Assembly (NCBI GenBank): GCA_037441385.1
Contig: JBBISH010000003.1
Span: 32,001 to 96,000 of the forward strand
From: Myxococcales bacterium
GTDB lineage: Bacteria > Myxococcota_A > UBA9042
Direction of reading: 5' to 3'
Length of the DNA: 64,000 nt
Under the pieces are notes generated by a model. It made no database searches. It was not told the origin of the DNA and saw only the letters and a list, made by a program, of their open reading frames with translations. Positions 1 to 64,000 of this stretch are shown here, piece after piece. Position 1 is the first letter of the stretch, and the number at the start of each line of letters is the position of its first letter. The translations under genes and the position numbers were made by a program.

Positions 1-452
1 GTCAGCGGCTGTTTGACGTTGCCGCGATACACGTCCACAAGTAGCGAGATGGCGTGGAACACAAAGAACGATACGCCCACCGGTAGTTCGATCTCGGCGA
101 TGGCCAGTTGCGGACGCCAACCAAGATGAGCAGCCAGTTCGAGCAGGTTGGCCGCAAAGAACGCCAAATACTTGTAGACGACCAGGGTCGCCAGGGCCAA
201 GACAACGCCGAAGCCAAGCCACCGACGGGCCAGGACCGGAGTCGGCGCCCGCTGCACGCGCTGACCGATCAGCGTGGCACCCAGCGACACACCTATCAGA
301 AGGACCAAGTGACGCGGCGAGCCCAACGCATAGAACAGCCAACTGAGGGCGAGCAGAACCTGCTTGTGCCAACTCAGCTTGGTGCGAAGACCCCAGGCCA
401 GCACAAAGGCAGCGCCAAAGAACAAGGCGTAGCCGACCGTTGGAAACAGCAC
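1..452 (-). CDS. MBOAT family O-acyltransferase (AlgI/DltB-like), 3' end truncated by window edge
   Basis: Not in the ORF track. Manual translation from GTG at 452 (GGAG upstream) gives MLFPTVGYALFF...LLALSWLFYALGS...LVVYKYLAFF...LPVGVSFFVFHAISLLVDVYRG, the AlgI N-terminal signature. Confidence 0.9.
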   Translation of the reverse strand, partial: MLFPTVGYALFFGAAFVLAWGLRTKLSWHKQVLLALSWLFYALGSPRHLVLLIGVSLGATLIGQRVQRAPTPVLARRWLGFGVVLALATLVVYKYLAFFAANLLELAAHLGWRPQLAIAEIELPVGVSFFVFHAISLLVDVYRGNVKQPL

Positions 453-1082
453 GAATGACTCCGGGGCGGGCTGAGGCCCATGGTGTGAGCGATTGACCTG
501 CGGGTCCGCTGCCAGACATTACTATGGTTGCTGCAAGCGAGCAACGTGTCGTGCTGCAACGGGAAAGACTGCACCGCCGCGGCGATGATCGCGGGCGCCG
601 CGCGGACATCGAGGTTCACGGTCAACCGTATGAAATAGATAGATAAACGCAATGACAGCCCGACCAACCGGCAAGCTTCAGACGCCGCGGCGTCGCGGCG
701 AGCCTCGTTGGACAGACCCATTGCGACCGCCGTCGGATCGAACTCTGCTCTTTTGGCGCGATTCGCGGGGGATGCCAGGCGGCCCGGCCGTTCCGCGCGT
801 CCTCGCCGGTCGCTGCGGATCTCGGGCGCGGCGACGGCCTACTGTGGCCCGCTGTGCACCAGAAGCCGACCGGCCTCGGCACCGGGTCGCGGCTGCCCCT
901 GCCGCACGAGCGGTGAGCCGAGTTGGAATACGCGGAGTTGCCCGGACCGTGGCGGCGGCGTACCATCGGCACCACTGGGTAGCGGCAGTTTCCGGTCAAC
1001 GAGTGTGCGAGCGGCGCTGCCTATCCCGTTGGCAATGACTCCATGCTGAACTTTGCGTGACGTGTTCTAGGAGGAGCTCAAG

Positions 1083-2726
1083 ATGAATTTCCCCATCCGA
1101 AGCGCCCAGGCTTGGGCGCTGGTCACTGGCTGTGCGCTGGGCACCGGCCTCGTTGTGGCTGGTTGTCAGAAGGCACCTGGACCCGCCCCGGCGCCGACCA
1201 GCCCAGCGGCACCCACACCGGCCCCAGGGCCGAACGCCGGGCCTGCCGCCGCAGCCGCGCTGCCGACTGCGCCGACTCCCGTCGCCGCCTTGCCGGCCCC
1301 CGCGACGCCAAGCCAGCCAGCAGCACCGGTCGGTTCGGCACAGCCGGCGGCTGCCGCGGGGAACCAGCCACCGATGTCGCGCTACTACTGGCCGCTGTTT
1401 GTGGCAGGAAACTCATGGACATACAAAGTCTCAGAAACTTCGTACGACACAGGCAGCGAGGCCACAAAGAAGAGCGTGGCAACCTGCACCACCGGTCCCA
1501 GCGAAAGCCTGGACGGGGCGCTGGTCGCCGAATTGGTGTGCAAGCCCGAACTGCCTGAAGAATTCGCCCGCCTTGACTTTGCAGGATGGTACGGGGCAAC
1601 AGCGGACGGGCTCGTGTTCCTCGGCAAGACCAAGCCCACCCAGCTCAAGGGCCCCACGGTTGTGGACTATCCGCCGCGCGAGTGGCAGACGACGACAGGC
1701 GGCGGCGACGAGGAGTCGGACTTCGCGGCAACGAGTTCCGCCAAGTTCAGCTTCGAGAACGTGCCAGGCGCCGGTAGGGTGCAGACGTTCTGCCGCGTGG
1801 AGGACACGGGGGGTCCAGACAATGCCACCCACAAAGTGTGCTTCGCTGCTGGGATTGGCCCTACCGAGGTGAGCGCAGAGGGGGGGTGCGCGGCCTGCGG
1901 CGGAACTGCACTGAAGCTCGTCAATGCCACGGTCGCCGCCATGCCTGCCGCGGGGCCTTTGCCCGCAGCGCCCGCGGCATTTGCTGGGAAGCCCCCGGTC
2001 GCATCTGCGTTGGCGGCCGGTCTGGCGGCTGGGCTGAAGTGCCTGGACGCATGGCCGGGCCTTGCGGCCGCCACCCTGACCACGGGCCCCGAGCTACTTG
2101 GCGGCGAGTTGGACCACTTGCCGGCACGCTGGACCGGCGTGCAAGGCGACGTTCGGCCGAAACTGATGACCTACGCAGGCAAAGTGCCCGGCAGCAAGTG
2201 TTCGCTGGTCGTAGAGGCCGAGCGAGGGCGCGTCGTTCGCGTTGGCAACAACTTTACCGGCAAGGCGATTTCTGTAGACCAAATGGCGGGTTTTGGGCCG
2301 CCGGCCGAGCGCCGCACGCTGGCGCAAGGGAGCGGACTCGACGTGTTCCACTACGGCGATGCCGTGCTGGTGGTGTACCGGCCCGCCGCGGCCAAAGCCG
2401 ACAATGAGTGGTGGCTGTACGACGTTCGCGCCTGGGAGGCGATCCGCGACGACGACGCCAAGATTTGGGAGGCATTTGCTTACAACGATGCCGCGGCCGA
2501 GCTGGAAAAGACCAAGGGCGCAGACCCGGTGGCTGTGGCCGACGGCTACCACAAAGCCACAGAGTCGCTGCCGCGCTACGCCAAAGCCTGGCTCCGCGAG
2601 TGCCGGGTGTTGGCCAAGGCCAAGGTGGATTCGCCCAGGGCCCGGCGAGCCTGCGCGGAAGCGTTGAAGTCCAATTTCGGCGACGTGAAGAAGCAGGCGG
2701 CGACCCAGCTGGAGCACCTGCCGTAG
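1083..2726 (+). CDS. Lipoprotein: Pro/Ala-rich linker, DUF3108/TapB-like beta domain, C-terminal TPR-like helices
   Basis: GGAGGAG RBS; lipobox LVVAGC; YWPLxxGNSWTY...VPGAG...FAAGIG pattern; helical C-terminus. Confidence 0.7.
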   Translation: MNFPIRSAQAWALVTGCALGTGLVVAGCQKAPGPAPAPTSPAAPTPAPGPNAGPAAAAALPTAPTPVAALPAPATPSQPAAPVGSAQPAAAAGNQPPMSRYYWPLFVAGNSWTYKVSETSYDTGSEATKKSVATCTTGPSESLDGALVAELVCKPELPEEFARLDFAGWYGATADGLVFLGKTKPTQLKGPTVVDYPPREWQTTTGGGDEESDFAATSSAKFSFENVPGAGRVQTFCRVEDTGGPDNATHKVCFAAGIGPTEVSAEGGCAACGGTALKLVNATVAAMPAAGPLPAAPAAFAGKPPVASALAAGLAAGLKCLDAWPGLAAATLTTGPELLGGELDHLPARWTGVQGDVRPKLMTYAGKVPGSKCSLVVEAERGRVVRVGNNFTGKAISVDQMAGFGPPAERRTLAQGSGLDVFHYGDAVLVVYRPAAAKADNEWWLYDVRAWEAIRDDDAKIWEAFAYNDAAAELEKTKGADPVAVADGYHKATESLPRYAKAWLRECRVLAKAKVDSPRARRACAEALKSNFGDVKKQAATQLEHLP

Positions 2727-2728
2727 AT

Positions 2729-2892
2729 CTAGAACACCAATCACAAATCTCCGAGGTCCAGAGCAACGCGACCACTCGCTGACGAAAACTCGTTGATGCT
2801 CAGTGGGTCGCAAGCGGGCCCAAAGAATCAGGCACAGCCGCGACCCGCCGCGACGTTTGCCCGCAGGTCCGGGTTTCTGATCGGTGCTCTAG
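2729..2892. mobile_element. MITE-like element, 164 bp, imperfect terminal inverted repeats with CTAG ends
   Basis: Left end ctagaacaccaatcacaaa vs reverse complement of right end ctagagcaccgatcagaaa (16/19 identical). Starts 2 nt after a stop codon; no credible ORF inside. Confidence 0.6.
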
Positions 2893-3197
2893 GCGACCAC
2901 CCCGCACCGCGGGTCCGGCAAGCCAAACCGGCAACTGGGTGAACGCAACCATGTTGGCCGATGACATGCGGTTGAAAAGGGCGCGCGCGTCGCACCCAAT
3001 GCGGTGACCTCCTGCCCAAGATCAGTCAAGGCGCAAGGAGCGGCGCGACTGAGGCGACCTAGCGGTCGCCGCAGGGAGAGTAGCGACGCAGCAACGCCGA
3101 GTTGCGCCCAAAGCGGCGGATCGGGGGGCCGCGGTTTCGTTGCAGACCCCGGCAGGCCCTGCTAGCATCCCGTGGGGTTTTTTCCCGGGAGGTCGCC

Positions 3198-4250
3198 GTG
3201 TCCATCAACGCTGCGTCCCAGAATCACTCGACGACGAACACTGGCCGCCCCACGCTGCTGGCGTGGCTGTTGCGGTCCGTGTTGCTGCTGGCCATGGCCT
3301 CGCTGCCCACCGCTCCATTCTCGGCGCTGTTGTTGCCCAACACGGCTCACGCCGATGACGAGGGCCATCGCCCGGCCGCGCGCCAAAAGGTACTGATCCT
3401 GCGCGCTGACGGGACCGGCGTGACCGAACCGCAGCGCCAAGCCATCAGCAAGGAATTGCAGACTCAGGCGCTGCGCTACCGGCAGCTCGACGTCGCCATC
3501 GCCGCCGGGGACTTGACCGAAGAAATGTTCGAGTTCGAGTGCACCGAGCCGGGCGTCGAGTGTTTGTCCAAGATCGGCAACAAGTACGGCGCCCAGTTGG
3601 TCGTGTACAGCGAACTGGCCAAGAATCCGTCGGGGCAGCTGCAAATCAACATGCGCGTCATCGACGTGGCCCAGGGCCGCGTGGCCCAGACGACCGTGCA
3701 GCCGCTGGACCAAATCGACAAGCCGACGCTGGCCGTGCAGCGCGGTCTGGTGGTGCTCTTGGGCCCGGTCGACATGCCGGCCGAAGCGGGCGAGGCGACG
3801 GGGACCCTGCAAGTCGTGCTCTTTGGCGGCGGCGTGGCGCTGGTCTACGTAGACGACAAACTGGTCGGGCGCACGTCAGTGGGCGGGCTGAAAGTGCAGG
3901 TTTCGGCTGGTCCGCACATGCTCCGCGTAGTCCGCGCCGGCTTCAAAGAGTGGACGGCCAAGATTACGGTCGCGGCGGGTGCCGTGCTTGAACAGGCCGT
4001 GCAATTGGAACAGCAATCGGTGGTTGCCGATCCGGGTCCGGGTACGCCGGGCACGCCCAAGCCCAGCGACAACAGCGTCACCAAGCAGTGGTGGTTCTGG
4101 ACCGCGGTGGGCGTGGGCGTGGTGGCCATCGGCACCGCGGCCTACTACCTGCTCAAGCCGGCGGACGCGCCCAAGACGGGGTCGCTGGCGGTTTCGCTCG
4201 ATCACGTCGAGGCCTATCTGGACCCGGTGTTTGCCGGTTCGGCGAAGTAG
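3198..4250 (+). CDS. PEGA domain-containing exported protein with C-terminal hydrophobic segment
   Basis: GTG start after GGAGG; signal peptide ending AHA; GTLQV...ALVYVDDKLVGRT...VSAGPHMLRVVRAGFKEW (PEGA); WWFWT C-terminal motif common in myxobacterial PEGA proteins. Confidence 0.8.
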   Translation: MSINAASQNHSTTNTGRPTLLAWLLRSVLLLAMASLPTAPFSALLLPNTAHADDEGHRPAARQKVLILRADGTGVTEPQRQAISKELQTQALRYRQLDVAIAAGDLTEEMFEFECTEPGVECLSKIGNKYGAQLVVYSELAKNPSGQLQINMRVIDVAQGRVAQTTVQPLDQIDKPTLAVQRGLVVLLGPVDMPAEAGEATGTLQVVLFGGGVALVYVDDKLVGRTSVGGLKVQVSAGPHMLRVVRAGFKEWTAKITVAAGAVLEQAVQLEQQSVVADPGPGTPGTPKPSDNSVTKQWWFWTAVGVGVVAIGTAAYYLLKPADAPKTGSLAVSLDHVEAYLDPVFAGSAK

Positions 4251-4258
4251 AGGCGACC

Positions 4259-6058
4259 ATGGCAAAGCTACGCACGATGGTTTCGACCCTGCTGGCGCTC
4301 GGTTGCGTTGCCGCGCTCGCCGCGTCTTGCGCCACCGAACCGGCCGAGGCGCCGCTGCAACCCGGCTACGGGCGCCTGGAACTGGCGCTGTCCGGCTCGC
4401 TGCCGGGGGCCAAGCGCATGTCGATTCGGCTGTTCCGCGGTGCGCTGACGGCGCCCGGCAAAGTTCCAGCCCACGCCTGGGCTTGCCAGGCCTACGGCGG
4501 CAGCCAAAGCAACAAGTCCGTTGTCCAGGACCTAGAAGCCGCCGACGACTATTCGGTCTTGGTCGAACTGTACGAAGACGACGCCTGCACCAAGCTGCGC
4601 TATCGCGCCTACCGCGGCGGCATCGTCGTCAAAGCCGGCACGGGCAAAGAGGTTTCTAGCACGCCGTACTGGCTGCCCACCGTCGAGGCGGGCCACTTTT
4701 CCAGCATGGCGCAGGTCAACGCCGACTTGGTCAAGGCCGCCAGCAGCAAGACTTGCGGCAGCGACGACGAGTGCCACGGCGTCCACGTCAACGCCGTTTG
4801 CGGCGAAAACCACAAGTGCACCGTAGAGAACCTGTTCCCGCTCAACGGCGCCCAGCGCCGCGCCTTCTCGACGATGGTGACCCTGAGCGACGGCCGCGTC
4901 GGCATCCTGGGCGGGTTTGGCGTCCTTTCCGACGGCTACTGGTCGGCCACCGCCGAGACCGTCGAGGTCTACGAGCCCAGCCTGGGCGTGTTCTCGCGCA
5001 CCAAGGTGAGCGGCGGCTTGGCCTTGGGCCTGGCGGACGCCGTCACGCTGACCGGCAATTCTTTTGCCTACCTGGGCGGTTCGACCGGCGCCAAGGTAGC
5101 GCTGGCCAACAAGAAGCTGAGCACCCAGCTCGACACGCGCGGCTGCACGGGCGCGCCCGAGGGCTGCGCGGTCGACCACTCGCTGTTCCGCTGGACACTG
5201 GACGCCAACCCCAAGGCGGACTCGATCGCCCTGGGCGTGCCGGTGGCCTTCCCGCAGATCGCCGCCGTGACGACCGCGGCGGGCAATCGTCTGTTGATGG
5301 CGGGCGGCGCCGACGTGCCGATCTTGGGCGACAAACGCCGCGGTAAAGCGCAGTTGTGCGTGGTCGAGGCCACGGGTCTGTCGTGCCCCGAGCAGCCCGG
5401 CACCTCGATGAAGGCGGCCCGTGCTCAGGCGGCGGTGGCCTGCTTGGGCCGCGACGCTACCGGCAACTGCATCAAGGTCGGCCTGTTCGGCGGCCGGGTG
5501 AGCGGACCACTCAGCGAAGTGTTCGATGGAACATCGAGCACTTTTGCCGCGTTGCAGGATCAGGGCCAGCCGCCCGCAGCGATCCATGGCGGCAAGGTGT
5601 ACCCGTTTGGCGCGAACACCTACCTGCTCGTAGGTGGCACGACCCACAAAACCTTCTTGGAAGACGCGGAGATCACAAGCGGTGGCGACCTGCCCGTGTA
5701 CAAGTTGGTGGTGGACACCAATGCCTTGACCGTGACGTGGACGGCCCTGGACCTGTCGGCCTCGGGTGCGCCCGACGGCGGCAAGCGCCTGTGGCCGGCG
5801 TCTGTCCAGCTGCTCGACGGCAGCGTGCTCCTGATCGGCGGCCTGGACGCCAACCTGAACCCGCTGAGCGACGCCATCTGGATCGCCCAATCGGGCAGTG
5901 CGCGGGTCCTGACCAACTTCGCTCGCTTTGGCGCTTCGGCGGCGGTCATCGGCGGCAAGGGCCCGATGGGCGGCTGCGTGGTGCTGGGCGGTGGCTTCAG
6001 CTTGGGCAGCGACGGCGCGCTGGTCCCGCAAAACCAAGTCGAGCTGTTCTGCTTGTAA
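4259..6058 (+). CDS. Kelch/galactose-oxidase-like beta-propeller lipoprotein with Cys-rich module
   Basis: Lipobox LAASC; CGSDDEC...C...C module; repeated Kelch blades (LSDGRVGILGG...EVYEP; LLDGSVLLIGG; VVLGGG...VELF). Confidence 0.75.
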   Translation: MAKLRTMVSTLLALGCVAALAASCATEPAEAPLQPGYGRLELALSGSLPGAKRMSIRLFRGALTAPGKVPAHAWACQAYGGSQSNKSVVQDLEAADDYSVLVELYEDDACTKLRYRAYRGGIVVKAGTGKEVSSTPYWLPTVEAGHFSSMAQVNADLVKAASSKTCGSDDECHGVHVNAVCGENHKCTVENLFPLNGAQRRAFSTMVTLSDGRVGILGGFGVLSDGYWSATAETVEVYEPSLGVFSRTKVSGGLALGLADAVTLTGNSFAYLGGSTGAKVALANKKLSTQLDTRGCTGAPEGCAVDHSLFRWTLDANPKADSIALGVPVAFPQIAAVTTAAGNRLLMAGGADVPILGDKRRGKAQLCVVEATGLSCPEQPGTSMKAARAQAAVACLGRDATGNCIKVGLFGGRVSGPLSEVFDGTSSTFAALQDQGQPPAAIHGGKVYPFGANTYLLVGGTTHKTFLEDAEITSGGDLPVYKLVVDTNALTVTWTALDLSASGAPDGGKRLWPASVQLLDGSVLLIGGLDANLNPLSDAIWIAQSGSARVLTNFARFGASAAVIGGKGPMGGCVVLGGGFSLGSDGALVPQNQVELFCL

Positions 6059-6060
6059 GC

Positions 6061-8016
6061 GTGGACGCGCCGGCATCGCCCGCGGCTGTTCCCGCGCCCC
6101 CGCAGCCGATTTGGCCCTGGCTTGGGCCTGCATTCGCCGTGGCCGCCTGGGTCTGGCTGCTGGCACCGGCGGTGGCCTGGTTCGACAGCGGCGAATTGGC
6201 GGCGGCGGCCACGTCGCTGGGCGTCCCCCATCCCACCGGTTTTGCGGCGTTTGTGCTGGCGGGCCATGACCTGGCGCAATGGCCATTGGCGTCCGCAGCC
6301 CTGCGCGTTCACCTCCTGGGCGCCGTCAGCGCAGTGGCCGCGGTCGTGCTGTGGCGGCGAGCGCTGGGCGTCGCGTGGCCGGCCAATATTCGCCAAGTTG
6401 TGGACGAGGCGGCCGTCTGCGTGGCTCCCCTAGCCTTGGGCGCCTTGGCGATGCACATCCGGGCCAGCGAGGTCTATGCCCCTACGTGGCTGGTGGCGTC
6501 GGCGGCCTTGTTTGCGCTGACGCGGTCGCCGCGCCCCGTAGCGCTGCTTGCCGTGCTGACCGGTCTGGGTGCGGCAGTCCACGTCGAGGCCGCGCTTTTG
6601 GCGGGTGCGGCGTGGCTGTGGGCAGAAGCGACCGCGCGCAGTCGCTGGAGGGATCGACTGGGCCGGGTCGGACTTGCGGGGCTGGCGCTGGCCACCCTTG
6701 CCTATCTGCCGTTGGCGGCGCGACGGCAGCCGATGCTGTCGTGGGGGGCGATCGACTCGCTGGCGGCGTTGGTCCAGCATCTGACGGCGGCGTCGATTCG
6801 CGAAGCTTTCGCCGACCGGATGGGCGCGGCCGGCGGGTTCACGGCGCTGTGGGCCCTGATTCGCGACCAGGCCTGGCTGTGGCTGGCGCCGGCGGCGTTG
6901 GGGTTGGCGGTGACCTGGCGGCGGCAGCGCTCATTGGCCGGGATCACCGCAGCGGCGCTGGCGATCGATGCGCTGTACTCGGCGCTGGTCAACCCGATGG
7001 GGCTGCGCGACCAGCAGGCGGGACTACTAGTCCTGTTGGGCACTTGCGTGCTCGCGTTTGAGGGTCTGCGCTGGCTGCTCCGGCAGGTGCGCTGGACTTG
7101 GTCGGGGCCGCTGCTGCTGGCGGGGGTCCTGTGGCAAGCCCAAGTCGGGTCCCCAGACTTGGGGCAAGGCGATCTGGAGGCGGGCGCCCGCTATGCCGAT
7201 CTCTTGCTCGATCGCGCTGGTCCCGGGCAGTGGCTGGTGACGACGAGCGACCACGCGGCGAGCGCTTGTCTGTGGCGCCAGGTGGGCGAGGGAGCGCGCC
7301 CGGATGCGCCGTGTGTTCCCGCGGTCTTCTTGCGCGACGATGCGATGGCTGCGCACTTGGGCCGCGTTTGGCAGCGCCCGGACTTGGCCAAGGGCGTCGG
7401 GTTGCCCAACGGGCCAGGCCGCCTGAACGCCTGGGTGGACGGTGCGCTCGGCGACCAGCCGTTGCGTTGGGAAGTAGGCTTGGCTCAAGAAGATCACTGG
7501 CTCGGTGCGCGCCTACAGCTAGGTCTGCCGTGGGGCGCGGTGGCGGCGCAAAGCCAGCCGCTGGGCGATCCGCTCGAGCAGGCCAAGTCCGTGTGTGCCC
7601 AGGCCTCTCCCCCGGGTGGCCCCTGTCCACGGGCGCTGCGGGCGCTGATGTCGGGCCAACTTGCGGTCTTGGCGGGTCGCATCGCCCCCAGCGACCGGCG
7701 ATTGGCGGAAGAGTGGACGCGCGCCGCCGTGGACCTGCAGCCGACCGCCAAGGCCTTGGGCAACCTGGCGGGGCTAGTGGTCGAGCGCGAACCGGCCGAG
7801 GCACTGCAACTGGCCGAACGGGCTCTACAACTTCAGCCCGACTACCTGCGCGCCCATCGGCAGGCGGCGCGTGCGGCGGCGCGCTTGGGCGATCAGGCAG
7901 CACTGGTCGAGCACTTGCGGGTGCTGGCCGACCATCCATCGGCCGATCTGCCCGAGTTCCTTGCTCAACTGCGCCGCGAGGCCGCACCCGCGCTGCAGGG
8001 GGCGTGGCCCAAGTAG
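6061..8016 (+). CDS. DUF2723 (TMEM260/GT117-like) multi-TM glycosyltransferase with C-terminal TPR
   Basis: WFDSGELAAAATSLGVPHPTGF signature after TM1; AxEVYA motif; YLPLAA...WG; many TM segments; TPR at the end. Real start is probably GTG 6061. Confidence 0.8.
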   Translation: MDAPASPAAVPAPPQPIWPWLGPAFAVAAWVWLLAPAVAWFDSGELAAAATSLGVPHPTGFAAFVLAGHDLAQWPLASAALRVHLLGAVSAVAAVVLWRRALGVAWPANIRQVVDEAAVCVAPLALGALAMHIRASEVYAPTWLVASAALFALTRSPRPVALLAVLTGLGAAVHVEAALLAGAAWLWAEATARSRWRDRLGRVGLAGLALATLAYLPLAARRQPMLSWGAIDSLAALVQHLTAASIREAFADRMGAAGGFTALWALIRDQAWLWLAPAALGLAVTWRRQRSLAGITAAALAIDALYSALVNPMGLRDQQAGLLVLLGTCVLAFEGLRWLLRQVRWTWSGPLLLAGVLWQAQVGSPDLGQGDLEAGARYADLLLDRAGPGQWLVTTSDHAASACLWRQVGEGARPDAPCVPAVFLRDDAMAAHLGRVWQRPDLAKGVGLPNGPGRLNAWVDGALGDQPLRWEVGLAQEDHWLGARLQLGLPWGAVAAQSQPLGDPLEQAKSVCAQASPPGGPCPRALRALMSGQLAVLAGRIAPSDRRLAEEWTRAAVDLQPTAKALGNLAGLVVEREPAEALQLAERALQLQPDYLRAHRQAARAAARLGDQAALVEHLRVLADHPSADLPEFLAQLRREAAPALQGAWPK

Positions 8017-8088
8017 CCGCGCTGGCGGGCTGACCGCGGCGGCATTTCGGAGTATCTTGCCGGCGGCGACGTCGCCAAGGACCTCCGC

Positions 8089-9741
8089 ATGGCCCAGATG
8101 ATCCCTGCCCTGCCCCCGGCCCAGGCCAGCGCCAACGTGCGCACGGTATACGAGCGGCTGCGCACAGGACTTTCTGACGCGTGGCTGGTGGTGTGCGACG
8201 CGGCGTGGGTCGGGCGGGTGGCCAAGAACGGCCCGCTGCACGACGGTCGCATCGAGTTCGTGGCGGCGCACCCCGAGCTGGGCCTGCTGACCTTGGCGCT
8301 GGTCGACGGCGGTCTACTGTACGAGCCGTCTTCGAACCGCTGGCTGGAGTTGGGCCTGGACGGCGCGAGCGCCGCAATTCCAGATCCCTATGCTCGCGCC
8401 GAGATGGCCTGCACCGCCCTGCTGCGGCAGCTGGCCGACCACCCGGCCGCCAGTCCGTCGCAGCCCGCCCACGGGCACGGCGTCCTGCTGCTGGGGGCGC
8501 AGTGCCCCCGGCGCGGGTTTGCCCCGCACGCGCCGGCCGAGATCACCATCGACCGCGACAGGGCGACCAGCCTGGCCAAGCAAGTGGCGGCCCTGGCCGA
8601 GCTGTGGTCGCAGCGGCAACCGGCCACGGGCAATGCCTCGTCGCGCGGCTGGTGGCAGGCGCTGCAAGACACGTTCGTGGCACCGCGCCAGGCCCGCCCG
8701 CTGCTGTGGCAGCGCCTGGCCGACGACCAGGCCGGCATGATCGCCCTGGGTCCGCAACAAATGCAGGTCCTGGACATGCTGGCGCGGGTGCGGCAGCAGG
8801 CGATTTTTGGCCCAGCGGGGACCGGCAAGACCCTGCTCGCCATGCACAAAGCGCGGCTGCTGGCGCGCCAGGGCCTGCGCGTCCTCCTGACGTGCTACAA
8901 CAAGGCGCTGGGTTGGCACATGCGGCGCGCGCTGGCGGATTGTCCGGGGATCGTGGCGGGGCACTTTCACGAGCTTTGCTATGATCTTGCGGGATTGGAC
9001 CGCGATCGCTTCAAGGCGCCGGACGACGACCGCGCCTCGCGGCAATTCTTTGACGTGGAGCTGGCTGAGGCTCTGCAGCAGGCGGCAGCCACGAAGGGCC
9101 CGCTCTTTGACGCGCTGGTGGTCGACGAGGCCCAGGATTTTCTGGCGCCGTGGTGGCAAGCCCTGGACGCGTGGCTGGTCGAGCCGCATCAGGCGATTCG
9201 CTATGTATTCTTTGACGACGCGCAGCGTTTGCGGCCCGATGCGGCCCCGGTGCGCGGCGCGGCCGAAGCGCTGACCCTGACCATCAACTGGCGCAATACG
9301 CAGGCGATCCACACGCATCTGTCGGGCGTCGAGCCGGTGATGGCACAAGCGCGCTGTGCGGCGCCCGAAGGGGTGGCGGTGCAACACGAGAACCTGCGCC
9401 CCAACCCAGGTCGGGCCCTGCGGCGCGTCTTGCAGCGGCTGTGCGGCGAGGGGGGCGTGCGCCCCGACGACGTGGTGGTGCTGACCGGGCGCTCGCCTGC
9501 CCAAAGCATCTACCGCGACTTTGCTGAACTTTTGCGCCCATGGCGGCTGACCGCCGGCGACGAGCCGGGCTTGGTGCGACTGCGCGGGGCCAGGTCGTTC
9601 AAGGGTATGGAGGCGCCGGTGGTGGTGTTGACCGAGCTGGACCACTACCCGGCGGAGCAGGCGCGGCGATTGCACTACGTGGGGGCGTCGCGGGCGACGG
9701 CGCTGCTGGTGGTGATGGCCGACGCCGAGGTGGCTCCGTGA
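8089..9741 (+). CDS. NERD-like domain fused to SF1 (UvrD/DUF2075-like) helicase
   Basis: Walker A GPAGTGKT, LLTCYNKAL, Walker B VVDEAQD, INWRNT, SFKGME, motif VI YVGASRA; N-terminal NERD-like region. Confidence 0.85.
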   Translation: MAQMIPALPPAQASANVRTVYERLRTGLSDAWLVVCDAAWVGRVAKNGPLHDGRIEFVAAHPELGLLTLALVDGGLLYEPSSNRWLELGLDGASAAIPDPYARAEMACTALLRQLADHPAASPSQPAHGHGVLLLGAQCPRRGFAPHAPAEITIDRDRATSLAKQVAALAELWSQRQPATGNASSRGWWQALQDTFVAPRQARPLLWQRLADDQAGMIALGPQQMQVLDMLARVRQQAIFGPAGTGKTLLAMHKARLLARQGLRVLLTCYNKALGWHMRRALADCPGIVAGHFHELCYDLAGLDRDRFKAPDDDRASRQFFDVELAEALQQAAATKGPLFDALVVDEAQDFLAPWWQALDAWLVEPHQAIRYVFFDDAQRLRPDAAPVRGAAEALTLTINWRNTQAIHTHLSGVEPVMAQARCAAPEGVAVQHENLRPNPGRALRRVLQRLCGEGGVRPDDVVVLTGRSPAQSIYRDFAELLRPWRLTAGDEPGLVRLRGARSFKGMEAPVVVLTELDHYPAEQARRLHYVGASRATALLVVMADAEVAP

Positions 9742-10736
9742 AAAAGGTCGCGTTGGCAACGAGTTTGCTGGTGTTGGCCGCGGCGTGCGCCAAGAAGCCG
9801 GCCGACTCGCCCGTACAGCCCGAGTCCGGCCAGCGCCAAGTCAATACACAGGCGCCGGCCAGCCAGCGGCCGTCAGGACGTTGGCAACTTGTTGAATTGC
9901 ATGTTGATATGCAACTGGAAGACGATCAGCGGCTGGCGGCGCTGTCGTCCGAAAGCCTGGACTCGGCGCTGCGCTCGGCCGCCAAGAACATGGAGCAGGT
10001 GCGCGGCTTTGGACCAATGCCAGAGCTCGCGCGGCAGGAGCAAGCGGGGGCCAGCGTGCAGATCGCCTGGCAGCGGCTGGACGGGGATCTGCGGCCGGTC
10101 GCGCTGAACTACAATCAGAACGGGCAGTTGCTGATCCAGGTCGTGGCCCATGCCGAGACGCCGGGCGAGCGGCCGAGCGAAAACCGCGTGGCCGAGCGGT
10201 CGCAACGGGTGATGCTGCCCATGCCGGGGACGCTGGAGGACCCCGCCGCGTGGCTGCAAGAACGGGCGACGCGGGCGATGGTGCTGGCGCTGAGCGACGC
10301 GCTGGGCGAGTTGTGGGCGGGGAGCGCGACCGAGGCCGAACTGGAGGCCTATCTGGACGGCGAGACCTGGCAGATTCAGGCGGCGTGCCGCGAAATTGGC
10401 GAGCGAAAGCTGAGCAAGCACCGGCTCCGCCTGGAAAAGCTGGCCAAAGACACGCGCAAGGATCTGGCCGCGGTCTGCGCGGCGGCACTGGGGCGGCTGG
10501 GCGATGCGTCGAGTCTGCCGGTCTTGCAGTCGCTATTGGCCAGTGGCCAGCCCGAAGTGGTCGACGCAGCGCTGGTGGCACTGGCCGGCATGGCGGGCCC
10601 TGAGGCGCGGGCGATCGTCAGTGACGCCGCGGAACATCACAGCAATTCGTTGGTTCGGCGGCGGGCGAATCAGCTGCTGAGCAACGCCGTGACTCCGGCC
10701 GGCGACGTCAGCGCCGCCACCGCCACCGGGCCGTGA
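9738..10736 (+). CDS. Lipoprotein with C-terminal HEAT repeats
   Basis: GTG overlaps the upstream stop; lipobox LAAAC; AAALGRLGDASSLPVLQSLL...VVDAALVALA HEAT/PBS-lyase-like repeats. Confidence 0.75.
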   Translation: MKKVALATSLLVLAAACAKKPADSPVQPESGQRQVNTQAPASQRPSGRWQLVELHVDMQLEDDQRLAALSSESLDSALRSAAKNMEQVRGFGPMPELARQEQAGASVQIAWQRLDGDLRPVALNYNQNGQLLIQVVAHAETPGERPSENRVAERSQRVMLPMPGTLEDPAAWLQERATRAMVLALSDALGELWAGSATEAELEAYLDGETWQIQAACREIGERKLSKHRLRLEKLAKDTRKDLAAVCAAALGRLGDASSLPVLQSLLASGQPEVVDAALVALAGMAGPEARAIVSDAAEHHSNSLVRRRANQLLSNAVTPAGDVSAATATGP

Positions 10737-10817
10737 TTCCGGGCGCGATTTAGGGTACTGTCCCCGATTTTCTGCTAGCAACACGGCCGCGGTCGACGCG
10801 GCCCAGGACGAGGAAAA

Positions 10818-12281
10818 GTGAGCGATCCCATCGAGAGTCGTGGCCTTTGGCCGCCGGTAGGCACCTGGCACCTGGTCGGAATCGGCGGCATCGGCGTGTC
10901 GGCGGTGGCGCGGCTGCTCAAAGCGCGCGGCGTCGACGTTCAGGGCAGCGACGTGCGCGAGTCGCAGATCACCCGCGCGCTCCGCGACGAGGGCATCCGT
11001 GTGCACATCGGCCACGCGGCCAGCAATGTCGACGGCGCGGCGGTGGTGGTGGCCTCGACAGCGATCCCCAAGACCAACCCCGAATTGGCGGCGGCCGAGG
11101 CTCGCAACATCCCGATTCTGCACCGCTCCGAGGCGCTGGGAGCGCTGGTGGGCGAGCGCCACTCGGTCGGCGTGATCGGCACGCACGGCAAGGGCACCGT
11201 GTCGGGCGCGATCACCTGGCTGCTAGAAAGCGCTGGACTGACGCCGGGTTTTGTCATCGGCGGCCTGCTGCACAACTGGGGCACCAACGCGCGGCCGGGC
11301 TCGCTGGATCCGCAGGGCCGGCACTGGCTGGTCGCCGAGGTCGACGAAAGCGACGGCAGCTTGGTCAACAGCCATCCCGTGGTGGCCGTGCTGAACAACC
11401 TGGAGCTGGACCACCTGCACTACTACCCCGAGTGGCCCAAGCTAGAAGCCGCAGTTCTGCAGTATTTCCATGGCAATCCGCGCCTGCGCACGGCGGTCAT
11501 CAACGCCGACGACCCTGGCTGCCAGAAGATCCTGGCCAAGCTGCAACTGAAGGACCCAATCCACCTGGTCACGTTCGGTTTTGGCGACGAGTGCAAGGTG
11601 CGCGGCCGCAACCTGCAGTGCGGACGCATGCACGGTTCATTCGACGTGGAAATGCGCAACGAAGACGGCAGCTACCAGCTGCTGGGCCGGGTCGAGATCC
11701 GTCTACCAGGTGCCTACAACGCCAGCAATCTGCTGGGCGCCATCGCCACCGCGTGGTCGCAGCGCCTGGACTTTGCGGCCATTCAGCGCGCTGCGCCGCT
11801 GTACCTGGGGCTCGAAAACCGCTTCACGCTGGTCGACGCCGCCGGTGTCGAGGTCGTCAAGGACTACATCTCGCACCCCACCGGCATCCAGCGCGTGCTG
11901 GAAGCAGCGCGGGCCCAGGCCCTGGGGCCAATCACGGCGGTGTTCAAACCCTATCGTTTCACGATGATCCACTACCTGATGGACGACTACCGCAAGGCGT
12001 TCCGCGACGCCGATCAGGTGGTGGTGACCGAGCTCTACACGGCGGGCGAAGTACCGATCCCAGGCACCGACGTCCACGTCCTGTGCGACAAGATCCGCGA
12101 AGTGACGCCCAACGTGACCTATGTGCACGACTTGAACGCGATCCCCGAGTGGCTGCACGCCAACGTACAAGCGCCGGCCAGCGTTCTATTTTTTGGCGGC
12201 GATGATCTGTTCCAGATCGCCGATCGCTACGCCGGCCAGCGCATCGCCGGTCAGTCCAGCCAGGGAGGCGGCCAACCATGA
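10818..12281 (+). CDS. murC: UDP-N-acetylmuramate--amino acid ligase, MurC-like (divergent domain 3)
   Basis: HLVGIGGIGVS, GSD, GTHGK, EVDESDGS, LDHL, DYxxHPT. Confidence 0.8.
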   Translation: MSDPIESRGLWPPVGTWHLVGIGGIGVSAVARLLKARGVDVQGSDVRESQITRALRDEGIRVHIGHAASNVDGAAVVVASTAIPKTNPELAAAEARNIPILHRSEALGALVGERHSVGVIGTHGKGTVSGAITWLLESAGLTPGFVIGGLLHNWGTNARPGSLDPQGRHWLVAEVDESDGSLVNSHPVVAVLNNLELDHLHYYPEWPKLEAAVLQYFHGNPRLRTAVINADDPGCQKILAKLQLKDPIHLVTFGFGDECKVRGRNLQCGRMHGSFDVEMRNEDGSYQLLGRVEIRLPGAYNASNLLGAIATAWSQRLDFAAIQRAAPLYLGLENRFTLVDAAGVEVVKDYISHPTGIQRVLEAARAQALGPITAVFKPYRFTMIHYLMDDYRKAFRDADQVVVTELYTAGEVPIPGTDVHVLCDKIREVTPNVTYVHDLNAIPEWLHANVQAPASVLFFGGDDLFQIADRYAGQRIAGQSSQGGGQP

Positions 12282-13795
12282 GCGAAACCCTGGCCCGCAA
12301 CGCCGACCTGTGGGAGCAGGCGGCGTGGCGCGATCTGGAAGGTGCCAGCTACTCGGTGCTGGGCCTGGGCAAGTCGGGCGTGGCGGCGGCCAATGCCCTG
12401 GCGGCGCGCGGGGCGCGGGTGCTCGCCGTGGACGACGCGCCCGAGCACAAGCTGACGGAACAGCTGCAGCAGTTGGCCCCGGGCATCGAAGTGGCGGTGG
12501 GCGGCGGTCCGGCCGGGCGGAGGGGCGATCTGTTCGTGCTGTCGCCGGGAATCGGCCCGCATTCCAATCGGTTTCGCGATGTGCAGGCGCTGGCGAGCGG
12601 CGTAGTGGGCGAGCTGGAGCTGTTCTACCGGCTCGAACGTGGCGACTCGGGCCTGGGCGTGCCGATCGCGGCGATCTCGGGGACGGACGGCAAGACCACG
12701 ACCACCTTGTGGACCGGGCACTTGCTGCAGCAGGCGGGCTACCAGGTCACGGTCGGCGGCAACATCGGCGACCCGCTCTGCGGCTTCCTGGGCCAGTTTG
12801 GGCCCAGTTCGGTGGTGGTGGCCGAGGTCAGCGCCTTCCAGCTGTGGACCTGCCAGCAGTTCCGGCCGCGCGCCGCGGTGGTGACGAACATCGCGCTGGA
12901 TCACATGGATTATTTCCACAACGATCTAGAGCGCTACGTTCGGACCAAGTGCAGCGTGCGCCACAAGATGGGGCCGGGCGACTGGTACGCGGTCAACGGC
13001 GACGACGTGGAGCTGGAGGACGAGCGGGCGCTGCTGCGCAAGGGCGTGGCCCACGCCTGGCAAGTGTTCTCGACTCAAGGGATTCCCGAGCGCGGCCTGG
13101 GCTTTGACGGCGAGCGCCTGTGGTGGGCCTTGGGCGGAAGCCAGCGCATCGCCTTGTGCCACGTCAGCGAACTGGGGGCCGATGGCCGCTTCCCGATCAC
13201 GGGCTTGCACAACGTAGAGAACGCCCTGGCAGCCAGTTCGCTGGCGCTGGCGTTTGGGGTGCCGTTGGCCGAGTTGCGCGCGGGTCTGCGCTCTTTTGGC
13301 CTGCCCTCGCACCGCATCGAGCCGGTGGGCCACATCGGGCAAGTGCGCTTCTTTGACGACAGCAAGGCCACCAACCCGCACGCCGCCATCGCCGGCTTGC
13401 GCGCCATGACCAAGGCGCCGGGCGAGCGCGTGGTCTGGATCGCGGGCGGATCCGAGAAGGACAGCGACTTTGCCGAGCTGGGTACGGTAGTCGCCGAGCT
13501 GGCCGACGCCGCGGTCCTCATCGGCCAAACCGCAGAGCGCATCGCGGCTTGCCTGCCCTCTGGCTTCCAGGTCGCGCGGGCGGCCAAGTTGGAAGAGGCG
13601 GTCGTCACGGCGCTGCAGCTGTGTGGCGACCAGGGCGCGGTGCTGCTCAGCCCGGCGTGCGCGTCGTACGACATGTTCCGCAGCTACGCCCACCGCGGCG
13701 ACGTATTTGCCGGCGCGGTGGCGGCCTTGGGCAAGGCAATGGGGCGCTTCCAGCCGCCCGCCGCGGCGACTATGGCGACCCCGCACCCACACTGA
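12278..13795 (+). CDS. murD: UDP-N-acetylmuramoyl-L-alanine--D-glutamate ligase
   Basis: GLGKSG, SPGI, GTDGKTTT, GGNIG, EVSAFQL, DDSKATN, SPACASYDMF...RG. Confidence 0.95.
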   Translation: MSETLARNADLWEQAAWRDLEGASYSVLGLGKSGVAAANALAARGARVLAVDDAPEHKLTEQLQQLAPGIEVAVGGGPAGRRGDLFVLSPGIGPHSNRFRDVQALASGVVGELELFYRLERGDSGLGVPIAAISGTDGKTTTTLWTGHLLQQAGYQVTVGGNIGDPLCGFLGQFGPSSVVVAEVSAFQLWTCQQFRPRAAVVTNIALDHMDYFHNDLERYVRTKCSVRHKMGPGDWYAVNGDDVELEDERALLRKGVAHAWQVFSTQGIPERGLGFDGERLWWALGGSQRIALCHVSELGADGRFPITGLHNVENALAASSLALAFGVPLAELRAGLRSFGLPSHRIEPVGHIGQVRFFDDSKATNPHAAIAGLRAMTKAPGERVVWIAGGSEKDSDFAELGTVVAELADAAVLIGQTAERIAACLPSGFQVARAAKLEEAVVTALQLCGDQGAVLLSPACASYDMFRSYAHRGDVFAGAVAALGKAMGRFQPPAAATMATPHPH

Positions 13796-14747
13796 GCTGG
13801 GCCCGGCACCAGGCCGAATTCGCCCGCGCCAAGGGCGCTTGCTGGCGCATGCGCACCGCCTGATCCCACGCCGCCACCGCGCCTGCGCAGTCGCCGTTGC
13901 GCGCCAACAGCACGCCGCGCACGAAAACACTTGGATAGGTGGGGTCGCGCTCGGCCAGCTGGCCAAGGAGCTGCAAGCGCCGCTCGATCGGCAGGGCGTC
14001 GTTGGCCTCGATGCGGAACCGCAGCACCAGATCCTGCACGTCTGCCGGCAGATGCGGGCGATCGGGCAGGCGGGCGCCCAATTCGAGCATCCGCTGCGCG
14101 GCCATCGCCTCGACCACGCGGGCCGCCGCCGGCTGCAGTCGCCCCGCCTTCTCGAACCGGTCCATGCCGATCGCCTGCAGCGTGGCGCGCAGGCCCGGCG
14201 CCAACCGGTCGACCTGCCCGTCCTGCTTGCCGGCGTGCAGCGGGTCCAGGGCCAGCTCGATGCCCGCCCGCACGTCGCGGCCATAGCGCACGGCCATCGC
14301 CCGCAGCGCGTCGGGCCCTGCCGTCAAAACCAGCGTCCGCACGCGCTCTTGCAGCCCCGACAGCAGCAGCCGCGCCGGTAGGCTCGACTCCACGTCCAGG
14401 GCGCCCAGGTCGCGCTCGTAGGTCAGCCAGGCCGCCAGATCCTCTCGGATCTTCTGTTCTTGGGTGGCGCGCCCGCCCGCGCCCCGTTTGACATCTGCAA
14501 CTAGCAGCGCATCGTCGCGGCGAGCCATTTCGGCCAGCCCGTCCAAATCACTCATCCAGTCGCGCAGTTGCAGCGACGGCTCCACGACTTCGCGTACCGG
14601 CGGCGCCCACAGGATGGCGGCGGCGGCCACGGCAACCAGCGCGGCCAGTGTAGTCCAAACGAGCCCCGGAGGCGGCAAAAGCACAGGCTCTTCGGGGCCT
14701 TGCTCGGCCTCGGGCCCGTCGTCAACCACCGCCGGCGATTCGCTCAT
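13770..14747 (-). CDS. Membrane-anchored helical protein with C-terminal TPR
   Basis: ATG 14747 overlaps the TlpA stop; one TM segment; C-terminal RGVLLARNGD..GAVAAWDQA TPR-like repeat. Confidence 0.65.
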   Translation of the reverse strand: MSESPAVVDDGPEAEQGPEEPVLLPPPGLVWTTLAALVAVAAAAILWAPPVREVVEPSLQLRDWMSDLDGLAEMARRDDALLVADVKRGAGGRATQEQKIREDLAAWLTYERDLGALDVESSLPARLLLSGLQERVRTLVLTAGPDALRAMAVRYGRDVRAGIELALDPLHAGKQDGQVDRLAPGLRATLQAIGMDRFEKAGRLQPAAARVVEAMAAQRMLELGARLPDRPHLPADVQDLVLRFRIEANDALPIERRLQLLGQLAERDPTYPSVFVRGVLLARNGDCAGAVAAWDQAVRMRQQAPLARANSAWCRAQLSVGAGSP

Positions 14748-15433
14748 GGCGTCTTGGTCGCGGGTGGGCACAGCATGCCAATCGCGCGGATCATGCGCGT
14801 TTGCGACCACTTTTGCCCGGCGATAAAGCGCGCCGCGACCCTACCGCGAATGATCACCCATGTTTCGGGCAGTTTTTCGGTACCCAGCGACAGGCGCAGC
14901 ATCTTGCTGGCGTCGCCGTCTTGGCCCTCGGGGTCGCGGAGCCAGACGCCGGACAACTTGGCCGGGTCGCCCACGGTCTTGCGCAGGGTCGCATTGGGAG
15001 CATCCCAATCGTCGTCGTAGCCCACCGCCGTCAGGCTGCAGCGCGTGCCTTCGAGCGACCGGGCGAGTTCGGCGATTTCTGGCAGTTCCTCTAGGCAAGG
15101 CGGGCACCAACTGGCCCAGAAATGCAGGAAGATCACGTCGGCCTTCTCGGCCACGGCGCGCAGCGAAGTCGGCTGGCCGGGCGCCGCGGGATTGCCTTGC
15201 AGCGCCAGGTCATACTCACCGGGCGACACGGGCCGGTCGTAGAGTTCTGCGCCCAGGTCGGCCATCAGCTGGCGAGCCCGCTCGGTGGGACGGGCTTGCG
15301 CCATGAACCGCCAGGCGATCGCCGCGCCTGCCAGAGCAAGCACCGCCAGGGCCAGCCAAAGCGCACGGCGCGACTCGGGGCGTTGGCCAGCCACGGCGGC
15401 GGTACGGGTTGGTTGTGCTGCAGGTTGCGCCAT
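14744..15433 (-). CDS. TlpA/ResA-family thiol-disulfide oxidoreductase
   Basis: N-terminal TM anchor; LHFWASWCPPCLEELP; cis-Pro motif LPETW. Confidence 0.9.
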   Translation of the reverse strand: MAQPAAQPTRTAAVAGQRPESRRALWLALAVLALAGAAIAWRFMAQARPTERARQLMADLGAELYDRPVSPGEYDLALQGNPAAPGQPTSLRAVAEKADVIFLHFWASWCPPCLEELPEIAELARSLEGTRCSLTAVGYDDDWDAPNATLRKTVGDPAKLSGVWLRDPEGQDGDASKMLRLSLGTEKLPETWVIIRGRVAARFIAGQKWSQTRMIRAIGMLCPPATKTP

Positions 15434-15491
15434 GTCGATTCCGCGCCAGGCCCTTCTGGCGTCGCCAGACTACATCAACCCGGCCAGTCCG

Positions 15492-16754
15492 TCACGATCC
15501 GGGGACGACCGCAGGCGTCGCCGCTTGGCTGAGCGTCACCGCTTGGCTGAGCATCACCGCGTCGGGCGGCGGGACCCACGCTTGACCAGCCGGCGTGGCC
15601 AGCTCGGCCAAGCTCTTGCGGTACGCCGGCAGCAGCACCGGGGTGGCGAACACGACGCTGGCGTACTCGCGGCCCAGCGCGCTCACCAGCACGCCCGGCT
15701 GACGCTCGACCCAGCGGCCGGTCTGAGCGGACTTGCGGAGCGCGTCAAAATCCCCCGCGTCCATGGTAAAAAGTTGCGTCCGCTTGGCTACCACCAGCGC
15801 GCCCGAGAGCGGCAGGGGCCAGCAAGGCATCCGACCCGAGCGCAGCGCCCACGCCCCGTCGGCCAAGTCGCCGTCGCAGCTGCCGCTGGCCAAGTGGAAG
15901 GTGCCGCGGCGCACGTCGCCGGGGTAACGGACCCGCAAATCGTCGAACTGAAACGACTCGGCGGGCACGGCGGGCAAGACGATCCCCTGCACGCTGTTCA
16001 AGTTGGCCAGTACGACGGCCAGGACCTGCAAGACCGCTCCCGCCCAAGCCAATCCGCGCAACCACCCCGGCGAAGCCCGCCTGCGACCGGCGAGCCCAAG
16101 GGGCAGGAATTGCGGTCGCAGCACCACGCCCATCGTCAGGCCACCGACCGCACCGCCCAAATGCGCCACGCGATCCGTGTGTTGCCCGCCCACGAGCAGC
16201 AGCGCCAGCAAGCACAGACCGGGCACGCCGATCATCAGCCAGCGCATCCGCGGACCCAACCGCGGCGCCAACTTGACACCCAGCGCCACCAGCGCCGCGA
16301 CCAGGCCGTAGACGGACCCCGACGCGCCCACCGTCACTTGCAGCGGCGGGTTGCCCAGCATGGCGATGCCCGCGAACAGCCCAGAACCAAACCAGATCAG
16401 CAGCAGCCGCGCCGGACCGTAGGCGGCTTCGATCGGCCGACCGACCACCCACAGCATCAGCGCGTTGACGCCCAGGTGCAGCACATCGGTATGCGCCCAG
16501 GTGGGCGTGATCAGCCGCCACCAGTGCCCGCGGACGACGTAATAGGGAATGTGGCCCAAGGCCAGCAGCCACTGCGTGTCGGCGTTGTCGCCCAGCCAAA
16601 GGCCCGCACTGTCTTGCACGAACCAGCTGGCCAGGAGCGCCACGGTCAACCAGCCCACGCCCGGCCGGCGCATCCGCCACGCCAGCCCCAGCCAGCGCAG
16701 CCACGCCAGTTGCACCATGTCGCTGGGCAGTTGGGGCGGACTCGAACCGTCCAC
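15492..16754 (-). CDS. Rhomboid-family intramembrane serine protease with C-terminal soluble extension
   Basis: WWRLIT..AH...HLGVN, VGASG (catalytic Ser), AHLGG (catalytic His). Confidence 0.9.
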   Translation of the reverse strand: MDGSSPPQLPSDMVQLAWLRWLGLAWRMRRPGVGWLTVALLASWFVQDSAGLWLGDNADTQWLLALGHIPYYVVRGHWWRLITPTWAHTDVLHLGVNALMLWVVGRPIEAAYGPARLLLIWFGSGLFAGIAMLGNPPLQVTVGASGSVYGLVAALVALGVKLAPRLGPRMRWLMIGVPGLCLLALLLVGGQHTDRVAHLGGAVGGLTMGVVLRPQFLPLGLAGRRRASPGWLRGLAWAGAVLQVLAVVLANLNSVQGIVLPAVPAESFQFDDLRVRYPGDVRRGTFHLASGSCDGDLADGAWALRSGRMPCWPLPLSGALVVAKRTQLFTMDAGDFDALRKSAQTGRWVERQPGVLVSALGREYASVVFATPVLLPAYRKSLAELATPAGQAWVPPPDAVMLSQAVTLSQAATPAVVPGS

Positions 16755-16757
16755 GCG

Positions 16758-17387
16758 CTACTTGCCTCGCGGGAACAGCTTGCCAAAGGCGCCCAGCACT
16801 TCGCGGCGCGTCGCATAGACTTCGCGCATCCGCTCCAGCCGCTCGGCGATCTTGCCCATGCGCTGCTCAAAGGCCGGGCGAATCTCTGCTGGGATGTCCT
16901 GATCGTAGCCGGCGCCGCGGAGCCGCGCGCGAATCTCGGCCGCTTTGCTGTGGGCCGTGTCGATGGCACTGGCGTGCTCCTTCAGATATTTCTCCAGTTC
17001 CGGCAAGGCCTTATCGGGCGTCTTGGCGTTCTTCTCCAAGATGTCGATCCCGCCCTCGATGAGCGTGTTGTTGGTGTCGATCGAGGCCTGCACCTCGGCC
17101 AGCATCTGGGCGTCCAACTTCAGATCGGGTTTGCCAAAGTACTGGGGCACGTTGCCGGCATCCGGGCCGGTGCAGCCAACGCAATTGGGATCGGGCTTGT
17201 TGGTCGCGACAAAGCCGCTCGGCTCGGCGCCTGGTCCCACTTGCGTGGCGGTGGATCCGTGCGGCAAATCCGCGGCCTGGCTCGCAGTCGCGGCGCCAGC
17301 AGGTGCCGGTGTGGACTTGTTGCAGGCCGTCAGGCTGGCCATCAACGCCGCGGCAGTCACCAGACCAGCCAAAAGGGGTTGTCGCAT
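16758..17387 (-). CDS. Hypothetical lipoprotein with CxxC and helical C-terminus
   Basis: GAGGA RBS; lipobox LTAC; PNCVGC. Confidence 0.7.
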   Translation of the reverse strand: MRQPLLAGLVTAAALMASLTACNKSTPAPAGAATASQAADLPHGSTATQVGPGAEPSGFVATNKPDPNCVGCTGPDAGNVPQYFGKPDLKLDAQMLAEVQASIDTNNTLIEGGIDILEKNAKTPDKALPELEKYLKEHASAIDTAHSKAAEIRARLRGAGYDQDIPAEIRPAFEQRMGKIAERLERMREVYATRREVLGAFGKLFPRGK

Positions 17388-17417
17388 CAGTCCTCGCTTT
17401 GGGGGAGGGTTGGCCCG

Positions 17418-18347
17418 CTACAGGGCCTGCAGAAGTTTACGAACCCACTCGGCTTTGGCGTGGTCGGGGAACAGGGACAAGAACTGAGCGTAGACCTTGC
17501 GGGCCTGGGCCGACTTGCCGGTCGATTGGTAGAGCTGACCCAGCAGCAGCATGGCGTCGTCGTAGTTCCCCGCCGACTTCAGCGCTTTTTCCGCCGGTCC
17601 CATCTGGCCCGCGTCAAAGTAGGCGCGCCCCAACAGCGTCAACGTCCGCACCGAGTGCCGCAGCTGCTGCGAGGCCCGCAAGTCGTTGATCGCGCCGTTC
17701 AAGTCGCCTTGCTCCAGCTTGCGTTTGCCGCTGTAGTACAGGTCGGTCGCGTCGGCGCCTTCGGGCACGACCACACCGCCGTCGGCCTTGGCAGGCTCGG
17801 TTTTCGCGGGCTCGACTTTGGCGGGCTCGGCCTTGGCCGCCTTGCTGTCGCTCCTCTCGGCCTTCTCGGTTTTGTCCGATTTGTCAGCCTTTTCAGCTTT
17901 TTCTGCCTTGTCGACTTTCTCCGGTCGCTCGGCTTTGGCGACCACCGGTTCAGCGACCTTGGCCGGTTCAGCCCCTTTGGCTGGCTCTGCGGCTTTGACC
18001 GGCTCGGCGGCCGGCGGGTTCAGTGGCGCGGCCGGCCCTGCGTCGGGTGCAGCTGCGGGCGCGGCAGCCGGCTCGGCGGCCTGTACGACCGCGGGCGAGG
18101 CCGCCGCGGGCTGGGCGACAGGGGTCGCTTCGGCTGGAGCGTCGGCGGCGGTGGGCGAAGCCGCGGTGGGCAACAACTCTGGCTTGTCCAGCAACTGCTC
18201 GACGTGGTGCGCCAAGCGCGGCGGTTGCGGCCCCGGTTCGGCAGTGCAGGCCGCGAACAGGACGGCAACCAGCAGCGCCCCAGACAGCGGCAGCGACTGC
18301 GCGCGGAGGGGAATGGGGCAGGCAATTTGGCGGCGGCAAGCCATCAT
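17418..18347 (-). CDS. TPR lipoprotein with low-complexity Ala/Pro and Lys/Glu repeat linker
   Basis: Lipobox FAAC; AEPAK and KAEK/KADK repeats; three C-terminal TPRs. Start codon uncertain. Confidence 0.7.
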   Translation of the reverse strand: MMACRRQIACPIPLRAQSLPLSGALLVAVLFAACTAEPGPQPPRLAHHVEQLLDKPELLPTAASPTAADAPAEATPVAQPAAASPAVVQAAEPAAAPAAAPDAGPAAPLNPPAAEPVKAAEPAKGAEPAKVAEPVVAKAERPEKVDKAEKAEKADKSDKTEKAERSDSKAAKAEPAKVEPAKTEPAKADGGVVVPEGADATDLYYSGKRKLEQGDLNGAINDLRASQQLRHSVRTLTLLGRAYFDAGQMGPAEKALKSAGNYDDAMLLLGQLYQSTGKSAQARKVYAQFLSLFPDHAKAEWVRKLLQAL

Positions 18348-18426
18348 CGGCGATCTCGGTCCTTCGCGGGCCCGTTGGAGCGCAGGGCACCCGCACGGCC
18401 CGATTCGGGCAGCAGGCACGAGCAGG

Positions 18427-19437
18427 TTAGCCCCCGTGCTGGCTCTGGTCAAACGTTTGCCCAATTGCCTGCCAATGCGGTAAAGGCAATTGCCCGGTCA
18501 AATCAAGCCACAGCAAGCTACCTGCCGGATGGGCGGGCAGAGCGCGCAGCTGCAGAAACTGGGGATGGAGACGCGCGGCCAGGGCCTGAGGATCTGCGGC
18601 CAAGCAGCGCACCGCCGCTCGCAGACCAAAATGACTTGGGGCCACGGCTCCAGGCCAGTTAGAAGCTGCGCCAAGGAATTGGCTAGCCAACTCAGCAACT
18701 TCACTACGCCGAACCTCGGGCCAGCGCGGCTGCGCAACCAGCCCCTGCAACACGGCCAGGGCGTGCAACTGGGCGCGCTCGCTGAAATGTCCGCGGCCGT
18801 GCAGCGACTCCAGCTCGCTTCCCCAACCCGTGCGCGTGGCCACACCGTACAGCACGGGCTCGCCGGGAGCGTCGGGATCGCGCAGCGCCAGCACGCACGC
18901 GTCGGCGTCTGGCAGTTCCGTGTCCCAGGCCGCCGCAGTACAGTCGGCAATGCGGGCTCGCGCTGGCCGAGCGGCCGAGCCAGCCAGATCGTCGGCACAC
19001 GTCAACGCCGGAACTTCGCCCCAGAAAACGGCCTCTGGATGCGCTTGCAGGGCCAGGACCAGACCGGCGGCGTCGGGCAAACCTTGTTCGGTGCGGCCCA
19101 CGTCCAAATAGCGTGCGCCTGCCGCCAACGTGGTCAGCGCGACCTGGCCCGCCACCGGCTCGGCCCGCAAGACCACGTCGCCGGGCTGAAGGAGCCGACC
19201 CAGCGCCAAATCCACGGCCTCGCGGTCGCTGGCACAGACGAGCAGGTCGTCGGGTTTCAGCGGCGCGCCGGCCTGCCGCAAGAGCGTCGCCCATTGCCGC
19301 CGAATTTCGCCCAGGTAGTCCCGCTCGGCCAACTCGCGATCCGAAACAGGCCGGTGGTCGCGCCGGGCGGCCGCCAGGTACTTGCGCACCGGGAAACGCC
19401 TTGGGTCGAGCCACGGCGACGCGCTGGTCGGGGTCAC
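18427..19437 (-). CDS. Class I/II PLP-aminotransferase-fold protein, degenerate
   Basis: LLVCASDREAVDLALGRLLQPGDVVLRAEP...AAGARYLDV resembles the HisC/MocR core; GTG start overlaps the upstream TGA. Confidence 0.6.
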   Translation of the reverse strand: MTPTSASPWLDPRRFPVRKYLAAARRDHRPVSDRELAERDYLGEIRRQWATLLRQAGAPLKPDDLLVCASDREAVDLALGRLLQPGDVVLRAEPVAGQVALTTLAAGARYLDVGRTEQGLPDAAGLVLALQAHPEAVFWGEVPALTCADDLAGSAARPARARIADCTAAAWDTELPDADACVLALRDPDAPGEPVLYGVATRTGWGSELESLHGRGHFSERAQLHALAVLQGLVAQPRWPEVRRSEVAELASQFLGAASNWPGAVAPSHFGLRAAVRCLAADPQALAARLHPQFLQLRALPAHPAGSLLWLDLTGQLPLPHWQAIGQTFDQSQHGG

Positions 19438-21104
19438 GCGGCCCTCGCTTCGCTGCGGCGACGCCAGAGCACGATCGCGCCGATGGTCAGTGCCAGACCG
19501 ATAGCCAGCCAGCGGGCCGAGGCGTGGCCCTGGCTGTCGAACCCAGGCCGATCCCAATCCGGCGGACGCTCGCCGCGATCCAAGAACTCCAACTCCTTGC
19601 GGACCCGCTCGGTCTTGTCGGCAAAGGCGATCGCGCCGGGCGCTTCGGCGAGCTCGATGTAGCGGCGCAAATCGCGGGCGGCGGCCCTGGCGTCTTGATC
19701 CTGAAAGACTTTGCTGCGCACGTAGTACACATCCGGGTCCAGGGGCCCGATCTCCACCGCCTTGCGCGCGTACTTCTCGGCCTCGGCCTGCTGGCCGCTC
19801 CAGTAGTTGCCCATGGCCAAATAGATCGGCACGCGGGCTTCGTGCGGCAGCCGGGTTTCCAGCGCGTGGAACAACTCGATGGCGTGGGCAAAGTCGGCAT
19901 CATAGAACACTTTGACTGCATACAGAAATTGCGCAACCACGTCGCCGGGGTCGCGGGCGCGTTCGGTCAACTTCGCGGCCAGCCGGTGCCACGCTTGTTC
20001 GATGTCTGGCCGGCCCTTTGTGCCATGCATTCGATTGAAAACACCCGACAAGTGCGCCAGCACGGACGGTCGGTCCGGCGCCGCGTGGTACAGCTCTTCG
20101 TACGTCGCCACCGCCTCTTCGAACTGCTGGGCGCGGAAGCAAGCGGTCGCCCACAGCGCCAATGAGTCGGGATCGTTGCGGAAACGCGCACGCGCCACCT
20201 TGGCCCAGCGCATCTCGGCGGCGGCATCGCCCATCCGCCCGGCCAGCGCTGCACGCTGCAGCAAATCTGCCAGCGAAGCACTTTGACCGTCGCCGAGTTG
20301 CTGGTCCATCAGTGCGGCCGCCGCCGGCCACTGGCCCACCGCGTTGTACCAGTCCAGCTCGCGGTACACCTCGCAAACGTGGGGCTTGGCAGCCCGTTTG
20401 CGGCACTCGGCGCGCGCAAGGTCGGCCTCGGCTGCGCGGCCCAGCGACGCCAGCGCGGCGGCCCGCAGGGGCAGCACCTCGGCCGACACGCGAGCCACAT
20501 CCTGGGTCGCCTGCACCACTGCGCCCTGGTACGAACCGGCCAAGTCGCGCTCGCCCAACTGCGCCAGCAGAACGGCCAGTCCCCACGCGAGCGTCGGCTC
20601 GGCAGCGGTGGGGGGCCACTGCTTGGCAAGCGCCAGCGCAGCCTGTTTGGCGCCAGCCGGATCGCGCAACGCCTGCTCGCGGGCGATCAGGCCCAGCTGC
20701 TGCAGGGGCTCGACGGTCGGGGCCTTGCCGGTCGCCTCCACCTGCGTCCAGGCAAACTGCCCGTCCAGTCCGCGCAGCCGCTCGATCAGCGCCGTGCGCA
20801 AGGGCCCTTGCGGCCCTTCAACATGGAACTGCTTGGTGTCGTCGGCCGTTGGGCTGGCGTCGGCCGAGGGGCGGGTCACGTCGAATTGCTGGGAATCGGC
20901 GTCGGCTTTCTGCAAGACCACCTGGATGCGGTCTTGGCGCACCACCACCGACTGCGGCCGATAGCCGTCGCCCAGCGGCGGAGCCTGCGGGTCGGTCAAC
21001 GCCCGCGCCAACAGCGGCTGCATTTGCGGGCTCACCACCCACAGCGCCCATGCAGACGGAACCTGGACCAACCACAACGCAATGACGATGAGACTGCGAA
21101 CCAT
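19434..21104 (-). CDS. Exported TPR-repeat protein with C-terminal TM plus Arg cluster
   Basis: Signal peptide ending AWA; multiple TPRs; C-terminus WLAIGLALTIGAIVLWRRR. Confidence 0.8.
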   Translation of the reverse strand: MVRSLIVIALWLVQVPSAWALWVVSPQMQPLLARALTDPQAPPLGDGYRPQSVVVRQDRIQVVLQKADADSQQFDVTRPSADASPTADDTKQFHVEGPQGPLRTALIERLRGLDGQFAWTQVEATGKAPTVEPLQQLGLIAREQALRDPAGAKQAALALAKQWPPTAAEPTLAWGLAVLLAQLGERDLAGSYQGAVVQATQDVARVSAEVLPLRAAALASLGRAAEADLARAECRKRAAKPHVCEVYRELDWYNAVGQWPAAAALMDQQLGDGQSASLADLLQRAALAGRMGDAAAEMRWAKVARARFRNDPDSLALWATACFRAQQFEEAVATYEELYHAAPDRPSVLAHLSGVFNRMHGTKGRPDIEQAWHRLAAKLTERARDPGDVVAQFLYAVKVFYDADFAHAIELFHALETRLPHEARVPIYLAMGNYWSGQQAEAEKYARKAVEIGPLDPDVYYVRSKVFQDQDARAAARDLRRYIELAEAPGAIAFADKTERVRKELEFLDRGERPPDWDRPGFDSQGHASARWLAIGLALTIGAIVLWRRRSEARAA

Positions 21105-21217
21105 GGCCGCAGTATAGGCACAGGCGCAGGCCGGCGGCCACCCACACTGCAGCAATCCTGTACTTTCAGGACGTTTCTGTGCCCACGCGGTCGCGTATTG
21201 CCGTCGCGCCCCCATGT

Positions 21218-21247
21218 CGCTACCCTGCCGCTACCCTGCCGCTACCC
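21218..21247. repeat. 11-bp tandem repeat (cgctaccctgc x2.7)
   Basis: cgctaccctgc cgctaccctgc cgctaccc, in a divergent intergenic region. Confidence 0.85.
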
Positions 21248-21268
21248 CGGCGCGGCGCTCGTCGCCCG

Positions 21269-21362
21269 CTGATCCAGCTCAGGGCACTGACCCCGATCTC
21301 GGATACTGATCCCGGTCTCGGGTAATGAACAAGGTCTTGAGCGATGACCCAGAGGACGCACC
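21269..21362. repeat. Degenerate ~19-bp direct repeat array (4-5 units)
   Basis: Units start at 21269, 21287, 21306, 21325 and 21344, e.g. ctgaccccgatctcggata / ctgatcccggtctcgggta / atgaacaaggtcttgagcg. Confidence 0.6.
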
Positions 21363-23174
21363 ATGGCCCAACGCATTGACTTTGCTGCCTTCCCTGGCGT
21401 ACGCGAAGAGAGCATGCTGGCGACGATGAACAAGGTCTACGGCCACATCCGCCGTAACCAGATGACCTCGCGCGAGTTCCGCGACTGGCTCAAAGACGAG
21501 AACCTGTGGAACAAAGACGAGGCGCCAGCGCTGTTCAGCTTTGTGGACGTGCTGCAAGACGGCGTGGTGCGCCTGGGGCCGTGGGCCGAGCGGTTCTTTG
21601 CCGCCGACACCGAGGAGGCGATGCGCGACCAGGTGTACCGGCGCCTGATCGACGAAAACACCTTGCTGGTCAAGTACACGCTGGAAGCGCTGGACGCCGA
21701 AGGGGGCGGGCGCCTGCATTCGACCCACGAGTTGCACCGGCTGATGACCAGCTATGTGTATCCGGGCAAGCCGATCACGCTGGAACCCTTCAAGACCTTT
21801 ATCAAATGGCTGGTGGTGTCGGGGCGGATGAAGCTCATTGGCATCCGTTGGGGCCTGACCGACGCCGGCAAACAGGCCGTGCCGCGCCTGCGCACCATCG
21901 ATGTGGATGAATTCTTGGAAGACGAGAAAAACGCCGAAGCCGCGCCCGCTGCGCCGGCCCCGGTGCCCGTCGTCGCCGCACCGCCGCCGCGTCCGGCCCC
22001 GCCCGCGTCCGAGAAGTTGGCGGCGCCCGTGCCAGCCAAAGCGGCGCCGGCCAAGGCCGCAACCAAAGGCGACGACGAGGAATTCGAAGAAGACCTGGAC
22101 ATGCCGCCCGAGGCCGAGCCGGTCGACGAGGCGGCCTTTGCCAAGTACGCCGCGCAATTCGAAGCGCCCATCGACGAGCCCGCCAAGGCGCCCGCCAAGG
22201 CGCCGGCCAAGGTCAAGACAGAGACAAAGAACGCCCCTGCTCCTGCCCCAGCGCCGCTGGCGGTGCCAGAACTGCAGCCGCTGCCCCAGGTTGCGCAGAC
22301 ACCCAGCGTGGCGACCGCCCAACCGCTCCACACCGAGACGACCCCGCCGCAGGTGCTGGTCCGCTTTGCCCGGGTCGAGGCGGCCTGCCAGCGCGCCCCG
22401 CTCGATCCGGCCGCGGTGGTGCAGGCCCTGCGCGATCACGGCCGCACGGCCGGCCTGGGCGGTGGGTCGCTGCTGTTGGCCCATGGTCTAGAAAGTCGCA
22501 TGGCGCAAAACGAACCGGCGCGACACCTGTTCTTGGCGGCCCTGCTGGCCCGCTGCTACGCGGTGACCGGCGATGCCACTTTGGCCGATGAACTGCTGGA
22601 GCGCACTGGCGGCACACTGACGCCGCTGGCGCTGCTGCTCGACCGGCCCGAGGCGCTGGTCGATGGTCTGGTGCGTTGGAATCTGGCCGGATCCGCGCCG
22701 GCGGTAGCGCAGCTACGGGCGGTGCTGACGGACGCGGCCATTGGCGGCCGGGCCCTGAAGGCGCAAGCGGACTTGCCGCAGCAGCTGACCGAGGCTCCGT
22801 CGGCCGAGGTGCTGGTGGGCACTCTGGGCCAGACCGTGCTGCGCGGTGCCCAATCGGTCGCTTGCTTCTGGCTGGTGCGCGAGATGGTGCGCGCGGGCCT
22901 GTGGACCCGGCCCAGCCACAGCGAAATCGCGTTCGTGCCGTGGCGCTGCGTGCGGCTGATGGCCTATCGGCTGCGGCTGATCGATAGCCACTTTGCTTTG
23001 GGCGTCCCACAGTTGCTGGCCGTCGCCAAACGGCTGGCGGTGCTGTTCCCGCCGAGTTCAGTCGAAGCGGCAGCGCTAGAGGCCCTGGCTCCGGCCGATC
23101 ACCTGCGGTTTGACTGCAATGGGGTCGTGGCGTGCCAGCAGCCCTGCGCGGTCCACCCGCAGCAAGCCGGGTAG
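21363..23174 (+). CDS. Hypothetical protein: tandem winged-helix-like N-terminus, acidic/Pro-Ala linker, HhH-GPD/DUF2400-like C-terminus
   Basis: Wing-like ends VRLGPWA and WGLTDAG; FWLVREMVRAGLW...VRLMAYRLRL; terminal C-x5-C-x3-C. Confidence 0.55.
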   Translation: MAQRIDFAAFPGVREESMLATMNKVYGHIRRNQMTSREFRDWLKDENLWNKDEAPALFSFVDVLQDGVVRLGPWAERFFAADTEEAMRDQVYRRLIDENTLLVKYTLEALDAEGGGRLHSTHELHRLMTSYVYPGKPITLEPFKTFIKWLVVSGRMKLIGIRWGLTDAGKQAVPRLRTIDVDEFLEDEKNAEAAPAAPAPVPVVAAPPPRPAPPASEKLAAPVPAKAAPAKAATKGDDEEFEEDLDMPPEAEPVDEAAFAKYAAQFEAPIDEPAKAPAKAPAKVKTETKNAPAPAPAPLAVPELQPLPQVAQTPSVATAQPLHTETTPPQVLVRFARVEAACQRAPLDPAAVVQALRDHGRTAGLGGGSLLLAHGLESRMAQNEPARHLFLAALLARCYAVTGDATLADELLERTGGTLTPLALLLDRPEALVDGLVRWNLAGSAPAVAQLRAVLTDAAIGGRALKAQADLPQQLTEAPSAEVLVGTLGQTVLRGAQSVACFWLVREMVRAGLWTRPSHSEIAFVPWRCVRLMAYRLRLIDSHFALGVPQLLAVAKRLAVLFPPSSVEAAALEALAPADHLRFDCNGVVACQQPCAVHPQQAG

Positions 23175-23375
23175 CCTCGGGATCGGCCTCGCCAACCGCC
23201 CGCATCCCCAGCGAGTCCTTCGCTCTGGGCCAGTTCGAACGCGATCGGCTTGTATCTGGTGAAGCCCTAACGCAGAATATTGCGCCTGCCGGCGACCGCC
23301 GCGGACGATGACTGCGGGCTCCTGGCCAAGTTTCTGCTTCCCCTTTTGCATAGTTACCCACTATTTCGAGGAAAA

Positions 23376-24437
23376 ATGCGTCACCTTTCGATGTCGTTGA
23401 CGGTCGCCCTGGCCGCGTTGGCGCTGGCTCCGGCCTGCAAGAAAGAGCAACCCGCCGAGGCGCCCAAGACCGAAGCCCCCAAGGCCGAAGAGCCCAAGCC
23501 GGCGGATCTGCCCAAGCCCGCCAGCCCGGCCGCCATGCCTGGTGCCGCGGGCGCGGCCGCGATGCCCGGCGCCGTCAGCGCCACTTCGGCGATGGAAGGC
23601 CCCTGCCCGCTGCCCGGCGAGGACCCGGCTTCGTGCCCGGCCAAGCCTGCCACCGTCGACGACGACATCAAGATCGCCCATGTGCTGATCGGTTGGGACG
23701 GCTCGCTGCCCGGCAAGAAGGCCGGCCGCGACGAAGCCGGCGCCCAAAAGCTCGCCCAGGAAGTGGCCCACAAGGCCCGCACGCAAGGTGCGGACTTCGT
23801 CAAGCTGATCTGGGAATTCAGCCAGGATCCTGGCCCAGGCATCTACGAGGTGACCCCGCCGATGCGCCGCCGCTTTGTGCCCGAGTTCACCGCCATGGCG
23901 CTGTCTTTGGGCGTCAATCAGGTCGACATCGCCAAGACCCGCTTTGGCTTCCACGTGATGAAGCGGATGCCCTTCGACTTCGTCGCGCCCGAGAAGCCAC
24001 TGGTCGCGGTGATGAAGGACCCCTGCCCGGCCGAGGGTGAGGATCAGGCCGCCTGCCCCAGCAAGCAGGATCCCAAGCCGACCGAAGTCGAGGTCACCCA
24101 CATCCTGATCGCCTACCAGGGCGCGATGCGCTCGACCGCCACCCGCACCAAGGAAGAGGCGGAAAAGCTGGCGATCCAGCTGTGTCACGACGCGCGCAAG
24201 AAGGGCGCCGACTTCGCCAAGATCAAGGAAGCCGCCAAGTCGGACGATCCCGGCCCGGGCACCTACCCGGTCAGCAAGGACTCGCCGATGGTGGCGCCGT
24301 TCAAGCAACTGGCGCTGTCGCTGGGCGTGGGCCAGGTCGACGTGGTCGAGAGCGACTTTGGCTACCATGTCATGAAGCGCGGCGCGGCGGCCCCCGCTGC
24401 CGGCGGCGCGGACCTTGAGGCCAAGCCAAAGAAATAG
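23376..24437 (+). CDS. Lipoprotein peptidyl-prolyl isomerase with two parvulin (PpiC) domains
   Basis: Lipobox-like APAC; HVLIG/HILIAY...F...ALSLGV.Q...FG(F/Y)HVMKR present twice. Confidence 0.9.
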   Translation: MRHLSMSLTVALAALALAPACKKEQPAEAPKTEAPKAEEPKPADLPKPASPAAMPGAAGAAAMPGAVSATSAMEGPCPLPGEDPASCPAKPATVDDDIKIAHVLIGWDGSLPGKKAGRDEAGAQKLAQEVAHKARTQGADFVKLIWEFSQDPGPGIYEVTPPMRRRFVPEFTAMALSLGVNQVDIAKTRFGFHVMKRMPFDFVAPEKPLVAVMKDPCPAEGEDQAACPSKQDPKPTEVEVTHILIAYQGAMRSTATRTKEEAEKLAIQLCHDARKKGADFAKIKEAAKSDDPGPGTYPVSKDSPMVAPFKQLALSLGVGQVDVVESDFGYHVMKRGAAAPAAGGADLEAKPKK

Positions 24438-24456
24438 TCCGACCAAGGAGCGCGTC

Positions 24457-25503
24457 ATGGTGGTTGCGTGGCAAGACGAACTCGACGCGGTGCGCGATCG
24501 CTGGGTCGCCGCCGCCGCCCAGGTGCCCGACTTGGCCGGCCTGCGGTCGCTGGAAGTGGAAGCGCTGGGCAAGCAAGGCGAAGTGACCCTGCTGGTCCGC
24601 AAAGTGGGCACCATTCCGCCTGAGGATCGGCGGGCCTACGGCGCGGCCGCAGCGGCCGTGAAAGGCCAGGTCGAGCAGGCCGTCGAAGCGCGCCGCCAAG
24701 GCCTGGAACGGGCCGAAGTCGAAGCGGAACTCGCCGATGACAGCTTTGACGAGACCGTGCCGGCCCACGCTGCCTTGGGGCGAGCGGCTCGCATGGGCCA
24801 CAGCCACCCGCTCAGCCAAGTGCAGGCCGAAGTGGAGGCCGTGTTCACCTCGATGGGCTTCCACGTACTCGACTACCCCGAAGTCGAGAGCGAATTCGAC
24901 AACTTCGAAGCCCTGAACATCCCGGCCTGGCACCCTGCGCGCGAGATGCAGGACACGTTTTGGCTCGAGGGCGGGCATTTGCTGCGCACCCACACCTCAT
25001 CGGGTCAAGTGCGGGCGATGCACGCGTTCCGGCCGCCGTTCCGGGCGATTTTCCCTGGCAAGGTCTACCGTTACGAGGCCACCGACGCGAGCCACGAGCA
25101 CACCTTCCATCAGCTGGAGGGCCTGCTCATCGACCGCCACGTGTCGGTGGGCCACCTGCTCGACTCGATGCGCACGTTGCTGTCGGCGATCCTCAAACGC
25201 GACGTGGAAGTCCGTTTGCGGCCAGGCTATTTCCCGTTCGTGGAGCCGGGCTTCGAGCTCGATGTCCAGTGTCAGTTGTGCGGCGGCACGGGGTGCTCGG
25301 CGTGCAAGCAGTCCGGCTGGCTCGAATTGCTGCCGTGCGGGCTGGTGCACCCGCAAGTCCTGCGCGCCGGCGGCCTGGATCCGGCCGAATGGCAGGGCTG
25401 GGCCTTTGGCCTGGGCCTGTCGCGGCTGGTGATGATGCGCTTCCAAGTACCCGACGTCCGACTGCTTTTGTCGGGCGATCTCCGGTGGCTAAGCCAGTTC
25501 TGA
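24457..25503 (+). CDS. pheS: Phenylalanine--tRNA ligase alpha subunit
   Basis: HPAREMQDTF, LRTHTS, FHQLEG, YFPFVEP, C-x2-C-x4-C-x2-C, AFGLG. Confidence 0.97.
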   Translation: MVVAWQDELDAVRDRWVAAAAQVPDLAGLRSLEVEALGKQGEVTLLVRKVGTIPPEDRRAYGAAAAAVKGQVEQAVEARRQGLERAEVEAELADDSFDETVPAHAALGRAARMGHSHPLSQVQAEVEAVFTSMGFHVLDYPEVESEFDNFEALNIPAWHPAREMQDTFWLEGGHLLRTHTSSGQVRAMHAFRPPFRAIFPGKVYRYEATDASHEHTFHQLEGLLIDRHVSVGHLLDSMRTLLSAILKRDVEVRLRPGYFPFVEPGFELDVQCQLCGGTGCSACKQSGWLELLPCGLVHPQVLRAGGLDPAEWQGWAFGLGLSRLVMMRFQVPDVRLLLSGDLRWLSQF

Positions 25504-25542
25504 ATACGCCAACCATAGGCCGCGCAGGCCGGCAGGTCGACC

Positions 25543-28212
25543 ATGATCGTCTCCTGGAAGTGGATTTCGCAGTGGGTCGACACCCAGGGCGTCGATCCCC
25601 TTGAGTTCGCCAAGCGTTTTACCTGCACGGTCGCCGAGATCGACGGCGTGCACCGCTGGGGCCACGGCCTGCGGGGCGTGCTGGTCGGCGACGTGATCGG
25701 CGTCGCGCCCCACCCCAATGCCGACAAACTCCGCCTAGCGACGGTGGATCTGGGCAGTCGCCAGGTGCAGGTGGTGTGCGGCGCGCCGGACCTGCGGCTG
25801 GGGATGCGCGTGCCGTTCGTGCCGCCGGGGATCAAGTTGCCGTCGGGCATCGAGGTCCGCGACGGAGAGGTGCGCGGCATCAAGTCGCCGGGCATGCTGG
25901 CATCCGAGGCGGATCTGGGCCTGAGCGACGACCACGGCGGGCTGCTGTCGCTGGACGGCGTGCACGCCCCGGCGGGCACCGACCTCACGCAAGCGGTCGA
26001 TATCGAAGACGTCTTGTACGAGGTCGACAACAAGTCGATCACCCACCGCCCGGACCTGTGGGGCCAGTACGGTGTGGCGCGCGAAGTGGCGGCGATGCTG
26101 AACAAGCCGCTGCAGCCTTTGGATCTTCGGGTGAATTTGGCTGCGGGCGCGCCGGTCGACGTGGCGGTAGAGACGCCGCTGTGCCCTCGCTATTGCTGTG
26201 CCCGCGTCGCCGGGGTGACCACGGCGCCGTCGCCGGTGGGCCTGCGCCTGCTGCTGCGGCGGCTGGGGGTGCGGCCGATCAGCAATGTGGTCGACGCAAC
26301 CAACCTGGTGATGCTCGAGACGGGCAACCCGTTGCACGCCTTTGACGCGCGCTACGTCCGCGGCAACCAGATTCGCGTGCGGGCGGCGCGGCCGGGCGAA
26401 GTCGTCCGCACGCTGGACGGCCAGGATCGCAGCTTGGTGCCCGCGGATCTGGTGATCGCCGACGGCGAAGGTCCAGTGGCGCTGGCGGGCGTGATGGGCG
26501 GCGGCGACTCCGAGATCCGCGAGGATACGCGCGAGATCATCTTGGAGGCCGCGGCCTTCGACGCGGCGACCGTGCGCAAGACCGCGATGCGTGTCGGTCT
26601 GCGCACCGAGTCCTCGGCCCGCTTCGAGAAAGCGCTGGATCCCGAGCTGGCGCACACGGCGGCGCTGCGCTTCTTGCGGACGCTGCTGGATCTTTGCCCG
26701 GGTGCGCAGGTCGCAAGCGAGCTGCTGGACGCGGGCGACTTTGCCCGGCAGCGGCCGCCCACGCGCGTCATCGTCAGTCATTGCGACTACCTGCGGTCGC
26801 GCTTGGGCGTCAATAAGACCGAGATGCCAGACGCGTGGATCGTCCACTGCTTGCGCAGCCTTGAGTTTGGCGTCGATCCGCAGCCCAGCGGCGAATTGGC
26901 CGTGCGCGTGCCTACCTACCGCGCCACCAAAGACATCCATCACGCCGAAGACTTGGTCGAAGAGCTGGGACGCCACTACGGCTACCACCGCATCGCCAGC
27001 CAGGCGCCGCTGATCCCGTCGCGGCCAGCCTACACGCCGGGGACGCGCCTGGCCGAGCGCAAGATTCGCGCGGCGCTGACGCTGCAGCAAGGCCTGTGCG
27101 AAGTGCTGCTCTATGGGTTTGACCACGATGGCCAGCGTCAACGCTTGAGCCTGGCCGAGCCGGGTCTGGGCCGGATGGCCGTGCGCAACGCCATTTCGCG
27201 CGATCAGGGTACGCTCCGCCGCAACTTGGCGCCCAACCTGATCGCCGCGGTGGAGCAGAACCTGCTTCGCGGCGATGGCAAAGAGGCCCCGCGCGAGGGT
27301 TTTGTCGTAGGGCTGTTCGAGTTGGGGCGCGTGTTTGTGCCCGTGGCCGGGCGCACGCTGCCGCAGGCCGAGCGCGATGCGCTGGATCTGGGCTTGCCCG
27401 ATCTGGCCAGCGAGCCCGACCACGATCCATTGCGTCAGGCTTGGCTGGGCCGCTTGGGTCCAGAAATGCAGGCGGCGGTCCGCGGCGTGCTGGCGGCGGA
27501 CAACCCGCTACCATTGCAACCGATTCGCTTGGGCATCGCGATCGGCGAACGCTTGGGCGGCGGCGCCGAAGGGGCCAAGCGCACGCGTCCGCAAAAGGCC
27601 GTGAGCCAGCGCGTCTTTGCCGAGGCGGTGGCGGCGGTACAGAGCGCGGCGCGGGCCTTGGGCAAGGCCGAGCTGAGCGTGTCGGCGGCGGTGGCAGGGA
27701 CCGACACCGAGCAACTGCCGGCGGCGGCTCCGGATTGGGCAACGACTTGGCGGCACCCGCAGCGCTGCGGCTGGCTGCGCGGGGCCAACAGCGCAGTGGT
27801 GGGCCTGGTCACGCTGCTGCATCCCGACGTGCGCCACGCCCTGGATGTGCCGGCCGAGGTGGCCGTAGCCGAGCTGAACCTGGAAGCGCTGCTGGCGCTC
27901 CCCGACGCGCCGGTCAGCGGTCAAGCGCCGGCACGCCATCCGGGTGCCAGCGTCGATTTGACCGTGCCTGTGGCCGCCAGCATTCGCCAAGCGTGGGTCT
28001 GCGCGGCGGTCTTGGCGGACTTGCAGGCGGCGAACTTGCCCGCTGTGGCTGTCCGCTACCTGTACGAGTACGAAGCACCGGGCGGCGCGCGCAGCATAAC
28101 CCTGCGCGTAGACTGCCGAACTAGCGAGCGCAGCCTGACCTCGGCCGAGCTGGAGGCCGTCTTGGCCGCCGCCCGCCTCAGCGCCGGGCAGCACGGGCGG
28201 AGCGCATCATGA
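25543..28212 (+). CDS. pheT: Phenylalanine--tRNA ligase beta subunit
   Basis: HPNADKL, VVCGAP, GMLAS, HRPD, RPISNVVDATN, LAGVMGG, RTESSARFEK, DLVEE. Confidence 0.95.
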   Translation: MIVSWKWISQWVDTQGVDPLEFAKRFTCTVAEIDGVHRWGHGLRGVLVGDVIGVAPHPNADKLRLATVDLGSRQVQVVCGAPDLRLGMRVPFVPPGIKLPSGIEVRDGEVRGIKSPGMLASEADLGLSDDHGGLLSLDGVHAPAGTDLTQAVDIEDVLYEVDNKSITHRPDLWGQYGVAREVAAMLNKPLQPLDLRVNLAAGAPVDVAVETPLCPRYCCARVAGVTTAPSPVGLRLLLRRLGVRPISNVVDATNLVMLETGNPLHAFDARYVRGNQIRVRAARPGEVVRTLDGQDRSLVPADLVIADGEGPVALAGVMGGGDSEIREDTREIILEAAAFDAATVRKTAMRVGLRTESSARFEKALDPELAHTAALRFLRTLLDLCPGAQVASELLDAGDFARQRPPTRVIVSHCDYLRSRLGVNKTEMPDAWIVHCLRSLEFGVDPQPSGELAVRVPTYRATKDIHHAEDLVEELGRHYGYHRIASQAPLIPSRPAYTPGTRLAERKIRAALTLQQGLCEVLLYGFDHDGQRQRLSLAEPGLGRMAVRNAISRDQGTLRRNLAPNLIAAVEQNLLRGDGKEAPREGFVVGLFELGRVFVPVAGRTLPQAERDALDLGLPDLASEPDHDPLRQAWLGRLGPEMQAAVRGVLAADNPLPLQPIRLGIAIGERLGGGAEGAKRTRPQKAVSQRVFAEAVAAVQSAARALGKAELSVSAAVAGTDTEQLPAAAPDWATTWRHPQRCGWLRGANSAVVGLVTLLHPDVRHALDVPAEVAVAELNLEALLALPDAPVSGQAPARHPGASVDLTVPVAASIRQAWVCAAVLADLQAANLPAVAVRYLYEYEAPGGARSITLRVDCRTSERSLTSAELEAVLAAARLSAGQHGRSAS

Positions 28213-29369
28213 CCGAGTATGGCCAGCGGGTTTTGTACTTGTCGGGCCCGATCGAGCCGCCCTGGACGCGCACCGACAAGAACTTGGTGCGCGGCGTGGC
28301 GACCCATCTGAAGCGCTACCGGCCGCGCGTGCTCACCCACGAGGGCGTGCTGTCACAGGATCCGGGCGTCGAGACCGAGCCGGCCTGGGGACCGCGCGTT
28401 GGCGGCCATACCTCGGTCGGGCGGCGGCTGGGCCTGTTCGCCAAGCTGATCGACATGCACGATGTGGCGTTGCTGCACCTGTTCTGGCCGGCGGATCGGC
28501 TGGTGGCCAGCGTGGTGCGCGCTGGCAGTCGCCTGAACGGCCTGCCGGTGGTCCACACGTTGGTGCACCCGCCGCGAACCACGGTGGGCGTCGGCGCTGG
28601 GCTGGTCGGGTCGACAGTAGTGTGCCTGAGCGACGAGACCGAACAGTCGCTGAATGCGGAAGGAATCCGCAACACCGTGCGCATTCCTGTCGGCATCGAA
28701 GTGGGCCAACCGCTGTCGGCGGGCGACAAGGCCGCCATCCGGCGCAAGTATCGAATCCCGCTGGATCTTCCCGTGGTGGTGTACGCCGGCGACTATGCCC
28801 ACGATCGCGCCGCTCGCACGGTGGCCGCCTCGATGCCGCGGGTGCTTCGCCAGATGGACTGCCACTTTGTGATGGCGTGCCGGATCCGCGACGACGACGA
28901 CGCTCAAGAAGAGCACCGCATCCAAGAGGCGATCGCCGCCGATGGCTTGGCCGAGAAGGTGACATTTCTAAACGAAGTCAAGAGTTTGCGCGACCTACTC
29001 TCGATCGCTTCGGTGCAGGTGTTTCCGGCCGACCACCACTACGAGAAGATGGAACTACCGATGGTCCTGCTCGAAGGCATGGCCGAGGGCGTGGCGCTGG
29101 TGGTGGCGACCAAGCCGCCGCTCACCGAGCTGGTCCACGCTGGCGTCGCCATCGGCATTCCGCCGGCGGATCCCATGGGATTGGCGGTGCCGGTGGTCGA
29201 GCTGTTGCGGCAGCCGGAGCGGGCGCGCGCGATCGGCGAGGCGGGGCGCGAATTGGTGAGCGAGCGCTTTGACATCCGCAAAGTGGCCGCGCAGTACGAA
29301 GAGCTGTACGACGAGGTTCTGGCGCGGCACAAAGTCCGCAGTTCTGGGCACTTCTGGGGCTTGGTGTAG
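28209..29369 (+). CDS. Glycosyltransferase family 4
   Basis: GT-B C-terminal motif VFPA...ELPMVLLEGMAEG; ERFDI...YEELY. Confidence 0.85.
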   Translation: MTEYGQRVLYLSGPIEPPWTRTDKNLVRGVATHLKRYRPRVLTHEGVLSQDPGVETEPAWGPRVGGHTSVGRRLGLFAKLIDMHDVALLHLFWPADRLVASVVRAGSRLNGLPVVHTLVHPPRTTVGVGAGLVGSTVVCLSDETEQSLNAEGIRNTVRIPVGIEVGQPLSAGDKAAIRRKYRIPLDLPVVVYAGDYAHDRAARTVAASMPRVLRQMDCHFVMACRIRDDDDAQEEHRIQEAIAADGLAEKVTFLNEVKSLRDLLSIASVQVFPADHHYEKMELPMVLLEGMAEGVALVVATKPPLTELVHAGVAIGIPPADPMGLAVPVVELLRQPERARAIGEAGRELVSERFDIRKVAAQYEELYDEVLARHKVRSSGHFWGLV

Positions 29370-29375
29370 GCGCAG

Positions 29376-30479
29376 ATGGACGCGGGGATGCCGGCGCAGG
29401 CGTGCGCGTGTACGTGGGGGTATGTCGCGGCCGCGGTGACGCTGCTGGCCCTTGCGACCTGGGCGCACCTGAAGTTCTGGGTGGCGCGCCTGCAGCGGCC
29501 GCTGCACTACGACGAGTCTCACCGCATCGACACGCCCGACGGGTCGGCCTTTGACCTGTACCGCCTGGGCCCTGGTACCGCCACGTTGCCGCCGGTGCTG
29601 CTGGTGCACGGCGTTGCGATCAACCACCGCAACCTGGACACGGACGAGAACGTCTCGCTGGCCAGGCACTTGCAGCATCTGGGCCGCGACGTGTGGTTGC
29701 TGCGACTGCGCTGCGGTCGCCACGACCTGAGCCGGCGCGAGCGCCTGACCACCTCGTTTGCCACGCTGGCTCAGTACGACGTGCCGCTGGCGGCCGCCGA
29801 GGTGCTGCGGCGCACCGGCAAGAACCAGTTGGACTACGTGGGTTTTTCCATGGGCGGCATCTTGCTCTACGCCACCTTGGGGCGGGCGCTGCCGGCCGAG
29901 CACGTGCGCCGTGCGGTGATCATGGGCTCGCCGGGGCGAATTGGCGTGATCGTGCCCGGCTTTGGCTGGTTGCGACGGCTGCCGGCCCACTGGATGCCTA
30001 GCGCGCCATTTCGCTTGCTGTCGCAGCTGGTGGCGTTTGCCTGCGAGTGGTTCGATACGCCGATGACGCGCCAGCTCTGTAACTTGGCCAATTGCACGCC
30101 CGGCTCGGTGCGCCTGACCCTGGTCGAGGCCGTGGCCAGCGTCCCGGGCCCACTGGTCCACGACTTCGTGCGGTTTGCCTACACCGACCACAAGGTGCGC
30201 TTGGCCGATGGCCGCGACATCCTGGACGATCTGGCCCGCATCGCCGTGCCGGTGCGCTTCTTTGCCGGCGCCGCCGATCGCTTGGGGCCGCCGCGCGCCC
30301 TGCAGACCGCTTTCGAGCGCTGGGGCGCCGCGCAACCGCAGATCGATAAGCACCTGACCATCTTGGGCAAAGCCCACGGCTACAGCGCGGACTACGGCCA
30401 CGCCGACTTGTCGATCGGCCGGCAAGCCGAGCGCGAAGTCTTTGAGCCAATCGGCGAATTCTTGGGAGCTGAAGCCTGA
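29376..30479 (+). CDS. Alpha/beta-fold hydrolase (lipase/esterase-like)
   Basis: LLVHG oxyanion motif; GFSMGG nucleophile elbow; GAADRL; YGHADL. Confidence 0.85.
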   Translation: MDAGMPAQACACTWGYVAAAVTLLALATWAHLKFWVARLQRPLHYDESHRIDTPDGSAFDLYRLGPGTATLPPVLLVHGVAINHRNLDTDENVSLARHLQHLGRDVWLLRLRCGRHDLSRRERLTTSFATLAQYDVPLAAAEVLRRTGKNQLDYVGFSMGGILLYATLGRALPAEHVRRAVIMGSPGRIGVIVPGFGWLRRLPAHWMPSAPFRLLSQLVAFACEWFDTPMTRQLCNLANCTPGSVRLTLVEAVASVPGPLVHDFVRFAYTDHKVRLADGRDILDDLARIAVPVRFFAGAADRLGPPRALQTAFERWGAAQPQIDKHLTILGKAHGYSADYGHADLSIGRQAEREVFEPIGEFLGAEA

Positions 30480-31621
30480 TGAGCCACCGCCCGCTGCGCA
30501 TCGCCGTGGATGCCACCACTTGGGCGCCGGGCCGCACCGGCGTGGGCCTGTACACCGAGCGGCTGCTCACCGCGTGGCAGGCGCTGGGCAGCGGCGACGA
30601 ATTGATCTTGTTTTCGAACAAGTTTCAAAGCGAGCCGGCGCGGTCCGGCCTGCCGGTCCATGGCCCGAACTTTCCCGTGCGGGCGGTGTGGCTGCAAGCG
30701 GCTTTTCCGTTGCAGCTTGCCCGGTTTCGTCCGGACGTGGCCTTCTACCCCAACTACCTGGCGCCGCTGTTGCCGCTGCCGGGCGTGCCGGCCGTACTGA
30801 CCGTCCACGACCTGGCGGTGTTCCTGTACCCAGAGACTTTTACTTTCAAGAAGCGGGTGTTGCAGCGTGCCGCCCTGCCCTATCTAGTGCGTAGGGCTGC
30901 AGCGATCGTGACGCCGAGCGAGAGCACGCGCCGCGACCTGCTGCGCCTGTTGCATCCGCGGCCCGAGCGGGTGGTGGCGACGCCGTTGGCGGCCCCGGCG
31001 GACTTCGATCATCGCCCCGACGAGGCCATGATCGCCAAGTACCGCGCCGAGTTGCAGCTCCCGGATCGCTATGTGCTGGCCGTGGGCACGCTGGAGCCGC
31101 GCAAGAACCAAGTGCGGCTGCTGCGCGCGTTCGAGGCGCTGGCCGACCGCTTCCCCGATGTGCAGCTGGTGGTGGCCGGCGGCAAGGGCTGGCGCGACGA
31201 CGAAATCTTGGCCTCCTTGGGCAACACACCGATCAAGCACCGGATTCGCTCGGTGGGTTACGTCACGCCGGAGGCGTTGAAAGTACTGTACAGCCAGGCA
31301 ATGTTACTCGGATATCCCAGCCTGTACGAGGGCTTTGGCCTGCCCGTCGCCGAGGCGATGGCGATGGGCACGCCCGTCCTGACTTCGCGCGGCTCCTCGC
31401 TCGACGAAGTGGCGGCGGGGGCGGCGATCGCCGTCGATCCGCTGAACCAGGCCGAGATCACCGCCGGGCTGGCGCGGCTGCTGGAAGACGCGGAACTTCG
31501 CCAGAGCCTTAGCGAAAAAGGTCTCAAACGGAGCGCAGAGCTCAGTTGGCGGCGCACCGCCGAGCAGACCCGCGAAGTGTTTCTGCGCGTGCGCGACGGC
31601 CGGCGGCCGGATGGGCAATAA
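30479..31621 (+). CDS. Glycosyltransferase family 4 (MtfB/WbaZ-like)
   Basis: TGVGLY, TVHDL, VGTLEPRKN, YPSLYEGFGLPVAEAMA. Confidence 0.92.
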   Translation: MSHRPLRIAVDATTWAPGRTGVGLYTERLLTAWQALGSGDELILFSNKFQSEPARSGLPVHGPNFPVRAVWLQAAFPLQLARFRPDVAFYPNYLAPLLPLPGVPAVLTVHDLAVFLYPETFTFKKRVLQRAALPYLVRRAAAIVTPSESTRRDLLRLLHPRPERVVATPLAAPADFDHRPDEAMIAKYRAELQLPDRYVLAVGTLEPRKNQVRLLRAFEALADRFPDVQLVVAGGKGWRDDEILASLGNTPIKHRIRSVGYVTPEALKVLYSQAMLLGYPSLYEGFGLPVAEAMAMGTPVLTSRGSSLDEVAAGAAIAVDPLNQAEITAGLARLLEDAELRQSLSEKGLKRSAELSWRRTAEQTREVFLRVRDGRRPDGQ

Positions 31622-31627
31622 CCCGCG

Positions 31628-31867
31628 ATGAGTTCAAACGATCTTCCGCTCGCGTGTCCGGTCACCCAGCAGCCGTTGACGGCGCTGCCGGACAACGTAC
31701 TGGCCGAGCTGCAGCAACTGGCGCAGATCCGGGCCTTGCGCAACGAAAACGCGGGATTGGTGGCCAGCGGTTTTGACGGTGCGCTACAGACCGCCGACGG
31801 GACGCGCGCGTACCTGGTCTACGACGGCGTCGTGGATCTGCGCCCTGGTGCTGGGGTTTTGCTCTAG
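31628..31867 (+). CDS. Trm112-family small protein
   Basis: LACPVTQQPL...DGTRAYLVYDGVVDL. Confidence 0.75.
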   Translation: MSSNDLPLACPVTQQPLTALPDNVLAELQQLAQIRALRNENAGLVASGFDGALQTADGTRAYLVYDGVVDLRPGAGVLL

Positions 31868-31972
31868 TCTGGCTTGCCTCCGTCGATCCAGAAGCAGCGC
31901 ACCCCAGTATGGCGGCAATCTCGTTCGCTGGCGGTCCGCGCCCGGATCAACCACCGCGCCGGGACGGGCAGG

Positions 31973-32002
31973 TTGACAGCCCCGGCGATGCGGGCCTAGG
32001 CT
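31973..32002 (+). promoter_or_regulatory. Putative sigma70 promoter
   Basis: TTGACA-N18-TAGGCT just upstream of the 32039 ORF. Confidence 0.5.
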
Positions 32003-32038
32003 GCTACCAGTCTATTCCAGCAGTGGAATTCGCAAGGT

Positions 32039-33292
32039 GTGCAGGTGGCGCCCGCCCCGACCGAGCCAGAACTCAGTACCGCAGTCCAGGCTCCCCGCCA
32101 AAGGCGATGGCTGCGCTGGCTCGCCGCGTTGGGCGCACTGGCGGCGCTGGCGCTGGCGGTGGACTGGCTCCTGACGCCGGGGCCGGGGACGTTACTGCTC
32201 CAAGAAGTGCGCCCATCCAGATTCTTGGCTCCCGCGGTGAGCGTCGCCGTAATGCGGGATCAACCCGTTTTGCTGCGGTTTCCGAGCAGGAACACGGCCG
32301 ACCTCCTGTCGGTGCGCCGGTTGGCGGGTGGCGTCGCGCTGCCGCTGCCGGTCAGCACGCCGGCCTGGGAATGGCCCCCGTTGGAAGTCGGCGATCACAA
32401 CTTCGTGGTCGCCGATGACCGGTTGTTCGTTGTGGAAGTGGCCATTGGTCGGTACCTTGCCAATACCGGCGTGCGGTCACCTGACGGCGGCCGAGATTGC
32501 CTGAGCGTGGTGCCACTCGCGGGCGGCCCCGCCCTGCGCCGCTGCCACTCACCTTCGTTGGACGTCTGGAGCATCGTGCCGGTGGATGCCGTCGATCGCG
32601 ACGTGTACTACGCCGGATACTGGCAGGATCACGACGCGGTCGCCCTGGCCGTCGCCGCCGGCGATGGTACCTGGCGTCGGCTCGATGTGGTCAGCCACGC
32701 GCACAACGACACGGACAATGTCGGCAATATCGTCCACGACCGCGACGCCATCTACTGGTCCACTCGGGCCCAGGTGCGGCGCGTAGATCGCAATAGTGGC
32801 CGTGTTCGAACGGTCTTCCACGTCGACTTGCCCACGGGCCGAGAGATCGGCGACGAGCTTGCGCCGCACTTGACCATGGTCGGCCGGACTTTGGTGGTCG
32901 CGTCCTACTCTAGCCTGAGCCCAGACGACTCCGTGCGGCCGGTCTACGCCTTGGATCCCAACCGCGAGGCCCGCGCTTCCACCACCGAACCGTTTGCCAA
33001 GCTGAAATTCACACCCTATCAGTCCACGACCGATGGCGTTGCGCTGTACGGTGCGGGCTCGAGGCGCATCTGGCGCTTGGACCTGGACGGTCATGCCCAG
33101 GCGCTGGCCTCCGTCGATTCAGGCTTCAAGTTGGCAGACTTGGCCGTTGCCGGCGATCGGGTCATCTACGTGGCAGGTTCGTTCCCAGGGCTCCTCCAGG
33201 CACCCAACGACGTGAGCGCCACGACGGCAGACCACCTCGGCGACACGCAAGTAGAACCGAGGACTTACAAGGTCTGGTCCGTGCCCAAGTAG
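32039..33292 (+). CDS. Membrane-anchored hypothetical protein, probably beta-propeller
   Basis: N-terminal TM; beta-rich repeats such as DAIYWS, ALYGA, RVIYV; ends VWSVPK. Confidence 0.6.
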   Translation: MQVAPAPTEPELSTAVQAPRQRRWLRWLAALGALAALALAVDWLLTPGPGTLLLQEVRPSRFLAPAVSVAVMRDQPVLLRFPSRNTADLLSVRRLAGGVALPLPVSTPAWEWPPLEVGDHNFVVADDRLFVVEVAIGRYLANTGVRSPDGGRDCLSVVPLAGGPALRRCHSPSLDVWSIVPVDAVDRDVYYAGYWQDHDAVALAVAAGDGTWRRLDVVSHAHNDTDNVGNIVHDRDAIYWSTRAQVRRVDRNSGRVRTVFHVDLPTGREIGDELAPHLTMVGRTLVVASYSSLSPDDSVRPVYALDPNREARASTTEPFAKLKFTPYQSTTDGVALYGAGSRRIWRLDLDGHAQALASVDSGFKLADLAVAGDRVIYVAGSFPGLLQAPNDVSATTADHLGDTQVEPRTYKVWSVPK

Positions 33293-33347
33293 CCCGCGGC
33301 TCGGGCCCAGGCTGCTGCCGAAACCGCACCAGCCCGCAGGAGCCCGC

Positions 33348-33950
33348 CTACACGATCCCCCACCACCGCCGCAGATCCAGCCCCACCGCGTCGAACGGCC
33401 GCAGCTTGACGCGCCGCTGCCGTCCTTCGGCGGTCTGGACGATGCTGTAGGCGCCCTCGCGCAGCTCCAGTACCTCCACAGTCTCGAGCAGCGGGTCGAC
33501 CAGCCACAGGTGCTGCACGCCCTGCTTGGCGTAGATCGGCAGCTTGCGCATGCGGTCATGGCGAGCGGTACTTGGCGACACCACTTCGCACACCCAGTCG
33601 GGCGCCAGCTCGATCCAGGGCGCTTCGCTGCGGGCGGGCATGCGCTCCAACCGCCAACCGGCCAGGTCGGGCACGATCACCTGTGGTGCCTCGTAGGGCC
33701 CCGGAAAGTGCAGCTCGGGCTCGAACAGGATGCGCCAGCCGCCGGGTGTGCGCGGACCACCGCCGCGGCCGAAGAATGCGCCAATCAGCTGCCCGCCCAG
33801 GACCGACGCTGCCTCGGTATGCGCCCCACCCGGCCGCGGCGACAGCACCAGCTCGCCGTCCAGGATTTCGGCGATCTTGTGCTCGGGCGCGGCCACCACG
33901 TCGTCATAGGTGGCGATGTTTCGCTCGGATTTGCGCGCTGTTGCCGGCAT
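33348..33950 (-). CDS. Uma2 (DUF820) family endonuclease
   Basis: EILDGEL..SPRP...H; VPDLAGWR; PDWVCEVVSPST...DR..K..IYA..GV..LWLVDP. Confidence 0.93.
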   Translation of the reverse strand: MPATARKSERNIATYDDVVAAPEHKIAEILDGELVLSPRPGGAHTEAASVLGGQLIGAFFGRGGGPRTPGGWRILFEPELHFPGPYEAPQVIVPDLAGWRLERMPARSEAPWIELAPDWVCEVVSPSTARHDRMRKLPIYAKQGVQHLWLVDPLLETVEVLELREGAYSIVQTAEGRQRRVKLRPFDAVGLDLRRWWGIV

Positions 33951-34036
33951 GTTCCACCTCTGCAGCTGTCCACCAGCATAGCACACGCGCCAGCGGCATC
34001 GACACTGCAGAGGCCCGGCCTCGTGGCCGGAGGCCG

Positions 34037-35236
34037 CTAGCCAAACGCCGCTTTGAGCGCGCCCTCGATGTCGGCCATCTGATCATCCACGTGCTCGATG
34101 CCCACGCTCAGGCGCACCAGCCGGTCGTCGATGCCGATCTCGGCGCGGCGCTCGGGCGGGATCGACGCGTGGGTCATGATGCCGGGGTGCTCGATCAGCG
34201 ACTCGACGCCGCCAAGGGACTCGGCCAGCGTGAACACGCGCGTCGCGCTGAGGAATTTGCGGGCGTGCTCGACGTTGCCGTCCAAGTAGGCGGTGATCAT
34301 GCCGCCGCCGGCGCGCATTTGCTTTTGCACCAGGGCCCGCTGCGGGTGCGAGTCCAGGCCCGGATAGACGACCTGGGCCACCCGCGGGTGCTGCTCCAAC
34401 CACTTGGCGATCGTCAGGGCGTTCTGGCAGTGGCGCTCCATGCGCAGGCCCAGGGTCTTCAGGCCGCGGAGCGTGAGCCACGAGTCGAACGGGCCCGGCG
34501 TGCCGCCGTTGGCGTTCTGCAAGAAGGCGATGCGGTTGGCCAGGTCCTCGTCCTTGACGATCGCCGCGCCGCCCACCACGTCGCTGTGGCCGCCGATGTA
34601 CTTGGTGGTCGAGTGCGTGACGATGTCGGCGCCGAGCTCGAGCGGACGCTGCAAGTATGGCGTCGCAAAGGTGTTGTCCACCACCACCAGGACGCCGCGG
34701 GCATGGGCGCGCCGGCACAGCTCGCCGATGTCGACCACCTTGAGCATCGGATTGGTCGGCGTCTCGATCCACAGCAGCTTGGTCCGCTCTTCCACCACCG
34801 CGTCAAAGGCGGCCGGGTCGCGCAAGTCCGCGTAGCTGAAGCGCACACCGTGGCGACGCCAGACCTTGTCGAACTGACGGAACGTGCCGCCGTACATGTC
34901 GTCCATCGCCACCACGTGGTCGCCGGCGTCCAGCAGCGCGATCAAGGCGTGGGTCGCGGCCAGGCCCGACGAAAAGCACATCGCCCGTGTACCGCCCTCC
35001 AGGCTCGCCAACGCCGCCTGCAGCGCATCGCGGGTCGGGTTGCTGGTGCGCGAGTACTCGTGGCCCAGGTGCTGGCCCGGCGAGGGCTGGGCAAACGTAG
35101 AGGTTTGGTAAATCGGCACCACCACCGCCCCGGTCAGCCCCTCGGGGTCCTGGCCGGCGTGGATGGCGCGCGTCTCGAAGTGGGCGTGGCTCCAGTCGTG
35201 CTTGGGCGCGGCCGGGGTCGAGAATTCTGCAGACAT
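34037..35236 (-). CDS. Cystathionine gamma-synthase/gamma-lyase family PLP enzyme
   Basis: YSRTSNPT, ETPTNP, VDNTF, HSTTKYIGGHSD, AESLGGVESL, RLSVGIE. Confidence 0.93.
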   Translation of the reverse strand: MSAEFSTPAAPKHDWSHAHFETRAIHAGQDPEGLTGAVVVPIYQTSTFAQPSPGQHLGHEYSRTSNPTRDALQAALASLEGGTRAMCFSSGLAATHALIALLDAGDHVVAMDDMYGGTFRQFDKVWRRHGVRFSYADLRDPAAFDAVVEERTKLLWIETPTNPMLKVVDIGELCRRAHARGVLVVVDNTFATPYLQRPLELGADIVTHSTTKYIGGHSDVVGGAAIVKDEDLANRIAFLQNANGGTPGPFDSWLTLRGLKTLGLRMERHCQNALTIAKWLEQHPRVAQVVYPGLDSHPQRALVQKQMRAGGGMITAYLDGNVEHARKFLSATRVFTLAESLGGVESLIEHPGIMTHASIPPERRAEIGIDDRLVRLSVGIEHVDDQMADIEGALKAAFG

Positions 35237-35253
35237 TTTGCTACCTCTTGGTT

Positions 35254-36195
35254 TCAGCCGTTGGGATGCTCGGCGTACCAGGCGATCGCCCGCCGCAGCC
35301 CTTCGGCAAATTTCACGGGCGCGGTGTAGCCCAGGTCGCGCTGCGCCGCGCTGATGTCGGCCAGGCTGTCGCGGATATCGCCCGCGCGCGCCGACATGAA
35401 CATCGGCTCGATCGACGTACCCAGCAACTGGTTGATGGTATTGACCAGATCCAGCAGCGACACGCGCTCATGGCACGCGACGTTGTAGACGTTGCCCGGC
35501 GCCGCCGGCGCGGTCATCGCCAGCAGGTTGGCCTGCACCACGTTGTCGATGTAGGCAAAATCGCGGGTCTGCCCACCGTCGCCGAACACCGTGGGCTGCT
35601 TGCCGGCCTGCATCCACGTCACAAAGCGCGGGATCACGGCGGCGTACTCGTTTTCGGGCGACTGGCGCGGCCCAAAAACGTTGAAGTAGCGCAGGGCTAC
35701 GCACTCCAGGCCGTAGCAGCGGGTCCACACTTTGCAGTAGTGCTCGCCCATCAGCTTCTGCGCACCGTACGGGCTCAGCGGGTCGGGCGCCATGGTCTCG
35801 ACTTTGGGCAAAACCGGCGTTTCGCCATACGCCGCCGAGGACGCCGCGAAATTGACGCGCTTGACGCCAGCCTGCCGCGCTGCCTGCAGCACATTCAGCG
35901 TGCCGCCGATGTTGACGGCATGGCTCGTCTCGGGGTCTTCCACCGAGCGCGCCACGCTGGGCAAGGCCGCTTGGTGCAAGACGTTGTCTGCGCCAGCAAA
36001 CACCTTGTCGAGCAGAGCGCGATCGCGGATGTCGCCCTCGATGATCTCAATATCCTGGGCAATATCCGCCAGATTGACCCGGCGCCCCGTCGAGAAATTG
36101 TCGACGACGCGCACCTTGTCACCGCGCTGCAGGAGCGCGTGGGCCAAATTCGAGCCGATGAAGCCTGCCCCGCCGGTGATGACGACCGTGGCCAT
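35254..36195 (-). CDS. NAD-dependent epimerase (WbpP/GalE-like extended SDR)
   Basis: TGGAGFIGS, HQAALPSV, YGAQK, LRYFNVFGPRQ, GDGGQTRDF. Confidence 0.92.
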   Translation of the reverse strand: MATVVITGGAGFIGSNLAHALLQRGDKVRVVDNFSTGRRVNLADIAQDIEIIEGDIRDRALLDKVFAGADNVLHQAALPSVARSVEDPETSHAVNIGGTLNVLQAARQAGVKRVNFAASSAAYGETPVLPKVETMAPDPLSPYGAQKLMGEHYCKVWTRCYGLECVALRYFNVFGPRQSPENEYAAVIPRFVTWMQAGKQPTVFGDGGQTRDFAYIDNVVQANLLAMTAPAAPGNVYNVACHERVSLLDLVNTINQLLGTSIEPMFMSARAGDIRDSLADISAAQRDLGYTAPVKFAEGLRRAIAWYAEHPNG

Positions 36196-36227
36196 AGCTG
36201 CTCCAAATTATGTGATTTTTTGAGAAC

Positions 36228-37475
36228 TTACTGATTCATACCGTCGAGGAACTGCTGATTCGTCTCGTACTTGCGAATCTTGTCCAGCAGGAATTCCATC
36301 GAGTCGATCACGTTCAGCGGGTGTAGCAACTGGCGGAGCAGCCACACACGGTTCAGGGTCCGCTCGTCGAACAGCAGATCTTCCTTGCGGGTGCCGGACT
36401 TGTTGATGTCCAAGCAGGGGAAGATGCGCTTCTCCATCAGCTTGCGATCCAGGTGGATTTCGCAGTTGCCGGTGCCCTTGAACTCTTCGAAGATCACTTC
36501 GTCCATGCGCGAGCCGGTGTCGATCAGCGCGGTACCGATGATCGTCAGCGAGCCGCCCTCTTCGATGTTGCGCGCGGCGCCAAAGAAGCGCTTGGGCTTG
36601 TGCAGCGCGTTGGAGTCCACACCGCCCGACAGGATCTTGCCGCTGGGCGGAACCACGGTGTTGTAGGCGCGCGCCAGGCGGGTGATCGAGTCGAGCAGGA
36701 TCACCACGTCGCGGCCGTGTTCGACCAGGCGCTTGGCCTTTTCGATCACCATCTCGGCCACTTGCACGTGACGGCTGGCGGGCTCGTCAAACGTCGAGCT
36801 GACCACTTCGCCCTGAACGGTGCGCTGCATGTCCGTCACTTCTTCCGGACGCTCGTCGATCAGCAGCACGATCAGGTAGATCTCTTTGTGGTTGGTGGCG
36901 ATGGCGTGCGCCAGCTCCTGCAGCAGCACCGTCTTGCCGGTGCGCGGCGGGGCGACGATCAGCGTGCGCTGGCCCTTGCCCTGCGGGCACATCAGGTCGA
37001 CGATGCGCGTCGTGAAGCTTTTGGGGTGGTATTCCAGGCGCATGCGCTCGCTAGGGTACAGCGGCGTCAGGTTGTCGAACAGGATCTTGTTCTTGGCAAC
37101 CTCGGGATCTTCGAAGTTGATCTCATCGACCTTGAGCAGCGCGAAGTAGCGCTCGCCTTCGCGGGGCGGCCGAATCTCGCCGCGGACCGTGTCGCCATTG
37201 CGCAGGCCAAAGCGGCGGATCTGGCTGGGCGAGACGTAGATGTCGTCGCTGCCCGGGAAGTAGTTGTAATCCGGCGAGCGCAGGAAGCCGTAGCCGTCGG
37301 GCAGGACTTGCAGCACGCCTTCGGAGTAGATCGCGCCTTCGCGGTTGGTCTGCGCCGTGAGCAGGCTGAAGATCAGGTCCTGGCGGTGCATGCTGGCGGC
37401 GTCTTCGATGCCGAATTCATTGGCCATTCCAACGAGTTCGGCCATTTTCATATGCTTGAGATCAATCAGATTCAT
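36228..37475 (-). CDS. rho: Transcription termination factor Rho
   Basis: [59 protein letters not shown]. Confidence 0.99.
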
Positions 37476-37736
37476 AGTTCACCAAAGGCGGTTGCGGCAG
37501 GACGGCTGGCAGGCTTGAGCCAAGCAGGAACGCGGGCGAGTCGCCAGGGCCGCGGGGAAATTCCGCCGGGGAAGGGCAGTGGGGCGAGTTGGGAGAAGCA
37601 GCTAAGTAACGGGAACGAGGGGGCAACTGGGCGCCAGGCGCCAGCTACGATCGACCGTGGTTCTTGGGGCGGACTCGAGGTCAACCGCCGGGCGGCCAAG
37701 CTCGAAACCCCTGGACCTGCGGGTGACGGTGGGCGA

Positions 37737-37765
37737 AGCATAAGAGTGGCGGCCCGGCCTGTCAA
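37737..37765 (-). promoter_or_regulatory. Putative sigma70 promoter of rho
   Basis: Minus strand TTGACA-ggccgggccgccactct (17 nt)-TATGCT. Confidence 0.7.
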
Positions 37766-37851
37766 GGCGCCAACTTGGAAGGCATACACTTTGTCGTTTG
37801 GGGCGCCTGCGCTACAGTGCAGGGGCGGGTGAGCGCCCGCGACGGCGGACC

Positions 37852-39225
37852 ATGGCCACGCCCGCAGCCGAAAATGCACACCAGCGCCTGCGGGTTTCGT
37901 GGCGCATGCCTGCGCGGCAAGTCTACAAAAAAACTACTGATCCGCTGCTCGTCGAGCGGCACCGCGCCTTGGCTGGGGCCCGGCGGCGGCGCATGGGCTT
38001 TTGGCGCAGCCTGGGCCGGTCCAACCGACTGTTCCCGCGAAAATTGGTGGTGACCCGCGAAGGCAAATGGATCATCGGCATCGCGATCTTGCTGGGCGCC
38101 GCCGCCGTCAACACCGGCAACAACCTGCTGTACCTGGTCTTGTCGCTGACGATCAGCGTGATCGCGGTGTCGGGCATGCTCAGCGAGTGGTGCTTGCGCG
38201 ACCTGGAGCTGCGCCGCCACTACCCGCGCGAGCTGGTCCACGGCGAGGCGAGCGTCCTGCGCATCCAAGTGCACAACGACAAACCACGCGCGGCGCTGCA
38301 TCTCGAGGTGGGCGAGGTGCTGGACGGCGAGCCCGACGTGCAGGTGCGCGACGGCTTTGTGCTGCACTTGGCCGGCGGCGAGGTGGGCCAGGCTTTTGGG
38401 GCGATTCGGCCGCTGCGGCGCGGACCGGTGGCAACCGCGGGGATCCAGTTGGCCACCTCGTATCCCTTTGGTTTCGCCCGCAAAGCGCGCATTTTTGACG
38501 ACCCGGCCGAGTTCTTGGTGCTGCCCCAGGTGGCGCCGATGGGACCCGAGTGGCGCGGCTCGCTGGACCGCGGCAGCAGTGAACTGTCACGCAAGATCGG
38601 CCAAGGCGACAATTTTGCCGGGCTGCGCGACGCCCGCCCCGGCGATGCCTTGCGCGACATCTATTGGAAGGCCTCGGCCCGCCGCGGCCGGCTGATGGCC
38701 CGCGAATGGCAGGCCGAAGCGGCCCGCGTCGCGCTGGTGCGCTTTGTGCACGTGGCCCCGGGCAGCGACGATCATCCGCGGGCGCTCGACGCCGGCTGCG
38801 CGCGCGTGGCGGGCCTTTGCCACGCCCTGCTGCAAGCCGGTTTTGCGGTGGGCTTGCAGACGCTGGACGGCTGCGTGGCCCCGGCCGCCGATCCCACCGG
38901 CCAAGGTGAGCCCCTGCACGATATCCGCCGTACTTTGGCGCAGTTGCTGCCTGCGGATCGCCCACCACCGCCCGAATGGCCGCTGGCCGACGACGACTGG
39001 GTCGACAAGGTGCGCCTGGCCAAGCAACGGGCGGCTGCCATTTCTCAAGGGCAGGCACTCACTTGGGCACCCGTGGCGGTGCAAGGGCCGGCCGAGGTCT
39101 ACCTGGTTCGCTATGTCAGCCGCCAAGACGTGGCCGTCGCCGGCGGGTTCGATGCGCAAGTGCTACTAGACGCCGACGGCAGCGTGGCGGGCATCGAGCG
39201 GCCAGCCGTGCGGGGTGCCGCATGA
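37852..39225 (+). CDS. DUF58 domain-containing protein
   Basis: AAVNTGNNLLYL; TSYPFG; GLRDARPGDALRDIYWKASAR. Start codon uncertain. Confidence 0.9.
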   Translation: MATPAAENAHQRLRVSWRMPARQVYKKTTDPLLVERHRALAGARRRRMGFWRSLGRSNRLFPRKLVVTREGKWIIGIAILLGAAAVNTGNNLLYLVLSLTISVIAVSGMLSEWCLRDLELRRHYPRELVHGEASVLRIQVHNDKPRAALHLEVGEVLDGEPDVQVRDGFVLHLAGGEVGQAFGAIRPLRRGPVATAGIQLATSYPFGFARKARIFDDPAEFLVLPQVAPMGPEWRGSLDRGSSELSRKIGQGDNFAGLRDARPGDALRDIYWKASARRGRLMAREWQAEAARVALVRFVHVAPGSDDHPRALDAGCARVAGLCHALLQAGFAVGLQTLDGCVAPAADPTGQGEPLHDIRRTLAQLLPADRPPPPEWPLADDDWVDKVRLAKQRAAAISQGQALTWAPVAVQGPAEVYLVRYVSRQDVAVAGGFDAQVLLDADGSVAGIERPAVRGAA

Positions 39226-41561
39226 GCCGGACGGCCAATTGGGATGTGCACAAGACGTTCCAAGCCGTCTCGTATGGTCTGGTAGCGGCTGCGTTTTTGC
39301 CAATCGCGCTGTCAGGCGAGGTCGGCCAGGTCGCCCCGCTGGCCTTTGCGATCGCCGCCATCGCGTCGCTGTTTCGCGATCCGCGCAGCAGCCCGCCGCG
39401 GCCCCAGACCGCGCGCTTGTGGACCGCGGTGGTGCTGGTGGCCTTTGCCGTGCTGGTCACTTGGTCGCTGCAGGACGGCAATTGGCTGTTGCACGCCCTG
39501 GAATTCGCGCTGCTGCTGACCGCGAGCCGGCTTTTTCAACGAAGATTTGCCAAGGATCACCTACAGTTGCTTGGTCTGTCCTTCATCTTGCTGCTGGTAG
39601 CGGCGATCGTGCAGCCCGGTCCGCTGTTCGCCTTGTGTTTCCTGGCCTTTGCGGTGCTGGTCATGTGGGGCCTGAGCCTGCTGCACCTCACCCGGCAAAT
39701 CGAGGTACAGACCGAGACGGGCCCCGAGCACTTGCTGCCCCCCGAGCCGCCTGGGCGCCGCTGGCTGGGTCTGCTGCCGCCCAAACCCGTGCCGGCTCCA
39801 GTGGTTTGGCCCGAATTGCCCGTGCACGCCTCGACCGTGCAGTGGCGATCGCGGCGGCTGCTGGGTCCGCGCTATTTCGCCGTCACGACGCTGCTCAGCT
39901 TGGCGGTGCTGGCCGGTTCGGCGCTGTTCTTCTTCCTGTTTCCGCGCCTGGGCATGGGCTTCTTCTTCGCCCAGACGCGCGCGCCCAAAAGCGTCATCGG
40001 CTTCTCGACCGACGCACAGCTGGGCCAGTTTGGCGCGCTCAAGAACAATGCCGAAGTGGTAGCGCGGGTGACGTTCCCCAACAATCCCGAACGATTGCAG
40101 CAAAGTTTGCGCTTGCGCGGCGTCAGTTTCGACACGTTTGCCGGCAACGGCTGGACGCGACCGCAAGACGAGCCGTGGCCCCTGCGCGGCAACGCGGGGG
40201 TCATCCGCGTGCCCCGCGTTGACGAGCCAGATCCCCAGCGCGAGATCAGTTGGCGCGCCGAACTGTACCTAGAGCCGCTGGATCGCCAGCAGCGCGTGCT
40301 GTTCGTGCCGCCGCAGACTTGGGCGGTCGAGCTGCTTGACACGCGCTTTGACTACCTGCGCGGCCGCAAAAAGTCGGTGCTGCGGGCCCAGAACGGCGAT
40401 CTGACCTATCAGGCGCCCCCCGATACGGCGCTGCACTACGCGGTCCAGGTCAAAGAAGTTACGGATATCGTGACGGAAGCCCAAGAGTTGCGCCAGGCCT
40501 CGACCCAGATGCCCGCCGAGTTGCGCGATCGCTACACGCAGTTGCCCCCCGACTTGGACCCGCGCATTGCCAAGCTAGCGGCTGAATTGGCTGGGCAGTC
40601 GCCCACTTGGTTCGATCAGGCCTACGCCATCGAGCGCGGCCTGCGCGCAGGTTGGACCTACTCGCTGGCAGGCGACCAAGACGCCCAAGCGCCGCTCGCG
40701 GACTTCCTGTTCGGCAAAAAGCACGGCCATTGCGAGTTCTTTGCCACAGCGATGGTGCTGCTCTTGCGCACGCGCGGGATTCCAGCGCGCGAGGTCCACG
40801 GCTTCGCGGGCGGCACGATCAACCCGATCGGCAACTATCGGATGGTGCGGCAGGGCGACGCCCACGCCTGGGTCGAGGTCTACTTCCCCAAGATCGGCTG
40901 GCGCACCTTCGATCCCACCCCGCCCTCGGGCCAGGTGGCGCCGCCCGACGAAGGGCTGGGCCAGCAGCTACGGCAACTGGCCGACAGTGCAAGCCTTTTG
41001 TGGTACCAGTGGGTGGTCGAGTACGACCTGGACCGGCAGGTCGAGATGCTGCGTTCGTTGGGCGGCCTGCTGAAAAACTTGCGCGGCGACCGCAGCATGG
41101 CCAAGTGGCTGGGCCAAGGCGGCACTACTCAAGAGCAATCCGACGAGCCGCGCTCGCAATTCGACCTGCCCTGGTGGATCTGGCCCGCGCTGGGAGCGGC
41201 GGCGGCCGTGGCGGTGTTTTGGTGGTGGCGTCGCGGCCGCGCCGGCTTGGACGGCTCCCATCTGGATCCAGCCGTGGATCGCGGCGCTCACCAACTGCAA
41301 TTGGCCTTGGCGCGGCAAGGGTGGCAGCGCCTTCCGCACGAAACATGGCATGGTGTCGCGCAGCGTCTCGCGGACGAGGCGAGCCAACTCAGTGCCGTGC
41401 TTGGCCAATTCGCAGACGTCTACGATCGCGCCCGCTATTCGGACGAGGGTGTGCAGCCCCACCGCCGTACCCTGATCGCGCTGACCCAGCAGGCTGTGGC
41501 CGAGGCTCTGCGCCTGGACCGCGAGCGGCGCCGCCACCCCAACCTTTCTGGGCAGCCATGA
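39222..41561 (+). CDS. TgpA-like transglutaminase-domain membrane protein (DUF3488 + TGase + DUF4129-like)
   Basis: Multi-TM N-terminus; FFLFPR; GHCEFFA, AHAWVEVY, FDPTP (Cys-His-Asp triad). Confidence 0.92.
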   Translation: MSRTANWDVHKTFQAVSYGLVAAAFLPIALSGEVGQVAPLAFAIAAIASLFRDPRSSPPRPQTARLWTAVVLVAFAVLVTWSLQDGNWLLHALEFALLLTASRLFQRRFAKDHLQLLGLSFILLLVAAIVQPGPLFALCFLAFAVLVMWGLSLLHLTRQIEVQTETGPEHLLPPEPPGRRWLGLLPPKPVPAPVVWPELPVHASTVQWRSRRLLGPRYFAVTTLLSLAVLAGSALFFFLFPRLGMGFFFAQTRAPKSVIGFSTDAQLGQFGALKNNAEVVARVTFPNNPERLQQSLRLRGVSFDTFAGNGWTRPQDEPWPLRGNAGVIRVPRVDEPDPQREISWRAELYLEPLDRQQRVLFVPPQTWAVELLDTRFDYLRGRKKSVLRAQNGDLTYQAPPDTALHYAVQVKEVTDIVTEAQELRQASTQMPAELRDRYTQLPPDLDPRIAKLAAELAGQSPTWFDQAYAIERGLRAGWTYSLAGDQDAQAPLADFLFGKKHGHCEFFATAMVLLLRTRGIPAREVHGFAGGTINPIGNYRMVRQGDAHAWVEVYFPKIGWRTFDPTPPSGQVAPPDEGLGQQLRQLADSASLLWYQWVVEYDLDRQVEMLRSLGGLLKNLRGDRSMAKWLGQGGTTQEQSDEPRSQFDLPWWIWPALGAAAAVAVFWWWRRGRAGLDGSHLDPAVDRGAHQLQLALARQGWQRLPHETWHGVAQRLADEASQLSAVLGQFADVYDRARYSDEGVQPHRRTLIALTQQAVAEALRLDRERRRHPNLSGQP

Positions 41562-42409
41562 GCCATGCGGACTTGCGCGATTTGAGCGGCGCGGAGGGCC
41601 CGGGCCTGTGGCGGCTGCCGTTGCCGTCGCCCACCCTGCCGCCGGCCACCGCCACCAACCACTACCTGGTCGGCGACGATCGCGCTGTGCTGGTGGATCC
41701 GGCCACACCTGGCTCGCAAGCCCAGGCCAGGCTTGGCGATTGGCTGAAGCTGGCCCGCGCGGCCGGCGTCCAAGTTGTGGCGCAGCTGCTAACTCACCAC
41801 CACCGCGATCACATCGGCGCCGCCGAATTCGTTCGCGATTCGTTCCAGCTGCCGATTTGGGCCCACCGCGCCACTGCCGAACGGCTGGCCGACCGGCTGC
41901 GCGTCGATACTTGGATCGAGGAGGGAGCCACTGTGGCCCACAACCGCGACGGCTCGCCGTGGCAGGCGCTGCACACGCCGGGACACGCTCCGGGCCATCT
42001 CGCGCTGTGGCACGCGGCCTCGCGGCAGGCCGTGGTGGGCGACCTGGTGGCCGGTCAAGGCACGATCCTCATCGATCCCAGCGACGGCCACATGGGCCAG
42101 TACCTGGCAAGCCTGCAGCGGGTGGCTGACTTGCAGCCTCGCTCGCTGGCCCCAGCCCACGGGCCAGTACAACTCCAAGCTGCGGAGCTGCTCGCCCACT
42201 ACCGCCGGCATCGCCTGGCGCGCGAAGGTGCCGTGCTGCAAGCTCTTTCGTCCACGCCGCAGGCCCCAGCCGATCTCTTGCCGGTAGCCTACGCCGATGT
42301 GCCGCGGACTACCTGGCCGCTGGCGCTGCGTTCGCTGACGACACACCTGATCCACCTGCAAGAGCAGGGGCTGGCCCTGTCCAGTGCGGCGGGCTGGCAA
42401 CGGATTTGA
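41558..42409 (+). CDS. MBL-fold metallo-hydrolase (LACTB2-like)
   Basis: TLPPATATN, THHHRDHIG, TPGHAPGH, GD, PAHG. Confidence 0.9.
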   Translation: MSHADLRDLSGAEGPGLWRLPLPSPTLPPATATNHYLVGDDRAVLVDPATPGSQAQARLGDWLKLARAAGVQVVAQLLTHHHRDHIGAAEFVRDSFQLPIWAHRATAERLADRLRVDTWIEEGATVAHNRDGSPWQALHTPGHAPGHLALWHAASRQAVVGDLVAGQGTILIDPSDGHMGQYLASLQRVADLQPRSLAPAHGPVQLQAAELLAHYRRHRLAREGAVLQALSSTPQAPADLLPVAYADVPRTTWPLALRSLTTHLIHLQEQGLALSSAAGWQRI

Positions 42410-42418
42410 CTCGGCGCG

Positions 42419-44056
42419 CTACTTGTGCGAGTGGGGCTTGCCAAGCGTCCCCTGCATGAGCATGACATGGGCGCGGTAGCGGCCCACTTCGGCCGCCCGG
42501 CCCGGCCGCTCCGGCACGACCGAGGTGATCCCCGCGGTCCACACCACCAAGAACACCGCGGTGGCACCCCAACTCCGCCAGCGCGGGGCGACCACGCTAC
42601 CGTCCGGGTTGGGCAGTCGCAGCACCGCGATCCACAAGCCCGCGATCATGGCCAAAAACACCACAAAGCTCGCCGTGGCGGGCAGCCCCAGCCACTGCCC
42701 CACGCTGGGCGAAAACGCCTGCTGAAGCAGCAGCGGCACCACAAGCTCTAGCACTGGCCGCTCTAACTGGGCAAAGTGGTACGGGAACGTGGCCACCGTG
42801 GGCACATGCAGCAACACCGCCAGACCCAGCGCCGCCCACAAGCCCGCCCGCAGCCACCACTTCAACGGAGCCTCCAGCGCGATGGCCAGGCCCCAGCCCA
42901 GCAGCGGTACGATGGGGAGCAAATGCCGTGGCCCGGCACAGTCGCCGGCCGGCCAGTCGGCAAAACCCGACACGAACAGCGCGTAGCCGCCCGACAGCAG
43001 CAACGCCGCCAGCGCGTCCAGCCGCTGACCTGCCGGCGCGTGCGGCGACGCGGCCCGCCACCCCAGTGCGACGGCCGCCGCCGCCAGCCACGGGGCGTGG
43101 TAGAACAGCCCGCGTCGCGCCGACAAGAGCAGCCCGACCAGCGCGTCGGCCTGCGGCGGCCGGAAACCCAAGAAGCCCGTGTCCATGATGGCCTTGAGCT
43201 GCTGGTCCCCTTTGTACTGGTAGGTGAACCGCAGCGGATGCCCAAGAACCCATTGATTGTAGCCAAGTTGCAGCACAACGCCGGCAACAAGGCCGCCCCA
43301 GATCGGCCACGTCGCGGCAAGCCGCCCCGGCACGTCCCACGCGCGCCAGCCCTGCCCGGCTGCCGGCAAGGGTAGACACCGCAGCCATGCGTACAGGGCA
43401 ACCCCGGCGGCCAGCACAAAGACGGGGGTGTCGGTCAGTCCTCCCAGCGCCAGCGCGCCGCCCGCCGCCAGCCCCAAACGCCTTTGCGGCCGACCGTCGC
43501 TGGCCGCCACCCCAAAGAACGCCACCGCCACCGCCGCCGCCGCCAGCGCGTGGCCAAAGAACAGCGACGCATACACGACCAGCGGGCTTGCGGTCGCCAG
43601 CGCGACGGCGGTCAGGGCGACGGACCGCGGCGCGAGCCCAAGGGTCGCCAGGTAGCGCGCCAACGCGTACAGCGCCAGGAGCAGCGGCAAGACCATCGTG
43701 GCCAGGGTGGCCAGATAGCCGAATTTCCATAGCCCGTCCGTGTCCACATCGGGCTGCAGCGCCCGCAAGGGCAGGTACAGGGGCAGCGCCAGCAGCGACG
43801 CACCCGGCGCCTTGTCCATGTAGACGTGACCGCCATATTCGCTGCGGTCCACAGGAGTTGCACCGTGACGGGCGACCACTGTGTCCAGCTCGGGCCGCCC
43901 CGTCTCAACCACGGCCTGCACAAAGTACAAGCGCATCGCCTCGTTGGCGGTCTGCAGGTAGGGCCAATGGTGACAGTACCAGGCCCACACCAAGGCGACC
44001 ACCCACAGCAGCCCAGAAGGCAGTGGGCGGCTTGTTGGGTTGGCGGCGGTCGACAT
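42419..44056 (-). CDS. Multi-TM protein, probable GT-C superfamily glycosyltransferase
   Basis: NE..R loop after TM1; YMDKAPGASLLALP; RGLFYHAP; W..G..GPRHLLP; more than 10 TM segments. Confidence 0.6.
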   Translation of the reverse strand: MSTAANPTSRPLPSGLLWVVALVWAWYCHHWPYLQTANEAMRLYFVQAVVETGRPELDTVVARHGATPVDRSEYGGHVYMDKAPGASLLALPLYLPLRALQPDVDTDGLWKFGYLATLATMVLPLLLALYALARYLATLGLAPRSVALTAVALATASPLVVYASLFFGHALAAAAVAVAFFGVAASDGRPQRRLGLAAGGALALGGLTDTPVFVLAAGVALYAWLRCLPLPAAGQGWRAWDVPGRLAATWPIWGGLVAGVVLQLGYNQWVLGHPLRFTYQYKGDQQLKAIMDTGFLGFRPPQADALVGLLLSARRGLFYHAPWLAAAAVALGWRAASPHAPAGQRLDALAALLLSGGYALFVSGFADWPAGDCAGPRHLLPIVPLLGWGLAIALEAPLKWWLRAGLWAALGLAVLLHVPTVATFPYHFAQLERPVLELVVPLLLQQAFSPSVGQWLGLPATASFVVFLAMIAGLWIAVLRLPNPDGSVVAPRWRSWGATAVFLVVWTAGITSVVPERPGRAAEVGRYRAHVMLMQGTLGKPHSHK

Positions 44057-44118
44057 GCGGCCAAGCTAGCGCGGCCGACCAAAAAACGCGAGAGGCTCGT
44101 CGCTCGCTGGCCCTGATT

Positions 44119-44245
44119 CGGAATCCGTCTAGTTCGGCTCGAAAACTCCGGCAATTCTGCCGGCCCGAACCGGGGTCCCCGCCTGATTCTCGCCGGTTGC
44201 AGACCGGGTCAGAGAAGCCGTACCTGCGCGAATCAGGTGGGGTTC
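44119..44245. repeat. Palindromic repeat, copy 1 (~127 bp)
   Basis: Gap-free match to 45065-45191; internal stem ccccgcctgattc...gaatcaggtgggg. Confidence 0.9.
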
Positions 44246-44270
44246 GTATGACTGGCGCGACACGTCAGCG

Positions 44271-44299
44271 TTGCAAGAGGCGTGGGGCTGGGGTAGAGT
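44271..44299 (+). promoter_or_regulatory. Putative sigma70 promoter upstream of GYF_2 gene
   Basis: TTGCAA-N17-TAGAGT. Confidence 0.45.
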
Positions 44300-44612
44300 A
44301 ACCAAGCTGTGCGCGCCGGGGCGAGGGCAACGCCTTGGATTTCGTGCGCCGAACCTTGGTTTCTTTGGCCATCTGCCCAACCCGCGGCCACTCCGCCAGC
44401 ACTTGGCGAAAGGTACGTCGGCGCAGGGCATGGCGGTCGGAGATCGGTCGGCGGAGAGAGAGAGAGGAGAGCGGAAGAGAAATCATCGGAAAGGGAAGCG
44501 TGCCATGAGGCGGGCCAGTACCCGTAGTGACCTCGGCACCGCGCGCAGTCAACCAGCGCAGAACTCGCAAGCTCAGCCAACGCTTGCCAGCAAGTCCAAC
44601 AACGGAGACGCA

Positions 44613-45062
44613 ATGAGCTTCTACATCCAGCGCGACGGTCAACCCAAGGAGTACCCCATCCAGGCGCTGATCGATATGGTCAAGAACGGTAGCCTGCGCT
44701 CCGACGAGTTCGTTTTCGACGGCCGCATGCAAAAGTGGGTGGGCGCGACCCAGGTTGCCGAGCTCGCCGATGCGTGGAAGGCCGTGCAGTCGGGTGGCGC
44801 CAAGGCAGCCAGCGCCCCGGCGGCAGCCCCGTCGGCCCAGGCGCCCGCGGCGGCTGGCGGCGACAAGAAGCGCAGCAAGAAGTTCAGCGAGACCTCGTGG
44901 TTCATGTCCGCCGTCACCTACGAAGAAGGCGGCCTGACCCCCAGCGAGCTGGCGCCGATGGAAGCCGGCGACAAATTCGAGAATCTGCCGCCCGTCCCGG
45001 ACGAGCTGCGCAAGAAGTTCTCGCTGTCGATCGCCGACCTGGACGCGAACAAGAAGAAGTAA
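44613..45062 (+). CDS. GYF_2 (DUF4339) domain protein
   Basis: GGAG RBS; FYIQRDGQ...LIDMVKNGSL....VF.....W.....VAEL; Ala/Pro linker; short charged C-terminal domain. Confidence 0.8.
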   Translation: MSFYIQRDGQPKEYPIQALIDMVKNGSLRSDEFVFDGRMQKWVGATQVAELADAWKAVQSGGAKAASAPAAAPSAQAPAAAGGDKKRSKKFSETSWFMSAVTYEEGGLTPSELAPMEAGDKFENLPPVPDELRKKFSLSIADLDANKKK

Positions 45063-45064
45063 TC

Positions 45065-45191
45065 CGGAATCCGTTTCAATCGGATCGAAGCCCCGGCCGT
45101 TTCTTCGGGCCCGGACCGGGGTCCCCGCCTGATTCTCGCCAGTTGCCGAGCGAGTGGGTGAAGCCGTACCGGCGTGAATCAGGTGAGGCTC
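45065..45191. repeat. Palindromic repeat, copy 2 (~127 bp)
   Basis: Same orientation as copy 1; starts 2 nt after the GYF_2 stop codon. Confidence 0.9.
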
Positions 45192-45229
45192 CAGCAAGCC
45201 CGCGCGACCCGCCCCCCAAAGGACTCGCC

Positions 45230-46195
45230 ATGAAGCTGCGCCGCTTGGCCGGCACCGACCTTGACCTCTCCGTGGTCGGTGTAGGCTGTTGGGCCATGGG
45301 CGGACTCTGGTGGGGCGACGACGTCCGCGACGACGACAGCATCGCCGCCATCCACCGCGCCTTGGACGTGGGCATCAACTGGTTTGACACCGCCCCGCTG
45401 TACGGCCACGGGCACGCCGACGAAATCCTTGTGCGCGCGCTGGGTCCCAGACTGCGCGACGTGGTGATCGCCACCAAGGTCGGTGTGCGGTGGGATGGCG
45501 AGGGCATGCACGCCCGCAGTGATCTGACCCCCGAGCACGTGCGCGCCGACGTGGAGGCGAGCCTGCGCCGACTGGGTCTAGAGCGCCTGGACCTGGTGCA
45601 GGTGCACTGGCCGTGCGAGCTTGGTACGCCGCTCGAAGCGACCTTGGAAGCCCTGTACCGCCTGCGGGACGAGGGAAAGGTGCGCTACCTGGGCCTCTGC
45701 AACTACAGCGCTCCCCAGCTGCGGCAGGCGGCGGCGGCCGGCGGCATCGACACGCTGCAGACCCCATACTCGATGCTGCGGCGCGAGTTCGAGGCCGAAC
45801 TGCAACCGCTGGTGCTCGAGTTCCCGGGCCGCAGCGAGCCCTTGAGTACCCTGGCCTACGAGCCCCTATGCCGCGGCCTGCTGACCGGCAAGTTCAACGC
45901 CACCAGCCGCTTTGCCCAAAGTGACCTGCGCGCGCGCGACGACCGATTCCAAGGCAGCCGCATGCTCCGCGCCCTGACAATCGTCAGCCGTCTGCAGCTG
46001 ATCGCCAAGCGCCACGGCGCCCCGCTGGCCGCACTTGCGATTGCGTGGGCACTGCGGCAACCCGGGATGACTCTTGCGATTGCCGGGGCCAAGCGTGCGG
46101 ACCAAGTGGCGGTCAACGCCCAAGCTACCGACTGGCTGGATCGCGAAGACCTGTGGGCCGACGTCGACCGAGTCGTGGGCAGCTTCCGCGGATAG
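45230..46195 (+). CDS. Aldo/keto reductase
   Basis: GVGCWAMGG, FDTAPLYG, IATKVG, SLRRLG..DL.QVHWP, GKVRYLG.CN. Confidence 0.95.
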   Translation: MKLRRLAGTDLDLSVVGVGCWAMGGLWWGDDVRDDDSIAAIHRALDVGINWFDTAPLYGHGHADEILVRALGPRLRDVVIATKVGVRWDGEGMHARSDLTPEHVRADVEASLRRLGLERLDLVQVHWPCELGTPLEATLEALYRLRDEGKVRYLGLCNYSAPQLRQAAAAGGIDTLQTPYSMLRREFEAELQPLVLEFPGRSEPLSTLAYEPLCRGLLTGKFNATSRFAQSDLRARDDRFQGSRMLRALTIVSRLQLIAKRHGAPLAALAIAWALRQPGMTLAIAGAKRADQVAVNAQATDWLDREDLWADVDRVVGSFRG

Positions 46196-46227
46196 ACTCC
46201 GGCCGCGCCGGCAAAAATCCGTCGAAA

Positions 46228-46608
46228 CTACGGAATGACGGGCGGCTCACCCGCGATCGGATCCGGGTGCAAGTGCTCGATTCGACCGCTGAACGTGGCG
46301 TACAGGACGCAACCTTGCTCGGTGTAGGGCTGATCCACAGTGCCAGGCGGCACGTGGGCAAAGCCGCCGCGCTGCAAGGGATGGCCGGCCACAATGGCCT
46401 GACCGTCCAGGACGATGACATCCATGCCGTCGTGGGCGAGCGTGCGCGGATAGTGGGTCTGCGGCGTCATGTGGATCAGGACGGCGCCCGCGCCGCTGTC
46501 GGGATCGAAGCGCAGCGACTTGTACGACACGCCCATGGCCGGCGCGCAGGCCCAAGGCAGGTCGTCGGTCGAGGCGACAAAGAATTCGCTGTTTTGGTAG
46601 GTCGACAT
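46228..46608 (-). CDS. ChrR-like cupin, metal ligands apparently lost
   Basis: DLPW...GV..KSL; VLDG; PPGT..P.T.QGCVL cupin_7 pattern; GAGG RBS. Confidence 0.75.
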   Translation of the reverse strand: MSTYQNSEFFVASTDDLPWACAPAMGVSYKSLRFDPDSGAGAVLIHMTPQTHYPRTLAHDGMDVIVLDGQAIVAGHPLQRGGFAHVPPGTVDQPYTEQGCVLYATFSGRIEHLHPDPIAGEPPVIP

Positions 46609-46666
46609 CGCATCCTCGCACGGCCGCGGCCCGCACGGCCCACCATAAGGGCAGCCGAGCTTGGCG

Positions 46667-47059
46667 TCAATTCGCGGTCAGCACGCTGAAGTCGGCGCGA
46701 TCGCCCGCCACCCGCACCCACAAGACTGCGCGATCGCCCGCCACCTGGTACACCCCCGGCCCCTCGCGCAGCAGCCGGGGGTAGCGGCTGGTCAGGAATT
46801 CGTCGATGCGCGGCGCCAACCCCGGCATCTCGACGCGGCACACCTGCAGGCGCGCGCTTTGCCGCAGGCGCTGGCAGTGGCTGGGCAGGCGGAAGCCCGC
46901 CACCGTCTCTGGGCTCTCGCACAGCAGCCCGCCCAAGCAAGGTTCTTCGCGGGCCGCCCGCGTGGGCGCGCGCACCACGGGACGTGGCGCGGTGGGCTCG
47001 GGCTGGCACCCCAGCAGCGCCAGGGCGACGAGCCAACAAACCGCGCTCCGTGGCTCCAC
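46667..47059 (-). CDS. Small Cys-rich lipoprotein downstream of pilY1
   Basis: GTG immediately after the pilY1 stop; lipobox LLGC; four further Cys. Confidence 0.6.
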   Translation of the reverse strand: MEPRSAVCWLVALALLGCQPEPTAPRPVVRAPTRAAREEPCLGGLLCESPETVAGFRLPSHCQRLRQSARLQVCRVEMPGLAPRIDEFLTSRYPRLLREGPGVYQVAGDRAVLWVRVAGDRADFSVLTAN

Positions 47060-50000
47060 CTAGTCCACCAGCAAGTCCCAGCCGGTTACCACCGCAGCCG
47101 TGCGCGGTTGCGGCACCTCTTGGGCCACCGTACCCACCGAAGGCTGCCCGCCGGACTTGGGGGCTTGCCCCGCCGCTTGCACGGCCGCGTTCGGCGTGGC
47201 GACCCCAACTTCGTAGCGTGGACGGGCGCCACCCAGGGCTTGGGCGGCGGCAGCACCAGTCAGCGCACCCACGCACTTGGCGTCGGTCGGGTTGCAGTTG
47301 CCCCGGCACGCCGGCACGGCCTGAACGTCGACGGGCGAGGGCCGGTCGCTGCCGATGTCGATCGAGGCGACCTTGGTGGCCGAGCCGTTGGGGTTGGCAA
47401 ACGCGCCCGCCAGCGTCGTGGGATCCGACGGCGCGAGCGGCTTATCAAAGCGGGCGCCCCAGAGGCGCGCAATGCCGGTCTCGCAGGCCCCCTGGCTTTG
47501 CACCGCAAAGCTGGCCCAATAGGTGTTCAGGGCAAAGACGAGCGGCGGCCCGACAAAGCGCTCGAAGGCGCTGAGCGCCTTGACCCAGTTGCGGCTAGCG
47601 ACGGGCTTGGTGGTGCCATCTCCAAGCGTCTGGATGTCTTCGGTGAGTGAATACACCATGTGAAGTCTGGTGCTGGAGGCCGGGTCATCCAGATGTCCGG
47701 TGCCGTAGCTGACGACCAGACGAGCCGCCGAGGTCGACGCCAAGCTGGGCGCCGCCACGATCGGCACACGGTCCGCCGAGTTGATGTCCAAGGTGTAGGC
47801 CGCGGGCGTACCAGGGCCGCTGTAGGCGTCGTGGAAGAACGCGATGGTCCACTTGGCCGGGTTGGAGTCCGAGAGATCCATCCGCCACAGCAAACCCTTG
47901 GAATCACCAAGATAGCACCGCGTGACCAACTGGCCCGGCGTGGCGTTGTAGCAGGCTGGGTCGCCCCAGAAGTAGCCGGCGTCGTCAGTACTGGTGACGG
48001 CGGCTGGGATGCCCGCCATGTCCAGGTCCGCCGTAGTGAATTCGCGGATCTTGGCGCCGCTGGCCAAGTCGACGACGAACACGCCACGAGCGCCCGCCCC
48101 ATCAACGCCGTAGTTCTTGACGTTGCTGCGGTCCCACGGCATCCCCATCGGGATGACCGCGACCGCGCGCTGGCTGGGCGGTTCGCTGGCGTCGGCAAAG
48201 AACAGGTTGGCGATCGCTGGCTTGGGTAGCGACCGCCCCATGTTCTTATAGGTGGGGAGCGCAAGGCAACGCGGGCCGGCCACACCACCGACACTGGCGC
48301 CTGGGCCGTAGCAGTGCTGGTCGGGCGCTATTTCCCAAAGCAACTTCGGATCTTCAGGCGCGGTCACATCCAGGGCGGTGTAGCCCGAACCGCCCTCGCC
48401 GGCGCCGACCACCACCACCGCCCGCCACGCGGCCGCCGCTTGGGCGATCGTCATCGCGGCGGTGCGTTGCAGTTGCACGTGGCCAGCGGTCACCGCGCCG
48501 CCCAGGTACGAGGCGTCGGCGCTGGTCACCAGCTTGAGCGTAGACAGCCTGCTCAGGTTGAAATCGGGCAGCCACGCCCACATCTCGTCGCCCGCCACAG
48601 AGGAATTGGGCGTAGTAATCGCAGGGTTGCGATCGGTGCGGAACGCGTGCAGCAGGCCGTCGTGGGTCGCGACGTACAAGACGGTCGGTCGCCCGGCCGA
48701 GCCCGGCGGGTTGACGGTCGAGTAGTTCGACGCGGTGGGCACAGTGGTCTTGGCGTAGCTCTGGAAGCTTGGCTCGCGCAGGCCGCTGCGGTCGGCCGGT
48801 TCGATGACCGCTGGCGTGGAGCGGGCCGGGGCGCCCAGCGGAGTGCTTTGGCGGCAGGTGCCCGCCTTGCCGTACAGGGCGTCGATCAGGCTCTGTTTGA
48901 AGGCTTCGCGCTGGGTGTTTTGCGACAGGTCGTAGCCGCCATTGGTCACGCAGTCGCCGTACACATTGGGTTCCAGCTTGGGCTCCATGCCCACGGTGCC
49001 AATGCCGAATTCAGTCGCGGTGATCGACGCAGAGTCGAAATTGCGGCGGCTGCCAGCGGTGGTGCTGTACAACAATCGCGGTGCCGATCGCGACTTGAGC
49101 AGCGCGCTGTAGTTCAAGATTTCGCAAACTTGTGCGCGATCCGGCGTCGCTGGGTTCTTGCAGCCGGCCGTGCAGGCATAGATGCGCTGCTCGATTGTGC
49201 CGCCCGATCGCATCGGCTGGCTGAGATTGAATTCCGACGAGCCCATAAAGCCATGCTGCACGTCGGCGGGCTGACCGGTGGCCAGCGTCACGATCGGGTG
49301 GGTGAACACTTGCTGGGTAGCCGTAGCGGCCGAGATCGCAGGCGCAAGGCCTTTGACCGCTTCGAACGCCGTGCTGGCCAAGATGGCCTTGTCGGTGCCG
49401 CCGGCGGCCGCAAGGTCGTGCAGGAACTGCAGATCGTCGGCTGGCGGTCCCGAAGCGCCGTCGGCAGGGTGGCCGATCGCGATCACATGCACCGGCACGC
49501 CCATGGCCCACAGCTTGGACGCCGCCAGAAGCGCCGTGGCGCGCCCGTCCGAGTTGCCGTCATCCAGGTTGCCGCCACCGTCCGAGAGCACGACCGCGAG
49601 GCGCGGCCGGCACTTGGCGTACAGGTCGCCGTTCACGGGGTCGTCGGTCAAGGTCTTGAAGTGGGCGTCCTGGTACAGACCTGGCCCCACGTAGGCCACC
49701 GCGTCCAGCAGTTGCTGCCCCAGCGGCGTGGGACCATTGGCGATTTGGGCCGCCAGGGCTTGCTGGATGGCCGAGTAGGTCGCGGCGCGTGCGGCCAGCG
49801 TGTCGGGCCGGGTCACGGCTACGCTGCGGCTGCCCGCGGCGAACGGGTCCTGCATGCCCAAGTTGGCCTGCCCCCAATAGCTGGTGATGTCGGGGCCGAA
49901 CGAAAAGCCGGCGGTCAGGGTATTGCCCTTGTTCAACACCGAGTCGCTCATCAGCAGAGCAAATTTCGCGCCGGGGCCAAACACATCCAGAATTCCATCC

Positions 50001-51040
50001 TTGCCGGCCGGCACGCCAGAGTTGTTGCCCATGCCGTCCACGCCCTGGGCCACGGTTTCGACCGTGGGGCCTTCGCTGGGGCACAGGTTGCCCGAAGCCA
50101 TGCGCAAGACCGGCGCGCCAGACGTGCCTACGGCGGCAAAGGTCATCGCGGGATCCGGAGCCGTGCCACCCACATTGGCATTCTTGTTGCAGTTGTTTGG
50201 CCAACTCGCCGCCGCATACGCCAGCGCCAAGCTCGGAGCCTGGCCGGCCTTGATCGACGCGGTCAGCGCCGCCATCCCCGCAGTGGTGAACTGGAACTGC
50301 ACCGTGGTGCCCACCACGGGGTTGACTCCGGTGACCTCGGACAAGACCATCCGGGCGTCGCTGGTCGCCGCGCAGCAAAACCCGTCGGGGTCAAGGGTGG
50401 GCGAGGTGGTCGATGGCACCATCGTGACGACCATGGGCACTGGAGCCCCCGCGCCGCTGCCCACCGCCGCCACCTGCACGGTGAGGCTCCCGAGGGGGTA
50501 GGACTTGCCCATGTCCAGGCCTGTCCAGTCGAATTGCAGGTAGGGCACGCGGTAGGTCGCCCCGCTGGTGGCAAGCGCGCCGGGCATCGTCATCGCCGCG
50601 GCGCCCACGCCCGAGGTACCGGCGTTGGTCGGCCCCGGCAGCGACAGCGAGTAGGTCGGCCCGTCGGTCATGCTCAGCCCGGGAATGCACTTGGGCACGC
50701 CATTGGACGGCGCCGGCGGGTTGACGGCCTCTGGTAGCGGTGGCAGTGCCGGTTGCGTGCACGAGTAGCCTAGATACGAACCGCCAATGATCTCGCGCAG
50801 GGCCACCCAACGCGAGCGGGTGTCGGGCTGTCCACTCTGGCCGCAGGTGGGCACCAGATCGGCAAAAAGCCGATATTGCATCGAGGTCGACGCGTCGACG
50901 ATGAGCAAGACTTCTGGCAGCGCCGCGGCCGCGGCCGTGGCTGGGATCAGTGCCGTCAGGCCAACCAAGCCCAGGGCCAGCCCTGCCCCAGCCATTGCAG
51001 GCCTACCGGTATGGCTGCGAAGCGCAGTGGCGTTGCCCAT
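47060..51040 (-). CDS. pilY1: PilY1-type type IV pilus adhesin (vWA + beta-propeller)
   Basis: Signal peptide; MIDAS DASTS, GPTPL, LSDG; LYVATHDGLLHAF...EMWAWLP; LDVTAP...LLWE; YLGD..GLLWRMDL; follows the minor pilins. Confidence 0.9.
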   Translation of the reverse strand: MGNATALRSHTGRPAMAGAGLALGLVGLTALIPATAAAAALPEVLLIVDASTSMQYRLFADLVPTCGQSGQPDTRSRWVALREIIGGSYLGYSCTQPALPPLPEAVNPPAPSNGVPKCIPGLSMTDGPTYSLSLPGPTNAGTSGVGAAAMTMPGALATSGATYRVPYLQFDWTGLDMGKSYPLGSLTVQVAAVGSGAGAPVPMVVTMVPSTTSPTLDPDGFCCAATSDARMVLSEVTGVNPVVGTTVQFQFTTAGMAALTASIKAGQAPSLALAYAAASWPNNCNKNANVGGTAPDPAMTFAAVGTSGAPVLRMASGNLCPSEGPTVETVAQGVDGMGNNSGVPAGKDGILDVFGPGAKFALLMSDSVLNKGNTLTAGFSFGPDITSYWGQANLGMQDPFAAGSRSVAVTRPDTLAARAATYSAIQQALAAQIANGPTPLGQQLLDAVAYVGPGLYQDAHFKTLTDDPVNGDLYAKCRPRLAVVLSDGGGNLDDGNSDGRATALLAASKLWAMGVPVHVIAIGHPADGASGPPADDLQFLHDLAAAGGTDKAILASTAFEAVKGLAPAISAATATQQVFTHPIVTLATGQPADVQHGFMGSSEFNLSQPMRSGGTIEQRIYACTAGCKNPATPDRAQVCEILNYSALLKSRSAPRLLYSTTAGSRRNFDSASITATEFGIGTVGMEPKLEPNVYGDCVTNGGYDLSQNTQREAFKQSLIDALYGKAGTCRQSTPLGAPARSTPAVIEPADRSGLREPSFQSYAKTTVPTASNYSTVNPPGSAGRPTVLYVATHDGLLHAFRTDRNPAITTPNSSVAGDEMWAWLPDFNLSRLSTLKLVTSADASYLGGAVTAGHVQLQRTAAMTIAQAAAAWRAVVVVGAGEGGSGYTALDVTAPEDPKLLWEIAPDQHCYGPGASVGGVAGPRCLALPTYKNMGRSLPKPAIANLFFADASEPPSQRAVAVIPMGMPWDRSNVKNYGVDGAGARGVFVVDLASGAKIREFTTADLDMAGIPAAVTSTDDAGYFWGDPACYNATPGQLVTRCYLGDSKGLLWRMDLSDSNPAKWTIAFFHDAYSGPGTPAAYTLDINSADRVPIVAAPSLASTSAARLVVSYGTGHLDDPASSTRLHMVYSLTEDIQTLGDGTTKPVASRNWVKALSAFERFVGPPLVFALNTYWASFAVQSQGACETGIARLWGARFDKPLAPSDPTTLAGAFANPNGSATKVASIDIGSDRPSPVDVQAVPACRGNCNPTDAKCVGALTGAAAAQALGGARPRYEVGVATPNAAVQAAGQAPKSGGQPSVGTVAQEVPQPRTAAVVTGWDLLVD

Positions 51041-51049
51041 CTTCGCCCC

Positions 51050-51625
51050 CTATTGGCCGCACGGCACGGGGCCGACGGTCATGGTCGCTTGCAGCCGAGT
51101 TTGCCCAGACACCATGGCTTCTTGCAGATTCTTGGGTGCCGCTGAGCCGAGCTGCGAGGTGGTGATCATGCGATAAGTGCGGAAGCAATAGCGCCCCACG
51201 TCGTAGCCGGCGGCCGACGCGGCGTCCGAGTCTTGAACCAGCGTGGTAAACCCGACCGAAGCAAACCCCTTGAGTTCGCGACCAAAGCTCAGGTCGGTGC
51301 CGGAGAGAGCTAGCAGGCCGTCGCCCATGTCCTGCATGGTCAAGGTCTTGTTGGCTTTGGCGCCGATGTAGTCCGAAAAACCGCCTTGCATCTGCGAGGC
51401 CAGGGTCAAGACGCCCAACGTGCCGGCCTCGCCCAGCCGGTACGAGGCGCGCGTCAGGCGCTCGGCGTTGCCCTCGCGGATATCCATGGCCGTGCGCATG
51501 GCCGCGGCGCTCGCCAGCAGCGACAGCAGGCCGAGCATCAGCATGACCATCATCATCACCATGCCGCGCTGATTCGCAGGCACGGCGGGCGGCACTGGAG
51601 CAGCGGTGGGGCGGGGATGAGTCAC
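51050..51625 (-). CDS. pilX: PilX-like minor pilin
   Basis: QRG/MVMMMV prepilin site without Glu5; position in cluster. Confidence 0.8.
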   Translation of the reverse strand: MTHPRPTAAPVPPAVPANQRGMVMMMVMLMLGLLSLLASAAAMRTAMDIREGNAERLTRASYRLGEAGTLGVLTLASQMQGGFSDYIGAKANKTLTMQDMGDGLLALSGTDLSFGRELKGFASVGFTTLVQDSDAASAAGYDVGRYCFRTYRMITTSQLGSAAPKNLQEAMVSGQTRLQATMTVGPVPCGQ

Positions 51626-51670
51626 GGGATCCTCGCTGCGGGCACGGCGCGCGCCCGGCTGGTGAAAATT

Positions 51671-52852
51671 CTACAGGTTTCGCGAGACCAAGGTAGGCAG
51701 GGCCACCCGGGTGGCCGCGGTCAGGACAGGGTGGGCCCCATCGCCCTCGCCCGGCAGCTGCCAGGTGGTCAGGGGTTGCCAAGGAACTTCGCGGGCTTTG
51801 TGCACCAGCCGCTTGACCGGCCACGCCGACCGCAGCGACACCTTGACCGTCAAAAAGCGCAAGGCCTCGGGTTTGGCCGCGGCCGTTGTGCCCAGCGGGC
51901 CGTCGCCGCCTTCGAACACCACGTCGGACGACAGCGGGAACACCTTCATCTTGACCACGTCCGGCGCCGGGTCCACGTCCATCCCCATGTCGTAGAGCTG
52001 GAGATCCACCGCGTTTTCGGCCAGGATCAGCTGACCCTTGACGGTCACGCCGTCCACGTCGAGCCGTTCGCGCACCAGCACGCTCTGCAGAGCCGCGCCC
52101 ATCCCGTCTTTGAGGGCGCCGGGCCGGGTATCGGCGACCACGCGATAGCGAACAAAGTTCTGCACATCCACGGTGTAGTTGCCGCCCAAGCCCTGGTACC
52201 CGCAGGTCACGCCCGCGGCGATGCGCGGAATGGTGCCCACGACCTTGACTGTGCCCGACGACTGGCTGCCCGAGTCGATGGCGAAGAACATCTGCGACCC
52301 GTCCGCGCCAGAAATGTGCAAGTACTTGTCTTTGCTAAACGTTTCGTCCCAGGCCTCTTGACTCGCCGGCAGCGTGCCGTCGTCGTACAGGTGGACCACG
52401 TCGCCGTCGATCGACAGCGTGCGGTAGCGCGACTTGACGTCCATGCTGCCAAAGAGCGTGATCGCGACCGGCTTGACGTTGGGGTTCAGATCCGCTGCGG
52501 CCACGTGGCTGGTGTCGAGCGCGGCCGTCAGCGCTCGCAGCACCGGCACCGGCTTGGGGCAAACCGTGGGATCCACGGCAGTGTTGGGCGACGTGTTCGA
52601 CCCCAGCGAGGTCAGGTCGGCGCGCAAGTGGTCCAGTGAAAAGCGCGCCTGGCGGCCCATGTCGATGCGCTCGTTCTGGTTCTGCATCACCTCGCCCTGT
52701 TGGACAAACAAGGTGGTCAGCGCCATGAACATGACGGTGGCCACCGCCAGCGACATCATGATTTCGATGAGGTTGAAGCCCAATTGCCCGCGGCGCGTGC
52801 CACCCTGAACACGACGAGCGCTGCCGATGGCGGGGCTATTGGACATTGACAT
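51671..52852 (-). CDS. pilW: PilW-like minor pilin
   Basis: LG/FNLIEIMM; R..LD.L..DL...G; LAENAVDLQ. Confidence 0.85.
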   Translation of the reverse strand: MSMSNSPAIGSARRVQGGTRRGQLGFNLIEIMMSLAVATVMFMALTTLFVQQGEVMQNQNERIDMGRQARFSLDHLRADLTSLGSNTSPNTAVDPTVCPKPVPVLRALTAALDTSHVAAADLNPNVKPVAITLFGSMDVKSRYRTLSIDGDVVHLYDDGTLPASQEAWDETFSKDKYLHISGADGSQMFFAIDSGSQSSGTVKVVGTIPRIAAGVTCGYQGLGGNYTVDVQNFVRYRVVADTRPGALKDGMGAALQSVLVRERLDVDGVTVKGQLILAENAVDLQLYDMGMDVDPAPDVVKMKVFPLSSDVVFEGGDGPLGTTAAAKPEALRFLTVKVSLRSAWPVKRLVHKAREVPWQPLTTWQLPGEGDGAHPVLTAATRVALPTLVSRNL

Positions 52853-53420
52853 TCCTCATGACCAAGCCCGGCAACGACACCGAACCTACGTTGGCAACAT
52901 CAAAAAGCATGTCCGTGGGGCAGGCGGCGTACAGCTGCAGGGGCGCGTTGGCCCGCGGCCACGACACGCGCACGTCGGCGCGCACCATGTCGTTCGACAC
53001 CCAGGTCAACTTGTAGTGGATGCAGTAGCGAGTGCCGCGATCGTTCGGGATTTCAAGGAGGGCGCCTTGATCGTAGCGCACGTCGGAACCCAGCGGTCCC
53101 ACACGCTTGTCGATCGCGAAAGCCGGCGTGGGCCCGGGCAGCCAACCCGTTCCCTGCCCTGGCGACGGCGGCGCGGGCAGGTGCCCCAGGTACTCCAAGA
53201 TGGTGATCGGATTGGCGTCGCCGGTCCACATGGTGGCTTCGCCCTGGATGGTGGCCAGCACGTGTTCGGCCAACTGGGCGCCTACTTGCGCGTCGCGGCG
53301 CTCGCCGGTGCCGTGGGTCGCGTACAGCGCCGTCGCCAACGTGGCAAACAGCCCGATCATGCCGATCGCACCGGCGGCCAGCACTTCGACCAGCGAAAAG
53401 CCGCGCTCGCGAGGCATCAT
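52836..53420 (-). CDS. pilV: PilV-like minor pilin
   Basis: RG/FSLVEVL; VRVSW; ATGA overlap with fimU. Confidence 0.85.
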   Translation of the reverse strand: MMPRERGFSLVEVLAAGAIGMIGLFATLATALYATHGTGERRDAQVGAQLAEHVLATIQGEATMWTGDANPITILEYLGHLPAPPSPGQGTGWLPGPTPAFAIDKRVGPLGSDVRYDQGALLEIPNDRGTRYCIHYKLTWVSNDMVRADVRVSWPRANAPLQLYAACPTDMLFDVANVGSVSLPGLVMRNVNVQ

Positions 53421-54127
53421 TTGGCGCCTCCGCCTTGGCCGTCGCCCTGCAACTGCTCGGTTGGGCGGCCAAAGATCACCCTGGCCGTGCAGTTGTAGCC
53501 GATCTGGACCTGCAGGGGGGTGCCGATTGCGCCACCCCCTTCGGCCCGCGCCAGCTCTAAGACCACGTCCCCCGCCGAGAGCAGCGAGCCCGTTGGGGCC
53601 GAGAACGTGCGGCCGTTGTCGCCGCGGATAAGCCGACCGTCTGGCTTGAAGCACAAAAACGCAGCTGGTGTCCCCACTTCGCTGGGTGCGGTGCGCGTGA
53701 ACTGGATCGCCGGGTTGTTATCCGCATTGGTCGCACTGTAGTCCACGGTGCGGACCAAAGACCCCACAGCGACGCTGGCACACGTCGCGTCGGTGCCCTT
53801 GTAGACGCGGAAAAGGTACTGCCCGCCCGCGGATGCACTGTCGAAGACGATCCCGTAGGCCGTGCGGTTGGCCATGGCTTGGCTGCGGGCCAAGTCGACG
53901 GCATAGACCAGTTCGTCGGCGGCGGCGCGCAGGTTGTAGTTCCGAGTCAGGCTGCCGATGCCAGGGATGGCCATGCCGCCCAGCACCATCAGGATCATCA
54001 AGCCCATCATCAGTTCGACCAGCGAGGTGCCCGGCGAGGACCGGCGCCACGCGCGCCGCAGCGCCAGCACGGACACGCTGGGCTCGGCTTGGTCGCGGTC
54101 GGTGGTCGACTGGCCTGCGCTGTTCAT
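53417..54127 (-). CDS. fimU: FimT/FimU-like minor pilin
   Basis: PG/TSLVELMM; LRAAADEL...LARSQA; F.PDG. Start codon uncertain. Confidence 0.85.
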   Translation of the reverse strand: MNSAGQSTTDRDQAEPSVSVLALRRAWRRSSPGTSLVELMMGLMILMVLGGMAIPGIGSLTRNYNLRAAADELVYAVDLARSQAMANRTAYGIVFDSASAGGQYLFRVYKGTDATCASVAVGSLVRTVDYSATNADNNPAIQFTRTAPSEVGTPAAFLCFKPDGRLIRGDNGRTFSAPTGSLLSAGDVVLELARAEGGGAIGTPLQVQIGYNCTARVIFGRPTEQLQGDGQGGGAK

Positions 54128-54239
54128 GCTGCTCCCTGGTGAACACCCGCGGTCCCGCTCAGGACCGCACGACACCCCATTTGGAAAGGTACGCAACTTT
54201 GGCGCTGTGCACCACATAATTCCGCACGAAGCACGCAGC

Positions 54240-55511
54240 TCAGCGATTTTGCAGGCGGGCTGGCGGCAGCAGCTGTTCACCGCGCCACAGATCCTCTAGC
54301 GTTTCCCGGGCTCGAATCGGCGTGGCGACATCGCCGTCGACCAAGACTTCGGCGGCGCGCGGACGGCTGTTGTAGTTCGAGGCCATGGCATAGCCGTAGG
54401 CGCCGGCTCCATAGACGGCCAGCAGATCGTCCTCGCCCACTTCGACAAGCTCGCGATCCTGGGCCAGAAAATCCCCCGACTCGCACACCGGCCCCACCAC
54501 GTCGACTGGCCGAACCGGCCGCCCGTCCGGGTTGCCGACCAATTCCAGCGTGTGCCAAGCCTGGTAGAGCGACGGGCGGATAAGGTCGTTCATGCCGGCA
54601 TCGACCAACACGAACTCCTTGTCGCCGTTACGCTTTGTCCCAACCACGCGCGTCAGCAGCACGCCGGCGTTACCCACGATGACACGGCCGGGCTCGGTCA
54701 GGATGTGCAAGCCATGGGCGCGGGCCATCGCCACGATCTGCTGGCCCAATTCGATCGGCGCCGCCGGTTGTTCGTCTCGGTAGGCAATACCCAAGCCGCC
54801 GCCCACGTCCAAGTGCTCTAGGGCAATGCCAGCGGCCTTCAGGCGATCGCAAAGGCCCAACATCTTCTCGATGGCCTGCACGAACGGCGCAACCTCCAGG
54901 ATCTGACTGCCGATATGGCAATCGACCCCCACGATGCGCAGGTGCGGACTTTGGGCCGCCTGCTGGTATAGCGACTCGGCTTCGGCAAAGGCGACGCCAA
55001 ATTTGCTGCTTTTCAGCCCTGTTGCGATGTATTTGTGCGTGCGCGGGTCCACGTCGGGGTTGACGCGGAGGCTGATGGGCGCGCGTGTGCCCAGTTCGGC
55101 CGCGACGCGCTCGATGCGGCCCAGCTCGCCGGCGGACTCCACGTTGAAGCACAAGATGCCGCGGCGCAACGCCAAAGCGATCTCGTCGTTGCGCTTGGCG
55201 ACGCCCGAAAATACGACCTTGCCGGGATCGCCGCCGGCCCGCATGACCCGCTCCAGCTCGCCCGCCGAGACGATGTCGAAGCCGCTGCCCAAGCTGGCGA
55301 GCACCTGCAAGATCGCAAGGTTACTGCAGGCCTTGACCGCGTAGCACAGCAAATGGTCCAGGCCATGCAGCGCCTCGTCCATCACGCGATAGTGACGCTC
55401 GATGGTGGCGCGGCTGTAGACGTAGGTGGGGGTCCCAAAGTCGGCAGCGATCTGCGCCAACGGCACGCCATCGGCCCACAAGTGACCGTCTTTACGCTCG
55501 AAGTGATTCAT
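54240..55511 (-). CDS. lysA: Diaminopimelate decarboxylase
   Basis: YAVKA, DIVSAGEL, RVNPDV, SKFG, HIGSQ, EPGR, GPVCESGD, GAYG..MASNYN. Confidence 0.98.
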   Translation of the reverse strand: MNHFERKDGHLWADGVPLAQIAADFGTPTYVYSRATIERHYRVMDEALHGLDHLLCYAVKACSNLAILQVLASLGSGFDIVSAGELERVMRAGGDPGKVVFSGVAKRNDEIALALRRGILCFNVESAGELGRIERVAAELGTRAPISLRVNPDVDPRTHKYIATGLKSSKFGVAFAEAESLYQQAAQSPHLRIVGVDCHIGSQILEVAPFVQAIEKMLGLCDRLKAAGIALEHLDVGGGLGIAYRDEQPAAPIELGQQIVAMARAHGLHILTEPGRVIVGNAGVLLTRVVGTKRNGDKEFVLVDAGMNDLIRPSLYQAWHTLELVGNPDGRPVRPVDVVGPVCESGDFLAQDRELVEVGEDDLLAVYGAGAYGYAMASNYNSRPRAAEVLVDGDVATPIRARETLEDLWRGEQLLPPARLQNR

Positions 55512-55538
55512 GGTCTGCCTGTGGCGGCGGCTGGTCGA

Positions 55539-57554
55539 TCAGAACGGCAGGACCAAGTGCCCGGTCAACTTCCAGGCATTGGTGGGCGTTTGCGAGGTGC
55601 TGGCGTCGTACCATCCCTCGACCAGGTTGAAGGCGGAACCGGTGATGGCGTAGGCGAAAATCACGTCGGCATAGGCCTGGCCGCGGCGACCCAGGAAGCC
55701 CCGCGCCGCGAGCTCGGTGCCAATGTTGGTGATCTCGCCGGCCTTGCCGCCGGGCGTGCCCGCCGAGTTCTGAGCGATCGCCTGCAATACGGACAGGTCC
55801 AGGCCCAGCATATCCGCAGAGTGCCACGGGAAAGCGTTGATGCTGACCGTGGGCTTGATGTACCAGGCGTTGGTGACGGTGCCGATCAGGTCGTGGAACA
55901 GCAAGTTGTCGACTTGGTAGCCGCGGTTGAATTTGAACCCGGTGATCAAGGTATTGGGCGCGCCGGTGGCCGTGGCGAGCGAGCAGTCCGACCGGCCGTA
56001 GACGCCGAAGCACTGCGTGTCGTCGCCGCTGGCGCCGCCAAAGTCCAAGTAGTAGCCCATACCCTCGTCTTGGAACGCGGCCTTGCCCGCAAAGCCCCAC
56101 ATGCTGAGGTCGCGCTTCTTGTCCGCCGTGCCGGCTAGGGCGTTGGCGTCGTCGACTGAACCGCCGATGTAGGCGCCTTCCGCTTCGGCCACAAAGCGGC
56201 GCAGAGGCGACAGGCGTTGTTCGTAGCGGAACCAGACGTCGGCGATGGCGGCGGTGGCGCCGCGAACCATCAACTGCGCGCTATCCAGGTTGTTGACGCC
56301 CAACTTGCTGGGGTCGGTCGTGCCCTGCAAGTCGTTTTTCTGAGTCCGATAGACCAGGTACAAGCCGCCGTCGATGGCCGGCTTGCGCTCGACTTCTAGC
56401 AAGTGCTGGCGCGCCGCCGCATCGTCTTCGGACAGGGGCCGACGCATCAGGGCCAAACCGTACTGGCGGACGTCATCGGAACCGGTGGCGTTGCGGGGCA
56501 CCACGTCGGGGCGCAGCAGATCGCCCGTCTGCAGGCCATTGGCCAGGTAGTCGTAGAAAACGCTGGCGTACAACTGCGCCTTGGGGATGCCGGTCACGAA
56601 GGCCGCGCGATCCACATAACTACCCGAATCCAAAGCATAGCCGTGGCCATCGGCCGGCCGCCGCGCTCCGCCGTAGTAGAGCGTGGGGCGGCCCATGTCC
56701 CAGCCATCGCCGCCGCCGCCATGGGCGAGCATGCCCAGACCCCAATGGGAGGCCTGGCGTCCCACGCGCAGCACGCCCACCAACGTCTTGAGCTCGCCGT
56801 ACAACTCCTTGACGTTCATGACACCGGGCTTGGTGCTCATGGTAAAGGCCGAGATCGGCACGTCGGGTCGCGCCTGGTAGCCCGAGTAGTCGGGATCGCC
56901 GCCCATCACCGCGTTGTCCAGCACGTCGACGGTCGAGACGATGCGCGCGTCTTTGCCGATCGACAGCGTCGGCTGCAGGCGCAAACGCATCGTGGCGCCG
57001 GCCATGGCCGTTTCTTCTGTCGTCTTGCCAACTTTGCCGCTCTGCGTGTTCTTGTCGGGGTCGTTGTTGGTCGGCCACAGCGACAGCGGCGGCGCCACCG
57101 CGCTGGTAGTGATGGCGCGGTTGCCGATCTGCTTGTCGGGCACCGCCATGCCAAGGTGGCCGTTGTTCAGGATCTCGGGCCGGAAGCGGAAGTAGCCATG
57201 CCACTCCAGCTGCAAGAAGCTGGGTGTGGGCGCAGCCTTGGGCGGCGTGGGCAGTGTGCCGTCGTCGATTTGGTCCAGCAGGCCCTTTTTGGCCGCAGGC
57301 GCGGGCTTGGCCGACGGGTCGCGGGGCGCCGTGGCCGTGGCCGGCTCAGGGGCATCGACCGCCGGGGCATCATCTTTGGTTTCTGGCGGTTCCTGAGCGA
57401 TTGCCGCCGGAGCCACGCCCAGCACGGCCAACGCCGCCGCCACCACCGCCAAGCGGAGCGAGCGCCGCTGCCAACGCTCGTGCAGGGCCATGGCCCGCAC
57501 CACGTGGGCTTGCGTGTGGGCGATCTCGATCTGCTGGGCCAGTTGCTGCATCAT
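55539..57554 (-). CDS. TIGR04551-like myxobacterial outer-membrane beta-barrel protein
   Basis: LEWHGYFRFRPE; RLRLQP; GRQASHWGLG; alternating beta strands; C-terminal Phe. Start codon uncertain. Confidence 0.75.
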   Translation of the reverse strand: MMQQLAQQIEIAHTQAHVVRAMALHERWQRRSLRLAVVAAALAVLGVAPAAIAQEPPETKDDAPAVDAPEPATATAPRDPSAKPAPAAKKGLLDQIDDGTLPTPPKAAPTPSFLQLEWHGYFRFRPEILNNGHLGMAVPDKQIGNRAITTSAVAPPLSLWPTNNDPDKNTQSGKVGKTTEETAMAGATMRLRLQPTLSIGKDARIVSTVDVLDNAVMGGDPDYSGYQARPDVPISAFTMSTKPGVMNVKELYGELKTLVGVLRVGRQASHWGLGMLAHGGGGDGWDMGRPTLYYGGARRPADGHGYALDSGSYVDRAAFVTGIPKAQLYASVFYDYLANGLQTGDLLRPDVVPRNATGSDDVRQYGLALMRRPLSEDDAAARQHLLEVERKPAIDGGLYLVYRTQKNDLQGTTDPSKLGVNNLDSAQLMVRGATAAIADVWFRYEQRLSPLRRFVAEAEGAYIGGSVDDANALAGTADKKRDLSMWGFAGKAAFQDEGMGYYLDFGGASGDDTQCFGVYGRSDCSLATATGAPNTLITGFKFNRGYQVDNLLFHDLIGTVTNAWYIKPTVSINAFPWHSADMLGLDLSVLQAIAQNSAGTPGGKAGEITNIGTELAARGFLGRRGQAYADVIFAYAITGSAFNLVEGWYDASTSQTPTNAWKLTGHLVLPF

Positions 57555-57713
57555 GCTTCCTCCTACCACGGCGCGCATTTCACGCTGGGCCGGCTAGACA
57601 GTCAACACGTGGGCGGGGCTGCCGCCACAAATGGCGCGAAATTCGACGCCTGCCGCCGCAGCCGCCCGCTTCGAGTCGCCCGGCTGGGGCCGCAGCGAAC
57701 AGCAAGCTACACC

Positions 57714-58874
57714 ATGATTTTCTTGGACTACAACGCCACGGCTCCGCTCCTCCCGCAGGCCCGCGAGGCGATGCTCCGCACGCTGGAGCAAGACCTGGGC
57801 AACCCGTCGTCTTTGCACCGGGCTGGCCAGCGCGCCCGGGCACTGATCGAGGCGGCGCGGCGGCAGGTGGCCCACCACCTGGGCGCCCGCCCAGGCCAGA
57901 TCGTGCTGACCAGCGGCGCGACCGAGGCGAACAATCTAGCTTGGCGTGGCATTCTGACGCCGCAACTGCGCCTTGGGCTGCGGCCGCGGGCCCTGTTGGC
58001 GGCCTTGGACCATCCTTCGGTGGCGGCGTTGGCCGAGCAGCTCCAGGCAGACGGCGTGGAGCTTGGCTGGGTGGCGATCGATCGCGACGGACGCCTGGAC
58101 TTGGCGGCGCTGGCGCAAGCGCTGCAAGCGGCCCCGGCGTTGGTGCACGTGTCGGCGGTGGGTGGCGAGTTGGGCACCTTGGCGGATGTGCCGGCGATCT
58201 GCGCGTTGGTGCGCCAAACGACCGCCCACCTCCACGTAGACGCCGCCCAGGCTTGGGGCCGCGTGCCCGTCCACGTCGAGGCTTGGCCGGTCGATTCCTT
58301 GTCGCTGTCGGGGCACAAGATCGGTGGGCCGATGGGCACGGGTGCCCTGTATCTGCGCGCCGGGGTACGCCCTTTGCCGCTCGCACCTGGCCACCAAGAG
58401 CACGGTCTGCGCGCTGGCACAGAAAACGTGGTGGGCGCGGCCGGGTTTGCTGCCGCCGTTGCGGAACTGCCGGCGCGGCTGGCCCAGGCCCGCGAAGTGC
58501 GCCGCCAACGGGATCTGCTGGCCGAGCTATTGGCGCCGATCGGCGGATTGCTGCGGTTGGGCCCCGCAGACGCGGCCACCGAGGTGGGCACGACGCTCTG
58601 TGTGGCGATCGCGGGCGTGCCGGCGCCGCTCTTGGTGATGGCCTTGGACTTGGCAGGTGTCGCCGCTTCGGCGGGATCGGCCTGCAGTTCGGGCACGGCG
58701 GAACCGTCGGCTTTGCTGCGCGCCTGCGTGGAATTGGCCGGTCTGGAGCCAGCGCGCGCCCGCCAGGCGATCCGGTTTTCCGTGGGTCCAGGCCTGAGCG
58801 ACCAGCAACTGGTAGCTGCCGCCCAGGCCGTGGCCGCGTGCACGGCGCGCATTCGCGGCAGCCGCGTGGAATAG
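57714..58874 (+). CDS. iscS: Cysteine desulfurase (IscS/NifS group I)
   Basis: MIFLDYNAT, GNPSS, TSGATEANN, HVDAAQ, SGHK, GTEN, GSACSSG; next to mnmA. Confidence 0.9.
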   Translation: MIFLDYNATAPLLPQAREAMLRTLEQDLGNPSSLHRAGQRARALIEAARRQVAHHLGARPGQIVLTSGATEANNLAWRGILTPQLRLGLRPRALLAALDHPSVAALAEQLQADGVELGWVAIDRDGRLDLAALAQALQAAPALVHVSAVGGELGTLADVPAICALVRQTTAHLHVDAAQAWGRVPVHVEAWPVDSLSLSGHKIGGPMGTGALYLRAGVRPLPLAPGHQEHGLRAGTENVVGAAGFAAAVAELPARLAQAREVRRQRDLLAELLAPIGGLLRLGPADAATEVGTTLCVAIAGVPAPLLVMALDLAGVAASAGSACSSGTAEPSALLRACVELAGLEPARARQAIRFSVGPGLSDQQLVAAAQAVAACTARIRGSRVE

Positions 58875-59000
58875 GCTGGAGCTATCCGTGGTTCACAGCT
58901 TTGGACGGGGCCACCGGTCGCGGGTGCGGCCCCGCGGCATTGGACCTACACGGGCGCTACCCCGTATCATGCGGGCGGCGCAGTCGCTAGAGCAGCAGGC

Positions 59001-60197
59001 GTGGACAATTACCCAAGCGAAATCCGTGTTCCTGGCGCTGTGAGCGTGCCGCCGCCCAAGAGTGGCGCCATCGTCACGGCCGTGCGCGCCCACATGCGCT
59101 TGCCCCCCGGCGCCAGCGTCGCGGTCGCCATGAGCGGCGGCGTGGACTCCAGCACGGTCGCGGCCCTCCTCGTCGAGGCGGGCTATCAGGTTTTTGGTTT
59201 GACCGCGCGATTGTACGACCTAGACCCGGCGCAGATCGGTCGCGCGGGCAGTTGCTGCGCACCCGACGACGCCCGCGATGCCAAAGCCGTGGCCGGCGTG
59301 CTGGATATCCCGCACTACACCGTGGACGAGCGCGGGAGTTTCGCGCGCGACGTGATCGCGCCGTTCGAGCAAGCCTGGCAGCGCGGTGATACGCCCAACC
59401 CGTGTGTCGCCTGCAACCGCTCGCTCAAGTTCGATCGACTGGTGGCCACCGCCCGCGCGCTGGGCGCCATGGCCTTGGCGACGGGCCACTACGCGCGCCT
59501 GGAGCTGCAAGACGGGCTCCCCACCTTGCGGCGTGGCGTGGATCCCAACAAGGATCAGGCGTACTTCCTGTATCCGTTGGCGCGCGAGGCCGCTGAATTC
59601 GTTCGCTTCCCCCTGGGCGACATGAGCAAGGGTGAAGTGCGCGGCCACGCGCTGCGGCTGGGTGTCCCTACTGCCAGCAAAGCCGAGTCCATGGACATCT
59701 GCTTTGTGGGGGCCGAGCGCACCCAGGCTTGGCTAGACAAGCGGACGGCGCCGGTGCGGGGCACGATCGTCGATACCCACGGGCGCGTCCTGGCGGAACA
59801 TACCGGTCTTGCTGGCTTTACTGTGGGCCAGCGCCACGGCTTGGGCCTGGCCGCGCGCCCCGACGGCAGCCCCTGGTACGTGGTCGACAAGCGCGGCGAC
59901 GGCACAGTGGTGGTGGGCGAACGGGCGCAACTGCAGGTGGCACGGCTCGATCTGGGCGAGTGCATTTGGCTGGCTGGCTCGCCGCCCCAGCAGGGTCAAG
60001 AGATCCAGGTGCAAATTCGCCACCGCGGCCAGGCTGTGCCGGCGCAGGTGCTGTCCGCGGGGCCCGACAGCGCAACAGTCCAGGTTGTTGGTGAATTGCT
60101 GGCAGCAGCCCGCGGTCAGAGCGCCGTTCTGTTTGCCGGCGACCGCGTCTTGGGTGGCGGACTCATCACCCAAGCCGAAGGTCGGGAGCCGCTATGA
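59001..60197 (+). CDS. mnmA: tRNA 2-thiouridine(34) synthase
   Basis: AMSGGVDSS, SCC, TPNPCVACN, ATGHYAR, KDQ.YFL, ESMDICF, TVGQR.GL. Confidence 0.97.
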   Translation: MDNYPSEIRVPGAVSVPPPKSGAIVTAVRAHMRLPPGASVAVAMSGGVDSSTVAALLVEAGYQVFGLTARLYDLDPAQIGRAGSCCAPDDARDAKAVAGVLDIPHYTVDERGSFARDVIAPFEQAWQRGDTPNPCVACNRSLKFDRLVATARALGAMALATGHYARLELQDGLPTLRRGVDPNKDQAYFLYPLAREAAEFVRFPLGDMSKGEVRGHALRLGVPTASKAESMDICFVGAERTQAWLDKRTAPVRGTIVDTHGRVLAEHTGLAGFTVGQRHGLGLAARPDGSPWYVVDKRGDGTVVVGERAQLQVARLDLGECIWLAGSPPQQGQEIQVQIRHRGQAVPAQVLSAGPDSATVQVVGELLAAARGQSAVLFAGDRVLGGGLITQAEGREPL

Positions 60198-61138
60198 GCG
60201 ATTTCGTGCGCGGCGAGCGCCGCTCGTCTCGTCCCCTGATTCCCGTGCCCGACACCACGGCCGGCACATTGGAGCTGGTGCGGCGCCTGGGATACACGTT
60301 TGCCGACCCCAGCTTGCTCGAGGCTTCGTTGACCCATCCGTCGTGGCACAACGAGCATCCCGAGGCCGTGTCCGACAACCAGCGCCACGAGTTTTTAGGC
60401 GACGCCGTGGTTGGCCTGGTGATCACCGAGGCGTTGCTCGAGCGCATGCCCGATCGGCGCGAAGGCCAACTGACCGTGCTGAAATCGCAGTTGGTGCGCG
60501 AGTCGGCACTGGCCGAACTGGCGCAAGCCCTGGGCATCGGCGGCGCGCTGCGCTTGGGCCGCGGCGAAGACTACACCGGCGGGCGCCGGCGAACTTCCGT
60601 GTTGGCCGACGCGTTCGAGGCGGTGGTGGGCGCCGTGTTCGTCGATGGCGGCTATGCTGCAGCGCGCGAGGTGGTGCGGCGCCTGTTCGACGACCTGCTC
60701 GACGCCGCGGCTGCTGCGGTGGCCGAGCTGGGTGCGACGCCCACGGCGTTGTCGGCCGGCGTAGCCAATTGGAAGACGGCGGTGCAAGAACTGCTGCAGC
60801 AGCACGCGAACCTGCCGCCGACCTACGCGGTGGTCGACGAGCAAGGTCCTTTCCACGCGCGGACTTTTGTGGTGCAAGCGACCGCGCGGGCGGCCGGCGA
60901 AAAGGGTGAGGTCGAATTGGTGGGCGTGGGGCGCGGTCCCAGCAAGAAGCTGGCCGAACACGCCGCCGCGTCGGACCTGTACCAGCGCGTTCTGACCCAT
61001 GTGAACAACGCCGACCCCACCTTGGCCGCGCTGTTGCAGGCGCCCGTGACCCGCCCCTCGGGTCTGCGCGCTCGCCCGCTCGCGTTGGGCGACGTCAAGA
61101 AGGCGCCTGACGATGATTCCGATGGCGCGTCCCCATGA
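60194..61138 (+). CDS. rnc: Ribonuclease III
   Basis: [26 protein letters not shown]; dsRBD with K..LQE-like motif and G.SKK.AE..AA. Confidence 0.95.
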
Positions 61139-61274
61139 TATCGGCTACTCTTGGGGGATTGGCGCCGCGCGGCCGCGTACACAAACCGGGCCACGCAGGC
61201 GGGGAGCGAAGATGTTGAGCCTGAATTGGATTGCGATTGGTGTAGGCGCGGGCCGCCTTGAGGTGCGACAGGCC

Positions 61275-61496
61275 ATGTTGGGTACCTGGGAAATCATTGC
61301 TATTTTGGCGGTCGTCGTGCTCCTGTTCGGCGCGAACAAGCTGCCCCAGCTGGGCAAGGGCCTGGGCGAAGCCATCGGCAACTTCAAGAAGGCGCAGCGC
61401 GAAGGCGAAAAGGGCGTGCTGCACGACGAGATCGATGCGACGCCGCGGGTCGAGGCTGAGCGCAAGAAGAGCCTGGATCGCGACGAGCACGCCTAG
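61275..61496 (+). CDS. tatA: Twin-arginine translocase TatA/E subunit
   Basis: [39 protein letters not shown]. Confidence 0.95.
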
Positions 61497-61553
61497 AGAC
61501 CTGACCAATTACGGTACACTCGTTCAGTTCTTGGATGTTCTGGTCAGGTCTCT
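61495..61553. repeat. Perfect 13-bp inverted repeat with 33-nt spacer (IS-end/MITE remnant or terminator-like hairpin)
   Basis: agagacctgacca (61495-61507) and tggtcaggtctct (61541-61553); overlaps the tatA stop codon. Confidence 0.75.
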
Positions 61554-61883
61554 CGCTGCTAGGTGGGTCGCAAGCTCGCCCCGTTGGGGACTCGCCGCTC
61601 CAATTGCAGCGGGTCCGGCGCGGCGAAGAACTCAAATTGATGCGCTCTCTAGAACACGGATCCATTTAGACTTTCTCCGCGCAGCCGAACCGTCGAATTC
61701 GGCGCGGTCAATCGCAGCCGGCGCGCACGCACAGGGCTTTGGCGTATCCGACCTGCGGATCGCGGACGCCGGCCGCCGCCCGCGCACAACCCCAACCACA
61801 GGCAGGTACGGCGCCGCAAAAACGCGCCGGGGCTGCTCAGGCAAGGACCTGGCAACCCCGGATCGTTGTGCGATGGGCAGCGA

Positions 61884-62156
61884 CTACTTCAGGTGCTCGA
61901 CGCCGACCTTCTTGACGGTGGCCTTCCAGACCTTGGCGGGCAGCCACTTTGGGCGATTGGCGGGAGCCGTGGTCTCGACGCGGCCGCCGTTGAACACGTG
62001 CACGCGCTTGGTGCCGCGCTCGCGCAGGCGAATCTCGGTGTAGCCGCGGGCCGCAGCCTTCAGGGCCGCGCCGCGCGGTTGGGCGTTCGAGAAGACCACG
62101 TTGGTGTCCTTGCCTTCCTGCATCAATACGAAATTCTTCTTCTCTTTCTCTGCCAT
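61884..62156 (-). CDS. Non-histone chromosomal protein MC1 family (archaeal-type DNA-bending protein), 90 aa
   Basis: GGGGGAG RBS; KNFVL...VF...QPRGAALKAA.RG...IRLRERGTKRVHVF...AP.NRPKWLP...VKK matches the Methanosarcina MC1 pattern (as recalled) end to end. Confidence 0.92.
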   Translation of the reverse strand: MAEKEKKNFVLMQEGKDTNVVFSNAQPRGAALKAAARGYTEIRLRERGTKRVHVFNGGRVETTAPANRPKWLPAKVWKATVKKVGVEHLK

Positions 62157-62914
62157 GATCCAGCTCCCCCCGGATTGCAGCAGCCGGGTGCCAACCGCAC
62201 GAGCGGTGCGGTCGTCGTCGGTGCGCCGCGAGCCTGGCCTCTCCAGCCTCGACGGACGAACCCCTATTGGCTCGAATCGGCGACCTGCGCCGCGGTCGTG
62301 CCCTGGCGGTGGCGTCTGCACCGGCCGCCGACCTGGCGCCCTCCGTGCAAAACCCGTGACCGTGTCGCTTCCCGCGGTTGCCCGCCGGCAGCTCCTCTGT
62401 CGCACCACTCACTTGTCGGCAGGTATGGGCCGGTTTTCGTCGTTATGCAAGCGGCAAGCGCGGCGGCAACGCCAGGTGACGATAATTCCGCTGAAGTTGG
62501 CCGCGCGGCAAATTATGCCGTTGACAGGCGAGTGCGATTGAGTATCTATATATTTCAACGCGTTATATGTAGAGCGTCTGCAGTTCAACGATTTGGCGGC
62601 GCGGCGCGAGCGGCGATTTCCCCATGATCACGGTACGCGAGGGCCGTGATCGTTTTTTGCTGGTCGCGCACAGAATCGCCGGGCGCGGCCCGCGGTATGG
62701 GCCCATTTTGCGTACACCAGCCGGGCGCCGCTCGCCAACGCGCTTGGGACTTCGCCTGATTATTCAGCAGTTGCAAACGGCTCGCGAACTGGTCAAGTCC
62801 GACAATCGTGCTACCGTAGCGGCACGGCAGCATGCAAGCCCTGGCGTGGCGAGCAAGGTGGTGTGGGTGGGCCAGCACAGGGCGAACGCAACCAGGGGAG
62901 CAGCCGCGTGGCCA

Positions 62915-64000
62915 ATGTGGGCTGCGGTGGGGATCCTGCTTTGGCACGCGGCCGCGACACCGGCTTGGGCGGTGGCTGCGCACGCGCGGGCCAAGAGTGG
63001 CAAGACAGCGGCCGCCAAGGCCGTGCCAACCAAGGCAGCCAAGCCGGCGAGTGCAAAGGGGAAGCCGGCCACTAGCAAGACGTCTGGCGGCGCGACTGCC
63101 AAGAACTCGGGCACAAAGCCGAAACCAGGCAAGGCCAAGGCGGCGGGGAGCGGCAAAAAGGTCAAGGCCGGCAAGACCAAGACGCCCAAAGTCCCGGCGC
63201 ACGCGGCGCGAGTGGTGCCCAGCCAAAAACGCAGCCAAGACGGTCGGTCGCACCACGACCACCGCGCCAAATGGGCGCAATTGCACGAACTGATTCAGCG
63301 CTTTCGCGTTGGGGCGTTGGCGGGACTAGACGGCAAGTTGCGCGGCCTGATCGACGGCGCCCAAGGCGATGTGGCACTGGCGGGTTCGCTGGTGCTGGCA
63401 CGCACGCAAGCGAGCCTTCGGACTGGTGATCTTGGTGTCCAGGCCTTGGAGGACGCCAAGCCGCTGCGCCAAGCCCTGCCGGCCAGTTGGGACTGGGCCC
63501 AGATCGAGGTGGACTACGCTGCCGGTCATTTCGGCCAAGCCCTGGAGCACATGCGCGAGTTCCGTAAACAATACGGTGATTTTCGCTGGGCGGCCGCCGA
63601 TCTTCTTTATAGCCGGCTTGCCGAGCGGGTCGCGCCCCCCCAAGAGGTCGCGGAGATTGCCCTGGCGCTCTACGAGAAATCGGCGCTGCACCTGCCCCGC
63701 GACGAGCTGCTGGCGCGCGCGGCCCGGGCCAGCGAGCAGATCGCCGGCCCCAAAGCCATGGGACTATGGCGAAAACTGCTTCTGCAACACCCAGAGAGCG
63801 AGTTCGTCGCCGAAGCCGCGAGCCACGTTGACGTGTCAACCTTGACCGACCCCGAGAACTACGACCGCATGGCGTTGCTGTTTGCGCGCCGCGCGTACGA
63901 GCGCTGCCGCGAGGTCGGAAAGCCCTTGTGGTTCAAGGGATATCGGCTAAGCGAGGTGGGCTACTACCTGGGCAAGATCGGCTCGGAGCGGCTGCGCGAC
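62915..64000 (+). CDS. Exported TPR/helical-repeat protein with Lys/Ala-rich N-terminus (possibly N-terminus of an Slt-type lytic transglycosylase); truncated by window edge
   Basis: Not in the ORF track. Frame is open from ATG 62915 (alternative GTG about 70 nt upstream) to the window end: MWAAVGILLWHAAATPAWA signal, K/A/P-rich tract, then helical repeats (LWRKLLLQHPES...LTDPENYDRMALLF). Confidence 0.7.
   Translation, partial: MWAAVGILLWHAAATPAWAVAAHARAKSGKTAAAKAVPTKAAKPASAKGKPATSKTSGGATAKNSGTKPKPGKAKAAGSGKKVKAGKTKTPKVPAHAARVVPSQKRSQDGRSHHDHRAKWAQLHELIQRFRVGALAGLDGKLRGLIDGAQGDVALAGSLVLARTQASLRTGDLGVQALEDAKPLRQALPASWDWAQIEVDYAAGHFGQALEHMREFRKQYGDFRWAAADLLYSRLAERVAPPQEVAEIALALYEKSALHLPRDELLARAARASEQIAGPKAMGLWRKLLLQHPESEFVAEAASHVDVSTLTDPENYDRMALLFARRAYERCREVGKPLWFKGYRLSEVGYYLGKIGSERLRD

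Follow-up and report, generated by a model that had tools for sequence, protein, structure and literature searches.

The window, that is the whole stretch of 64,000 nucleotides analysed here, has a G+C content of 67.7% and carries at 61884..62156, on the minus strand, a gene of 90 codons plus stop whose translation, P0001, belongs to the MC1 family (Pfam PF05854). The first-pass annotation had given this open reading frame the same coordinates and the same 90 residues, an exact match, and had left the strand unmentioned. The product has a computed mass of 10.1 kDa and a computed pI of 10.66, with 20 lysines and arginines against 8 aspartates and glutamates in its 90 residues. The start codon is the ATG at 62154-62156. 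A Shine-Dalgarno-like stretch, GGGGGGAG, is read at 62164..62171 on the same strand and would serve as the ribosome-binding site claimed earlier, the distance from its last G to the ATG being 7 nt. The same stretch is kept in two related loci, L001 and L002, and a GGAGG stands at the matching place of the alignment in L003-L006. There is an alternative, longer reading of the gene, of 174 aa, from the GTG at 62408. Because 35 homologues all start with the same Met-Ala, the start of the 90-aa form is the real one.

The gene seems to be bounded on its downstream side as well. A terminator-like element at 61818..61861 on the minus strand, 23 nt past the stop codon, consists of a G+C-rich hairpin of about 15 bp (61827-61861) followed by UUUUU (61818-61822), and may end the transcript. 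The RNA of 61815-61883 (minus strand) folds with -37.4 kcal/mol and a z-score of -4.33, and 0 of 200 shuffled sequences were as stable. A terminator pattern scan overlooked this hairpin because 4 nt lie between the stem and the U-run; its only match in 61400-62700 falls inside the start of a neighbouring ORF. A consensus scan of 61400-62700 found no sigma-70-like promoter. In the 104 nt before the ATG the predicted fold is no more stable than in shuffled sequences (z -1.22), so that a local hairpin seen in the upstream alignment is unproven. Judged from the sequence, the MC1 gene appears to form a single-gene (monocistronic) unit, having a ribosome-binding site and a terminator-like hairpin to itself. 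These two elements are the pointers to the good expression and the action on the nucleoid that the first pass proposed and that the gene may have.

What are the neighbours of this gene? Upstream lies the 5' part of a divergent gene (62624..64000, plus strand), which is cut by the window end and whose start is uncertain. This part has no Pfam match; its full orthologue at L001:3698-6385(-) is a lytic transglycosylase of 895 aa with an SLT domain (E 6e-15) and TPR repeats. On the other side, convergent with MC1, is tatA (61275..61496, plus strand; Pfam TatA_B_E, E 9e-18), with its probable start at the Met of MLGTWE inside the ORF 61113-61496. Beyond it are rnc for RNase III (60194..61138, plus strand; Pfam Ribonucleas_3_3, Ribonuclease_3 and dsrm), mnmA for tRNA 2-thiouridylase (59001..60197, plus strand; Pfam tRNA_Me_trans with its M and C domains) and a class-V aminotransferase (57714-58874). 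The mnmA-rnc-tatA neighbourhood named at first pass is thereby verified by Pfam. The other window genes recognised by Pfam include two Mur ligases, Rho, PheS, PheT, a PilY1-domain protein, a rhomboid and a PPIase. No transposase, integrase or phage family was found among the 70 window ORFs scanned, which agrees with the earlier remark that mobile-element genes are absent nearby. The same 70 ORFs contain no HU/IHF, a finding that applies to the window and not to the rest of the genome. The window also holds no tRNA gene, no Rfam match at gathering scores and no second MC1 copy. It is supported that the MC1 gene sits in a bacterial chromosome of Myxococcota type.

Family membership and the DNA-contact surface

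P0001 scores 99.8 bits against the Pfam profile PF05854, whose cut-off is 23 (E 1.1e-28), and the match takes in profile positions 1-95 of 96. This full-length match establishes the MC1 identity that had been read from the letters alone; no NCBIfam model matches the protein. When phmmer was run against the PDB (177,635 distinct sequences), the sole match at E<=1 was MC1 itself (1t23/2khl/2nbj, E 9.3e-19). A long arm between beta4 and beta5 is a criterion of the MC1 fold. The AlphaFold2 model of P0001, built on 36 sequences (pLDDT 89.9, pTM 0.73), has strands at residues 7-13 and 16-24, a helix at 27-36 and strands at 41-46, 51-63 and 75-88. This order of strand-strand-helix-strand-strand-strand is the order described for MC1, whose fold is reported as a beta1-beta2-alpha1-beta3-beta4-beta5 pseudo-barrel (10.1101/2024.02.22.580433). 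In a Foldseek search of the PDB, 1t23 came top with probability 1.00 and the runner-up had E 0.29. The structure comparison thus agrees with the family assignment, though with only a moderate fit (TM 0.48/0.46, rmsd 8.3 Å, E 5e-3), and no PDB structure matches the model at E<=1e-3. Part of the TM-score is probably lost to the mobile arm in the target 1t23, which is a single NMR model. The haloarchaeal forms of MC1 are not basic, unlike the small and strongly basic MC1; among the best 80 of the 495 relatives described below, the 44 proteins from bacterial loci have a median pI of 10.65. P0001 is confirmed as a true MC1-family protein.

The founding member of Pfam PF05854 is the MC1 of Methanosarcina thermophila (1T23, 2KHL, 2NBJ). 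P0001 is like it in the whole-length family match, in the order of elements and in having the same Arg25, Gln23, Pro72, Trp74 and Lys86 (archaeal numbering), and the two are close in size and charge, with 93 aa and a pI of 10.32 for the archaeal protein (PMC7613761) against 90 aa and 10.66. They are 49% identical in the Foldseek alignment. They differ in that P0001 has a bacterial host, lacks 6 residues after the helix (alignment with the PDB sequence) and carries the substitutions Gln26->Gly, Lys22->Ala, Met75->Leu and Trp61->Gly.

How far is the DNA-contact surface kept? In Methanosarcina MC1, Arg25 at the start of the helix is reported to neutralise phosphates across the narrowed major groove with the assistance of Gln23 and Gln26, while Pro72, Trp74 and Met75 of the arm enter the minor groove and Lys85, Lys86, Arg88 and Ile89 of the last strand touch a second minor-groove site (PMC6776556, PMC3928310). 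The same two papers report that Arg25Ala or Arg25Gln lowers the affinity more than 100-fold and that mutants at Trp74, Pro72, Ile89 and Arg25 bend DNA less, and Met75Leu is described as weakening DNA binding (PMC3928310). These contact positions, defined by NMR and mutagenesis, were mapped through the sequence alignment of P0001 with the PDB entry and counted in 45 bacterial sequences, namely the window protein and the 44 bacterial loci among the best 80 of 495 relatives. Arg25 (R28 in P0001), Gln23 (Q26), Pro72 (P69), Trp74 (W71), Lys86 (K83) and Lys30 (K33) are each found in 45/45. The Arg of QPR and the arm Trp, which had been singled out at first pass, are therefore kept in every one of these sequences, and the segments listed with them (NFVL, QPRGAALKAA, IRLRERGTKRVHVF, RPKWLP and VKK) are all present in P0001. 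Lys85 corresponds to K82 in 31/45. At the position of Met75 the bacterial residue is Leu (L72, 44/45), at Ile89 it is Val (V86, 43/45) and at Arg88 it is Gly (G85, 45/45), the last two exchanges being reported within archaeal MC1 too (PMC3928310). The position of Gln26 is Gly in 45/45, and that of Lys22 is Ala in 31/45, Arg in 13 and Lys in the one remaining sequence.

By analogy with Methanosarcina MC1, P0001 would occupy the DNA's concave side. The loop between its last two strands (residues about 64-74) would place Pro69, Trp71 and Leu72 in the minor groove, Lys82, Lys83 and Val86, from the final strand, would grasp another minor-groove site, and Arg28 at the helix start would neutralise phosphates drawn together across the narrowed major groove. 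The expected outcome is a sharp bend or V-turn in the DNA. The DNA binding and bending of P0001, its monomeric state, its expression and its genome-wide role are what we infer for it. Since the contact residues are kept and differences occur at Gln26, Lys22, Met75 and after the helix, the MC1 mechanism is most likely the one that fits P0001 best, perhaps with another affinity or sequence preference. A different reading of the same differences is that the fold has been reused for a non-architectural task, such as binding RNA or a protein partner. The invariant Gly at Gln26 and the changes at Lys22 and Met75 do make the surface unlike that of Methanosarcina MC1. Against such a reuse, which we regard as highly improbable, Arg25, Trp74, Pro72 and Lys86, where the effects on binding and bending are largest, show no variation, and the protein as a whole is strongly basic. 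There is also no conserved operon partner, since lepA follows the gene in only 20 of the 44 bacterial loci and the hairpin ends the unit here.

Relatives and residence in the chromosome

To describe the relatives, one genome per species from 185,579 species was scanned with patterns taken from 36 bacterial-type sequences. The scan matched 524 stretches, 495 of which encode an MC1 relative, and the best 80 of the 495 were analysed. The organism labels of these loci are record titles, some of them plainly wrong. Going by title, 44 of the best 80 are bacterial, 35 are archaeal (Poseidoniales and synonyms), and the remaining one is L068. The last is titled Salinimicrobium, yet it has eight neighbour-gene clusters in common with Poseidoniales loci, and for that reason it is read as an archaeal contig in a bacterial bin. 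Most of the 44 bacterial loci, 30 in number, are titled Myxococcota, Myxococcales, Deltaproteobacteria or Bradymonadales; the other bacterial titles within the best 80 of 495 are Proteobacteria/Pseudomonadota (5), Enterobacteriaceae/Enterobacterales (6), Rickettsiales (2) and simply 'bacterium' (1). The family as a whole is small: in a library whose proteins are clustered at 50% identity, E<=1e-3 is reached by 254 clusters and E<=1e-10 by 90. With clustering at 90% identity, 1039 proteins match P0001, and the best 120 of these 1039 are 66-98% identical to it.

The position of the gene is conserved among these relatives, as had been proposed for checking. The SLT gene is the divergent upstream neighbour of MC1 in 28 of the 44 bacterial loci (best 80 of 495), and the MC1 proteins of these 28 loci, 8 of which carry non-Myxococcota titles, are 72-99% identical to that of the window. 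On the downstream side the next gene, on the strand of MC1, is lepA in 20/44 (again of the best 80 of 495), and a Na/Ca exchanger, a muramidase and a GAF histidine kinase often come after it. Within the best 80 of 495, the tatA-rnc-mnmA side of the window is common only to L001 and L002, the nearest relatives with 99% and 97% protein identity. These two come from separate assemblies and repeat the order slt-MC1-tatA-rnc-mnmA, with 12 and 35 nucleotide differences in the MC1 gene. As this side is found only with L001 and L002, it is read as a local rearrangement. The other 16 of the 44 bacterial loci in the best 80 of 495, several marine bins included, have none of these neighbours. On our preferred reading the gene has been passed down vertically in a block of core genes, arranged as slt <-> MC1 -> lepA in most relatives and as slt <-> MC1, then tatA-rnc-mnmA, in the window.

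Composition and selection give the same picture. The GC3 of the MC1 gene is 0.879, compared with 0.79-0.87 in eight other window genes, so the earlier remark on GC3-rich codons like those of the neighbours stands. Across loci of the best 80 of 495, the GC3 of the MC1 gene rises and falls with flank G+C, the Spearman coefficient being 0.77 for loci with bacterial titles (45, among them L068) and 0.93 for the 35 archaeal loci. Estimates of dN/dS by the Nei-Gojobori method in 21 pairs, taken within four groups of equal length, range from 0.025 to 0.30 in all 21. Between the window gene and that of L001 there are 11 synonymous differences and 1 non-synonymous difference, and between the window and L002 30.5 and 4.5, respectively. 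The conserved synteny, the host-like composition and the purifying selection together lead to the conclusion that the gene is a long resident. That it is vertically inherited and under strong purifying selection is likewise supported, and the long domestication proposed at first pass holds up in the same three respects.

Could the gene nevertheless be foreign to the genome in which it is found? One way would be an archaeal fragment mis-assembled or mis-binned into bacterial DNA, of which L068 offers one case among the relatives. For the window this is close to refuted and in our estimate next to impossible: bacterial genes flank MC1 on both sides within one contig, the separate assemblies of L001 and L002 have identical junctions, and a peptidoglycan-specific SLT neighbour is kept in 28 of 44 bacterial loci (best 80 of 495). 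The GC3 is host-like, and the nearest archaeal sequences are just 62-70% identical. Another way would be recent horizontal acquisition through a mobile element, a phage or a plasmid, in which case the gene would have no settled task in its host. MC1 does occur on haloarchaeal plasmids (5 records, 37-39% identity), and genes of nucleoid-associated proteins are reported to be often transferred between archaea (PMC7613761). None of the 5 plasmid matches is bacterial, however, and there was neither a phage-record match nor a PHROG family in the libraries searched, which leave giant-virus collections outside. The 70 window ORFs contain no mobile-element family and the window no tRNA gene, the composition is that of the host, and a position kept across 28 loci with MC1 at 72-99% identity speaks for vertical descent. 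In view of the bacterial flanks, shared junctions, synteny, composition and selection, both the chimera and the recent insert are very unlikely, and we give the latter hardly more credit than the former. The long-resident gene of a bacterial chromosome is the reading with which we continue.

Phylogeny and the tie to marine group II MC1

Where does the bacterial MC1 come from? The first pass had named Methanosarcinales and haloarchaea as the hosts of MC1; these hosts stand, and the list omits the marine group II archaea, which provide the nearest archaeal sequences, 62-70% identical to P0001 (best 80 of 495). A tree was built from 115 rows: the window protein, the 80 locus proteins, five proteins with Methanothrix/Methanotrichaceae names at NCBI and 29 representatives. 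The last were picked as apparently full-length from the 150 listed of the 254 clusters, three of them being trimmed to their last 92 residues. There were 106 distinct rows and 90 columns (IQ-TREE, LG+C20+F+G4). The tree should be read with its few columns, its unsettled bootstrap (correlation 0.85) and its several unlabelled long branches in mind, and its groups, the 92-row group included, were named after the tree had been seen. The representatives are unlabelled except that P0175 shares 68% identity with annotated MC1 of Halococcus and P0211 63% with that of Salinibaculum, and that the P0125 type is tied to Methanothrix/Methanotrichaceae names by a profile search.

One branch divides the tree into 92 and 23 rows with support 95/99, and it is present in 96% of 200 bootstrap trees. 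The 92-row side takes in all 45 bacterial rows together with the 35 loci of archaeal title, L068 and 11 of the unlabelled representatives; the 23-row side includes the Methanotrichales proteins and the two haloarchaeal-type representatives. On the evidence of these sequences, the bacterial and the marine group II MC1 share a common origin apart from the Methanotrichales and haloarchaeal types. Within the 92 rows the marine group II sequences come together in a single group of 38 rows, whose support is weak (67/87). When the tree is rooted on Methanotrichales, this group is nested in a grade of bacterial branches, the nesting being weakly supported, and an AU test does not reject the best tree that holds all bacteria in one clade (p 0.135). 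The phylogeny proposed earlier as a check therefore bears out a clade of bacteria and marine group II (95/99) and leaves without backing the direction from archaea to bacteria (the same AU p 0.135). The nesting of marine group II among bacterial branches, at its weak support, also fits a transfer from bacteria to archaea.

A shared subfamily with the signature QPRGAALKA suggests that one inter-domain transfer, in either direction, connects bacteria and marine group II. It is plausible that the bacterial gene came from archaea. The MC1 of marine group II (Poseidoniales) is like P0001 in its length and in this signature, which was itself used as a search pattern. It differs in its N-terminus, which is mostly KKYFVL against KKNFVL in bacteria, and in its neighbourhood, which has a Macro-domain protein, sdhA/sdhB and a large LamG/PA14 protein. 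In Poseidoniaceae the gene is reported to be highly transcribed (PMC9723583). An archaeal-only tree had put the marine group II MC1 inside Methanosarcinales (10.1101/2021.07.08.451601, legend of Fig. S2; PMC7613761). Adding the bacterial sequences revises this published placement, the nearest kin of marine group II MC1 now being bacterial.

Role in the nucleoid and implications

HU is usually regarded as the basis of bacterial chromatin, and MC1 is seen as particular to archaea. Against this background we hold with good confidence that P0001 is a genuine MC1 protein, namely a small, basic and probably monomeric architectural DNA binder, encoded in the core chromosome of an uncultured Myxococcota lineage. 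What, then, would such a protein do there? It may bind DNA as MC1 does and act as a specialised factor, HU staying the main packaging protein; in this case it could protect DNA in stress or resting stages, or act at specific sites such as bent DNA, junctions or promoters. Several published reports point this way. A passage of Burroughs et al. 2017 holds that MC1 or histones may accompany HU in bacteria, and that such additional proteins never displace it (PMC5499826). The MC1 genes of Methanosarcina acetivorans are described as individually dispensable, with phenotypes under mitomycin C, under heat and on exit from stationary phase (PMC13729102), and MC1 is reported to shield DNA from radiation (PMC7613761). 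The strong conservation, the single-gene unit and the core-gene context suit the general architectural role equally well, and we consider the specialised role a real yet clearly less probable possibility. A bolder proposal is that MC1 is the principal packaging protein of a mostly aquatic Myxococcota clade, where it would rival or displace HU, and that the marine group II MC1 came from such bacteria. We think this doubtful; if it were true, a chromatin protein would have moved from archaea to bacteria and back to archaea.

Known systems offer several comparisons. For Mimivirus gp275, another MC1 domain outside archaea, DNA binding and bending are reported, and the protein is described as essential. 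By description, which is the only basis of the comparison here, the giant-virus MC1-like proteins have about 30% identity to archaeal MC1, are oligomeric and bear disordered extensions, and in Mimivirus lineages Lys replaces the key Arg of MC1 (all 10.1101/2024.02.22.580433). HTa of Thermoplasma, an HU homologue, is the mirror case, in which the chromatin protein of another domain was acquired and kept on the nucleoid (PMC7613761); it differs from MC1 in its unrelated fold, in the opposite direction of transfer and in being experimentally characterised. The bacterial HU/IHF proteins are functional analogues, small and basic sharp benders of DNA which have been compared with MC1 (PMC6776556). 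They have an unrelated fold, are dimeric, and bind the outside and not the concave side of the bend.

How new is a bacterial MC1? The first-pass annotation knew of no characterised system in bacteria, and this was overstated as a claim of novelty. NCBI already names P0003 and P0018 'chromosomal protein MC1 [Myxococcales bacterium]', and there is the line in PMC5499826. A fold-superfamily survey of 2017 still lists the MC1 superfamily of eukaryotic viruses as common exclusively with Archaea (PMC5671483). What stands of the claim is that no study characterising a bacterial MC1 was found in the full-text literature, a body of text that has subscription journals and supplements outside its coverage. 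Bacterial MC1 is thus already known at the level of annotation and of one sentence. As far as we have seen, the lineage distribution, the conserved locus, the selection and the tie to marine group II are new here.

Because the hosts are uncultured, the practical value of the finding is limited for now. For chromatin evolution it is of moderate interest, through the inter-domain link and through the question whether HU and MC1 occupy the nucleoid together. In an entire bacterial lineage MC1 is kept in a fixed place among core genes and under strong purifying selection. It may thus serve as a natural test case for the interchangeability of nucleoid proteins between domains, the same question that Hocher et al. 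ask for archaea.

Marine group II and bacterial MC1 proteins

The MC1 proteins of marine group II archaea have 62-70% identity to the bacterial one, with the signature QPRGAALKA common to both. Among the best 80 of the 495 MC1-encoding loci in the genome scan, the marine group II type is found at L038, L042, L045-L054 and L056-L079. A published tree limited to archaeal sequences placed marine group II MC1 inside the Methanosarcinales (10.1101/2021.07.08.451601). With bacteria added, marine group II and bacterial MC1 come together with support of 95/99.

Reliability of record titles

Can the organism names of these loci be taken at face value? The locus L068, titled Salinimicrobium sp. (Bacteroidota), encodes an MC1 of the marine group II type, and eight neighbour-gene clusters are common to it and Poseidoniales loci; its contig is probably mis-binned. 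Eight further loci (L010, L018, L020, L023, L026, L080, L031 and L032) are titled 'uncultured Enterobacteriaceae/Enterobacterales' or 'Rickettsiales' and have a G+C content of 61-70%. The block slt-MC1(-lepA) of Myxococcota bins, in which slt is a lytic-transglycosylase gene, is also present in five of the eight. L010 and L009 encode identical MC1 proteins. All eight titles look wrong, and therefore taxonomy derived from titles should be used with caution.

Genes and elements around MC1 in the window

The divergent slt neighbour (ORF 62624-64000, + strand) encodes a low-complexity Lys/Ala/Gly/Pro-rich stretch of about 70 residues (about 62990-63200, + strand), which lies after a hydrophobic N-terminal segment and before the TPR/SLT part; a comparable stretch is present in L001. 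It is similar to a histone-H1-like tail, and it may be no more than a linker. About 40-60 nt 5' of the MC1 start there is a short putative G+C-rich hairpin, ACCGCAC...GUGCGGU (62190-62215, - strand), with an equivalent at the same position in L001, L002 and L004-L006. Taken whole, the 104-nt MC1 leader folds no better than its shuffles (z -1.22).

Among the best 80 of 495 loci, 5 bacterial and 20 archaeal ones have a gene for a succinate dehydrogenase/fumarate reductase flavoprotein no more than a few kb from MC1. It is upstream of MC1 in the bacterial loci (L036, L037, L039, L043 and L044) and downstream in the archaeal ones, where the Fe-S subunit gene is beside it. This proximity is probably a coincidence of conserved housekeeping genes.

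Elsewhere in the window, a cysteine-desulfurase-like class-V aminotransferase gene (57714-58874, + strand; Pfam Aminotran_5, E 2e-55) lies immediately 5' of mnmA (59001-60197, + strand), a pairing that makes sense for tRNA thiolation. A putative restriction endonuclease gene of the Uma2 family (33351-33986, - strand; Pfam E 1e-22) is flanked by metabolic genes.

Plasmid copies and extended forms of MC1

Five haloarchaeal plasmid matches, H1-H5, were found in the records NZ_CP095006-9 and NZ_CP129994. Halococcus dombrowskii has MC1-family genes on four plasmids, one of them with three matching places, and Salinibaculum sp. has one such gene on a 560-kb plasmid. Thus large haloarchaeal replicons can carry MC1 genes.

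In some proteins the MC1 domain is fused to other parts. AMMECR1 precedes MC1 in P0124 (293 aa) and P0132 (282 aa), P0133 has a 100-aa extension N-terminal to MC1, and in the 527-aa P0217 the domain occupies residues 339-422. The 109-aa P0109, which represents the 50% cluster of the window MC1, begins with a tail of some 20 residues, rich in Lys, Pro, Ala and Thr, ahead of the MC1 domain. Therefore a basic N-terminal extension exists in some MC1 proteins of the bacterial type.
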